This document shows, in pieces, positions 1 through 49,751 of a DNA stretch of 49,751 bases. The position numbers and the translations under genes are program-made. Source of the DNA: Promethearchaeati archaeon (lineage in GTDB: Archaea > Asgardarchaeota > Heimdallarchaeia > JABLTI01); the NCBI GenBank assembly GCA_013166835.1, contig JABLTI010000033.1, positions 1 through 49,751 on the forward strand, read 5' to 3'. The notes under the pieces were generated by a model. It was not told where the DNA came from, did no database searches, and saw only the letters and a program-made list of their open reading frames with translations. Numbering within the stretch: the first letter of the stretch is position 1; every line of letters starts with the position of its first letter.

Positions 1-131
1 CCAACTGCTATGAGCAGCATATGCCACCATAGGATTGCTGGAACAGCAGCTAGAAAAGTGATGCCAATAATACCACCACTGCTAATGACTCCGCCGATTA
101 AGGCTCCGAGTAATATACTGCCAAAAGACAT
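1..131 (-). CDS. Gly-rich membrane protein, N-terminal part (runs off window edge)
   Basis: Not in ORF track. Reverse strand reads ATG(131) MSFGSILLGALIGGVISSGGIIGITFLAAVPAILWWHMLLIAV, with a GGTG SD-like motif upstream; resembles the N-terminus of 22792..23283. Confidence 0.7.
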   Translation of the reverse strand, partial: MSFGSILLGALIGGVISSGGIIGITFLAAVPAILWWHMLLIAV

Positions 132-293
132 AGTGTACACCGAATATCTTGAATTGTTTTAGCTCTACAAGTATTTAACATTTATTGAATGTTTAACAGC
201 TTATAGGGATATGATATTGTGGGACTCTATTATTAAAAAACCTTCTTTTTCGACATAAAGAAATAACGATAATAAAAAAAAGAGAAATTACTT

Positions 294-698
294 TTATTCA
301 ATAATTTCTAATTCTGTTTCCATAGGAATTTGTGTTTGATGGAATATAATATCAACAGCACAATTTTTCTCTGCAATATGTAATGCTTTTTCAAGTTTTA
401 CTTTTGAATCTTGAGATTTCACACAAACAGTAAGATGTATATCCGATAGATGAATATCATCTGATTTATTTGCTATAGCTTTTACCTCTAATTCTTCTAT
501 AGTGAGATGCATATGATCTGCAGTCATTTTGTATGTGGTACCTAGGCATGTCGCCAAAGCCATAACTGCCATTTCTAATGCAGTAGGAGCAGAATCTTCG
601 CCACCAAATTTAGGTGGAACATCAAGTTCAAAATAAGGATGCCTACCATCATCTACTCTGAACTTATACTTATCAATCCATTTACTTGTAATTTCCAT
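294..698 (-). CDS. OsmC/Ohr family protein
   Basis: GGEDSAPTALE...ALATC and second Cys in EKNCAV; GGAGG SD upstream. Confidence 0.9.
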   Translation of the reverse strand: MEITSKWIDKYKFRVDDGRHPYFELDVPPKFGGEDSAPTALEMAVMALATCLGTTYKMTADHMHLTIEELEVKAIANKSDDIHLSDIHLTVCVKSQDSKVKLEKALHIAEKNCAVDIIFHQTQIPMETELEIIE

Positions 699-933
699 AT
701 CGAGCCTCCAAGCTCTCTAAGATAATAACAACTCCATTTTTATTAATATTAATCATTTACTTTCTATTACTATCAGAATAATATTATAAAGAAAACAATG
801 AAAAACCATGTGAATTCTCTAACATTCTTAATTTTAAAATAAATTAAGATTCTTTTTTTTCAAATTTGTGCTGTTTTTTATGCATTTTCATTTAACAAAA
901 TATTTAATTTCTATGTTGTAAATAGAGAGAATT

Positions 934-1614
934 ATGACAGCTGAAGAAGTAGAATCTAAAGATAGAAGCGGCTTATATAATGCCATCGCATACACATTAA
1001 TTGTTTTTGGTCTATTATTGGTAATTGTCCCTGCTTTAATTGTACTAATTGAAAACTCATGGAATCTATCATCGATTACAATTGCAGATGTTGCTATTCT
1101 GTTTATTGTGTTATTCTTAATTGGCGCTGGTTTAGCAGTTTTAGGACTTATACTCTTAATAATTCTCATCTCCGTCGCTGCAAGCAAAAAACGCAAAATG
1201 GCTCCTAAGAAGGAGAAGAAGAAAAAGAAAGTGAAGAAAGTAAAAGAAGTCACCGAGGAAGAAGAAGAAGAAATTATGGAAGATGTCTTAGAAGAAGCTG
1301 TCGAAGATGCTTTAGAAGAGGCCATTGAAGAAGAAGTTGATGATACTGTTGATGAGGATGTAATCGAAGAGATCGCAGAAGAAATGGCTGAGGAAGTCAT
1401 TGAACTAGAACCCGAGGAGGAAGCAGTCGAAGAAGAAGTAGAGGAAGATGAACTCACAGAAGATGAAATCCTTGATGATATTGAGGAAGCATTAGAGGAT
1501 ATTGATGAAGAGGATGTAAAAGCTCACGTTGAAAAAGGTCCTGAAGAAGACATAGAAATCCCTGATATTCCAGATATTGATGAAGTCATTGAAGAAAATG
1601 AAGAAGCTGAATAA
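934..1614 (+). CDS. Two-TM membrane protein with Lys-rich linker and long acidic low-complexity tail
   Basis: Two hydrophobic helices, KKEKKKKKVKK, then about 120 aa dominated by E/D. Confidence 0.8.
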   Translation: MTAEEVESKDRSGLYNAIAYTLIVFGLLLVIVPALIVLIENSWNLSSITIADVAILFIVLFLIGAGLAVLGLILLIILISVAASKKRKMAPKKEKKKKKVKKVKEVTEEEEEEIMEDVLEEAVEDALEEAIEEEVDDTVDEDVIEEIAEEMAEEVIELEPEEEAVEEEVEEDELTEDEILDDIEEALEDIDEEDVKAHVEKGPEEDIEIPDIPDIDEVIEENEEAE

Positions 1615-1760
1615 GAAACTACTGAGACATAGGAATGAAAGCATAGTCATTAAATTACCTCTTTCCTTTTTTTATTATAAGTTACAAATTATTCAAATTA
1701 TACTAAAACTAGAAAAGTTGGATAAATATTGTATCTGTAATATACAACGTTGGTTTCCAT

Positions 1761-2303
1761 ATGAATAGTAAAAGTCCTAGTCGGTTCATTCTAAAGTCAA
1801 CAAATGAATTTGTGATATTATGGATGGTTTTAACACTAATATTCAATCTGGGATTATATCTAATAGTTCGATATCTGGTGGATCCAAGAGTACAAAATCT
1901 GAGTTTAACACCAGATAGAATTGAACTTTATTCAAAATTAGTTTGGGCTGGCTTAATTTTAATTATGTTCATTATATTCACAATAGTTTACCTATTAATT
2001 AGTGCTCCAAGATATTGGGTTGATGAGCAAGGTATCGAGATTAGAAGTATTTATCGAGCAAAGAAAAAGATTGCTTTTGATTTTGAAGAAATAACTGAAG
2101 TCGAAATCAGACAAATACCATTAATTTCAAGTGCTTTTAATTTCGGAACTCTTGTTTTTTATAAAACGGATCAAAATGAAAAGAAACGTGTTGCTTTCAG
2201 ATTTCTTGGTGTTAAATATCCAAAAGAAGTTTATCTTGAGATTATTGACAAGTTTGAGAATATAAAACAAAAAGAGATAACAGCTGAAGATTTACTCCTG
2301 TAA
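1761..2303 (+). CDS. Membrane protein with bacterial PH-like (bPH_2) domain
   Basis: Two TMs, then RYWVDEQGIEIR...FEEITEVEIRQ.PL...FNFGTL pattern typical of bPH_2. Confidence 0.75.
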   Translation: MNSKSPSRFILKSTNEFVILWMVLTLIFNLGLYLIVRYLVDPRVQNLSLTPDRIELYSKLVWAGLILIMFIIFTIVYLLISAPRYWVDEQGIEIRSIYRAKKKIAFDFEEITEVEIRQIPLISSAFNFGTLVFYKTDQNEKKRVAFRFLGVKYPKEVYLEIIDKFENIKQKEITAEDLLL

Positions 2304-3734
2304 ATCAGTAATTTTTCTCTTAAGTAATTTATTTCGTTTTCTTGCTCTAATTCTATCCAGAATTATCATTGGAAGTGAAATTACCGCTATCACTCCTGAA
2401 ACAATTAGAATTAATCGCCAATAATCGCCAAACGTTGGTAAGTCAAGTGATAAACGAAATTCATTTGTCCAAACACCACTGGAAAATCTAATTCTAAAAT
2501 ATAATTCATAATTTGAATGACGCAAGTCAAGCCAAAAGCAATGCAAATTACCCGCATTGTCGCATTTTATGAGTGGATCAATAGTGGGATTGTTGGCTAG
2601 TGATACTCTCTCACTTGGTTGCCAATCACTATAGCCAACTCGTTTCTGAATATCTATTCCTTGATGATAAGAATATAATTCTCTTATTTCGTAAGCTACC
2701 CACAGATTGTTATCCAAATCTAAAGCAACAGATGGTATTCTAGCATCAGATGCACCTCCAGGTGGGCGCTCTGGTGGTATATAAGGTGCTGTAAAGAGTG
2801 GATCACTCCATGTTCCAGTAAATGATTTCCTAATGGTTTGTATGTTCTGAGTTCCAAGTTCAACTCCAGGATTAATAACTGTATAATTACTCCAAAAGAT
2901 ATTGATATCATTGTATGGATCAATTATAATTTCTGGATATCGACACCTATTACTTCCGTCCGTCAGAACTTCAATTGGGTCCATTGTTCCATTCCAAAAA
3001 ATCTTACGATAAAGTATACGTTCTTGATTGAGGGGACCTTCTGACCAAACAAAATGAGCATTCCCTGAATCATCTAATACAAATTTACAATCAGTACTAT
3101 TACCACCAGTTGGACCTGTTAACTTTGTTGTATTGCTCCACATTCCAGATGTATTATTGTAAACGGAAAAAAACATTTTATACGAATCTTCAGAATTATC
3201 TCTCCAACAGAGCCAGAGATCTTCATTTGTTGTATTTCTTACTAAAACAGGATCTTGATACTCAAATGTCTCATTTAATTGAACAACATTACTGGACCAA
3301 GATTTGTTAGAATACGGTTTTTCCATCATCAAAAGGCCACTATCAGCAGCTGTACTATAAGCAAGAATTAATTGTAATTGATCCGAAGCAGCAACCAAAG
3401 TAGGTCTGCCAATAATATTCAATGTGCTATTTTCCTCTATCACAATACTTGAAGTCAAATTCCATATGAAATCAGCACCTGTTACAATATATTCAAGCGA
3501 GTTATGAATTTGTATTTGCTTATTGTAAACAACATGAATGTTATTTGTAGAATTAATAGCAACTGCATATGATTGTATTTGTGAAGTATCACCAGCATTT
3601 GGATAAAGGTTAATTTCTGATTGTAGTAAAGCATTACCAAATATAATGGAAATATTGCTGATTAATAGAAATAAAAAGAATAGGAGAAACCGTTTTTTAG
3701 TCATTCTCAACATATGCAAGAATATTAACTCCAA
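2292..3734 (-). CDS. Secreted beta-propeller (BNR/sialidase-like fold) protein with C-terminal TM anchor
   Basis: Signal peptide; repeated 'D..GN.H..W' blades; C-terminal TM plus basic tail. True start probably a few codons downstream (MLRMTKKR). Confidence 0.7.
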   Translation of the reverse strand: MELIFLHMLRMTKKRFLLFFLFLLISNISIIFGNALLQSEINLYPNAGDTSQIQSYAVAINSTNNIHVVYNKQIQIHNSLEYIVTGADFIWNLTSSIVIEENSTLNIIGRPTLVAASDQLQLILAYSTAADSGLLMMEKPYSNKSWSSNVVQLNETFEYQDPVLVRNTTNEDLWLCWRDNSEDSYKMFFSVYNNTSGMWSNTTKLTGPTGGNSTDCKFVLDDSGNAHFVWSEGPLNQERILYRKIFWNGTMDPIEVLTDGSNRCRYPEIIIDPYNDINIFWSNYTVINPGVELGTQNIQTIRKSFTGTWSDPLFTAPYIPPERPPGGASDARIPSVALDLDNNLWVAYEIRELYSYHQGIDIQKRVGYSDWQPSERVSLANNPTIDPLIKCDNAGNLHCFWLDLRHSNYELYFRIRFSSGVWTNEFRLSLDLPTFGDYWRLILIVSGVIAVISLPMIILDRIRARKRNKLLKRKITDLQE

Positions 3735-3853
3735 GATAACTTACGAATAAATAATCAAAATTACTTATAATAAACTCATTCATAAGTTCAAAAATCCCTT
3801 TTTCTTTGTTTTTGTGTCAATCAATTGAAGGTATACAAAAATGATGCCACCAA

Positions 3854-3867
3854 AGAAAGGTTCATAA
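3854..3867 (+). promoter_or_regulatory. Putative archaeal BRE/TATA promoter of surface-protein gene A
   Basis: AGAAAGGTTCATAA, 13/14 identical to AGAAAGATTCATAA (5569-5582) upstream of the paralog. Confidence 0.6.
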
Positions 3868-3931
3868 ATGGAATCCTCCCATCTGTCTATTATTCAATAA
3901 TTAATTGAATCTAATTATTAGGGTGAATAAA

Positions 3932-4843
3932 TTGAAAAAAATGTTAAAAGTTATTATACCATTAGCTTTGATTAGTCTTTTTCTCTCCACACAATTAGTA
4001 ACAGCAAATTTTGGTGTTGATATAGGTGATACTTTTACCTATGATTGTGTTGCTGCAGAAAGAACTATGACACTAGGATCAAATACTGGAACCGGTACAG
4101 GTTATACAGTAGATGGTCATGCATTTGCTGCAGGAACTTCTGTAGTGGTTGAAGTATTAGAGTTTGATGATTCGTTTTTTAATACAACTATCTACGAAAT
4201 CCAAGCTGGAAGCTATGTAGAAAATGGTTCTAGCAGTACTTTTGGATTCCAATTAGGTGGCTTATTAATGACTGTTTTTCCAATGATATTTGCATTCGTT
4301 TTTGTTGAAGAAAGCGATTGGAATCAAACAGAAGCAGAAGAAGCACCTGGAATTTTATTAGAACCTTTTGTTGAACCAGAAGCTGCTACATGGACTTTGT
4401 TTTCAGACTTCGCAGCAGAAGTACAAACTGGCACTTCATTGCTTTCTGACCCAGCTATGACTGGACTCTCAATTCAAGCTGAATACACAGATAGTGTTTC
4501 AGAATTCTTCTTTGAATCATATTTAACTGGAACTTACAATGACACATTAGACAATGGTACTCATACATATTTAATCAATTATGATGTGGATCATCATTTC
4601 CAATTTGCTTTCAACAAGGCAAATGGTGTTATGAAAGGAATGCATGTAGAAGGTACAATGGAGGGTACATCTAATAGTACTGTCATTGAGTTTTCTTACG
4701 ATATGCACACTGAACTCGCTGGTTATAATTTACCAAATTACCAATTTGCAGGCGGATTTATTCCTGGATTTGAATGGTTCTTGGTAATTCCTGCTCTAGG
4801 TCTTCTTGTTGCTTTACCAATTATAATAAGAAGGCGCAAATAG
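3932..4843 (+). CDS. GFIPGF-anchored surface protein, paralog A (choice-of-anchor S-like, from recall)
   Basis: Signal peptide, G.TFTYD.., WNQTE..GP, many N-x-S/T sequons, C-terminal GFIPGFEW + TM + RRRK. TTG 3932 follows a GGTGA SD (ORF track starts at 3905). Confidence 0.85.
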   Translation: MKKMLKVIIPLALISLFLSTQLVTANFGVDIGDTFTYDCVAAERTMTLGSNTGTGTGYTVDGHAFAAGTSVVVEVLEFDDSFFNTTIYEIQAGSYVENGSSSTFGFQLGGLLMTVFPMIFAFVFVEESDWNQTEAEEAPGILLEPFVEPEAATWTLFSDFAAEVQTGTSLLSDPAMTGLSIQAEYTDSVSEFFFESYLTGTYNDTLDNGTHTYLINYDVDHHFQFAFNKANGVMKGMHVEGTMEGTSNSTVIEFSYDMHTELAGYNLPNYQFAGGFIPGFEWFLVIPALGLLVALPIIIRRRK

Positions 4844-4856
4844 TTCTGAAAAAGAG

Positions 4857-4902
4857 TGCGTAGAAATTTTCTACGCATATTTTTCCTTTTTTTTTATTTT
4901 TT
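4857..4902 (+). terminator. Hairpin plus T-tract terminator
   Basis: TGCGTAGAA-ATT-TTCTACGCA followed by long oligo-T. Confidence 0.75.
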
Positions 4903-4977
4903 AGATTTTTTAGGCCATTTATCAACCATTGGTCGTGTATCTGGTGTTGCTAACCAACAGATTTCTTCATTGGGATA
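4894..4977 (-). pseudogene. Orphan 3'-end fragment of the M14 desuccinylase gene
   Basis: Encodes YPNEEICWLATPDTRPMVDKWPKKSKK*; 72/84 nt identical to 6542-6625 (YPNEEICWLASPDAQPMVDKWPKKSNK*). Confidence 0.9.
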
Positions 4978-5489
4978 GGAACCATAACTTGGAATCAAAC
5001 AGAGATAGAAATGGGTCCTGGATTAATGGGAATATACTTCTTAGAACCTGATGCTCTTAGCGAAATATTCGCTGAGCTTTCCAATGAAACCTATGTTTCC
5101 ACTCAATTTTCAGATTCTGAATATACTTTCAATCAAATCGGTGGTCAATTTGATAATACAACTACAATTGCAGTCTTTGATTGGGTACTAGATATGGATT
5201 ATGTAAATGCAACAGAAAGCACCAATTTCGGTGGCCTCTCAGACTCAAAATTGCTTTTAATACCAATACGGGACAAGTTAAAGGCTATAATTTTGACATG
5301 GATTACAGCGGAACTGTAGGAGGAACTACACGGCAAATCACCATGAATCAAAAAGTTGAAGAAGTCGGCTATGATATAGATGGATTCGCTTTTGGTGGTG
5401 GATTCATTCCAGGTTTCGAATAGTTTATAGCTATACCAGCACTTACAATTTTAGGCGCTATTGCTGTTATTGTTAGAAGACGAAAATAA
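4978..5489 (+). pseudogene. 5'-truncated, frameshifted GFIPGF surface-protein paralog B
   Basis: Starts mid-gene (GTITWNQTEIEMGPG); frameshift near 5235; TAG at 5421 in place of the conserved Trp of GFIPGFEW; then FIAIPALTILGAIAVIVRRRK* to 5489. Confidence 0.9.
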
Positions 5490-5501
5490 TTAATCATGAA
5501 T

Positions 5502-5540
5502 TTAGCGTAGAGAAATTAATCTACGCTAACTATTTTTTTT
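5502..5540 (+). terminator. Hairpin plus T-tract terminator
   Basis: TTAGCGTAGA-8nt-TCTACGCTAA then T8. Confidence 0.75.
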
Positions 5541-5568
5541 ATATTTAATCCTATTTAATTTATAAGCG

Positions 5569-5582
5569 AGAAAGATTCATAA
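5569..5582 (+). promoter_or_regulatory. Putative BRE/TATA promoter of surface-protein gene C
   Basis: AGAAAGATTCATAA, conserved with 3854-3867. Confidence 0.6.
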
Positions 5583-5630
5583 GTAAAAATTGATTTCTGT
5601 TATTATATTTAAAATTCTTAGGTGAAAGAT

Positions 5631-6488
5631 TTGAAAAAAATAATGAAAATAGGCATACCAATTCTACTTATAGTAATTATGCTTGCTCCTACCATGGTAA
5701 AAGGTAATTATAATGTGGCTGTTGGTAATTCCTTCACATATGATGTTGTTAAATCCAGTTGGGATGTAACAGCTGGTGCAAATTCAGCTTCCGCTAAAGG
5801 ATTTGCATTTGAAGAAATGAATTATGCTGAGAAAACACAGTTCATAGTTGAAGTAACTGCAGCAAGTGCTGCTGGTGTTGATTGGGATCAAACTGTAGGA
5901 TCCGTAACTTACGCTGGTAGTAATGGTGGATCTGACTTATTAGGAGTGTTCTTCTACATGTTTTATCCTTTATTATTAGCTGATATATCATCTGTCACAT
6001 GGAATCAAACAGAAATGGATTTAGGACCTGAACTATTCCCTGTATACTTTGTTGATCCACAGTTATATTCAGAATTCTTCTATGATTTCGCTAATGATAC
6101 CTATGTAACATCCTCAATATCAGATCCGGAATGGGTACTCACCACTATTGATGGAACTTTTGACAATTCTTCAGCAATAGCAGTTTTTGAATGGCATCTT
6201 GATATGACTTGGACTGATGCTGTATCCGGTCATAATTACGGCGGAACTTTTACTTTCATTTTTGCTTTTGATAAAACAACAGGTGCAACAAAAGGTTACT
6301 ATTTTGATGTGGATTATTCTGGACAAGTAGACTTTACAGCTATATCAATTAAACACACTCAAAGAGTAGAACAAGTTGGATACAATTTACCTGGTGTAGG
6401 TTTCATTCCTGGATTCGAATGGTTCTTAGTAATTCCTGCATTCGCTTTACTTGTTGGTATACCAGTTATAATTAAAAGACGGAAATAA
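5631..6488 (+). CDS. GFIPGF-anchored surface protein, paralog C
   Basis: Signal peptide, GNSFTYDVV, WNQTEMDLGP, GFIPGFEW+TM+KRRK. TTG 5631 follows GGTGA (ORF track starts at 5622). Confidence 0.85.
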   Translation: MKKIMKIGIPILLIVIMLAPTMVKGNYNVAVGNSFTYDVVKSSWDVTAGANSASAKGFAFEEMNYAEKTQFIVEVTAASAAGVDWDQTVGSVTYAGSNGGSDLLGVFFYMFYPLLLADISSVTWNQTEMDLGPELFPVYFVDPQLYSEFFYDFANDTYVTSSISDPEWVLTTIDGTFDNSSAIAVFEWHLDMTWTDAVSGHNYGGTFTFIFAFDKTTGATKGYYFDVDYSGQVDFTAISIKHTQRVEQVGYNLPGVGFIPGFEWFLVIPAFALLVGIPVIIKRRK

Positions 6489-6502
6489 TTCAAAAAAATA
6501 GA

Positions 6503-6543
6503 GTGTAGAATAACTTCTACACATTTTTTTTCTTTTTTTTTTT
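6503..6543 (+). terminator. Hairpin plus T-tract terminator between convergent genes
   Basis: GTGTAGAA-TAAC-TTCTACAC with T-tract downstream and A-tract upstream. Confidence 0.75.
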
Positions 6544-7804
6544 ATTTATTAGATTTCTTAGGCCATTTGTCAACCATAGGTTGGGCATCAGGTGAGGCTA
6601 ACCAACAAATTTCTTCATTTGGATATCTCAAAATTCCTTCATTTATCATGAAGACATACCCATCAACTTCTGTTTTAATTTCGGAATCATCTTTGATAGG
6701 TCGACCGAAAATATCTCGAGCAATAGCAACAACATCACCCTTTTTCACGAAATCTCCTTTCTTAATCTTGAGATCTATGATTGCCGATTTCTTTGTTCGA
6801 GGATGACCGATATATCTGACAGCTTCATTTTCAGCAATAACAGATACGGATGTTATTTTTTCTATACTTCCAGTCAACATTTTAGCCCATTTTAGAACAT
6901 TAAATACTCCTATTGTTGCTGCGTCAACGACTTCTGGTTCAATATCTAGATACATTCCAAGTTCCACAGTAAATGAAGGTATTCTTAGATAATTTAGTGC
7001 TGCACCTGAAGTTGATCGATGAAGTTTCTTTTGGATATATCTCGTTGGTGTTGTTTCGCGAACGATAGTTAGACCAAAAGCTCGTACCATTTCTTCTGTT
7101 CGATTGTAAAGATCTTCTGCTTTCTTCTTATCATCTTCTATATCAGGATTATACAGTACTCTATCAAGAAAACTAAATGGAATGGATTTTATGAACGCAT
7201 TATGTAAATCTAACAAATAATCAGCTGTTTCCTTTATTATCTCAAAAAGATTTTTCCAAATCAATTCTTGAACAGATGGATACAATTCCTCATTATCGAA
7301 TCTCGTCAAGGGATCTATAATATGGGATTCTTTGTCTTCTTGATCAACTGATATTTTCACTAATTTTTCAGTCTTAATGGATAATTCCTTTTCTTTTTTC
7401 TCTTCATCGACTGTTATTTCACTTGTTACTATTGTTTCTTCTTTTGGTTTTTCTTTGAATGGATTACCATCAGGAAAAAGTCTATTCGGATCTTTTCTAT
7501 CATAATATGGATATCTGGCTCTTACTCGAGAGCCTGCAGGATTTAGGGAAGGTATTGCTATTACAGTTCCTTTTAGTTCATCTAGATTTAAATTATCAAT
7601 AACTCGATGAATTACTGGAATTCCAGTGTATTCATTTCCATGAATGTTTCCAGTTAGCCACAACGTAGGACCAGATTTAGTTCCTTGGGCAATAATAACT
7701 GGTAATCTTTCAATTGTCCCTACTGGGTGTTCTAGAACTTCAAGATAATCATACACAATCTTACCTTCTACTCCTTGTATATTTCCAACTTTAATCTCCT
7801 TCAC
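6542..7804 (-). CDS. Succinylglutamate desuccinylase/aspartoacylase (M14) family metallohydrolase
   Basis: HGNE, DPNR, DLH and TVELG motifs; C-terminal beta domain; about 50-aa charged insertion after PNRLFP. Confidence 0.9.
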   Translation of the reverse strand: MKEIKVGNIQGVEGKIVYDYLEVLEHPVGTIERLPVIIAQGTKSGPTLWLTGNIHGNEYTGIPVIHRVIDNLNLDELKGTVIAIPSLNPAGSRVRARYPYYDRKDPNRLFPDGNPFKEKPKEETIVTSEITVDEEKKEKELSIKTEKLVKISVDQEDKESHIIDPLTRFDNEELYPSVQELIWKNLFEIIKETADYLLDLHNAFIKSIPFSFLDRVLYNPDIEDDKKKAEDLYNRTEEMVRAFGLTIVRETTPTRYIQKKLHRSTSGAALNYLRIPSFTVELGMYLDIEPEVVDAATIGVFNVLKWAKMLTGSIEKITSVSVIAENEAVRYIGHPRTKKSAIIDLKIKKGDFVKKGDVVAIARDIFGRPIKDDSEIKTEVDGYVFMINEGILRYPNEEICWLASPDAQPMVDKWPKKSNK

Positions 7805-7987
7805 AGTTTATTACTCCTATAGTTTAATTATCTTCAAGTTTAATATTATGAAGGTACTTTCTTTTAATGGTTTCTTCAATCAGCTTTATATCTTATTAAG
7901 AGGTTTCCAAGTTAAAGCAAAATTTTAATTTCATATGAAATTATGAAATATTAGATTAAATTATACATCTAAATTTGGTGGTAATAT

Positions 7988-8914
7988 TTGAAACTTAACA
8001 TCAAAAAAATCTCATTCACACTAATTCCATTTATATTAACATTCATAATCTGTAGTTCATCCTTTACTACTAAAACACAGGCTGCATGGGGTAGCATCTC
8101 TGGTACTTCTACAGAATATTTACTTGAAAGCTCTGTCTGGATAGTGAATATTAATAATCTGGAAGCAAGTGGTGATGGAGCTCCCTTTAATGGAATTAAT
8201 ATCGATATGAATACACGATACGATGTTGATGTTTTAGATGTTGATAATGTTTGGGGAGTAGATTTTAAGGTTACAAATCATACTAATGCCAATTCAAATG
8301 GTTTTATTACAACTGACATGTTCTTCTCTCAATTCTCTAAGTTCCTTTATTATCCTGTTGAGGAGTGTAATCGCTTAGTAAATTCAGGTTTTAATAAAGA
8401 TGAAATAAATCGTGGACCACCGTTTATTCAGTGGTTTTTTGTAGAACCCGAACAAGATATTTGGGATTTCTTGGATAACCTTACAACTCTGGAATATCAT
8501 AATTCACTTCCAAATTCATTATTATTTGATGCAATTTTAGAAGCAGAATTAGAAATTGTCGATAATCAAGTAATATTTGACATGTATATGCGTGGAACAT
8601 ATGAGAATGAATCGAGTAATACTTCCATTCAATTTGATCATATGATAAAATTTGTATGGGATAAAATTACTGGTATTCTTCTTGGATATAGAATTGCTAC
8701 TTACATGTATGGACAATTCCAAGGTTATTCTATCACAGAAGATTTGCAGATAATTAATCGACAATCAGGATTCGATTTACCGAGATTTAAATTTATATCA
8801 GGTTTTATTCCTGGCTTTGAGTTTCTAATAGTGTTAATTGGTTTAGGTACGATTTTTGTTTCAAGAATATTTTATAGTAAAAAGAAACTTGTATTCGTAC
8901 CTCAACATTATTAG
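7988..8914 (+). CDS. GFIPGF-anchored surface protein, divergent paralog D
   Basis: Signal peptide, RGPP..FFVEP, FVWDKITG.LLGY, SGFIPGFEF+TM+KKK. The last ~8 aa run into degV antisense sequence. Confidence 0.8.
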   Translation: MKLNIKKISFTLIPFILTFIICSSSFTTKTQAAWGSISGTSTEYLLESSVWIVNINNLEASGDGAPFNGINIDMNTRYDVDVLDVDNVWGVDFKVTNHTNANSNGFITTDMFFSQFSKFLYYPVEECNRLVNSGFNKDEINRGPPFIQWFFVEPEQDIWDFLDNLTTLEYHNSLPNSLLFDAILEAELEIVDNQVIFDMYMRGTYENESSNTSIQFDHMIKFVWDKITGILLGYRIATYMYGQFQGYSITEDLQIINRQSGFDLPRFKFISGFIPGFEFLIVLIGLGTIFVSRIFYSKKKLVFVPQHY

Positions 8915-9677
8915 CATTGTTTTGTTCAATAATTTCCTTTAATTCTTTTGCTATCTCAATATCTCGAGTGTGCCAAATGAATAATTGATCCGATATTGTA
9001 TTTTTAGCTACAAATGGTGCCATGAATTTCAAATGTTTTATGACCTCTTCTCTACCGCGTATAGTTCCACCTGATGATACAACGCCATCTTCGAAATGTA
9101 AAATCGGTTTTATATTCAAAGCTTGGCCGAATAGTTTTTTTGCCCGACCAATTCTACCTCCTCTGTAAAGATATTCCATTGTATCTACAACTACAACAAG
9201 ATTTGTTTGTGGTATGAGATTATCCAATTTAATTAATATTTCATCTTTTGTTTTCCCATTTTTTGCCATCTTTGCTGCTTCTAAAACTAATAACCCCAAG
9301 CAAATTGCTGTTACTTTTGAATCAACTATAGTTATATCCTTATTATCCACCATTGGAAGAACACTTATTGCACTCTGAATTGTTCCAGAGAGATCTTTTG
9401 AAAGAAAAATTGCTATCACTGATTTCGCTACTTTTGATGCTGCTTCAAAAGCATCCAAAAACGATTGGGGTTTTGGAATAGCCGTTGTTGGCATAACTGT
9501 ACCTTTTTCTAATCGAAAATAGAATTCTTCTTTAGTGATTTCTCCTGAATCACCATATAGTTGAAACGCTTGGGTATCAAATAATACTTGAAAAGGAACA
9601 ATAAAAATCTTATATTTATCAATCAAATCTTTTGGTAAATCACAACTACCATCTGTTACAATTGCTACATTTTGCAT
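8805..9677 (-). CDS. DegV/FakB family fatty-acid-binding protein, apparently 3'-truncated
   Basis: IVTDGSCDLP, PTTAIP, LSGT, YLYRGGRIG, LNIKPIL. Lacks the terminal 'P....H.GP' motif; last ~25 aa are antisense of the neighbouring gene. Confidence 0.85.
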   Translation of the reverse strand: MQNVAIVTDGSCDLPKDLIDKYKIFIVPFQVLFDTQAFQLYGDSGEITKEEFYFRLEKGTVMPTTAIPKPQSFLDAFEAASKVAKSVIAIFLSKDLSGTIQSAISVLPMVDNKDITIVDSKVTAICLGLLVLEAAKMAKNGKTKDEILIKLDNLIPQTNLVVVVDTMEYLYRGGRIGRAKKLFGQALNIKPILHFEDGVVSSGGTIRGREEVIKHLKFMAPFVAKNTISDQLFIWHTRDIEIAKELKEIIEQNNANNVEVRIQVSFYYKIFLKQKSYLNQLTLLETQSQE

Positions 9678-9802
9678 TTATACATCCTCTGGAATTGCTG
9701 GAAATAGTTACAACATAGATAATCGTATTTTATAAATACGTATCAATCGAGTTTTATTAAATTTAACTCAACAAAGTTAAAATAAGGTTTTCTATAAGTT
9801 GT

Positions 9803-10702
9803 TTACCAATCAATTCCAAACTTCTTTCTAATCAATTTTAGTTTCATTTGTGCATCTTCACTTAATTCAGCTTGGGGTTTCAAGACAGTGAAACTTTTCT
9901 CAGCAGCATTAACTTTTGCGTTAATAGTTTTACTTTCAATTAACTTAGTTAATGCGAATTCTAAAGTAAAATCGTCGCAATTAAATCTAGTACAAATGCT
10001 ACCGAAAGGAATGACTTCATTATGTATTGCATATTCCAATAATTTTGGCAATTCTTCTGAAATAATCGTAATAATTTCTTTTCTTTGTTTTTCCATCTCT
10101 TTCTTCTGCATATCATCTAAAAATTGATCACGCACGACTTGAGCAGAAGAGATTTGTGATTGTTGTCTTTTATCCATTTCGTTTTGAATCAAAACATCTA
10201 TTTCTGTGATGTTCAATTGTGCACCAAGACGATTTAATGAATCCTTCGATTCTGCTTTAACAGAATCTTCAGAATCATGGACATAAGCTTTCACAAGATG
10301 TTTTATTGCTTTTTCATCACCAATTTGTGCTAAAGAATCTGCTGCAGCCATTCTTGCTTCTTTATCGGGATCTGTTTCTAATATCATAATTAATGAATTA
10401 AGAGCTTCTTTTGCTTTCAATAATCCCAGAGAATAAACAATCATCCCTCTCACAAAAGCATCTGTATCACTCAAGGCAGATATCAAGGATTGTATTGCAT
10501 TTTCATTATTTAGTTGACCTAGAGACATAGCTGCATTTGCACGCACTTTCGGTGAAATATCATTTTTAAGCACTTCAATCAAAGGATTAATTACATCTCC
10601 TTCGCCTACCCAACCAAGTGATAAGGCAGCTTGACTTCTTATTTTTTCATCTGAATCCTTTAGCTGCTTGATTGCTTCTTGGATTTCTTCCTTTTGTGAC
10701 AA
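9803..10702 (-). CDS. PBS-lyase HEAT-repeat protein with coiled coil and C-terminal PCI-like winged helix
   Basis: Several 'VR..AA.SLG' repeats; C-terminal IPFGSICTRFN...LEFALTKLIESKTINAKVN. Confidence 0.8.
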   Translation of the reverse strand: MSQKEEIQEAIKQLKDSDEKIRSQAALSLGWVGEGDVINPLIEVLKNDISPKVRANAAMSLGQLNNENAIQSLISALSDTDAFVRGMIVYSLGLLKAKEALNSLIMILETDPDKEARMAAADSLAQIGDEKAIKHLVKAYVHDSEDSVKAESKDSLNRLGAQLNITEIDVLIQNEMDKRQQSQISSAQVVRDQFLDDMQKKEMEKQRKEIITIISEELPKLLEYAIHNEVIPFGSICTRFNCDDFTLEFALTKLIESKTINAKVNAAEKSFTVLKPQAELSEDAQMKLKLIRKKFGIDW

Positions 10703-10850
10703 AAAATGCCTTCCTCATCTATTATTTTTATAATCTTATCTAAACACAACATTTACTATTGTATTATTTGGTATAAATTGACAATTAGCTCAAAAAAACC
10801 TTTCGTAATTTTTTCTATAGAACTATTAGTTATTAAGAAAAAGAAAACTA

Positions 10851-10873
10851 AAGGATCTTGATAAAAGATCCTT
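10851..10873 (-). terminator. Hairpin downstream of pckA
   Basis: AAGGATCTT-5nt-AAGATCCTT followed by T-runs on the minus strand. Confidence 0.65.
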
Positions 10874-10881
10874 ATAAAATA

Positions 10882-12528
10882 CTACTTACCAGGACAAACC
10901 TTAGCAATTCCAGGATCAACTTTCCCAGCATAAGCCTTGTCAAAATGATCGCTGAAGTCTAGAGCTAGTTTCTTTGCGCGAATATCAAATGCTTCTTTGT
11001 CTTCCCAAGTATTTTTTGGCCAGAGAACTTCATTTGGGACACCTTTGCATACTTTTGGTACATGGAGATGAAAGATTTCATCTTCTTGATACTCGACATT
11101 TTTTAATTCACCTTTAAGTGCAGCATCTACAAGTCTTCTTGTTAAGTTAATATCCATTCGTTCTCCAATTCCGTAAGGTCCACCACTCCACCCAGTATTA
11201 ACTAAATATACTTCTGTTCCATGCTTCTTCATTTTAGTGCCTAACAATTTTGCATATTCATTTGGGTTTCTTGGCATGAACGGTTCACCAAAGAATCTCG
11301 AAAAGGTTGATACTGGATCAATAATTCCTGTCTCAGTTCCAGCTAATTTGCTTGTATATCCCATTAGGAACCATAACATTGCTTGTTCTAAAGTTAATTT
11401 TGATACAGGAGGTAATATTCCATTCGCATCTGCTGTCAGGAAGAGAATTGTTTTCGGATGTTTCCCCACAGGTGGTGTTTTAATGTTAGATAAAAAGGTT
11501 AGGGGATATGAACCTCGAGAGTTTGGTGTTAGTCGATCATCAAATAAATCAAATACCCCATTTGGATACATCAAGGTATTTTCAAAAATTGCCCCATGAC
11601 TTAAGTAGTCATCATCGTGAAGCATTGCATAAAAAATTTCTGGTTCTTTATCCTGTCTTAGATTTATTAGTTTAGCATAACAACCATTTTCAAAATTAGC
11701 AATACCATTTTCACTCCATCCATGTTCATCATCGCCTAGTAAAGCTCGAGATGGATCTGCAGATAATGTTGTTTTCCCTGTCCCAGATAAACCCAATAAT
11801 AATGCAGTGTCTCCTTTTGGTCCTTCATTGGCTGAGCAATGTATAGGTAAAATACCAATCTCTGGCAGCATGTAATTCATTACTGTGAACATCAGTTTCT
11901 TTATCGAGCCACAATAAGCAGAACCTATTATTACTCCAAGTCCGCGGTCAAAATCCATAGCAACAATCATATTGCTTGTTTCGCCATTTGGTAGTTTTCT
12001 TAATTTTCCTTCGTATCTTTTTCTATCTAATTTATCGTAGGGCAAAACCACCATAGTAAAAGCATCTCCAGCAAAGAAGCTCTTTTTATCCGCATCTTTA
12101 GGAGTTGGTCTAAACATATTATATGTAAAAAGCACATGTAATGCTTTATCACTTATTGTGCGGACTTTTAGTGTATAAGAGGAATCAGCTCCAAGTGACC
12201 TATCTGAAATGTAAAGCTTTTCTTTTTCAGAAAGGAATTTTAAGGCGTCTTCCCAAGCCAAATCGAAAATTTCTTCAGATATTGATAGGCAATTTGGTGA
12301 AGTCCAATCAATATTTCCTTCACTTTCAGGTCTTCTAACGATAACAGTATCCTTCGGACTTCGACCTGTAGATTCAGGGGGTGTCCAAGTAGCTAATGCT
12401 CCATTAGCACTTTTGATTGCTTCATGATTGTCTAAAGCTTCTTGAATGAGCTTTTTTCTTTCAGGATTCACAATTTTCTTTTTATGATTACTGAGAACAG
12501 TATCAAGGTTTTCTTTCAATTTTGTCAC
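10882..12528 (-). CDS. pckA: Phosphoenolpyruvate carboxykinase (ATP)
   Basis: TGRSPKD, HCSAN, GLSGTGKTTLS, GDDEHGW, EGGCYAK-like ENGCYAK, NTGWSGG. Confidence 0.96.
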   Translation of the reverse strand: MTKLKENLDTVLSNHKKKIVNPERKKLIQEALDNHEAIKSANGALATWTPPESTGRSPKDTVIVRRPESEGNIDWTSPNCLSISEEIFDLAWEDALKFLSEKEKLYISDRSLGADSSYTLKVRTISDKALHVLFTYNMFRPTPKDADKKSFFAGDAFTMVVLPYDKLDRKRYEGKLRKLPNGETSNMIVAMDFDRGLGVIIGSAYCGSIKKLMFTVMNYMLPEIGILPIHCSANEGPKGDTALLLGLSGTGKTTLSADPSRALLGDDEHGWSENGIANFENGCYAKLINLRQDKEPEIFYAMLHDDDYLSHGAIFENTLMYPNGVFDLFDDRLTPNSRGSYPLTFLSNIKTPPVGKHPKTILFLTADANGILPPVSKLTLEQAMLWFLMGYTSKLAGTETGIIDPVSTFSRFFGEPFMPRNPNEYAKLLGTKMKKHGTEVYLVNTGWSGGPYGIGERMDINLTRRLVDAALKGELKNVEYQEDEIFHLHVPKVCKGVPNEVLWPKNTWEDKEAFDIRAKKLALDFSDHFDKAYAGKVDPGIAKVCPGK

Positions 12529-12639
12529 GTATTCTACCTTCTCTCTACATCATTTCATAATAAACTACGATATTTTATAAATTGGCAAAAGAAGACTATT
12601 CATTGTTTTTAAAGTTATTTTCTATTTAAAGAATAGAAT

Positions 12640-12918
12640 TTATTGGTTTTTTTTTTCCGATTTCTTTTTGTAAATCCTCACTATATCTATGATGATATAG
12701 ATTATTAATAGAATTATTATCAGACTTGCAAGTATAATCAATATTATTGGAACTGCATTTCCACCTTTCTCAGTAATAAATAGAATAAGATTAACTATAA
12801 AGACAATTATTAGTGAAAAAATGGTTATCAAGAGATAAGACTTAGGTTTTAACTTTCTAGTTGAGATTTTATTATTTTCTTCTGCCATTCCAAATACACT
12901 CTTTATTATAACTATCAA
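12640..12918 (-). CDS. Small two-TM membrane protein
   Basis: Two hydrophobic helices and a basic tail; probable start at MAEENN. Confidence 0.6.
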   Translation of the reverse strand: MIVIIKSVFGMAEENNKISTRKLKPKSYLLITIFSLIIVFIVNLILFITEKGGNAVPIILIILASLIIILLIIYIIIDIVRIYKKKSEKKNQ

Positions 12919-13020
12919 TTTCCATTAACTTTTTATTTGTTGGTATGCGTAAAAAATTTTTTATGGTGCTGTTTTACACAATTGAGATAATATAAGCTAT
13001 TGATTTGCTTATTATACTAA

Positions 13021-13695
13021 TTGGCAGGTTGTAAAAAATTGAGTGAAGGTGTCCAAGCCACAAGAATGAATCTTATGAAACTCCGTGAGAGAAGTAAACT
13101 TGCAGAGAAAGGTCATGATTTGCTACAAGAAAAACTTGATTCATTAGTTATACGCTTTTTTGAAGTTGTAGATACAATTCGAGGTTTAAGAGAAGAAACT
13201 GCTAACTTGACCACCAAAGCTCATCAATCACTTGTTGATGCTCAAATGGCTGTTGGACCATTGCGATTAAAAGAAATCTCTTTTGCTGCTCCTGAAATCT
13301 GGCAAATAGAAGCTTATGAAAATAATGTTGCGGGAGTTATCGTACCTAAACTCGATTTAGAAAAAACTCGAGATGAATCCGAAGCGAAATTATTTTATGG
13401 TTTTGCTAGCTCAAGCTCTGAAATCGATAAAACTGTTGAGGATTATCGGAAAGCAATAGAAAAAATTGTTGTTCTTGCGGAAACATTAGCTATGTTACAG
13501 ATATTAGGACAAGCAATAACAGAAACTAAACGTCGTGTGAATGCTTTAAGATTTATTCTTATTCCTAGATTGAAAAGCCAAATTATTTTCATTGAGACAA
13601 CACTGGAAGAAAATGAAAGAGATCAATTTGCTCAACTGAAAAAAATCAAAGAAAAACTTGAGAAAAAAGCAAGAGAAAAAATGGAAAACTCCTAG
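13021..13695 (+). CDS. atpD: A/V-type ATP synthase subunit D
   Basis: TRMNL..L, GHDLLQEKLD.L, TKRRVNAL..ILIP, LEENER; probable start TTG 13039. Confidence 0.93.
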   Translation: MAGCKKLSEGVQATRMNLMKLRERSKLAEKGHDLLQEKLDSLVIRFFEVVDTIRGLREETANLTTKAHQSLVDAQMAVGPLRLKEISFAAPEIWQIEAYENNVAGVIVPKLDLEKTRDESEAKLFYGFASSSSEIDKTVEDYRKAIEKIVVLAETLAMLQILGQAITETKRRVNALRFILIPRLKSQIIFIETTLEENERDQFAQLKKIKEKLEKKAREKMENS

Positions 13696-13735
13696 ATTAT
13701 AATCTGTTGTAAGAAGAAAAAAGAAAAAATCGATT

Positions 13736-14950
13736 CTATACAAAGAATCGTTCATTCTTTGTTGAATCTAATTTTACTTTACCCATTACTTTGTTTACTG
13801 CTTTTTTGAAATCTCCATCTGTTATGTGATCTCTAGTACCTCTTACAGCAAACATACCTGCTTCCATACAAATGTTCCTAATATCAGCACCAGATGCTCC
13901 TTCTGTCATGCCAACTAAGACATCAATATCAACTGCATCAGCAAGGGCCATTTTTCGTGTGTGAATTTTAAAGATATCTAGTCGTGCTTTACTACTTGGC
14001 ATGCCGATTTCTATTACTCTGTCAAATCTACCGGGTCTAAGTAGAGCTGGATCAAGAATATCAGGTCGATTTGTGGCTGCAACGACTCTTACATTGCCTC
14101 TGACATCAAAACCATCTAGATTACTCAAAAGCTGCATTAGTGTTCTTTGTACTTCTCTGTCACCACTTGTAGCGATGTCTAATCTTCGGGAACCAATAGC
14201 ATCTAATTCATCTATAAATAGAATTGTGGGTGATTTTTCCTCAGCAAATTCAAAAATCTCTCTAACTAATCTTGCTCCTTCTCCAATGAATTTCTGAACA
14301 AGTTCACTGCCTATGACTCGAATAAAGGTAGCATTCGTTTCATGAGCAACAGCTCTTGCCAAGAGTGTTTTTCCAGTTCCGGGAGGACCAAAAAGCATTA
14401 CACCTTTTGGTGGGGAAATGCCTACTTTTTCAAATAATTCTGGACTAGTTAATGGGAGTTCAACAGTTTCTCTTAATTCAAGGATTTGTTCTTCAAGACC
14501 ACCTACATCCTTATATGCAACTGATGGTCTATCTTCAACTTCCATAGCAGAAACCATTGGATCTTTTTGTTGAGGTAATACTTCAACAATGGCAAAATTC
14601 CTTTGATTTAAAGCAACTCTAGAATTGGGTTTTAATGTTTCTTTCTCAATTGATTTAATTACATTAACTACAAAACTTGGGCCACTTGAACTTCTAACCA
14701 CAGCTCTACCATCATCTAATGCATCAACAATAGTTCCTGTGATAAGTGGACTTCTCTTCATTTGTTCAAGATCATTTCTCATCGAAGCAATTTCTCTTTC
14801 CATACGCATGCGCTCATTTTCTATTAACTGCTTCTCAGTTTCAAGAGTTCTAATCTTTCTTTCTAAATGACGAGTATATGATAATAGATAACTTCTATCT
14901 TTTTCAGCGATGTCTTTGTCATCATCTTCTCGTTCTACTTCATGACTCAT
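13736..14950 (-). CDS. pan: Proteasome-activating nucleotidase
   Basis: N-terminal coiled coil and OB fold, GPPGTGKT, KFIGEG, FIDELD, DPALLRPGRFDR. Confidence 0.96.
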   Translation of the reverse strand: MSHEVEREDDDKDIAEKDRSYLLSYTRHLERKIRTLETEKQLIENERMRMEREIASMRNDLEQMKRSPLITGTIVDALDDGRAVVRSSSGPSFVVNVIKSIEKETLKPNSRVALNQRNFAIVEVLPQQKDPMVSAMEVEDRPSVAYKDVGGLEEQILELRETVELPLTSPELFEKVGISPPKGVMLFGPPGTGKTLLARAVAHETNATFIRVIGSELVQKFIGEGARLVREIFEFAEEKSPTILFIDELDAIGSRRLDIATSGDREVQRTLMQLLSNLDGFDVRGNVRVVAATNRPDILDPALLRPGRFDRVIEIGMPSSKARLDIFKIHTRKMALADAVDIDVLVGMTEGASGADIRNICMEAGMFAVRGTRDHITDGDFKKAVNKVMGKVKLDSTKNERFFV

Positions 14951-15064
14951 AATGCTACATATCCTCTTGTTTTAACCCTATGATGGATTGTTATTACACA
15001 CAAATAAAAATATATTTGTATTGACTAATTAAGAGGCGACTTCTATTAAAATGACTACCTTTTA

Positions 15065-15580
15065 CTACTTTAATTTCAGAGATTTTATCATTCGAATGCC
15101 ATTTTTCCCTTTCTGATAGTAGTTTGGAATAGTTACAATTCTCTTGTACTCTAATTTTTCATATAAAGCAATAGCAGCATCATTTTTGTCATGAACCATT
15201 AGTTCAATTATTATATTTTGAGAATTTTCATCAATTTTTTTTGATTTAACTAATTCATGAATTATAACTTTGATTGCCTTTTCAAGTTCAACCATTAATT
15301 CATACCCTATCCTTTTATTTCTAAAATCAGGATGGACATTTACTGTTGCTATTTCATAGTTACCGATTTTATTTAAATAAGCAATAATAAAACCAACTAA
15401 TTTGCTTACTTGTACTTCATCTTCTATGGTTGCTACGAAAAATATTTCAAAATTTCGTCTCATTAAAAATAAGTAAAAGAAATTCTTATCGAATTGCTCA
15501 AGTTTATCAAAGCATAATTTCTCTATCTCAAAAACAGCATCAATATCATAAGCAGTTGCAAGACGAATTTTAGGTTTCAT
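15065..15580 (-). CDS. RimI/Ard1-like GNAT N-acetyltransferase
   Basis: IEKLCF, VHPDFRNKRIG, N.AAIALYEK, PNYY. Confidence 0.85.
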   Translation of the reverse strand: MKPKIRLATAYDIDAVFEIEKLCFDKLEQFDKNFFYLFLMRRNFEIFFVATIEDEVQVSKLVGFIIAYLNKIGNYEIATVNVHPDFRNKRIGYELMVELEKAIKVIIHELVKSKKIDENSQNIIIELMVHDKNDAAIALYEKLEYKRIVTIPNYYQKGKNGIRMIKSLKLK

Positions 15581-15670
15581 TAGTTATAGATTACTGCTAC
15601 TTAAATTTTAGTTTAGCGTTTGTACTAGAAAATCTGTTTTTCCATATGATTACCAATTTCCTAATAAAAA

Positions 15671-15685
15671 CGAAAGCTTTTTGAT
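15671..15685 (+). promoter_or_regulatory. Putative BRE/TATA for a leaderless transcript
   Basis: CGAAAGCTTTTTGAT about 25 nt before ATG 15709; no SD. Confidence 0.45.
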
Positions 15686-15708
15686 TCAACTAATAATCTT
15701 CTATAAAC

Positions 15709-17034
15709 ATGACTGAAACAGAACCAAGAACAAGACTTTCCTTTAGAGAAATCGATAGGAACTACTACATTGCATTTACTTCGGGCTTATTTGTTCTTTT
15801 ACTTACTATAATTCTCATAGCAGTTCTAACGAATGATAAATGGTTAGAGGTTGTTTTCTATCCGCTAATAATCTATTTCATTTTCCAACAAGTTCTTAGC
15901 GGTTTTGGTTTCATAACAGGATATATTCCTATTGCTCAAAAGATAATAAATTGGTTACAAAGAACAGCAAAGAAGAAATCTTACAGTGAAAAAGATATCA
16001 ATAAATTTGATAAGCAATTAGATGAGCTTGAACGAAAAGAAAAAAGAGAACAAAATAGAATCAAATCTATTGAAAAAGAAATTTTAAAGAAAGAAGCAAT
16101 GATTAAAGAGAAGAGAGAATCTGGTTCTTGGTCTGACAGAAAAATAAGAAGAGAAGAAGAGAGAATAGAAAAACAAATTAGAGAATTAAAACAAGAAGGA
16201 ATAAATGTTGATGATCATTACTCAAAAGAAAAACAAGAAATAAAGGATAAGAAGAGTGAAATTCGAGGAAAATTCGGAGAGAAAATGGTTCAAAAACAAG
16301 AAGAATTAGATCCTAAACGTTTCAAGCTAATTATGCTTGTTCCAATATATTTTATGATGATTTTAGGAATTATCCTTTCTTTGATATCAATAGTAAGAGC
16401 ATTTATAGTTTGGCCTGGAAATGCTACACCTGCTAGTGAATTTTTACAAACAGTTGTGAATTTTTTAGGAATTCTGGATCTTATAAATGAATACTATAAA
16501 GGAATAATTGCAGCAGTTTTTATTATAACCTTCTTTATTATTCCAGCTTGGAGATTATTTAAAAATCCTGAGAGGGATATTGCTCCTAAAATTCTTACTG
16601 GACGAAAGAGAAGAGTTTCTGATTGGTGGAAGCGTAGAATTAAGAAAGACCATCGAACACTTCTAGTTAGACAATTTGAAGATATTAGAAGATATTATTA
16701 TGACATAAAGCAGATCATAGGAAGAAGTTTACTCATCCCAATTGGCCTTTCACAGTTAATAGTTGCGCCTATTGGAGGATTATCTATAATTCTAGGAATA
16801 AAATCAGGAGTCAAAAGAGAAAGATTAGAGAAATACGAGAATTTACTGCTCATTATTGTTGCATGTGCTTTAATGGGAATACTTGTAGCAGCTTACCTTT
16901 TCTTCTATGCAAAAGAAGTTAAAACCATTCATTCAATTATCGTTATTCTTATGAAACTACTCTACATTGCATTTCTTATTTACTCATTCAGAATATTTAC
17001 CCGTTCACCACTTGCTGATGTAGAAGAATTATAA
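15709..17034 (+). CDS. Multi-pass membrane protein with large charged coiled-coil loop
   Basis: 2 TMs, about 120 aa of K/E/R heptad-like sequence, then about 5 TMs. Confidence 0.75.
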   Translation: MTETEPRTRLSFREIDRNYYIAFTSGLFVLLLTIILIAVLTNDKWLEVVFYPLIIYFIFQQVLSGFGFITGYIPIAQKIINWLQRTAKKKSYSEKDINKFDKQLDELERKEKREQNRIKSIEKEILKKEAMIKEKRESGSWSDRKIRREEERIEKQIRELKQEGINVDDHYSKEKQEIKDKKSEIRGKFGEKMVQKQEELDPKRFKLIMLVPIYFMMILGIILSLISIVRAFIVWPGNATPASEFLQTVVNFLGILDLINEYYKGIIAAVFIITFFIIPAWRLFKNPERDIAPKILTGRKRRVSDWWKRRIKKDHRTLLVRQFEDIRRYYYDIKQIIGRSLLIPIGLSQLIVAPIGGLSIILGIKSGVKRERLEKYENLLLIIVACALMGILVAAYLFFYAKEVKTIHSIIVILMKLLYIAFLIYSFRIFTRSPLADVEEL

Positions 17035-17046
17035 CTTTCAACTCTA

Positions 17047-17616
17047 TTAAGGGGCGTTCTTTACTAGCCAAAGTGACATTTTTTCAAGTGCCCTACGAAA
17101 AGCAGAATCAACATTTTTTCTTTCTCGACCTATTTCTGCCCATGTTCGCTTCTCTCCCTTTGGGATAAAAATGCGATCAAAGTGCCAACCGTCTCCTCTA
17201 GGTTCCATGGAAATTGTTCCTTTATCCCTTTCCACAAAAATAATTGGATTTTTTTCATGATCACAATAACCAATAGCAGCAACAAAATGAGCATTTCGAT
17301 TTTCAACATTCTCGAGTAGTTTTGTAATCCCTTCTTGACCTATTGTTTCATTGACGAATTTCACTAATGCCCCTGGAAAATTCTTCAAAGATTCAATTTC
17401 TAAACCACTATCAGAAACAGCAATTGGAGTACCAACTTTCTCGTAAGCTTGTTTTACTTTGAAAGCTACAACTTCTGCTACCGAAAGTGATTGGATTTCA
17501 GTTAAATCAAGGTCAGATGTGAATTGAATATCAAACTTGTCTCCTAACATTTTTTTGATATCATATTTTTTTTCTTTGTTTTTTGTGACAAAGGTTATGG
17601 TCTTTTTTTCGGGCAT
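17047..17616 (-). CDS. rdgB: Non-canonical purine NTP pyrophosphatase (Ham1/ITPase)
   Basis: FVTKN..K, EIQ, DSGL.I.SL..FPG, FD.IFIP, TWAE; the usual terminal SHR reads SAFRR. Confidence 0.85.
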   Translation of the reverse strand: MPEKKTITFVTKNKEKKYDIKKMLGDKFDIQFTSDLDLTEIQSLSVAEVVAFKVKQAYEKVGTPIAVSDSGLEIESLKNFPGALVKFVNETIGQEGITKLLENVENRNAHFVAAIGYCDHEKNPIIFVERDKGTISMEPRGDGWHFDRIFIPKGEKRTWAEIGRERKNVDSAFRRALEKMSLWLVKNAP

Positions 17617-17637
17617 AGTTACACCTTATTCCGAATC

Positions 17638-18843
17638 CTAATCCTTCTCCCATTTTGTAAGGAAAACACCAACTATTATTGAAGCTAGACCAATTGCACA
17701 GGCAATTCCAATATTCATCCAAGCATTACCGAAATTGTTAGTTATCATACTTGATCGTAAAGCATCTACAAGGAATGTTAAGGGCGAGAATTTGGAGAGA
17801 ATAGCAAGTGCTCTAATTCCTGAAACATCAAAGAATACTCCACTCAAAAATAACATTGGAATTGTTATTAGAAATCCAATTATTAATGAATTATTCGGGT
17901 TTCTTATTATTTGACTGAGAAGTAAACCTAAACCAGAGAAGAGAATCGACCCAACAAATACTATTGGAAGGATTAAAGCATGAAAACTACTCCAGCTGAA
18001 GCTAAAAACTATCCAAGCTGTAAAAACAGTAAGAGTTGTTGCAATAAGTGCTATAATAAATTGCCAGATGATTTCTGAACTTACGTATTCCCATCTGGTT
18101 AATGGTGTTGTAGCAAATTTTCTCAATAATTTAGCTTGTTTAAAATGAGTTTGACGATTTATTGTGCCTAACAAGCTTGTATTCATTATTATAACACCAA
18201 TTATCCCTGGAAGGAAGAAATCAATATAATTTAAATTCTCTGAGATGAAATTTTCAGTCTCAACATTTACTATTGGTTGAGTTCCATTTTGTTCTATATT
18301 GAACTTTCGCAATGCATTTGAAACAAGATGTGATACTCTGAAAGCACTTGGTGAATATGAATTAATAATTAAAGTCACATTTGAGGATTCATAAAGCGGG
18401 TTTATTGCATCTGAAGACCAATTAACTGGAATAACTAAACAAGCATACAGATCATCTCGCTGCATAATTACCTTTGGATCCTCAGAAGTTAGTATAGGTA
18501 CTGTTCTCAAAACATCAATTAAATCTAGTTTTTCAACTAAATCTTGTGAAACAGAAGTTGCATCATTATCTTGAACCCCTAGATCAAATAACAAGAGGTC
18601 TTGTTTTGCAAATATTGAACCAAATAGTAGAAGCAAGATAATGGGATAAAATAAAAACAAGAAAACAGTAAGGCGTGAACGATAGAATAATTTCACAGAG
18701 ACTTTAATGTGATTACTAATCCGTCTGAAACTATGAGCAAGGTGAAGGAAGAAGTTTCCGATTTTTTTTCCGATATTTCTTTTTGACATTTTTATTCCTT
18801 CATTCCTAACTATCTTTTTTCCAGTTTGTAGCAAATATTCCAA
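17638..18843 (-). CDS. ABC-2 type exporter permease
   Basis: YP..LLLLFG, YIDFFLPGIIG, PM.FLSGVFF, PLT..VDALR; probable start near 18789 (MSKRNIG). Confidence 0.9.
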   Translation of the reverse strand: MEYLLQTGKKIVRNEGIKMSKRNIGKKIGNFFLHLAHSFRRISNHIKVSVKLFYRSRLTVFLFLFYPIILLLLFGSIFAKQDLLLFDLGVQDNDATSVSQDLVEKLDLIDVLRTVPILTSEDPKVIMQRDDLYACLVIPVNWSSDAINPLYESSNVTLIINSYSPSAFRVSHLVSNALRKFNIEQNGTQPIVNVETENFISENLNYIDFFLPGIIGVIIMNTSLLGTINRQTHFKQAKLLRKFATTPLTRWEYVSSEIIWQFIIALIATTLTVFTAWIVFSFSWSSFHALILPIVFVGSILFSGLGLLLSQIIRNPNNSLIIGFLITIPMLFLSGVFFDVSGIRALAILSKFSPLTFLVDALRSSMITNNFGNAWMNIGIACAIGLASIIVGVFLTKWEKD

Positions 18844-19993
18844 TTATAAAGAATCCAATTGCCAATGAAGCTGATATTAAGAAGAATCTCCACCACAATG
18901 CAGTAGCAGCTTCAAGCATAAGAAATCTCATGCCCTCTGTCAAATAATATAATGGAAATATTCTCGAGATATACTGGAGTAACTCAGGAAAAGAATCTAG
19001 AGGTATAAGAGCACCACTTAACAGAATCTGAGGTATGGTTATGAGAACAGATGCAATTATTACTCCATCAGGGCTAGAAATTACTCTAACGAGAATCATT
19101 GCAATTCCTGAGAAAATCATAGTACCAAATACAATATAAACAAGCATCAAAGGATGTAAACTACTTGCATTAAAACTATAAATCAAAGCAAATAATATTG
19201 TCAGAAGCCCGGCTAAAACAGCTATGAAAATTTGCCAAATCTGTTTTGAGATTATCCATTCAAATTTACTTGCAGGAGTCGTTGCTAATTTTAGCAATAT
19301 TCCGCTTTGTTTTTCTTCTAAATCATAGCTTAAACTTGTAAACAATGCTATTGTTGATATTGTAATCATTATAATTCCGGGAACAAGTGAATCGATGAAA
19401 CTTAACTCATTTGTATAAAGATTTTCAAGCAGCACATCATATTTGACATCTATATCCAAAAGATTGATGTTTTGTGTTGATACTACTTCTTCAACAATTT
19501 CCAAAATAATTTTTGCAGTTGCAGAAGAAGGATCAATGTAAACAGTAAGATTACTTGTTTGATTTAAACTAACTTTTACTCCCCATGTTTCGGGTATTTC
19601 TAGAAGAATTACTATATTTTCCTCTCTTATCCAATCATCTATTTGATCTACCTCTTCTTCAATTATATTTAATGTTAACCCAGGTAAATTATCTAAAGCA
19701 TTAATTAAAGCAATTGATTCAGTGCTTTTATCTAAATCATAAACATCTAAATTATAATTCGTATCAATTGTTCGACCAAACATTGCTCCGAATAGTAAAA
19801 TTAAGATTATAGGGTATACAATTGACCAGAATATAGAACTTGGGGATCTGAAATATTTTAAACTGATTCCACCTACTTGATTACTAATTCTTCGTAAACT
19901 AGAACCAAAATTAAGCATAAATTTCTTGAAGCGATTCTTGTTATCATTATTCCTTTCTTTTTGTTGGGGAACTTCATTTGATTGTTCGCTCAA
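18806..19993 (-). CDS. ABC-2 type exporter permease
   Basis: FW...YP..LILLFG, FIDSLVPGII, LSGALIP, PLYYLTEGMR. Confidence 0.9.
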   Translation of the reverse strand: MSEQSNEVPQQKERNNDNKNRFKKFMLNFGSSLRRISNQVGGISLKYFRSPSSIFWSIVYPIILILLFGAMFGRTIDTNYNLDVYDLDKSTESIALINALDNLPGLTLNIIEEEVDQIDDWIREENIVILLEIPETWGVKVSLNQTSNLTVYIDPSSATAKIILEIVEEVVSTQNINLLDIDVKYDVLLENLYTNELSFIDSLVPGIIMITISTIALFTSLSYDLEEKQSGILLKLATTPASKFEWIISKQIWQIFIAVLAGLLTILFALIYSFNASSLHPLMLVYIVFGTMIFSGIAMILVRVISSPDGVIIASVLITIPQILLSGALIPLDSFPELLQYISRIFPLYYLTEGMRFLMLEAATALWWRFFLISASLAIGFFIIGIFATNWKKDS

Positions 19994-20013
19994 GATCTAC
20001 TTCTCCAAGAGTT

Positions 20014-20958
20014 TTACTTCTTGTTCAATGCCTCTCCTGTTAAAGTGATAAAGACATCATTTAATGTAGGTTTTTGAGTTATAATATCAGAATATCTGAC
20101 TTTTGCCTTATCTAGTTTCTCTAAAATTTCAAGCAAAGTAATTTCTTCACTTGAGATTATAATCTCATCATATTGAACTTCTAATGGACAAGCATTTTGT
20201 AAAATCTCTATCGCGGTTAGTCTTGCTTGGTCTGTAGGACTTCTTATTATGATTTTATTCCCACTGCTGAATCGATCTATTAGCTCGATTGGTGTTCCTA
20301 TATCTTTCAGCAATCCCTTATGTATTATCGCTACTCTATCTGCAATTGCTTGAGGTTCAATAGCATCATTTGTGGTTATAAAAATCGTTTTTCCTTCTTC
20401 ATTGAATTTTTTAATGATATCCCAGACTTCTCTTTTAGCGAATTGGTCAAGTCCGGCAGTTGGTTCATCTAGAAAAACAATCTCAGGATTATTAACAAAG
20501 GCAATTGCTAAACCAACTCGTTTCTTGAAACTAGGAGTGAGATGTTTGTATCTTGTATTTGTTTTCTCTTCTAAATTAAGAATAGAGATTATTTCTGGGG
20601 TTTCAATCATATTGTCATACATTTTCCCCCAAAACTGTATATTCTCTTTAACAGTTAAGTTATCGTAAGTACGAAATTCTTGTGGCAAAAAACCAATTAA
20701 TTTCTTTATTTCTCTCATCTCAATAGTACTTTTAATATTGAAACCCAGTATTGATATTTCACCTTCACTAGGTTTACTTAGTCCCACTAAAATCTCTATC
20801 GTTGAGGTTTTACCAGATCCATCAGGTCCTAATAATGAAAAAATTTCCCCCTTTTTAACTGTAAACGTAAGTCCTGCTATTACTTCATCTGAGCCATATG
20901 TTTTCTTTAGATTACTAATTTCTATGACATTTTCTTGGCTCAACATTTCTTCATCCAT
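20014..20958 (-). CDS. ABC exporter ATP-binding subunit (DrrA-like) with degenerate motifs
   Basis: GPDGSGKT, FLDEPTAGLD, PTL.DVF..LTG; signature reads LTPSF and H-loop reads TTND. Confidence 0.9.
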   Translation of the reverse strand: MDEEMLSQENVIEISNLKKTYGSDEVIAGLTFTVKKGEIFSLLGPDGSGKTSTIEILVGLSKPSEGEISILGFNIKSTIEMREIKKLIGFLPQEFRTYDNLTVKENIQFWGKMYDNMIETPEIISILNLEEKTNTRYKHLTPSFKKRVGLAIAFVNNPEIVFLDEPTAGLDQFAKREVWDIIKKFNEEGKTIFITTNDAIEPQAIADRVAIIHKGLLKDIGTPIELIDRFSSGNKIIIRSPTDQARLTAIEILQNACPLEVQYDEIIISSEEITLLEILEKLDKAKVRYSDIITQKPTLNDVFITLTGEALNKK

Positions 20959-21236
20959 TATTTTTGTTCGATTATACGCGGGGAATTATACTTTATAATT
21001 AATTCTATAGTCTAAAAGGTACTTACTACTTGAGTTTTTTCTAAATTTATTTTTTGTGAATTTTTTAAAAAGATTTTTTCGAAATACCTCATAAGTAAGA
21101 CTTTTAACCTTTGGAATGTTTAATCGTATTTAACATTTAGATTACAAACTAGTATTAAACATTCAATATTTGTGAATTTTTAGGTCACTCTAAATTACTC
21201 ACATTGAATGAACTACAATTGCGAGACAAACTAACT

Positions 21237-22196
21237 ATGTCTTTCTTGAAGAAACTAATGAAATCAAGGGAATCAAAAGACGACGAGTCTGAGGATACTA
21301 AGAAAACTATTGCTATTATTGGATTAGATGGTGCTGGAAAAACTACAATTGTAGGAAGACTTCTGAAATCTGATTATGCTCTAACACGACCTACATTTGG
21401 TATTAATATAGAAATTTACAAATATCGTTCATTAGAATTTATCGTTTACGATTTAGGTGGGCAAACTCCACTTAGAGAAACTCTTTGGGAGAAATTCGTC
21501 AAAAGTGCTGATGGATTAGTGTTTGTTCTTGACTCAACAGATAGGAGACGTTTTGATCTAGCAGCAGAAGAATTCAATAATGCATTAGGATATAACGAAA
21601 ATGCCCCTGTTTTGTTTCTATCAAATAAGATTGACTTAGAGAATGCAGCATCTGCTGATGAAGTCCTTGATGTCATAGATTTTGGGAGATTTACAAGGGT
21701 ACAAAGGAAATATAGTTTTGCTAGATGTTCTGCTCTTACAGGAGAATTACTTTTTGAAAGTTGGGATTGGTTAACACTCGAATTATCAGAAGACGAGAAT
21801 CTACCAACTACTAATGTAAAGATTTATGGTGGTTTTATTTTTGATTCAGATGGAACAGAAATAGAAACCACTTTATTAGGAAAACCAAAAACACAGTCAA
21901 AACATGCTACATTATTCAAGAAAGGGACTAAAGAAATTAAAAAATACTTGCGTATGATGGAACACTATGATCGTGCTGAAACCTTAATACTGGTAGATGA
22001 AAAACAACTAGTATTAACAAAAGAAGGGCAGTTGGTTTTATCAGTTATTATCGGTGAAAATGATCCTGCTGCTAGAGCAATCCAAATTATCAAAAATTTG
22101 CACAAAAATATTGTGCGAAAATTTGAGATGGAAAAAACTGAGTGTTTGAAGCAATTACTTGAAGATAATTATCCATTAGATATTATAAAAGATTGA
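21237..22196 (+). CDS. Arf-family small GTPase with C-terminal longin/roadblock-like domain
   Basis: G1 GLDGAGKTT, G2 PTFG, G3 DLGGQ, G4 NKID, G5 CSA; about 130-aa alpha/beta extension. ATG 21237 preferred over TTG 21204. Confidence 0.88.
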   Translation: MSFLKKLMKSRESKDDESEDTKKTIAIIGLDGAGKTTIVGRLLKSDYALTRPTFGINIEIYKYRSLEFIVYDLGGQTPLRETLWEKFVKSADGLVFVLDSTDRRRFDLAAEEFNNALGYNENAPVLFLSNKIDLENAASADEVLDVIDFGRFTRVQRKYSFARCSALTGELLFESWDWLTLELSEDENLPTTNVKIYGGFIFDSDGTEIETTLLGKPKTQSKHATLFKKGTKEIKKYLRMMEHYDRAETLILVDEKQLVLTKEGQLVLSVIIGENDPAARAIQIIKNLHKNIVRKFEMEKTECLKQLLEDNYPLDIIKD

Positions 22197-22210
22197 TAAC
22201 TTAATTTTAA

Positions 22211-22651
22211 CTATTCTTTATGTTTTTCTTGTATAATTGATGGTAAAATTTCAAGAACACCATCTATATCTTCAATTTTATCAACTATATCTGATAAATG
22301 AACACCATCTTCAGCCCAAATCTCACACAAGATCATATAATCTCCTGTGGTTGTTGAGATAGAAACAATATCCTTAATCTTCTTCAAGGATTTTATTACT
22401 TTGAGTAATTTACCAGGATTAGTATTGATGCCTACAAATGCTTCGGTATTATAACCAAATGCTATAGGATTAATCATAATAGAGAATCTTTTAATGATTC
22501 CTTTCTCGATTAATTTTGACATTCGTTGACGAACTGTTGATTCACTTCTTTTTATTTTCTGAGCGATTTGCACATTTGTTACCCTTGAATCCTTTATAAG
22601 AATGTCAATTATTTTTTTATCGATTTCGTCTATCATCCATTTTGCTTCCAC
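22211..22651 (-). CDS. Lrp/AsnC family transcriptional regulator
   Basis: DEIDKKII.IL..DSR, HTH, TTGDY RAM domain. Confidence 0.93.
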   Translation of the reverse strand: MEAKWMIDEIDKKIIDILIKDSRVTNVQIAQKIKRSESTVRQRMSKLIEKGIIKRFSIMINPIAFGYNTEAFVGINTNPGKLLKVIKSLKKIKDIVSISTTTGDYMILCEIWAEDGVHLSDIVDKIEDIDGVLEILPSIIQEKHKE

Positions 22652-22742
22652 AGTGCTTACATTAACATTATACGATTTTCGTGTAAATTATAACGAAAAG
22701 CAGATAATAAGCTTACCGCTTGAAAAATATAGAAAAAGCACG

Positions 22743-22761
22743 TGGGAAACATTGCTTCCCA
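22743..22761 (-). terminator. Possible hairpin terminator
   Basis: TGGGAA-7nt-TTCCCA followed by T-runs on the minus strand. Confidence 0.45.
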
Positions 22762-22791
22762 TTTTAATTATACAATCTTAGATACTCATAC

Positions 22792-23283
22792 TTATCTGTA
22801 GCTTTCTTTTGGATACTCCTGATAGGTTTCTGCTTTTGATCTGCTAGGATTATTAATCGCCCCTCCAATTAATCCGGCAATAATACTAACAACACCCAGG
22901 ATTGCTGAAACAACCAATGAGACAAGTAAACCAATTGCAATTAAAATACCAATTAAAGGTGAAAGTGTTGATGGATCAAATAAACCAAAAGTTGCTATTT
23001 CAAAGACTATAGCAAATATTCCAGTACCACCTAATACGATAACAAAGACAATTACAAGTGAATTTATTACGAAAGCAAATAACGCTGTAAGAAGACCAGC
23101 TGCTGCACCTCTTCCAGGTCCTTGTGCGATTAATCCAGCAATAAAACCACCAACTAACCAACCAGCAGGGGAAATAAAAACCATATATGGAATTCTATCA
23201 GATAACCAGATAAATAGTACGAGTAGTCCAGCACCTATGATTGCGCCTAATAATGCACCTAAAAATGTTCTACCTTTACTCAT
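22792..23283 (-). CDS. Gly-rich membrane protein (DUF5518-like)
   Basis: GGFIAGLIA.G..RGA.AG, AGLIGG; 4 TMs. Confidence 0.75.
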   Translation of the reverse strand: MSKGRTFLGALLGAIIGAGLLVLFIWLSDRIPYMVFISPAGWLVGGFIAGLIAQGPGRGAAAGLLTALFAFVINSLVIVFVIVLGGTGIFAIVFEIATFGLFDPSTLSPLIGILIAIGLLVSLVVSAILGVVSIIAGLIGGAINNPSRSKAETYQEYPKESYR

Positions 23284-23388
23284 TTAAATCAACCATTTTA
23301 TTATACTAACAGTAATTACAACGAGTTGATAATAAAACATTTCTTTTTACGCAAGCTACGAACAAAATTTCTATAAATTACGCAATGT

Positions 23389-23613
23389 ATGAGTAATAAA
23401 ACAAAACGATTATTTGGATGGATAAAATTGCCCATAGACAAAGAAACTCTAAATTTTCTGGTAGAAGAAACCATTGATAATGTCCTACAAGATTCTAAAG
23501 AAAAACTGAACGAGCTAGCATATAAATATAAATTAAAAATAACAGTAAAACCTCCTATGCTAGTAGAAATTGAGCATGTAGAGAAAGGAGAAGTTATTTG
23601 GGAAATGAAGTGA
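23389..23613 (+). CDS. Small hypothetical protein
   Basis: 74-aa ORF with ordinary composition, divergent from 23283. Confidence 0.5.
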   Translation: MSNKTKRLFGWIKLPIDKETLNFLVEETIDNVLQDSKEKLNELAYKYKLKITVKPPMLVEIEHVEKGEVIWEMK

Positions 23614-23740
23614 TCTATTAGATAATCTGAACAAGAAGAACAGAAGGAAAATAAACAAAAAAAGATTGTTTCGAAAAATATAATATCATATGCTCTCAAG
23701 TAGAAAAAAATCCACAGTTAGAAAAGTATTTGTTACTAAT

Positions 23741-23884
23741 CTAATCTGTAAACCTATTCCCGCATTCTTTGCAAACTTTTACTTTTGCATAGATTGGGTT
23801 ATGGCCAGCGTATCCCAAAACTTTTGATTTATCTTCTACTTCTTTGACATTTTCTGTTCCGCACTTAGGGCATTGGTATGGCAT
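23741..23884 (-). CDS. 47-aa CPxCG zinc-ribbon microprotein (not in ORF track)
   Basis: MPYQCPKCGTENVKEVEDKSKVLGYAGHNPIYAKVKVCKECGNRFTD*; GGTGA SD 6 nt upstream. Confidence 0.88.
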   Translation of the reverse strand: MPYQCPKCGTENVKEVEDKSKVLGYAGHNPIYAKVKVCKECGNRFTD

Positions 23885-24088
23885 TATGTATCACCTAATA
23901 ATATTCTACGATTGTATGTAGAGGTTTTTTACTTTTTAAGTTTGTTGTAATAAATATAACTCGATTTTATTTATCATTTTTGGTATCAACATACTACTTT
24001 ATATTTTAAAATTGAATAGAAAAACTCAACGATTTTATTGTGATTCTTTTAGAAAAGAATTTTAAATTCATACTAATTATTTCTGCTT

Positions 24089-24625
24089 ATGTCGTCTGAG
24101 GAAGAAACAAATCAGCTAACTGATGAAGTTGATACAACGGAAGAAAAAGTAGTATCAGAATATCAAGTAGATTCAGAGATGCCAGTAGAGGTTATTGAAC
24201 CACGATGTTACTGGTGTAGTAAAGCAAAACCGGAGATTAAAGAATTACTCGAGAGTAAATATCAGAAGAGAAACCAAGAAGAAATCGAATTTTTCCTAAG
24301 CTGCACACCAGAGCATGAAAACAGAACGGAAAAATTCCTAAGATTTGCAGACAAATTTTATCTAATTTATATTGCATTTATGTTCGTTGTACCAGTAATT
24401 TTACTTGCTATCGCATTTATTATTCCACAACACATTTTTTCATTTGGTTTTTCAATTTTCATATCATTGGGACTTGGATTAGCCATTTTACCATTACTAG
24501 GTAATCAATTGGTCAAGAATATTGGTCTTAAGAGAAGTAATCTCTTAGGCAGAATTCTTGGAGTTATTTTAATAATAATTGGCGTTATACTAATACTTAC
24601 ATTTGGCCTTGCATATTTTGAATGA
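24089..24625 (+). CDS. Three-TM membrane protein with N-terminal putative Zn site
   Basis: CYWC...CTPEH, then three hydrophobic helices. Confidence 0.7.
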   Translation: MSSEEETNQLTDEVDTTEEKVVSEYQVDSEMPVEVIEPRCYWCSKAKPEIKELLESKYQKRNQEEIEFFLSCTPEHENRTEKFLRFADKFYLIYIAFMFVVPVILLAIAFIIPQHIFSFGFSIFISLGLGLAILPLLGNQLVKNIGLKRSNLLGRILGVILIIIGVILILTFGLAYFE

Positions 24626-24658
24626 TAATTTTGTATTGCTGTTAAAGGAAAGATCTCT

Positions 24659-25681
24659 ATGAAAATCACACGAATGACAAAGAAGCATATCCCTCAGGTT
24701 ATTGATGTTTTACGTGAAGCTTTTGATGATTGGTCTCTTAAGAGAAGAGGAAAAAAAAGAAATCGAAACCGCAAATCTGAAGCCATATTACCATATTTAG
24801 AAATCGAACCTGAAGGATGCATAATTGCTCTTGAAAAGAATAAGGTCGTTGGGGCAATTTTCTGTCATGTTTGGGGTAAATTTGGTTGGATAGGAACCTT
24901 TGGAGTTCACCCGGATTTTCAAGAAAAAGGATATGGCAAGGATTTAATGACTAAAGCTGTCGAGTATTTGGATAAAAAACGAACTGTTACTACTCTAGCT
25001 TTGGAAACTATGAATGCTAGCAGTTCAAATATTGGTCTATATAGTAAACTTGGTTTTAAACCAGCTTTTCAAACGATACGGCTCATACGACCAATTATTT
25101 TGTCTCCTTTAAAAGAAACAAATTTTGGGAAATTTGCTGAAGAAAACAATCTTGAGATAAGTTATATGTCACAAGAAGAAGATAAAGCTGATATATTTAC
25201 TAGGTGTGGTTGGTTAGCTAGTAAAATTGAGAATGGTTTAGATTATAGAACAGAAATTGAACTTGCAGAAAAGTACAATTTCGGGGAAACAATTCTTCTG
25301 AAACGAGAAGGCTTTATCATCGGTTTTGCTATTTGCAGGACATTTAGAAGATATGAAACCGAAGAAGTTGATCAGGATTTAACTGTTAAAATTTTAGTTA
25401 TTGATAAGGATGCGAAAGACCCACAATATTTGGATTATCTGTTGTTTGCTTGTGAAAAATTCGGAGAAAAATTAAATAGAACTTCTTTAAAGATGAATAT
25501 CAATTCCAGTTACTGGCTTGTTTACAAGCATTTAATAAATTCAGAATTTCGAGTTCGTTCTACAATTTTACGAATGATAAAATTTAGTGAAGATATAAAA
25601 TCCTATGATCATTATCATGAAATCCACAATATCAATCTATGTTCTGAATGGTTAATTAACTGTAATTCTTTCAGTATGTAA
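24659..25681 (+). CDS. Tandem GNAT acetyltransferase
   Basis: FGVHPDFQEKGYGK, LYSKLGF; second degenerate GNAT half. Confidence 0.88.
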   Translation: MKITRMTKKHIPQVIDVLREAFDDWSLKRRGKKRNRNRKSEAILPYLEIEPEGCIIALEKNKVVGAIFCHVWGKFGWIGTFGVHPDFQEKGYGKDLMTKAVEYLDKKRTVTTLALETMNASSSNIGLYSKLGFKPAFQTIRLIRPIILSPLKETNFGKFAEENNLEISYMSQEEDKADIFTRCGWLASKIENGLDYRTEIELAEKYNFGETILLKREGFIIGFAICRTFRRYETEEVDQDLTVKILVIDKDAKDPQYLDYLLFACEKFGEKLNRTSLKMNINSSYWLVYKHLINSEFRVRSTILRMIKFSEDIKSYDHYHEIHNINLCSEWLINCNSFSM

Positions 25682-25922
25682 GTAAAAAAAATAGGTCTCA
25701 CGTTTTCTGTGAGTAATGTCCAAAAAGTGTCCACATCTCAATGAAATCAATATTAAAATCATTTAAGATAGTGTTCTTATAGCTAATTTCTATAATGAAT
25801 AAAATCATCCTTTTTGTTTTTCTTCTTGTAAGTGATGTATTAACAAAATCCTCATCTTAATCTAAAGATGAAAATTTTCTATTATCAGTACCGAAAAGAC
25901 CATTTTCTTTTGCAATTAGTCA

Positions 25923-27194
25923 TCATCTTAAAAAGCGTTTTTTCTTTTTAGTAATAAGAACTAATATACTCACAAGAAATATTTCAGCTATCATCCAGTT
26001 AAATTCAATTGACACTTGATTTGTTGCTGGTCCAAAAACTTGAATTTCTACTGGATTTAAAGGATCTTGAATATTTATAATTGTGAAGGTTCTAGCTGGT
26101 TCTACAGAGAGTCTGCTATAAAATATCATTTCACCGTATAGTTTGCCCCTATCCAAACCGTCATGCAAGTTTACTTTAATTTCTGGTTGAAACTCTTTTT
26201 TATATTCCAATGTTTTATCTGCTTTCTTTTCATATATTTGAATGCTTGTCCAATCATTTAGATATACATAATCGCCTTGAAAGACAATAGAATTAACTTT
26301 AGCTATATTATTAATTTCAACTATTAGCTGAGGATTACTTCTATTGTTTATATCATATATTGCCAGATTATGTTGTGTATATTCATTAGTATGATATTTA
26401 CAATAAATTGCTGATTCATCGAAGTAGAAGTCATCTAAATCATAATCTGTGGGAAAATCCAAATCATTAATCTTCACTGGTGTAAGTGGATTTGTAATAT
26501 TATATGTGCTTATTGTGCAATTAAAATTGTCAGAATCTGCTATTAGAGCATATAGATAATTTTCGTGAAATTTATAATTACGTATAAAATCTTCTCCTTC
26601 CAATTCAAGAATCTCTTTTGAATAGTTAGTAGCCATATATGGTGCTGTTGGATTTGTACAATCTATTAAATAAATGGCTCTTTTATCGCGCATATCTAGA
26701 CTACAGAAAATGTTATCTTTATTATCTGTAAAAATCCTCATTTTCGGATTAAAGAAATGATCATCAACTACAAAGGTCATTTGTCCCTGTAATGCTATCT
26801 CACTATCATTCATTATACTTAAAATTTCTAGAGTATATTCATAAAAACCATAACTAAAATTATCGCCATGTCTTATCCCTATGATATATGAGTCTAAATT
26901 TAATAATTCTCTATATGAATGGGTGTTAAATTCTCCAATTATTTTTATATTGTTAACATCTTCGACATCCATCATTAAGATGTGATCATTATAATCGTCA
27001 AAATAAAGAACATCATCTTTCACAAAGAAATTTGGATAGTGATAAAGGGTTATTGGATTATTTGGATTATTTATAAAAAGTTCAGCATTATCGGGTAATT
27101 GTTTACAATAAATATCCCCAATTGCCATTGTAGATATTATCAAAAATACTGCCGCTAAAAAGAAAAAAGTAATTTTACTGATTGATTTCCCCAT
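25923..27194 (-). CDS. LVIVD-repeat beta-propeller surface protein with C-terminal TM
   Basis: Repeats IDCTNPTAP, YNITNPLTP, YDINNRSNP, INIQDPLNP; signal peptide; TM + KKKKR. Confidence 0.8.
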   Translation of the reverse strand: MGKSISKITFFFLAAVFLIISTMAIGDIYCKQLPDNAELFINNPNNPITLYHYPNFFVKDDVLYFDDYNDHILMMDVEDVNNIKIIGEFNTHSYRELLNLDSYIIGIRHGDNFSYGFYEYTLEILSIMNDSEIALQGQMTFVVDDHFFNPKMRIFTDNKDNIFCSLDMRDKRAIYLIDCTNPTAPYMATNYSKEILELEGEDFIRNYKFHENYLYALIADSDNFNCTISTYNITNPLTPVKINDLDFPTDYDLDDFYFDESAIYCKYHTNEYTQHNLAIYDINNRSNPQLIVEINNIAKVNSIVFQGDYVYLNDWTSIQIYEKKADKTLEYKKEFQPEIKVNLHDGLDRGKLYGEMIFYSRLSVEPARTFTIINIQDPLNPVEIQVFGPATNQVSIEFNWMIAEIFLVSILVLITKKKKRFLR

Positions 27195-27374
27195 GATATA
27201 TTTCCCATGTAAATTACTTCTTTAACGGATTTATTTATTTCCATAGTTTTTTAATTACACCTCAAATTCCTCAATATCTAGAAGTCCACTTTGGCAATGA
27301 TACACTTTGATGAAGTACAAGTTGGTCGGTTTAAGATTAAATCATAACTTTGAGTGGAAAAAGTAAAGAAACTA

Positions 27375-27713
27375 CTAATGTAGTTTCTTATTGTATAAGT
27401 AATATAGAAAGCCTATACTAATGAGATAACTGAAAACAAAGACCAAAGTGGGAGGAATAACTGAAAATATAATCTTCAATCTTACTGTAATGCTTTCCTC
27501 ACTTGAAAGCAATTCTATGACAAAATACTTTCCTAAACCGACCATCATACAGTAGAAAATTGATATGCCATTGCGAATGCGGAATAGAAATATCTTATAA
27601 AGACCGCCAAAATTTTTTGGTTCTTGAAATTCAGTTTCGGGATTAATGTATCCTAATTTACAGAAATCTAAATCCCTATGAATTTTGTTTAAAGTCATCC
27701 AAGGTTCCAACAT
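27375..27713 (-). pseudogene. Possible remnant of a membrane-protein gene
   Basis: 112-aa hydrophobic ORF ending in TAG TAG within a 600-bp otherwise unexplained gap. Confidence 0.3.
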
Positions 27714-27807
27714 ATTATATCAATTTTGACAGGTAGCAAAAGAACCGAGAAAACCGATTCTTATCACGAATGGTTAGTTAATTGTACAAGTTTCTCAATG
27801 TGAATAG

Positions 27808-28452
27808 TTATTCTTCTTCTACTTCAAAGTCTTTGACCTTTGGCGGAATCTTTGAGTCAATTTCATCTACAGTTAGAGGTTTTTCTGATTTACGTTGTTC
27901 TATTTCTTCTTTGGAAGATTTGGATTCAACTATGTTTAGCTCTTTACCTTGACTTTCTGAGAAGCTTGCTCTTATTAATTCTACAATATGTTCAGTTTCT
28001 TTTACTCTAAATCTAAAAAGAGCGAATAAAATGGATTCATCGTTTTTAGCAATCAATTCTAATAGAGTGAATTTTGGTATTCTTTTACCTGTGGTTACTC
28101 GAGTATTTTTCTTCTCTATCTCAATAGAGGTGATTTCTGCCCATTTGAATTCACTCCAACGGAAATACGAACGAAGACGTATTCCTTCTGGACTTAGGAC
28201 AATTGAACACAACATTATTGACACAAATGATTCAAGATAAATAATTAGAACAATACTGCCAAAAATAATCAGTGTAATTCTGAAGAATAGTGATTGATCA
28301 TTAAATACAGCACCAAATACGATAGCTATAGTTCCTACAGCTAGAAACACTAGTAGAAAAACTAATTCAGTCAGTTTTCTTTTTCTTGAATGTCTTATGA
28401 TTTTCTGATTGTCTCTTATTTCTAAAATGTTATTTATTGCTTGTTCGGTCAA
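27808..28452 (-). CDS. Membrane protein with PH-like domain
   Basis: 2 TMs then IVLSPEGIRLRS....FKWAEITSIE. Confidence 0.75.
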   Translation of the reverse strand: MTEQAINNILEIRDNQKIIRHSRKRKLTELVFLLVFLAVGTIAIVFGAVFNDQSLFFRITLIIFGSIVLIIYLESFVSIMLCSIVLSPEGIRLRSYFRWSEFKWAEITSIEIEKKNTRVTTGKRIPKFTLLELIAKNDESILFALFRFRVKETEHIVELIRASFSESQGKELNIVESKSSKEEIEQRKSEKPLTVDEIDSKIPPKVKDFEVEEE

Positions 28453-28541
28453 TTTTATTCCTCTGGAAATTTGTTGTGGGAAAAATATTCCATCAGATAA
28501 TTGAAATTCTTTTATTTGAGTTCTTTTTAATTCTTTAGTTG

Positions 28542-29531
28542 TTAATCCAATTTTTTGAAGAAGATTTGTCTGTCTTCTGTGGAATCATGAATAACAATGT
28601 CTGAAGCCAGATTTGAGATAAGACTATCTTTGTGTTGATGTGTGAGAAATATCTGCAAGACTGATGATTTTTCTAATTTCATAGTACTCGAATTCTTATT
28701 TCCAGTATTTTTCATATGAATGATTTTTTGTTTCATAATAAATTCAAGAAGATTGAAGAACCACTTTATTCTCCAAGTACTATGTGGATCTGAAAATAAA
28801 ACAGCTGTTTGAAAGAAATCTGATGGTATAATAATCATAAGACCAGTTGATTTTTCGTTTGTTTTTATTTCAAAAGTAGGCCAATCTGGATTAAAATCTA
28901 AATCTAGAATGGAATCTTCTAAACTAATATACATTGCATCTGTTCCTGCGAGTGCTTCAACCTCCTTTGCCCACCAGAAATAAGCAAGTTTTTTGATTTC
29001 GTTTAATTTTACAAGTTTTCTAAAAGAAATTTTATCAGAAATTTCAGAATCTTGTTTGATTGTTTTTATTTTCCTCAAAAACAATCTAACTAAAGTTAAA
29101 CCAACCCCTTGAGAGTGATACTCTAATTTCTCATACATTTTAATTGCTGGTTTATTTTCAAGCAAAACAGAGAAGCAAACGAAATTCTTGTTTTTCTTTC
29201 TCGTAAAATCCTCTGTAAATTTCATTAAAATGCTTCCATATCCTTTTCTTCGATATTCCTTTTTTACTCCAACTGCATAAACAAAGAATGAGTGTTTTCT
29301 TTTCTCTAATGAAAGTGATCCTGCAACTTTTCCGTTTTCTAGTAGAATAAATCTAGATTGTCTAGCTAATTTTGAAGCAAAGTTGAAGTAAAATTTAATC
29401 TTGCTACTCCTAGATTCTTGGGCTTTCTTGAAAATAGGATCTTCTTGATGGATTTTCATATTTAGTTTGGTGAACCAATGTAATCTAATTAACGGAACTC
29501 TTTTTATTCGTATTAAGTTTGAATCCGTCAA
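28542..29531 (-). CDS. GNAT acetyltransferase with C-terminal extension
   Basis: VGVKKEYRRKGYG, N.PAIKMYEK. Confidence 0.85.
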   Translation of the reverse strand: MTDSNLIRIKRVPLIRLHWFTKLNMKIHQEDPIFKKAQESRSSKIKFYFNFASKLARQSRFILLENGKVAGSLSLEKRKHSFFVYAVGVKKEYRRKGYGSILMKFTEDFTRKKNKNFVCFSVLLENKPAIKMYEKLEYHSQGVGLTLVRLFLRKIKTIKQDSEISDKISFRKLVKLNEIKKLAYFWWAKEVEALAGTDAMYISLEDSILDLDFNPDWPTFEIKTNEKSTGLMIIIPSDFFQTAVLFSDPHSTWRIKWFFNLLEFIMKQKIIHMKNTGNKNSSTMKLEKSSVLQIFLTHQHKDSLISNLASDIVIHDSTEDRQIFFKKLD

Positions 29532-29626
29532 TTTTAATCAGACCAAATTTTAATTTATTAAATCTAAAAGAAGCATACAGCTATTTGCTGGTTATTAGCT
29601 TATTTCTAGATTCGCAAACACTGTTT

Positions 29627-30829
29627 TTAACTTGTATTCATTGCTTCCTTTATCTCTCTTAGTATAATATCGTAACCTATTTTACAACAAGTCATATCGA
29701 CATGATTTTTGTTGATAATGTATTGCTTTACTTCCTTTTCATCCATCAATGCACTTTCTACTGAAACAGCACCATCTCCTCTTAAAACCTCTGGATACCC
29801 TACTCGAGGATAGATTTCAAATATTTTATTGGGAACTAGAGTCCAATTAAACGGATAAAATAGATAGTGTTTTGGTAGATCATACCATTCATGTATCGAA
29901 CGTTTTTCTGAAACTAATTTCTTACGCAAATCCATTTTTTCTTTAGCAAGGAAAAATTTGGGGAGAAGACAAGAGGTTTCCCACCTCCAAGTATAAACAT
30001 TAGTTATGAGGGAATTCGTCCCTGCAACATTTACATATTTGATATCACTTCTGCAACCGCTTGAAGATAATTCTTTCAGAAATTTAGAACCAGGAGCCAT
30101 TTGTTTTGTAGCAATTGACTCAATTTTGCGTTCTTGACTTACGTCCCATAACTTTCTTACAGCTTTAACTCTATTCAAGAATTGCTTAGATGGTAAGCGA
30201 AACATCTCAAATGCAGAGAAAAAAGTACCAGCAAAAGGAGTTCCAAAAGTAACCAATTTTTCAACAGATGTTTTCTCTGTTATGTCTAAATATCTTTTCG
30301 AGATTAACCCACCTCGTGAGTGAGCAATGATAATTATCCTTCTATCACCATATTCGTTTATAATCGCGCTGATTATCTTAGTTAATTCCTTAACTGAAAC
30401 CCCGATATCACCAAAAGCAGATTTTTGCGAATATGTTAACCAGTCTATACCGTGTTTATCCAATATTTCAGTTGCACCTTTTGGGACAATCTGTTTTGAG
30501 AGAGACCACTCAACGGGAATGAATGGTGGAGGTGGTATTGAATGCCACCCAAAATCAACTGGTTTTGGATCATTATTATATTCTTTTACCCAACCCATGT
30601 TTCCTACATCTGGATCCAGCCAACAATACTTTGAAGCTGCAAACCCATGAATAAATAATACTAAGAAATCACCTTCGTTATCCGGATTCGCTGTTGACTC
30701 GATATCTTTCCGTTTTAAAGTCTCATTTATTGCATTTTCAGCTGCAGATATTTTTGGTGATGTTTTTTTCGAGTAATTTGGTTCTCTAATAGTGAAGATT
30801 TTTTCAGCTAATTCATCGGTAGAGACCAT
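29627..30829 (-). CDS. Alpha/beta hydrolase (lipase/PGAP1-like)
   Basis: FIHGF, AHSRGG nucleophile elbow, GTPFAG, GDGAV, NH. Confidence 0.9.
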   Translation of the reverse strand: MVSTDELAEKIFTIREPNYSKKTSPKISAAENAINETLKRKDIESTANPDNEGDFLVLFIHGFAASKYCWLDPDVGNMGWVKEYNNDPKPVDFGWHSIPPPPFIPVEWSLSKQIVPKGATEILDKHGIDWLTYSQKSAFGDIGVSVKELTKIISAIINEYGDRRIIIIAHSRGGLISKRYLDITEKTSVEKLVTFGTPFAGTFFSAFEMFRLPSKQFLNRVKAVRKLWDVSQERKIESIATKQMAPGSKFLKELSSSGCRSDIKYVNVAGTNSLITNVYTWRWETSCLLPKFFLAKEKMDLRKKLVSEKRSIHEWYDLPKHYLFYPFNWTLVPNKIFEIYPRVGYPEVLRGDGAVSVESALMDEKEVKQYIINKNHVDMTCCKIGYDIILREIKEAMNTS

Positions 30830-30901
30830 TGTTTACTCTCCTATTCATTATATGATTAGGTTATAATATATCTTTTATTTGTTTAGAAACCATACTTTAC
30901 T

Positions 30902-31267
30902 TTAACATGTGAGATGCAATATTGCTGCAACTTTTGCTTTTTCTTTGATTAAATTATTTAATAAATGCATTACAACCGGTGTTTTATCCATGATTAAGAT
31001 TACTTTTGATTCTTCGAGTAATTTCTTTGACTCCTCAGGCATAGGTAAAATACCACGTTGACCTTGACCAATTACTAGTGTATCTGGTTTCTGATCTAAT
31101 AACAATTGAATTTCTAAGGGGCCAAGAACTGTATGTCCTTTGCTTATGGGTTTTGATAATTCCTTTTTTCTTTTTGTAATCGTACCATCGACATTAATAT
31201 AGATGTCATGTTTGTATTTTACCCCGTCGATAGTTATAGACCCAAATTTAGTTTTTTTAATTATCAT
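30902..31267 (-). CDS. Mth938-like (AAMDC/DUF498) protein
   Basis: FGSITIDG..Y.HD, LVIGQGQ.G, HLTC end; start trimmed to ATG 31267. Confidence 0.9.
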   Translation of the reverse strand: MIIKKTKFGSITIDGVKYKHDIYINVDGTITKRKKELSKPISKGHTVLGPLEIQLLLDQKPDTLVIGQGQRGILPMPEESKKLLEESKVILIMDKTPVVMHLLNNLIKEKAKVAAILHLTC

Positions 31268-31380
31268 TGCAATCCAACTCAAATTCCTAATTTTTCTTAC
31301 GCTTCGTTCTATTAAAAATGAATTGGAAAAAGTTATAATGGAGCAATTAAATGGAATGAAAGATTTAAGCAAAATACTAG

Positions 31381-32499
31381 ATGATTAGAATGACTGAAGA
31401 ATGGCGTTTAATTGAATTTGATGGACTTCCAGGTAGCGAATCCCAAACAGTTTATCATACTGTGGGTTTAGCTATGGAAAGATATGATGATATTGAAAAT
31501 ACTATTATTATATGTTGGCCAGAGGATCCTGCTGTTTGTGTAGGTTATCATCAAATCATTGAAGAAGAAGTAGATACAGAATATTGTAAAAAAAATAACA
31601 TTCCTATCGTTCGAAGACCTTTAGGTGGAGGAGCAGTTTATCTTGATAGTGGGCAGCTTTTCTATCAAGTTATTGGGCGACTTGATAGTATGAAGTTGCC
31701 ACAGAATGTAGCCAAATTATATGAGAAAGTTCTCCAAGCACCCATTGAAACTTATAGAGCGATTGGGATAAATGCTGAATATGCTCCTGTAAATGATATT
31801 CAAGCTGATGGAAAGAAAATTTCTGGAAATGGTGCTGCAGAAGTTGGTGGAGGACGAATTTTAACTGGCAACCTTATTTTTGATTTCAATTTTGATGAAA
31901 TGGTGAAGATACTAAAAGTTCCTAATGAAAAATTCAGGGATAAAATAGCTTCTAGTTTAAGAGAAAGATTAGGAACAATCAAAGGATTCCTTGAAAATCC
32001 ACCAGATAAACAAGCAGTGAAGAAAATTCTCATTGAGAATTTTGAAAAAATGCTGGATGTCAACTTCAGAATTGATAATAAATTCTTACCAAAAGAGCAA
32101 GAAATAAATGATGAACTACTAAAACAGTATAGAAGCGATGAGTGGTTAAACATTCCAATTCAACGTAGAACTGAACTTATGGAAAAACGAAAAGTGAAAA
32201 TTTCCACAACCACACAGATTTATGAATCCGTTTACAAAGCTCCAGGTGGATTAATTCGTTTATTCTTTGAAGTTGAAAATGACTTCATAAAAGACATTAT
32301 CATTAGTGGCGATTTTTCTGCACACCCTATGAATACTCCAGAACTGATTGAGAATGCTCTTATTGGAAAACTTCTGAATCCAAAGCATATTTATGCCAAC
32401 GTTTCTCAAGTATTCGATTCAGAGAAAATAGACATTCCTGGAGTAACACCAGACGATTTTGTAAAAGCAATTGAATTATCAGTAAAGGACTTATTCTAA
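31381..32499 (+). CDS. lplA: Lipoate-protein ligase A with fused C-terminal domain
   Basis: VRRPLGGGAVYLD, NDI...GKKISGNG, I.ISGDF. Confidence 0.9.
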   Translation: MIRMTEEWRLIEFDGLPGSESQTVYHTVGLAMERYDDIENTIIICWPEDPAVCVGYHQIIEEEVDTEYCKKNNIPIVRRPLGGGAVYLDSGQLFYQVIGRLDSMKLPQNVAKLYEKVLQAPIETYRAIGINAEYAPVNDIQADGKKISGNGAAEVGGGRILTGNLIFDFNFDEMVKILKVPNEKFRDKIASSLRERLGTIKGFLENPPDKQAVKKILIENFEKMLDVNFRIDNKFLPKEQEINDELLKQYRSDEWLNIPIQRRTELMEKRKVKISTTTQIYESVYKAPGGLIRLFFEVENDFIKDIIISGDFSAHPMNTPELIENALIGKLLNPKHIYANVSQVFDSEKIDIPGVTPDDFVKAIELSVKDLF

Positions 32500-32557
32500 A
32501 AGTACTTCGTTTTTCCCCCAAAGATAGCTATAAATAGACTTGTGAGTTAGTTTTGGT

Positions 32558-33007
32558 ATGAAAGCAGAATACGAACTCTCAAAAGATAGTGATGTTGAAT
32601 CTTTGTTAGTCAAAATAGCAGAAAACTTCGGTACTACAGTGAAAACACTCGAAGATGACATAACAAAAGTTATTGCAGTACCTTCAAGAATTCGAATCAT
32701 ACAAAGAGTGGATGAAACTAAATACGTCCTGAGAGTTAGAGGAGCTTCTGATGAAGATGTTTCCTTTTTAACTGGCATTTTAGGAGATCCTGTTAAAATC
32801 AGTCAAGAGAAACTCAGTTTGAATGATTTTGTTAATGAAGTTTTGAGTATTCCCGAAGCTAAGTCAAAGAGCAAAGATGAAGTCATAGATATTTTAGATC
32901 TCGATAATGAGGAATTTCAACAATACTATAAACAATTAGAACGATTTGGTAAACGAGGGCGAGGTCCTCAACCAATACTTGATGCATATGAAATTCTTAG
33001 CAAGTAA
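32558..33007 (+). CDS. Hypothetical protein
   Basis: 149-aa ORF with typical codon usage. Confidence 0.7.
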   Translation: MKAEYELSKDSDVESLLVKIAENFGTTVKTLEDDITKVIAVPSRIRIIQRVDETKYVLRVRGASDEDVSFLTGILGDPVKISQEKLSLNDFVNEVLSIPEAKSKSKDEVIDILDLDNEEFQQYYKQLERFGKRGRGPQPILDAYEILSK

Positions 33008-33077
33008 TTGCTAAGTTAATTTTCATTTATTTTTTTTACAAATACATATTTAAAAACAAAACATCTTACTAAGTATT

Positions 33078-34997
33078 ATGATAAACAGAAGGTTTCTGCT
33101 AGTTTTAACAGTCAGCTTTTTGTTGCTGCCTTTAACAACTACATGGGTGAAAAACGATAATGCGAGCGCTTATGAAAATCCTACAGATATTGCGAATTAC
33201 ACAACTGAAGCATTTACAGAAAAATTCACAGGAACAATACCTGCGAAAGCTTTTGTAGGACCCGATAATGCTTTTGCTGTTGTGAATGCTTCTATTCATG
33301 CGGCTACATCTACACTTTTTCTTGAAGTGTACACTCTTTCAAGTCAAAATCTAATTGATTCTTTAATCTATGCTAAAGTGACTAATGGAGTCGATGTAGT
33401 TGTTCTTTTAGAATTCGATCATGTTAGTGGATATGAAGATGATTACACTGAGCAAGCAGCTTATAATTTAAGTAATGCCGGAGTTGAGGTACTCTGGACA
33501 ACACCAGATTACACGTTTACTCACGCAAAATTCTGGGTTATTGATGGACAATTTACTTATGTTTATTCTGGAAACTGGGCACCATCAAGTTTACCAGCAG
33601 ATACTGATGCACGTACAAATAGAGAAATGGGTTTGATGTTTGATGATTCTGATATTGCATTCTTCTATGAAAGTATTTTTCTAGAGGATTATGCAAAAGC
33701 AACAGCTTATTCAGGAACAGACCCTGGTCATACATTGCCAAGTGAAGATTCAGGTACATATGTCCCTGTAAAAGTGAGTCCTTTAACACTTACTGAATAC
33801 ATGGAAGTCATCCCTGTTTTCTCTCCAAATAATAGTTATGCAATGCTATCATCATTGATTGATAATGCTACTACAACAATTGATGTTCAACAACAATATC
33901 TAACACATACTTGTGATTTAACTTATGACTTAATTGATGCTGCAAACAGTGGTGTAACTGTAAGAGTAATGTATCCAGAACCAACTACAGCCTCGAAAAA
34001 CGTAACAGAATTGTTATTACAAAATGGTATTGAAGTCAGATTTTCTTATAGTCTTTATAATCATAATAAATTCCTCAACGTAGATGGGGAAACGGTTTCT
34101 GTCTCAAGTATTAATTGGTCAAATGGTTCAGTCGTCGATAATCGAGAAGCTGGAGCAATTGTGAAAAATACTAACATTGCTACATATTTAGGTGATGTTT
34201 TCGAGTGGGATTGGGAGAACTATACTCATATACCTTCAGGTTTTCTTTCACTGGTTCATACATGGACTACACCAGATGGTTTAGAAACATTCAGTCTTGA
34301 TACTACTACTTATACTGATGGAATTCATCAAATTAAGGTAATTGGAAATCCAAACGTAGGAGATCCTATTATCGATGAGTATGACTTTAACATTGTGAAC
34401 TTGGATTGGTGGGGCATAGTAATCTCAGAAGTTCGTTTTGATGCTGTAACTGAAACATCTGGTGAGTTCTTTGAATTGTACAATGATTTCAGTTTCGATG
34501 TAGCTATTGGTGGATGGACAGTTTCAGATAATTTGTACACATATACTATACCTGCTGATACAATATTCCTAGCTGATGATATACTTGTCTTTGTTCGTGA
34601 TTCAGCTGTCTACACTACTGAAATGAATGATTTAGGAATCACTTCTCCCGTCTTTGATTATGTATATGATTCTCTCATACTAGGAAATACTGGTGATATA
34701 TTAGTTCTCGATGGTCCACATGGAAATGTTGACGCGGTAGTCTGGGGAACCGGAACATATACAGGAGTAACTGCATGGACAGGATCCATTGATGATACTG
34801 AAAGTTTACAAAGAGATCCTGCTAACCATGATACAGATGATTGCTCAGTTGACTTTATTGTAAGAGTTCCAAATCCAGGAACTGTCTATGTTACTGAAAC
34901 ACCTTCAGGATTTATACCAGGATTCATCTTAAGCACAACTCTCTCAGCAATAGCCGTAGTTACAATAGTTGTCATTTTCAGAAAACGCAAAAAGTAA
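33078..34997 (+). CDS. Surface phospholipase D-family protein with lamin-tail domain and GFIPGF anchor
   Basis: Two HKD motifs (HAKFWVID, HNKFLNVD), LTD (VISEV..D...EFFELYN...GWTVSD...LGNTGD), SGFIPGF+TM+RKRKK. Confidence 0.9.
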   Translation: MINRRFLLVLTVSFLLLPLTTTWVKNDNASAYENPTDIANYTTEAFTEKFTGTIPAKAFVGPDNAFAVVNASIHAATSTLFLEVYTLSSQNLIDSLIYAKVTNGVDVVVLLEFDHVSGYEDDYTEQAAYNLSNAGVEVLWTTPDYTFTHAKFWVIDGQFTYVYSGNWAPSSLPADTDARTNREMGLMFDDSDIAFFYESIFLEDYAKATAYSGTDPGHTLPSEDSGTYVPVKVSPLTLTEYMEVIPVFSPNNSYAMLSSLIDNATTTIDVQQQYLTHTCDLTYDLIDAANSGVTVRVMYPEPTTASKNVTELLLQNGIEVRFSYSLYNHNKFLNVDGETVSVSSINWSNGSVVDNREAGAIVKNTNIATYLGDVFEWDWENYTHIPSGFLSLVHTWTTPDGLETFSLDTTTYTDGIHQIKVIGNPNVGDPIIDEYDFNIVNLDWWGIVISEVRFDAVTETSGEFFELYNDFSFDVAIGGWTVSDNLYTYTIPADTIFLADDILVFVRDSAVYTTEMNDLGITSPVFDYVYDSLILGNTGDILVLDGPHGNVDAVVWGTGTYTGVTAWTGSIDDTESLQRDPANHDTDDCSVDFIVRVPNPGTVYVTETPSGFIPGFILSTTLSAIAVVTIVVIFRKRKK

Positions 34998-35009
34998 ATC
35001 TAAACATAA

Positions 35010-35050
35010 GGGAATTTGGTTAACCCAAATCCCGCCTTTCTTTTCTTTTT
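35010..35050 (+). terminator. Imperfect hairpin plus T-tract
   Basis: GGGAATTTGG...CCAAATCCC then CTTTC/TTTT runs. Confidence 0.6.
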
Positions 35051-35069
35051 CTAGTGGTTTTTAGAATTA

Positions 35070-35651
35070 CTATATAGGTTTACATAAACACTTTTTCATT
35101 CGCAAATCAAAGAAATTAAAAGTGTTTGCTGGTTTTATTTGCCAAACTGTATCCGCTCCTCTGCCTGTACCACCTACAGCTAGAACATCTTTATTTATTG
35201 GAATTAGTCCTGCATCTGCAGCCATAAGTACAATTTCAGCACAAACCTTTGTTCCTTGTCCAAATGTGCGGTATACTTCAGCTATTAATTCTGCAATTTG
35301 CCATGTTCCATGTTTTCTACGAATTGCTCTGTCAACTCCTGCTAAAGCATGAGTTGTTGTTAAAACTGCTATATCCTTCTTTTTTAATAATTCAAGCAAT
35401 TCTTTGTCCATTTCATGTTCGCCCGGTTTCAGAAAACCGAAAACATGTGTTACAATAACAAGTTTATCTGTGTCAGTAAAGATGTCAAGGGCTTTTGCTG
35501 CTGTGGTTCCTTTTGAAGTTGCTATGACCACTTTAGGAATTTTATATTCTTCCGAGTATTCATATGCGAGCTTCAAAGCTTTTTCTGTATTTGCTTTTCC
35601 TTTTTCTTTAAAATAAACAATGGTATCAACTTCAGACATTTTTCTGACCAA
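35070..35651 (-). CDS. Pyruvate-kinase C-terminal-like (MTH1675/DUF1867) protein
   Basis: YF.EKGKANT, VIATSKGTTA, VTH..GF, FGQGTKVC.EI..MAADAG, GGTGRGADT. Confidence 0.88.
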   Translation of the reverse strand: MVRKMSEVDTIVYFKEKGKANTEKALKLAYEYSEEYKIPKVVIATSKGTTAAKALDIFTDTDKLVIVTHVFGFLKPGEHEMDKELLELLKKKDIAVLTTTHALAGVDRAIRRKHGTWQIAELIAEVYRTFGQGTKVCAEIVLMAADAGLIPINKDVLAVGGTGRGADTVWQIKPANTFNFFDLRMKKCLCKPI

Positions 35652-35735
35652 CTTTCTCTTGATAATAATTGCTTGTAAATGTTGAATACTAAACAGAGTA
35701 AAAAAGAGTTTTCATAGAAGAAAATTAATTGAATT

Positions 35736-36200
35736 CTATAAATTATCTTGCAAATGAGTAACTTCTAGGTGGGAATTTTTCATAGCTATTTTTATCTGTT
35801 TTATAATCTCATTAATTGGTATATTATTAAAATAGAGGAGATGACTTTTGCAATTGCAATCTGATGACCCAAAGTTTTTGATAATTAATGATTTTTCTTG
35901 AAAGGTTCCTGTGATTTGATCAACTACCTTGCACTCAATTTTATGATCTGATAGTATTTCCCCATAAGCTATGATTTTCACAAAGTTATCATTTTACAGA
36001 TAATCTATGTGCCAAAAAATCTTCTTTTCTTGCTTGATATGACGAGTAATCCTTTTCTCCAAACCTCCAGGTCCAAAAGCTGATCCAACATAGATATAAT
36101 TACCTTGTTGAAACAACTTGCATCCTAGCGCACCAATTGTCAAACTGATATCTTGTTGTATAAATAAAAAAAGAAGATAGGTTCCCCTATTTTCAGACAA
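35736..36200 (-). pseudogene. DUF123/GIY-YIG nuclease family gene interrupted by in-frame TAA
   Basis: GTY.L, Y.YVGSA, WHIDYL, TAA at 35994-35996, then same frame continues to E C...FGSSDC.C.SHL. Confidence 0.85.
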
Positions 36201-36235
36201 GTTTCCACCCTTTCTTAGATGTGTTAATCAATTGA

Positions 36236-37342
36236 TTATTTCCAGAGGAATCGAGGTACTTCATAGAGGAATTCGCAGCCATCTTTCCTAGCTACTACAT
36301 CATCTTCTATTCTCACACCAAATTCACCTTCAATGTAGATTCCCGGTTCAATAGTATGACACATTCCTTCCTTTAGGAGGAGTTTATTCCCATTCACCAT
36401 GTAGGGGGCTTCATGACCTTCAATTCCGATTCCATGACCTAATCTGTGTGTGAAATATTTGCCAAATCCCTCTTTTGTGATGACTTCACGGGCAGCTATG
36501 TCAACATCTTCACACTTTACTCCTTCCTTTGAAGCTTCGAATGCAGCTCTATTTGATCTGTAAACAATGTCATAGACTTTCTTGAATTTCTCACTTGGTT
36601 CTCCAATAACTGAAGTTATTGTAATATCACCCATGTAGCCTTTGTACCAAGGTCCTGCATCAATTAGCAAAACATCATTTTTCTCAATTGTTCGTCCAGT
36701 TGGAGAGCCATGAGGTAATGCAGAATTTGGTCCAGATTGAACAAGTCCAAAGGCAGGTCTCCCATACTTTGATAATTCTTCTGAAATTAGTTTAGATACA
36801 TCTGTTTCGGTCATGCCTGGAGTTACTTGTTCAAAAGTTTTGATAATGGCATCTGAAGCAATTTTTGTAGCTTCTTGCATTAATTTAATTTCCCCTTCTG
36901 ATTTTATTATCCGAGCAGCTTGCACTACTTTTGTAGCATTGACAAATTTCGCTTTGGGCAGATTTTTTTGTATTCTTAGAAACCAATCAAACCAGAGTTT
37001 ATTGTCAAGAGAAATTTGTTTATTTTCTAGATTAAGATCAGTTGCTATTTTCCCTAATAATTTGAACGGATCTTCATCTTCTTCCCACGATTGAATTGTT
37101 CCGAATTGTACTCCTTTTTTTATTCTGCTTTTTTCAAAACTGGGACAAATAAAAATTGGATCACTATCTTTTTGGAGAATTACACAAGTTAATCTCTCAC
37201 TCGCATGAGCCATTAATCCTGTTGCATAAAACAAATCAACACCTGGAAAAAGGATTAGCCCATCTGATCCTATGGAACCCATTAGTTCTTTTAATCTCTT
37301 TTGACGTTCTTCTAACATTTTTTTCATCTCAAAATATTGCAA
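36236..37342 (-). CDS. pepQ: Xaa-Pro dipeptidase/aminopeptidase (M24B)
   Basis: IKSE.EI, PHG, ID.G, DIT, HRLGHGIG, TIEPGIY, GVRIEDD. Confidence 0.9.
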   Translation of the reverse strand: MQYFEMKKMLEERQKRLKELMGSIGSDGLILFPGVDLFYATGLMAHASERLTCVILQKDSDPIFICPSFEKSRIKKGVQFGTIQSWEEDEDPFKLLGKIATDLNLENKQISLDNKLWFDWFLRIQKNLPKAKFVNATKVVQAARIIKSEGEIKLMQEATKIASDAIIKTFEQVTPGMTETDVSKLISEELSKYGRPAFGLVQSGPNSALPHGSPTGRTIEKNDVLLIDAGPWYKGYMGDITITSVIGEPSEKFKKVYDIVYRSNRAAFEASKEGVKCEDVDIAAREVITKEGFGKYFTHRLGHGIGIEGHEAPYMVNGNKLLLKEGMCHTIEPGIYIEGEFGVRIEDDVVARKDGCEFLYEVPRFLWK

Positions 37343-37397
37343 GAACTACAATGACCTATTCTTAATTAAAGTTACTTTCAATTTAAGCCACGTAGAT

Positions 37398-38324
37398 TTA
37401 AGAAATAGAGTTGATTGCTTCTTCTAAAGCTCTAATAAAATTTGGTGATAATTCGTTTTGCTCATTTATAGCATTCTTAAAAGTAAATCCAGAGCGATGC
37501 TTATGTCCTCCTCCACCAAATTTTGCTGCGATTGCAGCAACATCACAATTATCACTTCTTAAACCAATTCTGAAATTTGTCGTGTCAATTGCTACAAGTA
37601 TATCTTCCTTACAGATTTCTGATAGATGTTTTGTGACTTTACCTCGAGGTAGTAAAGCTGATTCGGCAATGGCAATTGTCTTTCCTGAAAGATTTAACAC
37701 TTTCAAGGTATCACGAATTCTATCTCTCTCAGCTTCAAATATTTTGTATGCTTCTAAATACTCTTGAAAAAATTCTTTATCCTCAAATTTACCATCAATG
37801 AACAAATCTCTTATTCTTACTAAATCTTTCATTGACATTCTATGGAAATCAATAAGCGTATAGAAAATAGTAGTAAGTCGGTCATGAATATCGTAATCAC
37901 CGTTGTGACCTATTTCAGCGATCTTTTTTGATATCTCATCATTAGGCATGAAACGTCTTTGAACTAAGATTGATGCAGAAACTTCTGTATCATGAATGAA
38001 TTCATCCATTACCTCGAGTAATAATCCTTTGATTTCTTCAGATGCATTATGATGATCTATCCAAATTTTACGAGCCTTTAACTTCCTTAAAGGTTCGATT
38101 ATTTTCTGTATTATTCTACTGTTTACCCCGATATCGCTAATGATTAACACATTAGGTTTTTCGGCAATGGCTTTTTCAAAAACCTCTTCAAAATTATAAT
38201 AATCAGCTAAAAATCCAATTGGTTCTATCTTTAACTCCCGAAAGTATCTAAAGATAATTGCTTGTGCACCTATACCATCTGGATCGATTTGATGAGATAT
38301 TGAAACAACCTTAATTTTTGCCAT
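37398..38324 (-). CDS. DHH/DHHA1 family phosphoesterase (nanoRNase-like)
   Basis: H..DPDG, SDIG, WIDHH, LRS...FGGGGH. Confidence 0.88.
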   Translation of the reverse strand: MAKIKVVSISHQIDPDGIGAQAIIFRYFRELKIEPIGFLADYYNFEEVFEKAIAEKPNVLIISDIGVNSRIIQKIIEPLRKLKARKIWIDHHNASEEIKGLLLEVMDEFIHDTEVSASILVQRRFMPNDEISKKIAEIGHNGDYDIHDRLTTIFYTLIDFHRMSMKDLVRIRDLFIDGKFEDKEFFQEYLEAYKIFEAERDRIRDTLKVLNLSGKTIAIAESALLPRGKVTKHLSEICKEDILVAIDTTNFRIGLRSDNCDVAAIAAKFGGGGHKHRSGFTFKNAINEQNELSPNFIRALEEAINSIS

Positions 38325-38524
38325 AGTAATAATTGAAAAATTTCACTCTTTTTAATTTTCTCTATTCGTAAAAAAATAAAATTCCGTGTCTCAAGAACAA
38401 TACTCGTTCTTTAACAATAATTTAAATAGGTAATTCTAGTCGAGGCGAATTAACAAAAGCTGCAAATAGTTGAAGAAATCTATGATTCTCTAACAGATTT
38501 CCAACACAAACAGCCTTTAATGGT

Positions 38525-39208
38525 GTGTTTAAGATGAATATTATTAGAACTAGTGTAATGGGTTTGAGTTCACTAGGAGCATTTGGTGTAGCAACAGAAA
38601 AATTTGCCATTATTTCAGAAATGTGGACAAATAAAGCAGTTGAAGCTATTACTAAAGCTCTTGAAGTACCAATCACTAAACTCAACATCGGTGATACTTC
38701 TCTAGTTGGTATTCTAACTGCAGCAAACTCAAATGGAATTTTACTTCCTCATATTTTCTCTCAAAGAGAAATGGAGAAACTGGAAGAAACTTATGGTGAT
38801 TCCATAAACATTGGAGTCGTTGACAGCAAAATCACTTGCTTAGGCAATTGCATTGTAACTAACGATAACGGTGCTATTATCCATGAGAATTTTGAACCAA
38901 AAGCTGTCTCAGTAATTAAGGATATTCTTGATGTTGAAGTAGAAAAAGGTAATATCATAAAATCTAATCTAGTCGGATCCCATGCCTTAGCGACTAATAA
39001 AGGACTTTTAGTTCATCCTCTTACTACTGAAATGGAAATAACTTGGTTAAGTGAAAGACTAGGTGTTCCTGTAAATGTAGGAACAATAAATCGTGGTGTA
39101 CCTTATGTTAGTGTTGGTTGTTTTGCTAATACAAAAGGAGCAATTGCTGGTAAAGAGACAACTGGTCCGGAATTACAAAGGCTCTATCAAACGCTCAGAG
39201 GAATGTAA
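38525..39208 (+). CDS. eif6: Translation initiation factor 6 (aIF-6)
   Basis: Five-fold repeats: LVG..AANSNG, GN...TNDNG, GT.NRG, TTGPEL; probable start ATG 38534. Confidence 0.95.
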   Translation: MFKMNIIRTSVMGLSSLGAFGVATEKFAIISEMWTNKAVEAITKALEVPITKLNIGDTSLVGILTAANSNGILLPHIFSQREMEKLEETYGDSINIGVVDSKITCLGNCIVTNDNGAIIHENFEPKAVSVIKDILDVEVEKGNIIKSNLVGSHALATNKGLLVHPLTTEMEITWLSERLGVPVNVGTINRGVPYVSVGCFANTKGAIAGKETTGPELQRLYQTLRGM

Positions 39209-39288
39209 AAGCATTAATCATTATATCCAAAAATAATAAAAACCCAAGCAAATCTGTTCAAGCAGTTCAATATAAGAGAGTTGTTACA

Positions 39289-39549
39289 ATGTCAAAAGAT
39301 GTCCAAGTTAAAAATTTCAGAATAACTTTCTTGAGAAAACCACTGAAGAATAAAATCAAATACGAAGTTGATGTTCGAGCTCTCACAAAAGAAGATGCTC
39401 TTCATCAAGCTTACTCAAGAATTGGCAGCAAACATAAAGCTCCACGACAATTATTGCAAGTGAAATCAATAAAAGAAATTTCTGCACATGATATTAAGAA
39501 TAATATCCTTAAAGAAATTGCCACAGATGATGATGTGAAAATTCATTAA
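39289..39549 (+). CDS. rplX: 50S ribosomal protein L18Ae/LX (eL20)
   Basis: VRA....A...AYSRIGSKHK; position between eif6 and pfdA. Confidence 0.92.
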   Translation: MSKDVQVKNFRITFLRKPLKNKIKYEVDVRALTKEDALHQAYSRIGSKHKAPRQLLQVKSIKEISAHDIKNNILKEIATDDDVKIH

Positions 39550-39603
39550 ACGTATTAATAAAAGTCAATCATACATCTGTTATGACCAATTTAGAATAGC
39601 AAT

Positions 39604-40080
39604 GTGGTGAAGTATATGAGTGAAGATCAATTAAGAAAGGAATTCCAACAAATTAGTAATGAAATTCAAAGATATGATGAGTACGGCAAACAGCTTCAAG
39701 TACAAATTGAAACTTTGCAAAACTACTTGGTAGACCTTAATAGATCTAAATCAACCCTAACAGGTTTAAAAGACGAAAAAAATATTGATGAAACCCTCAT
39801 CCAAGTGGGTTCAGGAATCATGATGAGAGTCAAACCTCTAGACGTTGAAAAGGTCCTTTATAGTGTTGGTGCTGGAGTTGTAGTTAAGAAACCAATTGAT
39901 GCAGCTGTTAAAGGTGTTGAAGAAAGAATCGATGAAGTTGAAAAAGAAAGATTAGCATTAGCAGATCAATTAAACAGGATTATCGAGAGTATTGGAAACC
40001 TTGAACGCAAAGCTCAGTCAATTTATAGACAATTACAAGGACCATCTCAACCCCAATATGATCCAAGTCTTGTTAGTTAA
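39604..40080 (+). CDS. pfdA: Prefoldin subunit alpha
   Basis: Coiled coil - two beta hairpins (VGSG, VGAGV) - coiled coil; synteny. Confidence 0.93.
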   Translation: MVKYMSEDQLRKEFQQISNEIQRYDEYGKQLQVQIETLQNYLVDLNRSKSTLTGLKDEKNIDETLIQVGSGIMMRVKPLDVEKVLYSVGAGVVVKKPIDAAVKGVEERIDEVEKERLALADQLNRIIESIGNLERKAQSIYRQLQGPSQPQYDPSLVS

Positions 40081-40207
40081 TCTTGCAGTATTAACGATTA
40101 TATTATTTCTTTTACTACTATTCCATTGAAATGGAATAAGAACAACAATATATTTGAATAACACCAATAGACAGCTAAGAACTGAACTAAGAAGGAGCTA
40201 AGGAATC

Positions 40208-41122
40208 TTGTTTAAAAAATTAAAATCTGGTATAGGATCTGCAGTAGAAAAGCTCACTCAAAAGGAATTAACTGAAAAAAATCTTGAGAAGCCATTATAC
40301 GACCTACAATTAGCATTAATTGGAAATAATGTTGCAGTTCCTATTGCTGAAAAAATTACCAAAGAAGTTGAACAAGCATTAGCTACTACTAAAGTTGGGA
40401 GATTAACTTCTAGGAAGAAAATTACTTATGATGCTTTAAGAAAAGCAATAATTGATATTTTAGAATCTCCGGAAGAAGAAATTGATTTATTGGGAATGAT
40501 CAAAGGGAATAAGAAAAATGGGGTAACAACTGTACTTGCGATTTTTGGTCCAAATGGAGCAGGAAAAACAACCACTATCGCTAAACTAACCCAACTTCTA
40601 ATAGACAACAATTTAACAGTAGTGATAGGTGCTGGGGATACATTTCGAGCAGGAGCTATTGATCAAATTAGTAAGCATTGCGATAAATTAGGTGTGCGAA
40701 TAATCAAACAAGATTATGGTTCAGATCCAGCAGCAGTAATCTATGATACAATTCAACATGCTAAAGCAAAAGGCATTGATGTAGTAATTGCTGATACTGC
40801 TGGAAGATTACAAACTAACAAAAATCTCATGCGTGAACTTGAAAAAATCGTGAGAGTAGCAGAACCAGATTTGAATATTTTTGTAGCAGATGCCCTCACA
40901 GGAAATGATGCTGCTTATCAAGCAGAGGAATATGATCGAATGGTAGGAATTGATGCCATTATTTTAACGAAGGTAGATGCAGACCCGAAGGGAGGGGCTG
41001 CTTTATCAGTTGTTTATGCAGCTAAGGCTCCAATCATTTACATTGGTGTTGGTCAGAAATATTCTGATTTTAAACCATTTGATTCCGCATGGTTCGCTGA
41101 AGCGATTATACCTGAAAAATAG
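40208..41122 (+). CDS. ftsY: SRP receptor FtsY (NG domain only)
   Basis: GPNGAGKTTT, DTFRAGA, DTAGR, TKVD, GVGQ. Confidence 0.96.
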   Translation: MFKKLKSGIGSAVEKLTQKELTEKNLEKPLYDLQLALIGNNVAVPIAEKITKEVEQALATTKVGRLTSRKKITYDALRKAIIDILESPEEEIDLLGMIKGNKKNGVTTVLAIFGPNGAGKTTTIAKLTQLLIDNNLTVVIGAGDTFRAGAIDQISKHCDKLGVRIIKQDYGSDPAAVIYDTIQHAKAKGIDVVIADTAGRLQTNKNLMRELEKIVRVAEPDLNIFVADALTGNDAAYQAEEYDRMVGIDAIILTKVDADPKGGAALSVVYAAKAPIIYIGVGQKYSDFKPFDSAWFAEAIIPEK

Positions 41123-41144
41123 AAATAAATTAGGAATGAAAAAA

Positions 41145-41342
41145 ATGCCAGTAATAACTGTTGAAGGACCACCAAGAAGTGTGGAACAAAAGAAAGAATT
41201 AGTAAAACTACTTACAGATGCATTAAAGAAAGCATATGGATATTCTGAGGATTTTGCCCATATTGTTGTTGTAATAAAGGAAAATCCCCCAGAGAATATT
41301 GGTTCTAATGGTAAATTATTATCAGAGATGAAGGAATCTTGA
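41145..41342 (+). CDS. 4-oxalocrotonate tautomerase family (DmpI-like)
   Basis: Catalytic Pro1: MPVITVEG...EQKKELV...I.E.P.EN.G.NG; true start 41145 rather than 40977. Confidence 0.92.
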   Translation: MPVITVEGPPRSVEQKKELVKLLTDALKKAYGYSEDFAHIVVVIKENPPENIGSNGKLLSEMKES

Positions 41343-41348
41343 AGGATT

Positions 41349-42308
41349 TCATTTCTCTGATTTCCACGTATAACTAATCTGAGTCCAATCTTTCACATAG
41401 CCTTCTGACAAGTAAAGGTTCATTGCAGGAATATTTTTTAAATTGACATTCAAACTTGAACTCTTGTAGCCTTCATGGGTCAGTGTTGATTTTATGTGAT
41501 GTATAATTTTCCTTCCGATTCCTTTACATCTGTAGCTGGAGTGAACACCCATAATCCATAATTGACCATTTTTCTCACCATGTGATTCACGAACTATGGA
41601 AAATGCAATGAGTTTGTTATTAGATAAAACTCCTATTGAAGCAGGTTCAATTATGGGAAAATTATCTGCTAAAATTACGTCTTTAAAATAATCGAACATT
41701 TCATCATCAGTCTTATCAGATAACCATAAATCTTTAGATTCTCTAAAAGTCTCGAGAAAACACTGATAGAATTTACTCGAATCTATTTGACTGATTGGAA
41801 TTACTTCAAAGTTTTCAAAGCGTTCAGTAACCTTAGTTTTTTGTGCTAGTTCTTGTCTCATATGACAATTTCGATCAATCAATGACATCCCAATTGCTTG
41901 ATAATCTACTTTCTTCTTGTCTTCATATTCCTTGAAACTTAGTTCAACTCGTGTTAATCCTTTTGATATTCCATATTCAATAGCTTTTGTTACCAGGTTT
42001 TTAGATATTGAAAGATTATTTCTATATTCTTCCAAAATTATTGGATGACCATTTAAAGCCCAAGGATTTATTTCAGCCTCAGTTGCAGTCATTTGTACAA
42101 AGAAAACCCAACCTATGATTTTCTTATTTACTTTTGCAATTATAGCAGTAGGGGAATATTTCAAATCTAAATTTTTAAACCAATTCACTAATCGATCCAC
42201 TTGAAGACTAGGTCTTTCTTTTTTCCAAATGGAAATTGTGAATTCCGCTAATTCCTGAAGAAGTTCTTCAACCCATTCTTGTATTGTTATGTTGACAGTT
42301 TCAGCCAT
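41349..42308 (-). CDS. Tandem GNAT acetyltransferase
   Basis: C-terminal MGVHSSYRCKGIG, N.PAMNLY...GY; GGAGG SD. Confidence 0.88.
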   Translation of the reverse strand: MAETVNITIQEWVEELLQELAEFTISIWKKERPSLQVDRLVNWFKNLDLKYSPTAIIAKVNKKIIGWVFFVQMTATEAEINPWALNGHPIILEEYRNNLSISKNLVTKAIEYGISKGLTRVELSFKEYEDKKKVDYQAIGMSLIDRNCHMRQELAQKTKVTERFENFEVIPISQIDSSKFYQCFLETFRESKDLWLSDKTDDEMFDYFKDVILADNFPIIEPASIGVLSNNKLIAFSIVRESHGEKNGQLWIMGVHSSYRCKGIGRKIIHHIKSTLTHEGYKSSSLNVNLKNIPAMNLYLSEGYVKDWTQISYTWKSEK

Positions 42309-42540
42309 ATTATCAATCCTCCAAAAGGAAGTACAGAAGGTAGTGAGTTAATTGTAAAGGGCATGTGAATTATTGTGTTTTACAAAGAAAATCATCCATT
42401 AGGATTACACCAATTAACTATCTACAAAATGAAATTCAAAAGATATTTCTTTCGGAGATAGTCACAAGATGATTGTTTTTGTTGCAAGAACGAATTCGGG
42501 AAACTACACTTAACATAAACACCTTCAACTTACCTCCAGA
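42309..42540 (-). promoter_or_regulatory. Candidate structured leader/attenuator with uORF
   Basis: SD-preceded uORF (stop 42436; ATG 42516, GTG 42522 or TTG 42528), mutually exclusive inverted repeats, anti-SD. Confidence 0.5.
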
Positions 42541-42608
42541 TTTTGTAAGAAAAAAATAAAGAGATGATACTAATAAATCTATTCGTAAAACATCGAATTC
42601 ATTAAAAC

Positions 42609-45600
42609 CTATTCTTGATTTTCAGCTTCTTGGTTTTCATGATTGATCATGAAAGCATCACTTTTCTTTTTGCGCCAGCGTATACCTTCACGTACCCATT
42701 TCACCTCATCTTCTCGAGATAATTTAGAGAGGAAAAATGGAGCAATGTAGTAAACGAGTATACAACTTATTATTGAACCAAAAATAATGAGGATATAACG
42801 TATAATGATATTATTCTTGTTATCAGTAGGATCCAAAGGATCGGTTTCGTCAAGTAATTCTTGACCATCGTCAATACCATCAGAATCACTATCAGCAAGT
42901 AGAGGATTAGTGCCTAAAATGATTTCATCACCATCGTTAACACGATCATCGTCTGTATCTGGATCATGAGGGAGAGTATTATAAACGAATAATTCATTAT
43001 AATCAGAAATTCCGTCTTGATCCGTGTCTGCTATATTAGCAAGAGTATAATAGATAGCAATCTCCTCAAAATCTGTGAGCCCATCCAAATCAGTGTCATT
43101 TACTAAAGGATTTGCTTTATGGAGAAACTCTTCAACATTAGAAATGCCATCATTATCAGCATCTAATGCAGAATCATCTATTACTGGATCAAAACCATAA
43201 AGCCATTCGAAATAATCATCCATTCCATCAAAATCTGTGTCGATTAAAGTGGGATCAGAGCCATAGTCCAATTCTACATTGTCATCTACAAGGTCTTCAT
43301 CTGTATCTTTTTTAGCTGGATGAGTGTTATAAATGTAAACCTCATCCCCATCAGAGAGACTATCTCCATCGGAATCAACTATATGAGGATCAGAACCATA
43401 GACATGAATTTCAAGATAATCATTCAAATCATCATAATCAGTATCAGGATTTGTGGCATTGGTATGTAATACTATGATTTCATCATAGTCGCTTAAACCT
43501 TCTCCATCGGTGTCATACAAGATGGGGTTTGATCCATAAACAAGCTCTTCATTATCCCAGAGTTTATCTCCATCCGTATCGGTATTTTTAGGATCAGTCC
43601 ACAGTAAGAACTCTTCGTAATTGGTCAGCGTATCACCGTCGAGATCTATGAGGGCATCTGAAGCATTAAGAGGATCTAGATGCATATAGTATTCATACCC
43701 ATCTGACATCAAATCATCATCTGTATCATTATCAAGAGGATTGCAATTAATTGTTATATCAGTTTTGTCAGATAGTAAATCACCATCCGTATCCCATAAT
43801 GTTGGATTAGTAAAAACAAAGCCTGTTGCATTAGCTGCAGGATTAGCAGGAGCATATATTCCATAAACTTCCACCCCATCCATATAACCATCTTTGTCTG
43901 TGTCAAATACTGCGGGGTTTGTTCCCCACACCATCACTTCCTGGTAATCATCAAGGCCATCGCCCTCGTAATCAACTTGTCCGGGATGCAGATTCCATTG
44001 GTATTCATAAAGGTTGATTAATCCTTCTCCATCTGGATCTAAGGCGGAATCATTAACATTAATATCTAAATAATCCCGATAGAGATATTCATACGCATCA
44101 GACATTGTATCATTATCCGAATCCCCTGAATTTGGATCAGAACTTAAATCATTGATCTCTAAACCATCGTCTAACGTATCCCCATCCGTATCAGTATTCA
44201 TTGGATTTGTTAGATGTATAATAACCTCATCATAATCACTCACAAAGTCATCATCAGAATCATTATCGTTTGGATATGTGTTTGCTAGGAACTCATCAAT
44301 GTTCAATAAAGAATCGTTGTCTAGATCCCCTAGGGAATCATCTGAATATGGATCTAATCCATAATGAAATTCATATCCATCCAACATTCCATCTGCATCC
44401 TCATCAGGATTGAACGGATCAAAACCATTGGCAATTTCCTCTCCATCTAGCATTTGGTCATCATCGGTGTCAGGATCAAATGGATCGGTACCATATATTC
44501 CTCTTTCTTCATAATTCATTAATCCATCTTCATCAGCATCATTCCATCCTTTTCGATAGTAAATTGTTCTAACATTATCTACTTGATCCACCCAAGCCAT
44601 ATGGATATTCCCATCTGAATCTACAGTTAAATCAGGATATTGTGAATAACCATGAACTGGATTCAGTAATACGTCGCCAGACCAAGCATTAGTTGTTGGA
44701 GAAAAAGTCTTCATATACAATCCTGCAGTAGTTCCTCCAATGTATTGAACCCAATTCCAGAGTAGAATCATTCTACCAAAACTATCAACTACACCAGTTA
44801 TGTGACAATTTTGAGCTGCTTTCGTGGAAACTGCTATTAGATCCGTTGCATCTCCAGAGGTAAGTTTTTGATACATAATGGAATATTCATCTTCACCAGT
44901 AGGAACATTGTATATCAAGTGAAGGCTTCCATCTTCTGAACTAAATATACTTGGTTTAGGAACATAATATATATTTGAGGGGATTTCAAATATTTGGCGG
45001 AATCCCGTCCAAGTGAATGGTGCTGTTGCATTCTCTTTCCAATACAAATCATATTGGATAAAGTATAATCGCTCGTAGTAGTTTATCCGATAAGAGTATA
45101 CACTTCCTTGGTAGAAAAATGATCTTTCTTGTCCCCCAACATTTGCTATATGAAAGTTATAATTAGAAGTAGATAAAGAATAAGAATAAGACTCATCAAA
45201 AGCTTGACTACTCCAGGTATTGGATTCTTCATTATATTTTGAATAAAAGAAGTCAATATCATATAGACTTGTGGAAGCAACATAGACAACCTTTGGCTTA
45301 CTCTCATTAGTAAGTTGTAATCGAGGATTTTCACCGTAACCTACAATCGAGGGAGTATTCCAAGTTTCGTTCTCATACATTCGATATTTTATGCTTGCAT
45401 CATGAAGCCAAACTAAATGTATGCGACCTTCTGGATCGGTTTTTACATCCATTAAACCAAAGTATTCACTTGCGGTATCACCAATTATGACCCTATCACT
45501 CCATACACCTGTCAGATTATTTTTCACATTATGAAATAGTACCCACTCATCATTATATCGTCCAGACCAAAACACATGAACATTTTCTTCTTTGTCAAGT

Positions 45601-45899
45601 GCGATTTTAATATCATTTAAGGGATTATCTGGTTCTATTACCTCAGAATCTTCCCAACCATAGGATCCGAGAAGTTCATAATCAGGAGTTAAGTATGTAC
45701 CAAAGTTATTGTCTCTTCCAGCAGTTTCACTAAAATAATTTCCTCCATCCCAATCATTTGGTGTTTCAGATCCATCTTCTAGTTTTACAATTTCAATTAT
45801 TGCTTGAGAGGATACATTAGTGTCTGTGAGTAATGTGCCAACAAATATGAAATTTAATAAAAGAATACCGAAGAGAAGTTTTTTGGACCATTTTAACAT
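42609..45899 (-). CDS. Large surface protein: beta-propeller plus Ca-binding thrombospondin type-3-like (DxDxDG) repeats plus C-terminal TM
   Basis: Signal peptide; 'D..G.IH..W' blades; more than 20 'T.P...DTD.DGL.D..E' repeats; TM and basic tail. Confidence 0.88.
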   Translation of the reverse strand: MLKWSKKLLFGILLLNFIFVGTLLTDTNVSSQAIIEIVKLEDGSETPNDWDGGNYFSETAGRDNNFGTYLTPDYELLGSYGWEDSEVIEPDNPLNDIKIALDKEENVHVFWSGRYNDEWVLFHNVKNNLTGVWSDRVIIGDTASEYFGLMDVKTDPEGRIHLVWLHDASIKYRMYENETWNTPSIVGYGENPRLQLTNESKPKVVYVASTSLYDIDFFYSKYNEESNTWSSQAFDESYSYSLSTSNYNFHIANVGGQERSFFYQGSVYSYRINYYERLYFIQYDLYWKENATAPFTWTGFRQIFEIPSNIYYVPKPSIFSSEDGSLHLIYNVPTGEDEYSIMYQKLTSGDATDLIAVSTKAAQNCHITGVVDSFGRMILLWNWVQYIGGTTAGLYMKTFSPTTNAWSGDVLLNPVHGYSQYPDLTVDSDGNIHMAWVDQVDNVRTIYYRKGWNDADEDGLMNYEERGIYGTDPFDPDTDDDQMLDGEEIANGFDPFNPDEDADGMLDGYEFHYGLDPYSDDSLGDLDNDSLLNIDEFLANTYPNDNDSDDDFVSDYDEVIIHLTNPMNTDTDGDTLDDGLEINDLSSDPNSGDSDNDTMSDAYEYLYRDYLDINVNDSALDPDGEGLINLYEYQWNLHPGQVDYEGDGLDDYQEVMVWGTNPAVFDTDKDGYMDGVEVYGIYAPANPAANATGFVFTNPTLWDTDGDLLSDKTDITINCNPLDNDTDDDLMSDGYEYYMHLDPLNASDALIDLDGDTLTNYEEFLLWTDPKNTDTDGDKLWDNEELVYGSNPILYDTDGEGLSDYDEIIVLHTNATNPDTDYDDLNDYLEIHVYGSDPHIVDSDGDSLSDGDEVYIYNTHPAKKDTDEDLVDDNVELDYGSDPTLIDTDFDGMDDYFEWLYGFDPVIDDSALDADNDGISNVEEFLHKANPLVNDTDLDGLTDFEEIAIYYTLANIADTDQDGISDYNELFVYNTLPHDPDTDDDRVNDGDEIILGTNPLLADSDSDGIDDGQELLDETDPLDPTDNKNNIIIRYILIIFGSIISCILVYYIAPFFLSKLSREDEVKWVREGIRWRKKKSDAFMINHENQEAENQE

Positions 45900-46121
45900 T
45901 AATAATGCATCTCTAAATCCTTTTTTATTACTCCTTTATATTTTCTTTTGAAGATTTAAATATTTTAGAATCTTTGGATTGCTCTTTCTTATAATTATAA
46001 GAATCACCTCTTAAAAGTTTTTCACTTCAGAATGTTTTCTGAAAAAAAGGTAATAACAAAAAACGACTAAAATTCGTAAATACTTGAGAAAAATTGCTCT
46101 GGAATCATTTTCAAGTTGAGT

Positions 46122-46278
46122 CGAACATTTTATTAGTTACTTTACAGTGTGAAAAACAAAACCCGAGATTATCTTTTCCTCGGTCGACAGAAGTGAAAAG
46201 AGCTCAAGTAACAGCAGATTTTAAAATAGGAACTTTATCTGCTGTATACGAGAAATAAAATGGAACGAGGAATAAAAA
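46122..46278 (+). promoter_or_regulatory. Putative promoter and structured 5' leader of argF
   Basis: CGAACATTTTATTAG (BRE/TATA-like); stems CCGAG/CTCGG and ACAGCAGAT/ATCTGCTGT; anti-SD TTCCTCG. Confidence 0.45.
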
Positions 46279-47220
46279 ATGAACCTAAAAGGGCGTCATT
46301 TACTTACTCTTTTTGATTATACCCCTGAAGAGATTATTTATTTTCTAGATCTTGGGGATGAACTCAAAAAGGAATTTAATAAACATGGGGGTCATCCTAA
46401 TCGAAAACCCCTTAAAAAGAGTCTAGGGATGATGTTTGAGAAAACATCAACAAGAACCAGAGTTTCCTTTGAAACTGGCATCTGGGAGCTTGGAGGGCAA
46501 CCTCTTTTCTTGAGTTTCCGTGACACTCAACTAGTTGGGACTGGTGAAACCACATCTGACACTAGTCAAGTTCTTTCTAGATATCTAGGAGGAATAATGG
46601 CTCGTGTATATAAGCACAAAACTCTTACAGATCTCGCTGAACACTCATCTATTCCTATTATTAACGGATTATGTGACCTTTATCATCCTTGTCAAATTCT
46701 AGCTGATCTTCAGACGATTCGTGAGCATAAAGGAAAGCTCAAAGGCTTGAAGCTAGTGTATGTTGGAGATGGCAATAATGTTGCACAATCACTTATGATT
46801 GGTTGTACTAAAATGGGCATGGATGTAACAATTATTTGTCCTGATGATTACCAACCAGATTCTGAGATAACCAAAAGAGTAGCAAAAATTGCTGAGAAAA
46901 TGGGCACTAAACTAGAAATAACTAAAGATGTTCCAACTGGAGTCAAAGATGCAGATGTTATTTATACAGACACTTGGATTTCCATGGGTGATGAAGCTCA
47001 AAAAGAAATTCGCCTAAAGGCTTTCAAAGAATATACTGTTGATAAGAAATTGATGAGTTATGCAAAGAATGATGCAATTTTCTTACATTGTCTCCCAGCA
47101 CATCGCGGTTACGAAGTGACTGATGAAGTCATTGATAGTAAACAAAGTGTTGTTTTCGATGAAGCTGAAAATCGAAAACACTCTCAAAAAGCAGTTATGC
47201 TTGCCTTAATGAGTGATTAA
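46279..47220 (+). CDS. argF: Ornithine carbamoyltransferase
   Basis: STRTR, HPCQ, GDGNNV, D.W.SMG, FLHCLP. Confidence 0.96.
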   Translation: MNLKGRHLLTLFDYTPEEIIYFLDLGDELKKEFNKHGGHPNRKPLKKSLGMMFEKTSTRTRVSFETGIWELGGQPLFLSFRDTQLVGTGETTSDTSQVLSRYLGGIMARVYKHKTLTDLAEHSSIPIINGLCDLYHPCQILADLQTIREHKGKLKGLKLVYVGDGNNVAQSLMIGCTKMGMDVTIICPDDYQPDSEITKRVAKIAEKMGTKLEITKDVPTGVKDADVIYTDTWISMGDEAQKEIRLKAFKEYTVDKKLMSYAKNDAIFLHCLPAHRGYEVTDEVIDSKQSVVFDEAENRKHSQKAVMLALMSD

Positions 47221-47230
47221 ACAAAAGATT

Positions 47231-47260
47231 GAGGGATTTTCCCTCTTATTTTTCTTATTT
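47231..47260 (+). terminator. Hairpin plus T-tract after argF
   Basis: GAGGGA-TTT-TCCCTC then TTATTTTTCTT. Confidence 0.65.
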
Positions 47261-47285
47261 AAAATTAAGTGGATTGGTCATCGGA

Positions 47286-48140
47286 ATGAAACTAGAAAAC
47301 CCAGTAATATTAACTACAAACCAAAATGTCTGTGGAATTAATATCAGGAATGCATTACTTGATAATTGGGATTATGTAGAAACCGAAGAAGTTTTTGATG
47401 GAACGCCAATTTATCAGTTCAAGCACATTCGATTAGTTTATTCCGAAAAGGATGTTATCAATGCAAATCATTGCGATGAGTTGAATGCTGATTTACTTTT
47501 ATATGGTTCTCGTCACAAAAGTGAAGCTAACAAACCTAGTTTATTAACACATGTAACTGGCAACCTTTCAGAAGACAACAGTCACGGTGGCAATCCTTTG
47601 GAACTGGCATATGCTTCTACTCGAGCAATAAGAGAATCCTATCTTGGATTGCTAAATGAAAAGGAAGCGCTGGGTTTAGTTGATTTTGATGTAACTGTTG
47701 AAGCAACACATCATGGTCCTACATCTATGAAAACACCACTCGTTTTTATTGAAGTAGGGAGCACCGAAATCGAATATAAAAATGAGAAAGCAATATTAGC
47801 AGTAGCGAAAACTATAATGAATATTTGTCTTAATGAGAATGAGGATGCAATTAGACCTAGTATTTGCTTTGGTGGCGGACATTATGCAACGAGATTCGAT
47901 GAATTAATGGAAATAACACCAGTTGCAGTTGGGCACATTTTACCAAAATATCGTAAATCAAATTTAACAACACAAATAGTTGAACAAATGATTGAAAAAA
48001 CTGTTGAAAAAGTGAAATGGGCAATTATAGATAGAAGTAGCTTAAATGCAGAACAAATTCAAATAATTAAAGATGGGTGCTCAAAATTTGGAGCAGAGAT
48101 CGTGAAAGCGAGAGATGTTAAATATGGGAAAATCACTTAA
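47286..48140 (+). CDS. dtdA: Archaeal D-aminoacyl-tRNA deacylase (DTD2)
   Basis: SRHKS, H.TGN, EATHHGP, F.EVGS, GGGHYA, GHILPKY; start trimmed to ATG 47286. Confidence 0.93.
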   Translation: MKLENPVILTTNQNVCGINIRNALLDNWDYVETEEVFDGTPIYQFKHIRLVYSEKDVINANHCDELNADLLLYGSRHKSEANKPSLLTHVTGNLSEDNSHGGNPLELAYASTRAIRESYLGLLNEKEALGLVDFDVTVEATHHGPTSMKTPLVFIEVGSTEIEYKNEKAILAVAKTIMNICLNENEDAIRPSICFGGGHYATRFDELMEITPVAVGHILPKYRKSNLTTQIVEQMIEKTVEKVKWAIIDRSSLNAEQIQIIKDGCSKFGAEIVKARDVKYGKIT

Positions 48141-48549
48141 TTGTATTTTTACTTCTCTTTTCTTCCATTTGTTTTTTTAGTTGATTACATCGTTCATACC
48201 AAAGTATTTCGTAATCCTTGTGACTAATTACTCGAGAACTCAAGCCTGCAATTGTATAGATCTCATCTTGTTTACACCAATCAACACAAACTTCATACAT
48301 TTCCCAATCTAAATCTTCAGTTTCCCATTCTACTCTAACTTCTTGCCATCCTAATAGATGTGCTGCATAGGCTCTCGTATGACCATCCGAGTAAACGATA
48401 TCTGTTCCTAGTTTCTTTACAGGAATTATCTCAAGACTTTCTTTTTTGTTAGAATTAAGTTTTTCTTGAATTTTTGCTAGTTTCCTCTTGCTAATGTATA
48501 ATTGACTTGGTTGTATATCTTTTAAATTCATATGAAAAATAGAATTCAT
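48133..48549 (-). CDS. Small ParB/Srx-like domain protein
   Basis: DIQPSQLYIS, DGHTRA motif. Confidence 0.7.
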   Translation of the reverse strand: MNSIFHMNLKDIQPSQLYISKRKLAKIQEKLNSNKKESLEIIPVKKLGTDIVYSDGHTRAYAAHLLGWQEVRVEWETEDLDWEMYEVCVDWCKQDEIYTIAGLSSRVISHKDYEILWYERCNQLKKQMEEKRSKNTIK

Positions 48550-48567
48550 TTTCTGAAATTGCTCCTT

Positions 48568-49704
48568 TTAATCCGCAAAGTAATCATCCAGAGTAGTTTT
48601 TTTCTTAGCATCTTTATTGGATGGTTTATTCTTTATTGTTGTTATCGGGATTTGCTTTTTATTTTGCTTTTTTATTTCTGGTTTTTTAGATATTTTTTGT
48701 AGGCTTTGTTCTTCCTTTTTCCTTAAAGGAATTGCTGGGATGTTTAATTCATTGGTTATGGCTTTTGCTAATTTTTCTTCGAGACCATACATTGTGAATA
48801 TAAGTTCTGGAGATACTTCTTTGATATACTCAATTAATTCATGATAGTTTGCATGTGATGAAAGTGGGAAAGCGGCATCGTAATCCTTGTATATGAACCT
48901 AGAAGCCATTCCGGTCACAATCGCACTGCGATAATTGATATGTTCTTTGATGAAATATGGCACTATTTTTTTCTCTCGAGGTTGTATGATAATAGCTTCA
49001 CCATCACGTAATATTTCGCGCCCTTCTTCTGATTTAGAATCAAAGTAGTCTAGTTGAATTCCGTGTTTTTGATAAACATCACTTACGGAGGTTACTTCTC
49101 CATGAGTTACAACTCTAAGGTTGGTGAGATTGTTATACATCTTAATTAGTTCTTGGGCTGAACCTAGTTTACCTGCTGAAAATACGACATTTCGTTTCTC
49201 TTTTATAACATCAGCAGACCATTTCAGGATTTCCATAGAAATTTCTTCTCGAGATGGAAAAACTAGTTCCGGAGAACCAAAAGTTGCTTCTATAACAAGT
49301 ATATCCGCATCAATTTTTGCAACAGGTTCTTTTATTGTTAATTGTCCTCTTCCACCGATATCACTTGTAAATAAAATTATTTTATCATTGTAATTAATAG
49401 AAACAGAAGCTGAACCTAAGACATGACCAGATGAAACCAATCTCACATCTAAAGCAGGTATATCATGGTCAAAAGCAATTTTTTCATTAAATTGTGTAGG
49501 TTGAAAAGTTATTGGTCCAGTAGGTTTTTTCTGACAAAAGAATAAATCAATAGTTTCTTGTGTTGCTCGGGTTTTTGGATTAGAATACATGAAAGCAAAA
49601 TGATCAGAATGAGCATGGGTTACAATTGTTTGAGCATTTAGAGGAATTTTCGAGCTTTTACCATCAATTAACAATTTTTGATTATCTGGAAAATCGAATT
49701 GCAA
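48568..49704 (-). CDS. Metallo-beta-lactamase/beta-CASP nuclease
   Basis: THAHSDH, SGHVLGS, EATFG.P, G.AQE, SSHA; basic tail ending TTLDDYF (PIP-box-like). Confidence 0.9.
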   Translation of the reverse strand: MQFDFPDNQKLLIDGKSSKIPLNAQTIVTHAHSDHFAFMYSNPKTRATQETIDLFFCQKKPTGPITFQPTQFNEKIAFDHDIPALDVRLVSSGHVLGSASVSINYNDKIILFTSDIGGRGQLTIKEPVAKIDADILVIEATFGSPELVFPSREEISMEILKWSADVIKEKRNVVFSAGKLGSAQELIKMYNNLTNLRVVTHGEVTSVSDVYQKHGIQLDYFDSKSEEGREILRDGEAIIIQPREKKIVPYFIKEHINYRSAIVTGMASRFIYKDYDAAFPLSSHANYHELIEYIKEVSPELIFTMYGLEEKLAKAITNELNIPAIPLRKKEEQSLQKISKKPEIKKQNKKQIPITTIKNKPSNKDAKKKTTLDDYFAD

Positions 49705-49751
49705 GCCATTTCGATAATAGAATTTGTATATGGTTTACCCACCTTCAGTTA

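Follow-up and report, generated by a model that had tools for sequence, protein, structure and literature searches.

A uORF-bearing leader of a tandem GNAT gene in Heimdallarchaeia as a putative translation-coupled RNA switch

On the minus strand of the window (the whole 49,751-nt stretch analysed, contig JABLTI010000033.1 of a heimdallarchaeial Promethearchaeati archaeon), a leader of approximately 230 nt lies between the upstream gene and the start of a gene for a GNAT N-acetyltransferase. Based on comparative sequence analysis and folding models, this leader would act as a uORF-coupled RNA switch of GNAT translation, a proposal that we favor with moderate confidence and that is confined to the coupling itself, polarity and trigger being no part of it. 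The upstream open reading frame (uORF) has its own Shine-Dalgarno (SD) sequence, and its initiation region (segment A) is complementary both to a stretch within the uORF (segment B) and to a stretch immediately in front of the GNAT SD (segment C). The elements, from 5' to 3' on the leader RNA, are as follows:

42570-42577, minus strand: candidate TATA-like box TTTATTAG, approximately 36 nt upstream of the uORF SD
42504-42545, minus strand: segment A, comprising a presumed short 5' UTR, the uORF SD, the GTG and the first approximately 6 codons; two alternative partners
42436-42522, minus strand: uORF of 28 codons plus TGA, MFMLSVVSRIRSCNKNNHLVTISERNIF with GTG start; open frame conserved
42453-42477, minus strand: segment B, uORF codons 16-23, CAUCUU...UAUCUCCG; complementary to the uORF start region and SD
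42415-42464, minus strand: hairpin B:B' (B' = 42425-42415), with the uORF stop near its tip; an extension of the "1:2" helix of an earlier sequence-only reading
42323-42357, minus strand: segment C, just 5' of the GNAT SD, including segment 3 of that reading and CUUCC; pairs with A or with the GNAT SD
42318-42322, minus strand: segment D, the GNAT SD GGAGG, 9 nt before the ATG
41349-42308, minus strand: tandem-repeat GNAT N-acetyltransferase gene, 319 aa, ATG at 42308

The gene product was assigned to Pfam Acetyltransf_1 (E 6.2e-17), in agreement with the sequence-only reading, which had called it a GNAT; a homology search with the protein retrieved 21 relatives, some at 57-82% identity. Every curated NCBIfam match remained below its cut-off (AAC(6')-Ia: 24.3 versus 265 bits; rimI: 43.2 versus 86.4 bits), and the AF2 model (pLDDT 87.8) had its best Foldseek matches in the tandem GNATs MAB_4324, 3tt2, VipF, GlmA and MshD at a TM of about 0.6. 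Judged by these sequence and structural comparisons, the protein appears to be a generic tandem GNAT and is not recognised as a resistance determinant; no particular substrate stood out from them.

The TATA-like octamer occupies the same alignment columns across g1 orthologs, and the transcription start is predicted near 42546-42544, inside the conserved TTACAAAA; the uORF and the GNAT gene would be co-transcribed from this putative promoter. A genome-wide profile of TATA positions for promoter calibration was flat and uninformative; a promoter and terminator scan of bacterial type, which is not built for archaea, returned nothing useful on the minus strand and no terminator-like site on it between 42200 and 42700. 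Rfam yielded no match inside 42309-42608 even at E values up to 10, and all seven matches in 41000-44000 were situated outside the leader and below their gathering scores. In the L003 and L005 leaders, the start region is similar to a C box; the idea of a C/D-box sRNA was dropped, as the start region of the window is not C-box-like and no Rfam snoRNA matched the leader. In a second family of Heimdallarchaeia (f2), the uORF is divergent from another gene, with TTTATAAA located 31 nt before the SD in the gap of approximately 70 nt. The C motif of this family is conserved also before paralogs that have no uORF, where it overlaps a TATA-like box; C may accordingly be a promoter or operator, and a transcription start downstream of it would drop C from the GNAT mRNA.

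An SD-led uORF leader precedes the tandem GNAT gene in all eight genomes of the genus that carry this gene, on five metagenome loci (four of them distinct) and, with a different sequence, at three loci of the second family. Of the 83 Heimdallarchaeia genomes searched with a covariance model of the A-to-B element, eight contained a match, one each; all eight belong to one genus and are the same eight of this genus that carry the GNAT gene, and every match is positioned directly upstream of it. The genes flanking the leader-GNAT unit vary between loci, and in one genome (G008) uORF and GNAT are both disrupted. A class-wide protein search in the 83 genomes together with 13 further loci revealed no new uORF-bearing lineage. 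The sample is small: about six lineages in one genus plus three loci in another family. Among the 40 differences listed between the window and its relatives' contigs, none falls within 42450-42538. A search for sequencing runs yielded 22, none of them catalogued as RNA.

The uORF described by the sequence-only reading, led by GGAGG (42537-42533) and ending at 42436, stood as a conserved SD-led open frame, whereas its start had to be moved: the start homologous across orthologs is the GTG at 42522 (42522-42520), 10 nt after the GGAGG, and g1 orthologs conserve GGAGGTAAGT with a start codon 10 nt later. In this genome, GGAGG peaks 7-11 nt before the start; GTG 42522 agrees with this spacing, while the ATG of the earlier reading, at 16 nt behind the SD, and the TTG, at 4 nt, fall outside it; the 3' end of the 16S rRNA, from which the anti-SD would be read, was not found in this MAG. 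The frame (TGA at 42438-42436) is open in 9/9 lineage representatives, which exceeds chance (0.06-0.15 each according to shuffling), the other two frames containing 0-6 stops each across the same span; the uORF of L003 is set apart from that of L004 by an in-frame indel of 6 nt, and lengths range from 22 to 28 codons across the SD-led leaders.

The encoded peptides matched no Pfam family, and no amino-acid run that could represent the regulatory codons of a trp/his/leu-type transcription attenuator was common to the 15 uORFs. They are polar and charged (e.g. ...NKNNHLVTISERNIF) without a hydrophobic stretch, for which reason a hok-like type I toxin-antitoxin mRNA was rejected. The peptides of the genus have a C-terminal motif, (H/Q)L..(I/T)S, in common, and conservation coincides exactly with the codons pairing with segment A; in the N-terminal and middle parts, sequence and length vary freely. 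L029 of the second family reads the B motif in another frame than L032 and L026, and the ORF is open regardless; consequently, translation as such, and not a particular peptide, appears to be conserved.

A:B is the RNAalifold consensus helix of the leaders: 94.6% of the cells are paired, compared with 35-52% when the partner is slid. The duplex is present in 13/13 leaders at −16.5 to −21.6 kcal/mol (all folding energies are 37 °C nearest-neighbour estimates, here applied to a sediment archaeon) and ranks 390 of 9941 windows. Its sense version beats the antisense version in 11/13 leaders (antisense being as good in L003 and L004), and inside the genus it exhibits no lineage-specific covariation (rank 259 of 720). 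The second family has the same A:B architecture with unrelated sequence. The 3' end of B is located 15 nt before the uORF stop in the window, and in g1 a distance of 12-15 nt separates the anti-SD from the stop. B can alternatively pair downstream: hairpin B:B' is part of the minimum free energy (MFE) structure, with a local fold of −23.9 kcal/mol (z = −5.1), and its helix is kept in the five closest relatives (88.6% of cells); analogous hairpins reach z values of −2.1 to −3.1 in five other lineages and are weak in three.

The complementarity between A and C is long-range and comprises about 25-33 bp. In the window, the extended duplex amounts to −26.5 kcal/mol and ranks 21 of 9941 minus-strand windows; across the leaders it ranges from −21.7 to −27.0 kcal/mol (z −2.7 to −4.3), and A:C is the MFE pairing in 11/13 of them. 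Cognate A and C segments pair better than non-cognate ones (−24.6 versus −16.2 kcal/mol), an outcome equalled in only 1 of 100000 permutations, and the cognate combination ranks 1 of 720. Within the closest subclade, three compensatory pairs were observed and 93.8% of the cells are paired, compared with 45-57% in slid registers (a column count of five sequences). The sense duplex beats the antisense duplex in 13/13 leaders and contains 1-7 G-U pairs, which argues for a constraint acting on RNA and not on DNA; the covariation in these sequences would imply that A and C reside on a shared RNA. RNAalifold on the full-length MAFFT alignment recovered A:B only and not A:C, since MAFFT misaligns C by 1-3 nt between lineages; the support for A:C thus consists of per-sequence duplex optimisation, permutation tests and the one five-sequence column count. 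The whole 246-nt fold is unexceptional on its own (z = −1.73; 8 of 200 shuffles as stable).

According to the folding models, the choice between the two partners governs the accessibility of the GNAT SD. With A:B forced, the probability of D being unpaired was 0.00-0.27 and the SD was closed in 13/13 leaders; with A:C forced, it was 0.36-0.97 (0.71 in the window) and the SD was open in 12/13, L003 being closed in both forced states. Masking of A, mimicking an initiating ribosome, closed the GNAT SD to 0.26 or less in 12/13 leaders, and masking of B opened it in L041 and L040, in which A:B is competitive. The local fold of C and D in the window leaves D unpaired with a probability of 0.01, which corresponds to the 3rd percentile among the genome's 422 SD-led genes, and the C:D helix is kept in 5/5 close relatives; such strong sequestration is restricted to the L001 and L003 subclades (percentile 0-3), the values elsewhere lying at the 15th-47th percentile, and three leaders have no strong SD. 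At equilibrium, the open state prevails in most leaders. In simulated nascent-RNA folding of 7/7 representatives, the uORF SD paired with B first and with C once C was made; in L041 it returned to B at full length.

Based on these models, the leader is proposed to form one conserved regulatory unit of the GNAT mRNA in Heimdallarchaeia, with a promoter-proximal SD-led uORF whose segment A would be competed for by the initiating ribosome, segment B and segment C. In state I, A would be held by B or by the ribosome, C would fold onto the GNAT SD and GNAT translation would be low; in state II, the A:C helix of approximately 30 bp would coexist with the B:B' hairpin around the uORF stop, D would be single-stranded and GNAT translation would be on. 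As B is transcribed before C, A:B would form first on the nascent RNA, and A would be set free to pair with C by a ribosome that, while translating the uORF, elongates or pauses over B, whose 3' end is positioned 12-15 nt before the stop. This direction of control is a presumption, as is the signal, candidates for which would be translation stress, ribosome stalling or the initiation rate. More tentatively, and with clearly less confidence than the switch as such, the pioneer ribosome on the uORF might decide during transcription on the partner of A and so on the GNAT output: the leader might then be a kinetic sensor of translation status, possibly for ribosome-targeting toxins, that is bacterial in style, differently wired and dependent on coupled transcription-translation in an Asgard archaeon.

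Attenuators of the ermC/cat type control bacterial resistance genes by ribosome stalling, with 1:2/3:4 versus 2:3 as their pairing logic, and it was this wiring that the sequence-only reading had assigned to the leader: 1:2 and 3:4 in the off state, 2:3 upon a ribosome stall at segment 1. The building blocks named there are all present on the minus strand at the positions given, i.e. segment 1 (ACUAUCU, 42462-42456), segment 2 (42425-42411) and segment 3 (42354-42340), the latter two being complementary at 13/15 positions (−11.2 kcal/mol), as well as CCUUC (42340-42336) and CUUCC (42331-42327) beside the GNAT SD GGAGG (42322-42318); moreover, the 1:2 and CUUCC:GGAGG hairpins are real, exceed chance (z = −5.1 for the local fold) and are kept in the five closest relatives (93% of cells paired). 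In contrast, the 2:3 helix proved not to be conserved: 65% of the cells are paired, compensatory changes are absent, 12 of the 15 pairs vary only by breaking, and the helix is missing from L041, the 70%-identity ortholog. Its ensemble probability was 0.0000 and forcing it cost 8.2 kcal/mol relative to the MFE; the forced helix, moreover, did not free the GNAT SD, which stayed closed (probability unpaired 0.01), and with segment 1 masked as by a ribosome, segment 3 paired with the uORF start region (42507-42522) instead of segment 2. A wiring of exactly the ermC type is therefore extremely improbable. Of the attenuator logic, the conserved uORF and the mutually exclusive pairings that govern the SD in the models held up, whereas the topology did not; the earlier observation was partly confirmed and its interpretation partly supported. 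As modeled, the strand that would move is the uORF's own translation initiation region, exchanged between A:B and A:C.

Several rival explanations were weighed. In a structured leader without sensing, the A:C panhandle would stabilise or process the mRNA or silence spurious initiation, the GNAT being constitutive and the uORF non-regulatory. That A:C is the equilibrium structure in 11/13 leaders and pairs the extreme 5' end, that most leaders have an open GNAT SD at equilibrium and that no trigger for switching was identified would all agree with this; however, the kept SD spacing and start codon, the open frame of 22-28 codons in 9/9 lineages, the fixed position of B 12-15 nt before the stop and the second pairing of C with the GNAT SD would be left unexplained, and we regard the explanation as unlikely. 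Rather unlikely is also that the small ORF is an independent gene, either for a micro-protein partner of the GNAT or on a dual-function sRNA that would end at the T-rich tract, with A acting in trans on C of a separately transcribed GNAT mRNA: its own promoter-like box and SD, the T6 runs after the ORF in the L003, L006 and L043 lineages, the (H/Q)L..(I/T)S motif of the genus and the strict synteny with GNAT fit this, but the L001, L005 and f2 leaders have weak T runs or none, the peptide lacks a Pfam match, those of the two families are unrelated and the second-family motif occurs in two frames. Furthermore, conservation coincides with the codons that pair with A while the N-terminal and middle parts diverge freely, and the A:C covariation fits an action in cis at least as well as one in trans. 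The same T runs bear on transcription attenuation, in which the ribosome position on the uORF would determine whether RNA polymerase stops at the oligo-T tract behind it: archaeal RNA polymerase terminates at oligo-T, T6 tracts follow the uORF stop by 5-14 nt in the L003/L004, L006/L007/L011 and L043 leaders and could end transcripts there, and the alternative pairings A:B and B:B' flank the tract. Yet the tract is degenerate in the window (T4/T3/T4) and absent in L005 and the second family, the T runs are enclosed in the 3' arm of B:B' and paired with A-rich codons, the covarying A:C helix needs readthrough RNA and a run of regulatory codons is not shared, all of which renders this mechanism improbable. 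Finally, A and C form an imperfect inverted repeat, B and C a direct repeat, and the C motif of the second family recurs before uORF-less paralogs in overlap with a TATA-like box, as would be expected of a feature of the DNA (operator repeats of a transcription factor, or terminal inverted repeats of a small mobile element with a mini-ORF); the preference for the sense strand (A:C 13/13, A:B 11/13), on which the G-U pairs are concentrated, and the single copy of the element in every genome make this very improbable. A MITE-like mobile element in particular is contradicted by one copy per genome and the strand asymmetry favoring RNA pairing.

The preferred reading, a uORF-coupled switch between A:B and A:C, has partial counterparts among known systems. 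In the phage MS2 coat-replicase interaction and the tac/fbi 5'-3' pairings of hok mRNA, a ribosome-binding region is controlled over a long range, and translation of an upstream frame together with the order of co-transcriptional folding decides on the pairing. As modeled, the leader resembles them in placing a ribosome-binding region under long-range pairing; they belong to a phage genome and to the mRNA of a plasmid toxin, whereas here the peptide is neither hydrophobic nor toxin-like and the product is a GNAT. With the bacterial ermC and cat/cmlA attenuators (cf. PMC5499644), it shares a short SD-led leader ORF, presumably on the same transcript, a main SD held in a hairpin (probability unpaired 0.01 in the local fold of the window) and exclusive helices, such that a ribosome on the leader ORF would, in the models, redirect pairing and expose the downstream SD. 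It differs in that the strand that would move comprises the SD and start of the uORF itself and is situated upstream of its first partner, that the ON helix is a panhandle of approximately 30 bp spanning about 190 nt and that 11/13 leaders have the open state as their thermodynamic ground state; furthermore, it has no known stalling motif or inducer, its host is an Asgard archaeon and the gene under its presumed control is not recognised as a resistance determinant. According to the excerpted text of PMC12121999, ribosomes at different positions on the toiL uORF of the E. coli topAI-yjhQ transcript are proposed to reshape a structure by which the downstream ribosome-binding site (RBS) is occluded, toiL being a sensor of general translation stress rather than of a single ligand. 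The modeled leader would resemble it as a sensory uORF before an occluded RBS; toiL, as characterised in that excerpt, is bacterial, unrelated in sequence, coupled to Rho-dependent termination and without self-sequestration of the uORF initiation region by two partners. In Salmonella, a translation-aborting small ORF promotes mgtB translation (excerpt of PMC8092293): there, too, a sequestered downstream RBS is opened when a small ORF of the leader or intergenic RNA is translated, but the system of that excerpt is bacterial, has another topology and lacks an alternative partner for the small ORF's RBS. For archaea, Ribo-seq of Methanosarcina mazei assigned 10% of the newly detected sORFs to 5' UTRs, where they are regarded as potential uORFs; small translated ORFs thus exist in archaeal 5' UTRs, described in the excerpt of that study (PMC11456600) without a mechanism or alternative RNA structure. 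A full-text literature search brought up no leader-peptide or uORF switch from an archaeon that involves alternative structures.

Cis-regulatory RNAs are scarce in archaea, and a translation-sensing switch is barely documented there. If the proposal is correct, the leader would represent a new attenuator topology, with the RBS of the uORF itself as the strand that switches, and a mutationally testable case of translation-coupled riboregulation in an Asgard lineage. The tight control of a lineage-specific tandem GNAT would then suggest that its activity is costly or stress-linked. It would also provide indirect evidence that SD-led initiation and co-transcriptional translation serve control in this Asgard lineage, the Heimdallarchaeia being close archaeal relatives of eukaryotes.

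The gene downstream of the leader was confirmed to encode a GNAT acetyltransferase of 319 aa (Pfam Acetyltransf_1, E 6.2e-17), which scored below the cut-off of every curated NCBIfam model (best: rimI, 43.2 versus 86.4 bits). The resemblance of its catalytic half to RimI/Naa enzymes is a sequence likeness; its AF2 model (pLDDT 87.8) was similar to tandem-repeat GNATs (MAB_4324, 3tt2, VipF, GlmA, MshD; TM about 0.6). The window assembly has a G+C content of 33.7%, and the DNA datasets containing the locus originated from marine sediment metagenomes; no RNA run was found among them. SD-led initiation is evident in this genome: GGAGG is most frequent 7-11 nt ahead of start codons, and 432 of 2065 long ORFs have an SD-like 4-mer (109 in the control window).

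The SD, the open frame and the three complementary segments described by the sequence-only reading were all found in place on the minus strand, with segments 2 and 3 complementary at 13 of 15 positions and with CCUUC and CUUCC located 5' of the GNAT SD. The uORF start had to be revised, since neither the ATG of that reading (spacing 16) nor the TTG (spacing 4) matches the SD spacing of the genome.

Features of the leader:
42545-42504, minus strand: segment A, uORF SD and start region
42537-42533, minus strand: uORF SD (GGAGG)
42522 (GTG) to 42438-42436 (TGA), minus strand: uORF, start homologous across orthologs
42477-42453, minus strand: segment B, near the uORF 3' end
42462-42456, minus strand: segment 1
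42425-42415, minus strand: B', 3' arm of the hairpin around the uORF stop
42425-42411, minus strand: segment 2
42357-42323, minus strand: segment C
42354-42340, minus strand: segment 3
42322-42318, minus strand: D, GNAT SD (GGAGG)
42308, minus strand: GNAT ATG

On its own, the 246-nt leader fold was unremarkable (z -1.73; 8 of 200 shuffles equally good), and a search against Rfam with E values up to 10 gave no match in the leader. A putative leader promoter is suggested only by a TATA-like box aligned ~36 nt before the uORF SD and, in the second family (AB_125-like Heimdallarchaeia), by the short gap between the uORF and a divergent gene. The gene upstream (42609-45899, minus strand) encodes an Asp-rich and repeat-rich protein of 1096 aa that matches bacterial TSP3 repeats and has a hydrophobic stretch, then a basic tail, at its C terminus; within its 3' end, a 10-bp palindrome with a T-rich tail (42633-42656, plus strand) scored as terminator-like.

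Orthologous GNAT loci were collected from relatives, the GTDB genome collection and metagenome contigs. All carriers possess a small ORF that is 22-28 codons long and lies some 190-230 nt ahead of the GNAT start; a GGAGGTAAGT-like sequence precedes it, and its start codon follows GGAGG at a distance of 10 nt. When 83 genomes of the class were searched with a covariance model of the element, eight gave a single match each, all belonging to the window's genus and every match directly preceding the GNAT; the same eight are the genomes of this genus with the GNAT gene (E <= 1e-30), and neither element nor gene was found in three other members of the genus, which are 69-85% complete. The leader was present at five of eight metagenome loci (L043 and L044 identical); the others comprised L042, in which the GNAT directly follows another gene and the leader is missing, one locus without upstream DNA and one distant partial locus. 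In genome G008 (L011/L062/L069, contig C46) a 2-nt deletion breaks the uORF, which then meets a stop at codon 11; a frameshift with stops breaks the GNAT as well. The second family revealed an analogous uORF of unrelated sequence at three distinct loci and eight other paralog loci without uORF. In L007 (G001, contig C58) the DNA ~150 nt ahead of the uORF SD contains a sequence ending ...GGGCCCACCA that resembles the 3' end of a tRNA; thus, the uORF-GNAT unit stays together while its flanks change. In-frame TAG codons occur in the GNAT orthologs L004 (G005; two), L005 (G009; one) and L060/L070 (G059; one), one of those in L004 replacing a Tyr kept in L003 and another lying two codons from the end; these genes could be pseudogenes, assembly variants or subject to TAG read-through.

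Conservation of the uORF in orthologous leaders was borne out: the frame is open in all nine lineage representatives (chance 0.06-0.15 each), the two other frames over the same span containing 0-6 stops each. Owing to a length difference of 7 nt, the conserved RNA motif of the second family is read in different frames (L029 versus L032 and L026), and the uORF is nonetheless open in all three, ending 10-16 nt past the motif. The conserved residues of the genus peptides, (H/Q)L..(I/T)S, correspond exactly to the codons pairing with the SD and start region. Because the residues coincide with pairing codons, the motif is read in different frames and the frame is kept open, selection is read as acting on the frame's translation and on the RNA rather than on the peptide. 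Contigs of relatives (at least 80% likeness; three runs, three studies) span the leader, and among the 40 differences listed (of 72) none fell within 42450-42538.

The RNAalifold consensus of ten genus leaders paired A, with the SD and start codon of the uORF, to B, a set of codons close to the uORF 3' end. A:B cells were paired at 94.6%, compared with 35-52% when the partner was slid; shuffles equalled this score because both strands are nearly invariant. As a point against A:B, there was no lineage-specific covariation of this helix within the genus (rank 259 of 720); the second family exhibited the same A:B architecture in different letters. The full-length MAFFT alignment yielded A:B alone with RNAalifold, not A:C, which counts against the long-range helix. 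In the full-leader single-sequence MFEs A paired long-range with C, immediately 5' of the GNAT SD, in 11 of 13 leaders (L041 favours A:B; L032 takes another fold). Duplex energies in the 13 leaders ranged from -16.5 to -21.6 kcal/mol for A:B and from -14.3 to -23.5 kcal/mol for A:C, against -6 to -13 kcal/mol for control stretches (except -19.4 in L032). Cognate A:C duplexes averaged -20.3 versus -14.5 kcal/mol for non-cognate ones (rank 1 of 720), and -24.6 versus -16.2 with extended windows (1 of 100000 permutations as good). In the A-anchored table A:C comprises 25-33 bp, many of them changed, and extends from the 5' UTR to about codon 6; in the five closest leaders 93.8% of cells were paired (45-57% slid), three pairs being changed on both sides (5 of 500 shuffles as good). 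By these measures, A and C co-vary. For A:C, the sense duplex was better than the antisense one in every one of the 13 leaders, and for A:B in 11 of them; the G-U pairs lie on the sense strand. This points to RNA pairing rather than DNA repeats. Among 9941 minus-strand windows ranked as partners of A, C was 21st and B 390th. Its own antisense aside, the best partner of A in the whole window was 45261-45325 (plus strand; -34.7 kcal/mol), antisense to the TSP3-repeat gene, a match that may be due to chance.

The proposed attenuator wiring, in which 1:2 and 3:4 alternate with 2:3, was retained only in its hairpins: 1:2 and CUUCC:GGAGG are real (93% of cells paired in close relatives). In the five closest leaders only 65% of the cells of the 2:3 helix were paired and compensatory changes were absent, 12 of its 15 pairs varying only by breaking; the helix is absent in L041. 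In the window leader its ensemble probability was 0.0000; forcing it cost 8.2 kcal/mol (-46.7 versus -54.9) and did not release the GNAT SD (P unpaired 0.01), and when segment 1 was masked as if by a ribosome, the partner of segment 3 was 42507-42522, not segment 2.

According to the folding model, forcing A:B kept the GNAT SD paired in every one of the 13 leaders (P unpaired 0.00-0.27), and forcing A:C gave 0.36-0.97 in 12 of 13 (L003 still 0.03). In 12 of 13 leaders, masking A to mimic an initiating ribosome closed the GNAT SD to at most 0.26; with the mask over mid-uORF or the stop region it stayed open, and in L041 and L040 it opened further. In growing-transcript folds SD:B formed earliest and SD:C once C was made, in all seven cases, with L041 going back to SD:B at full length. 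Since the anti-SD of B ends 12-15 nt before the uORF stop codon, a terminating ribosome would, judged by footprint size, cover it. The B:B' hairpin reached z -5.1 in the window and -2.1 to -3.1 in five other lineages (weak in three); C:D is strong in the window (3rd percentile of 422 SD-led genes), L003 and L004, and ordinary elsewhere.

In the second family, GNAT paralogs are preceded, at about 30-50 nt from their starts, by a ~22-nt GCTAATTACACTTAAATAATTG-like motif that is kept with or without uORF (L027, L030, L033, L034, L055 and others) and serves as segment C at uORF-bearing loci; as it also precedes uORF-less paralogs, C may double there as promoter or operator.

Full-text literature searches revealed no leader-peptide or uORF switch in archaea; in a Methanosarcina mazei Ribo-seq study, sORFs in 5' UTRs are called potential uORFs (PMC11456600), and toiL of E. 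coli is the nearest concept (PMC12121999). In the proposed switch, A would be held by B or by a ribosome with C:D formed and the GNAT off (state I), or A:C and B:B' would form, leaving D free and the GNAT on (state II). Folding gives the open state as ground state in most leaders, so the direction of control and its signal are putative. The logic would be similar to ermC-type attenuation, except that here the moving strand would be the uORF's own ribosome-binding site.
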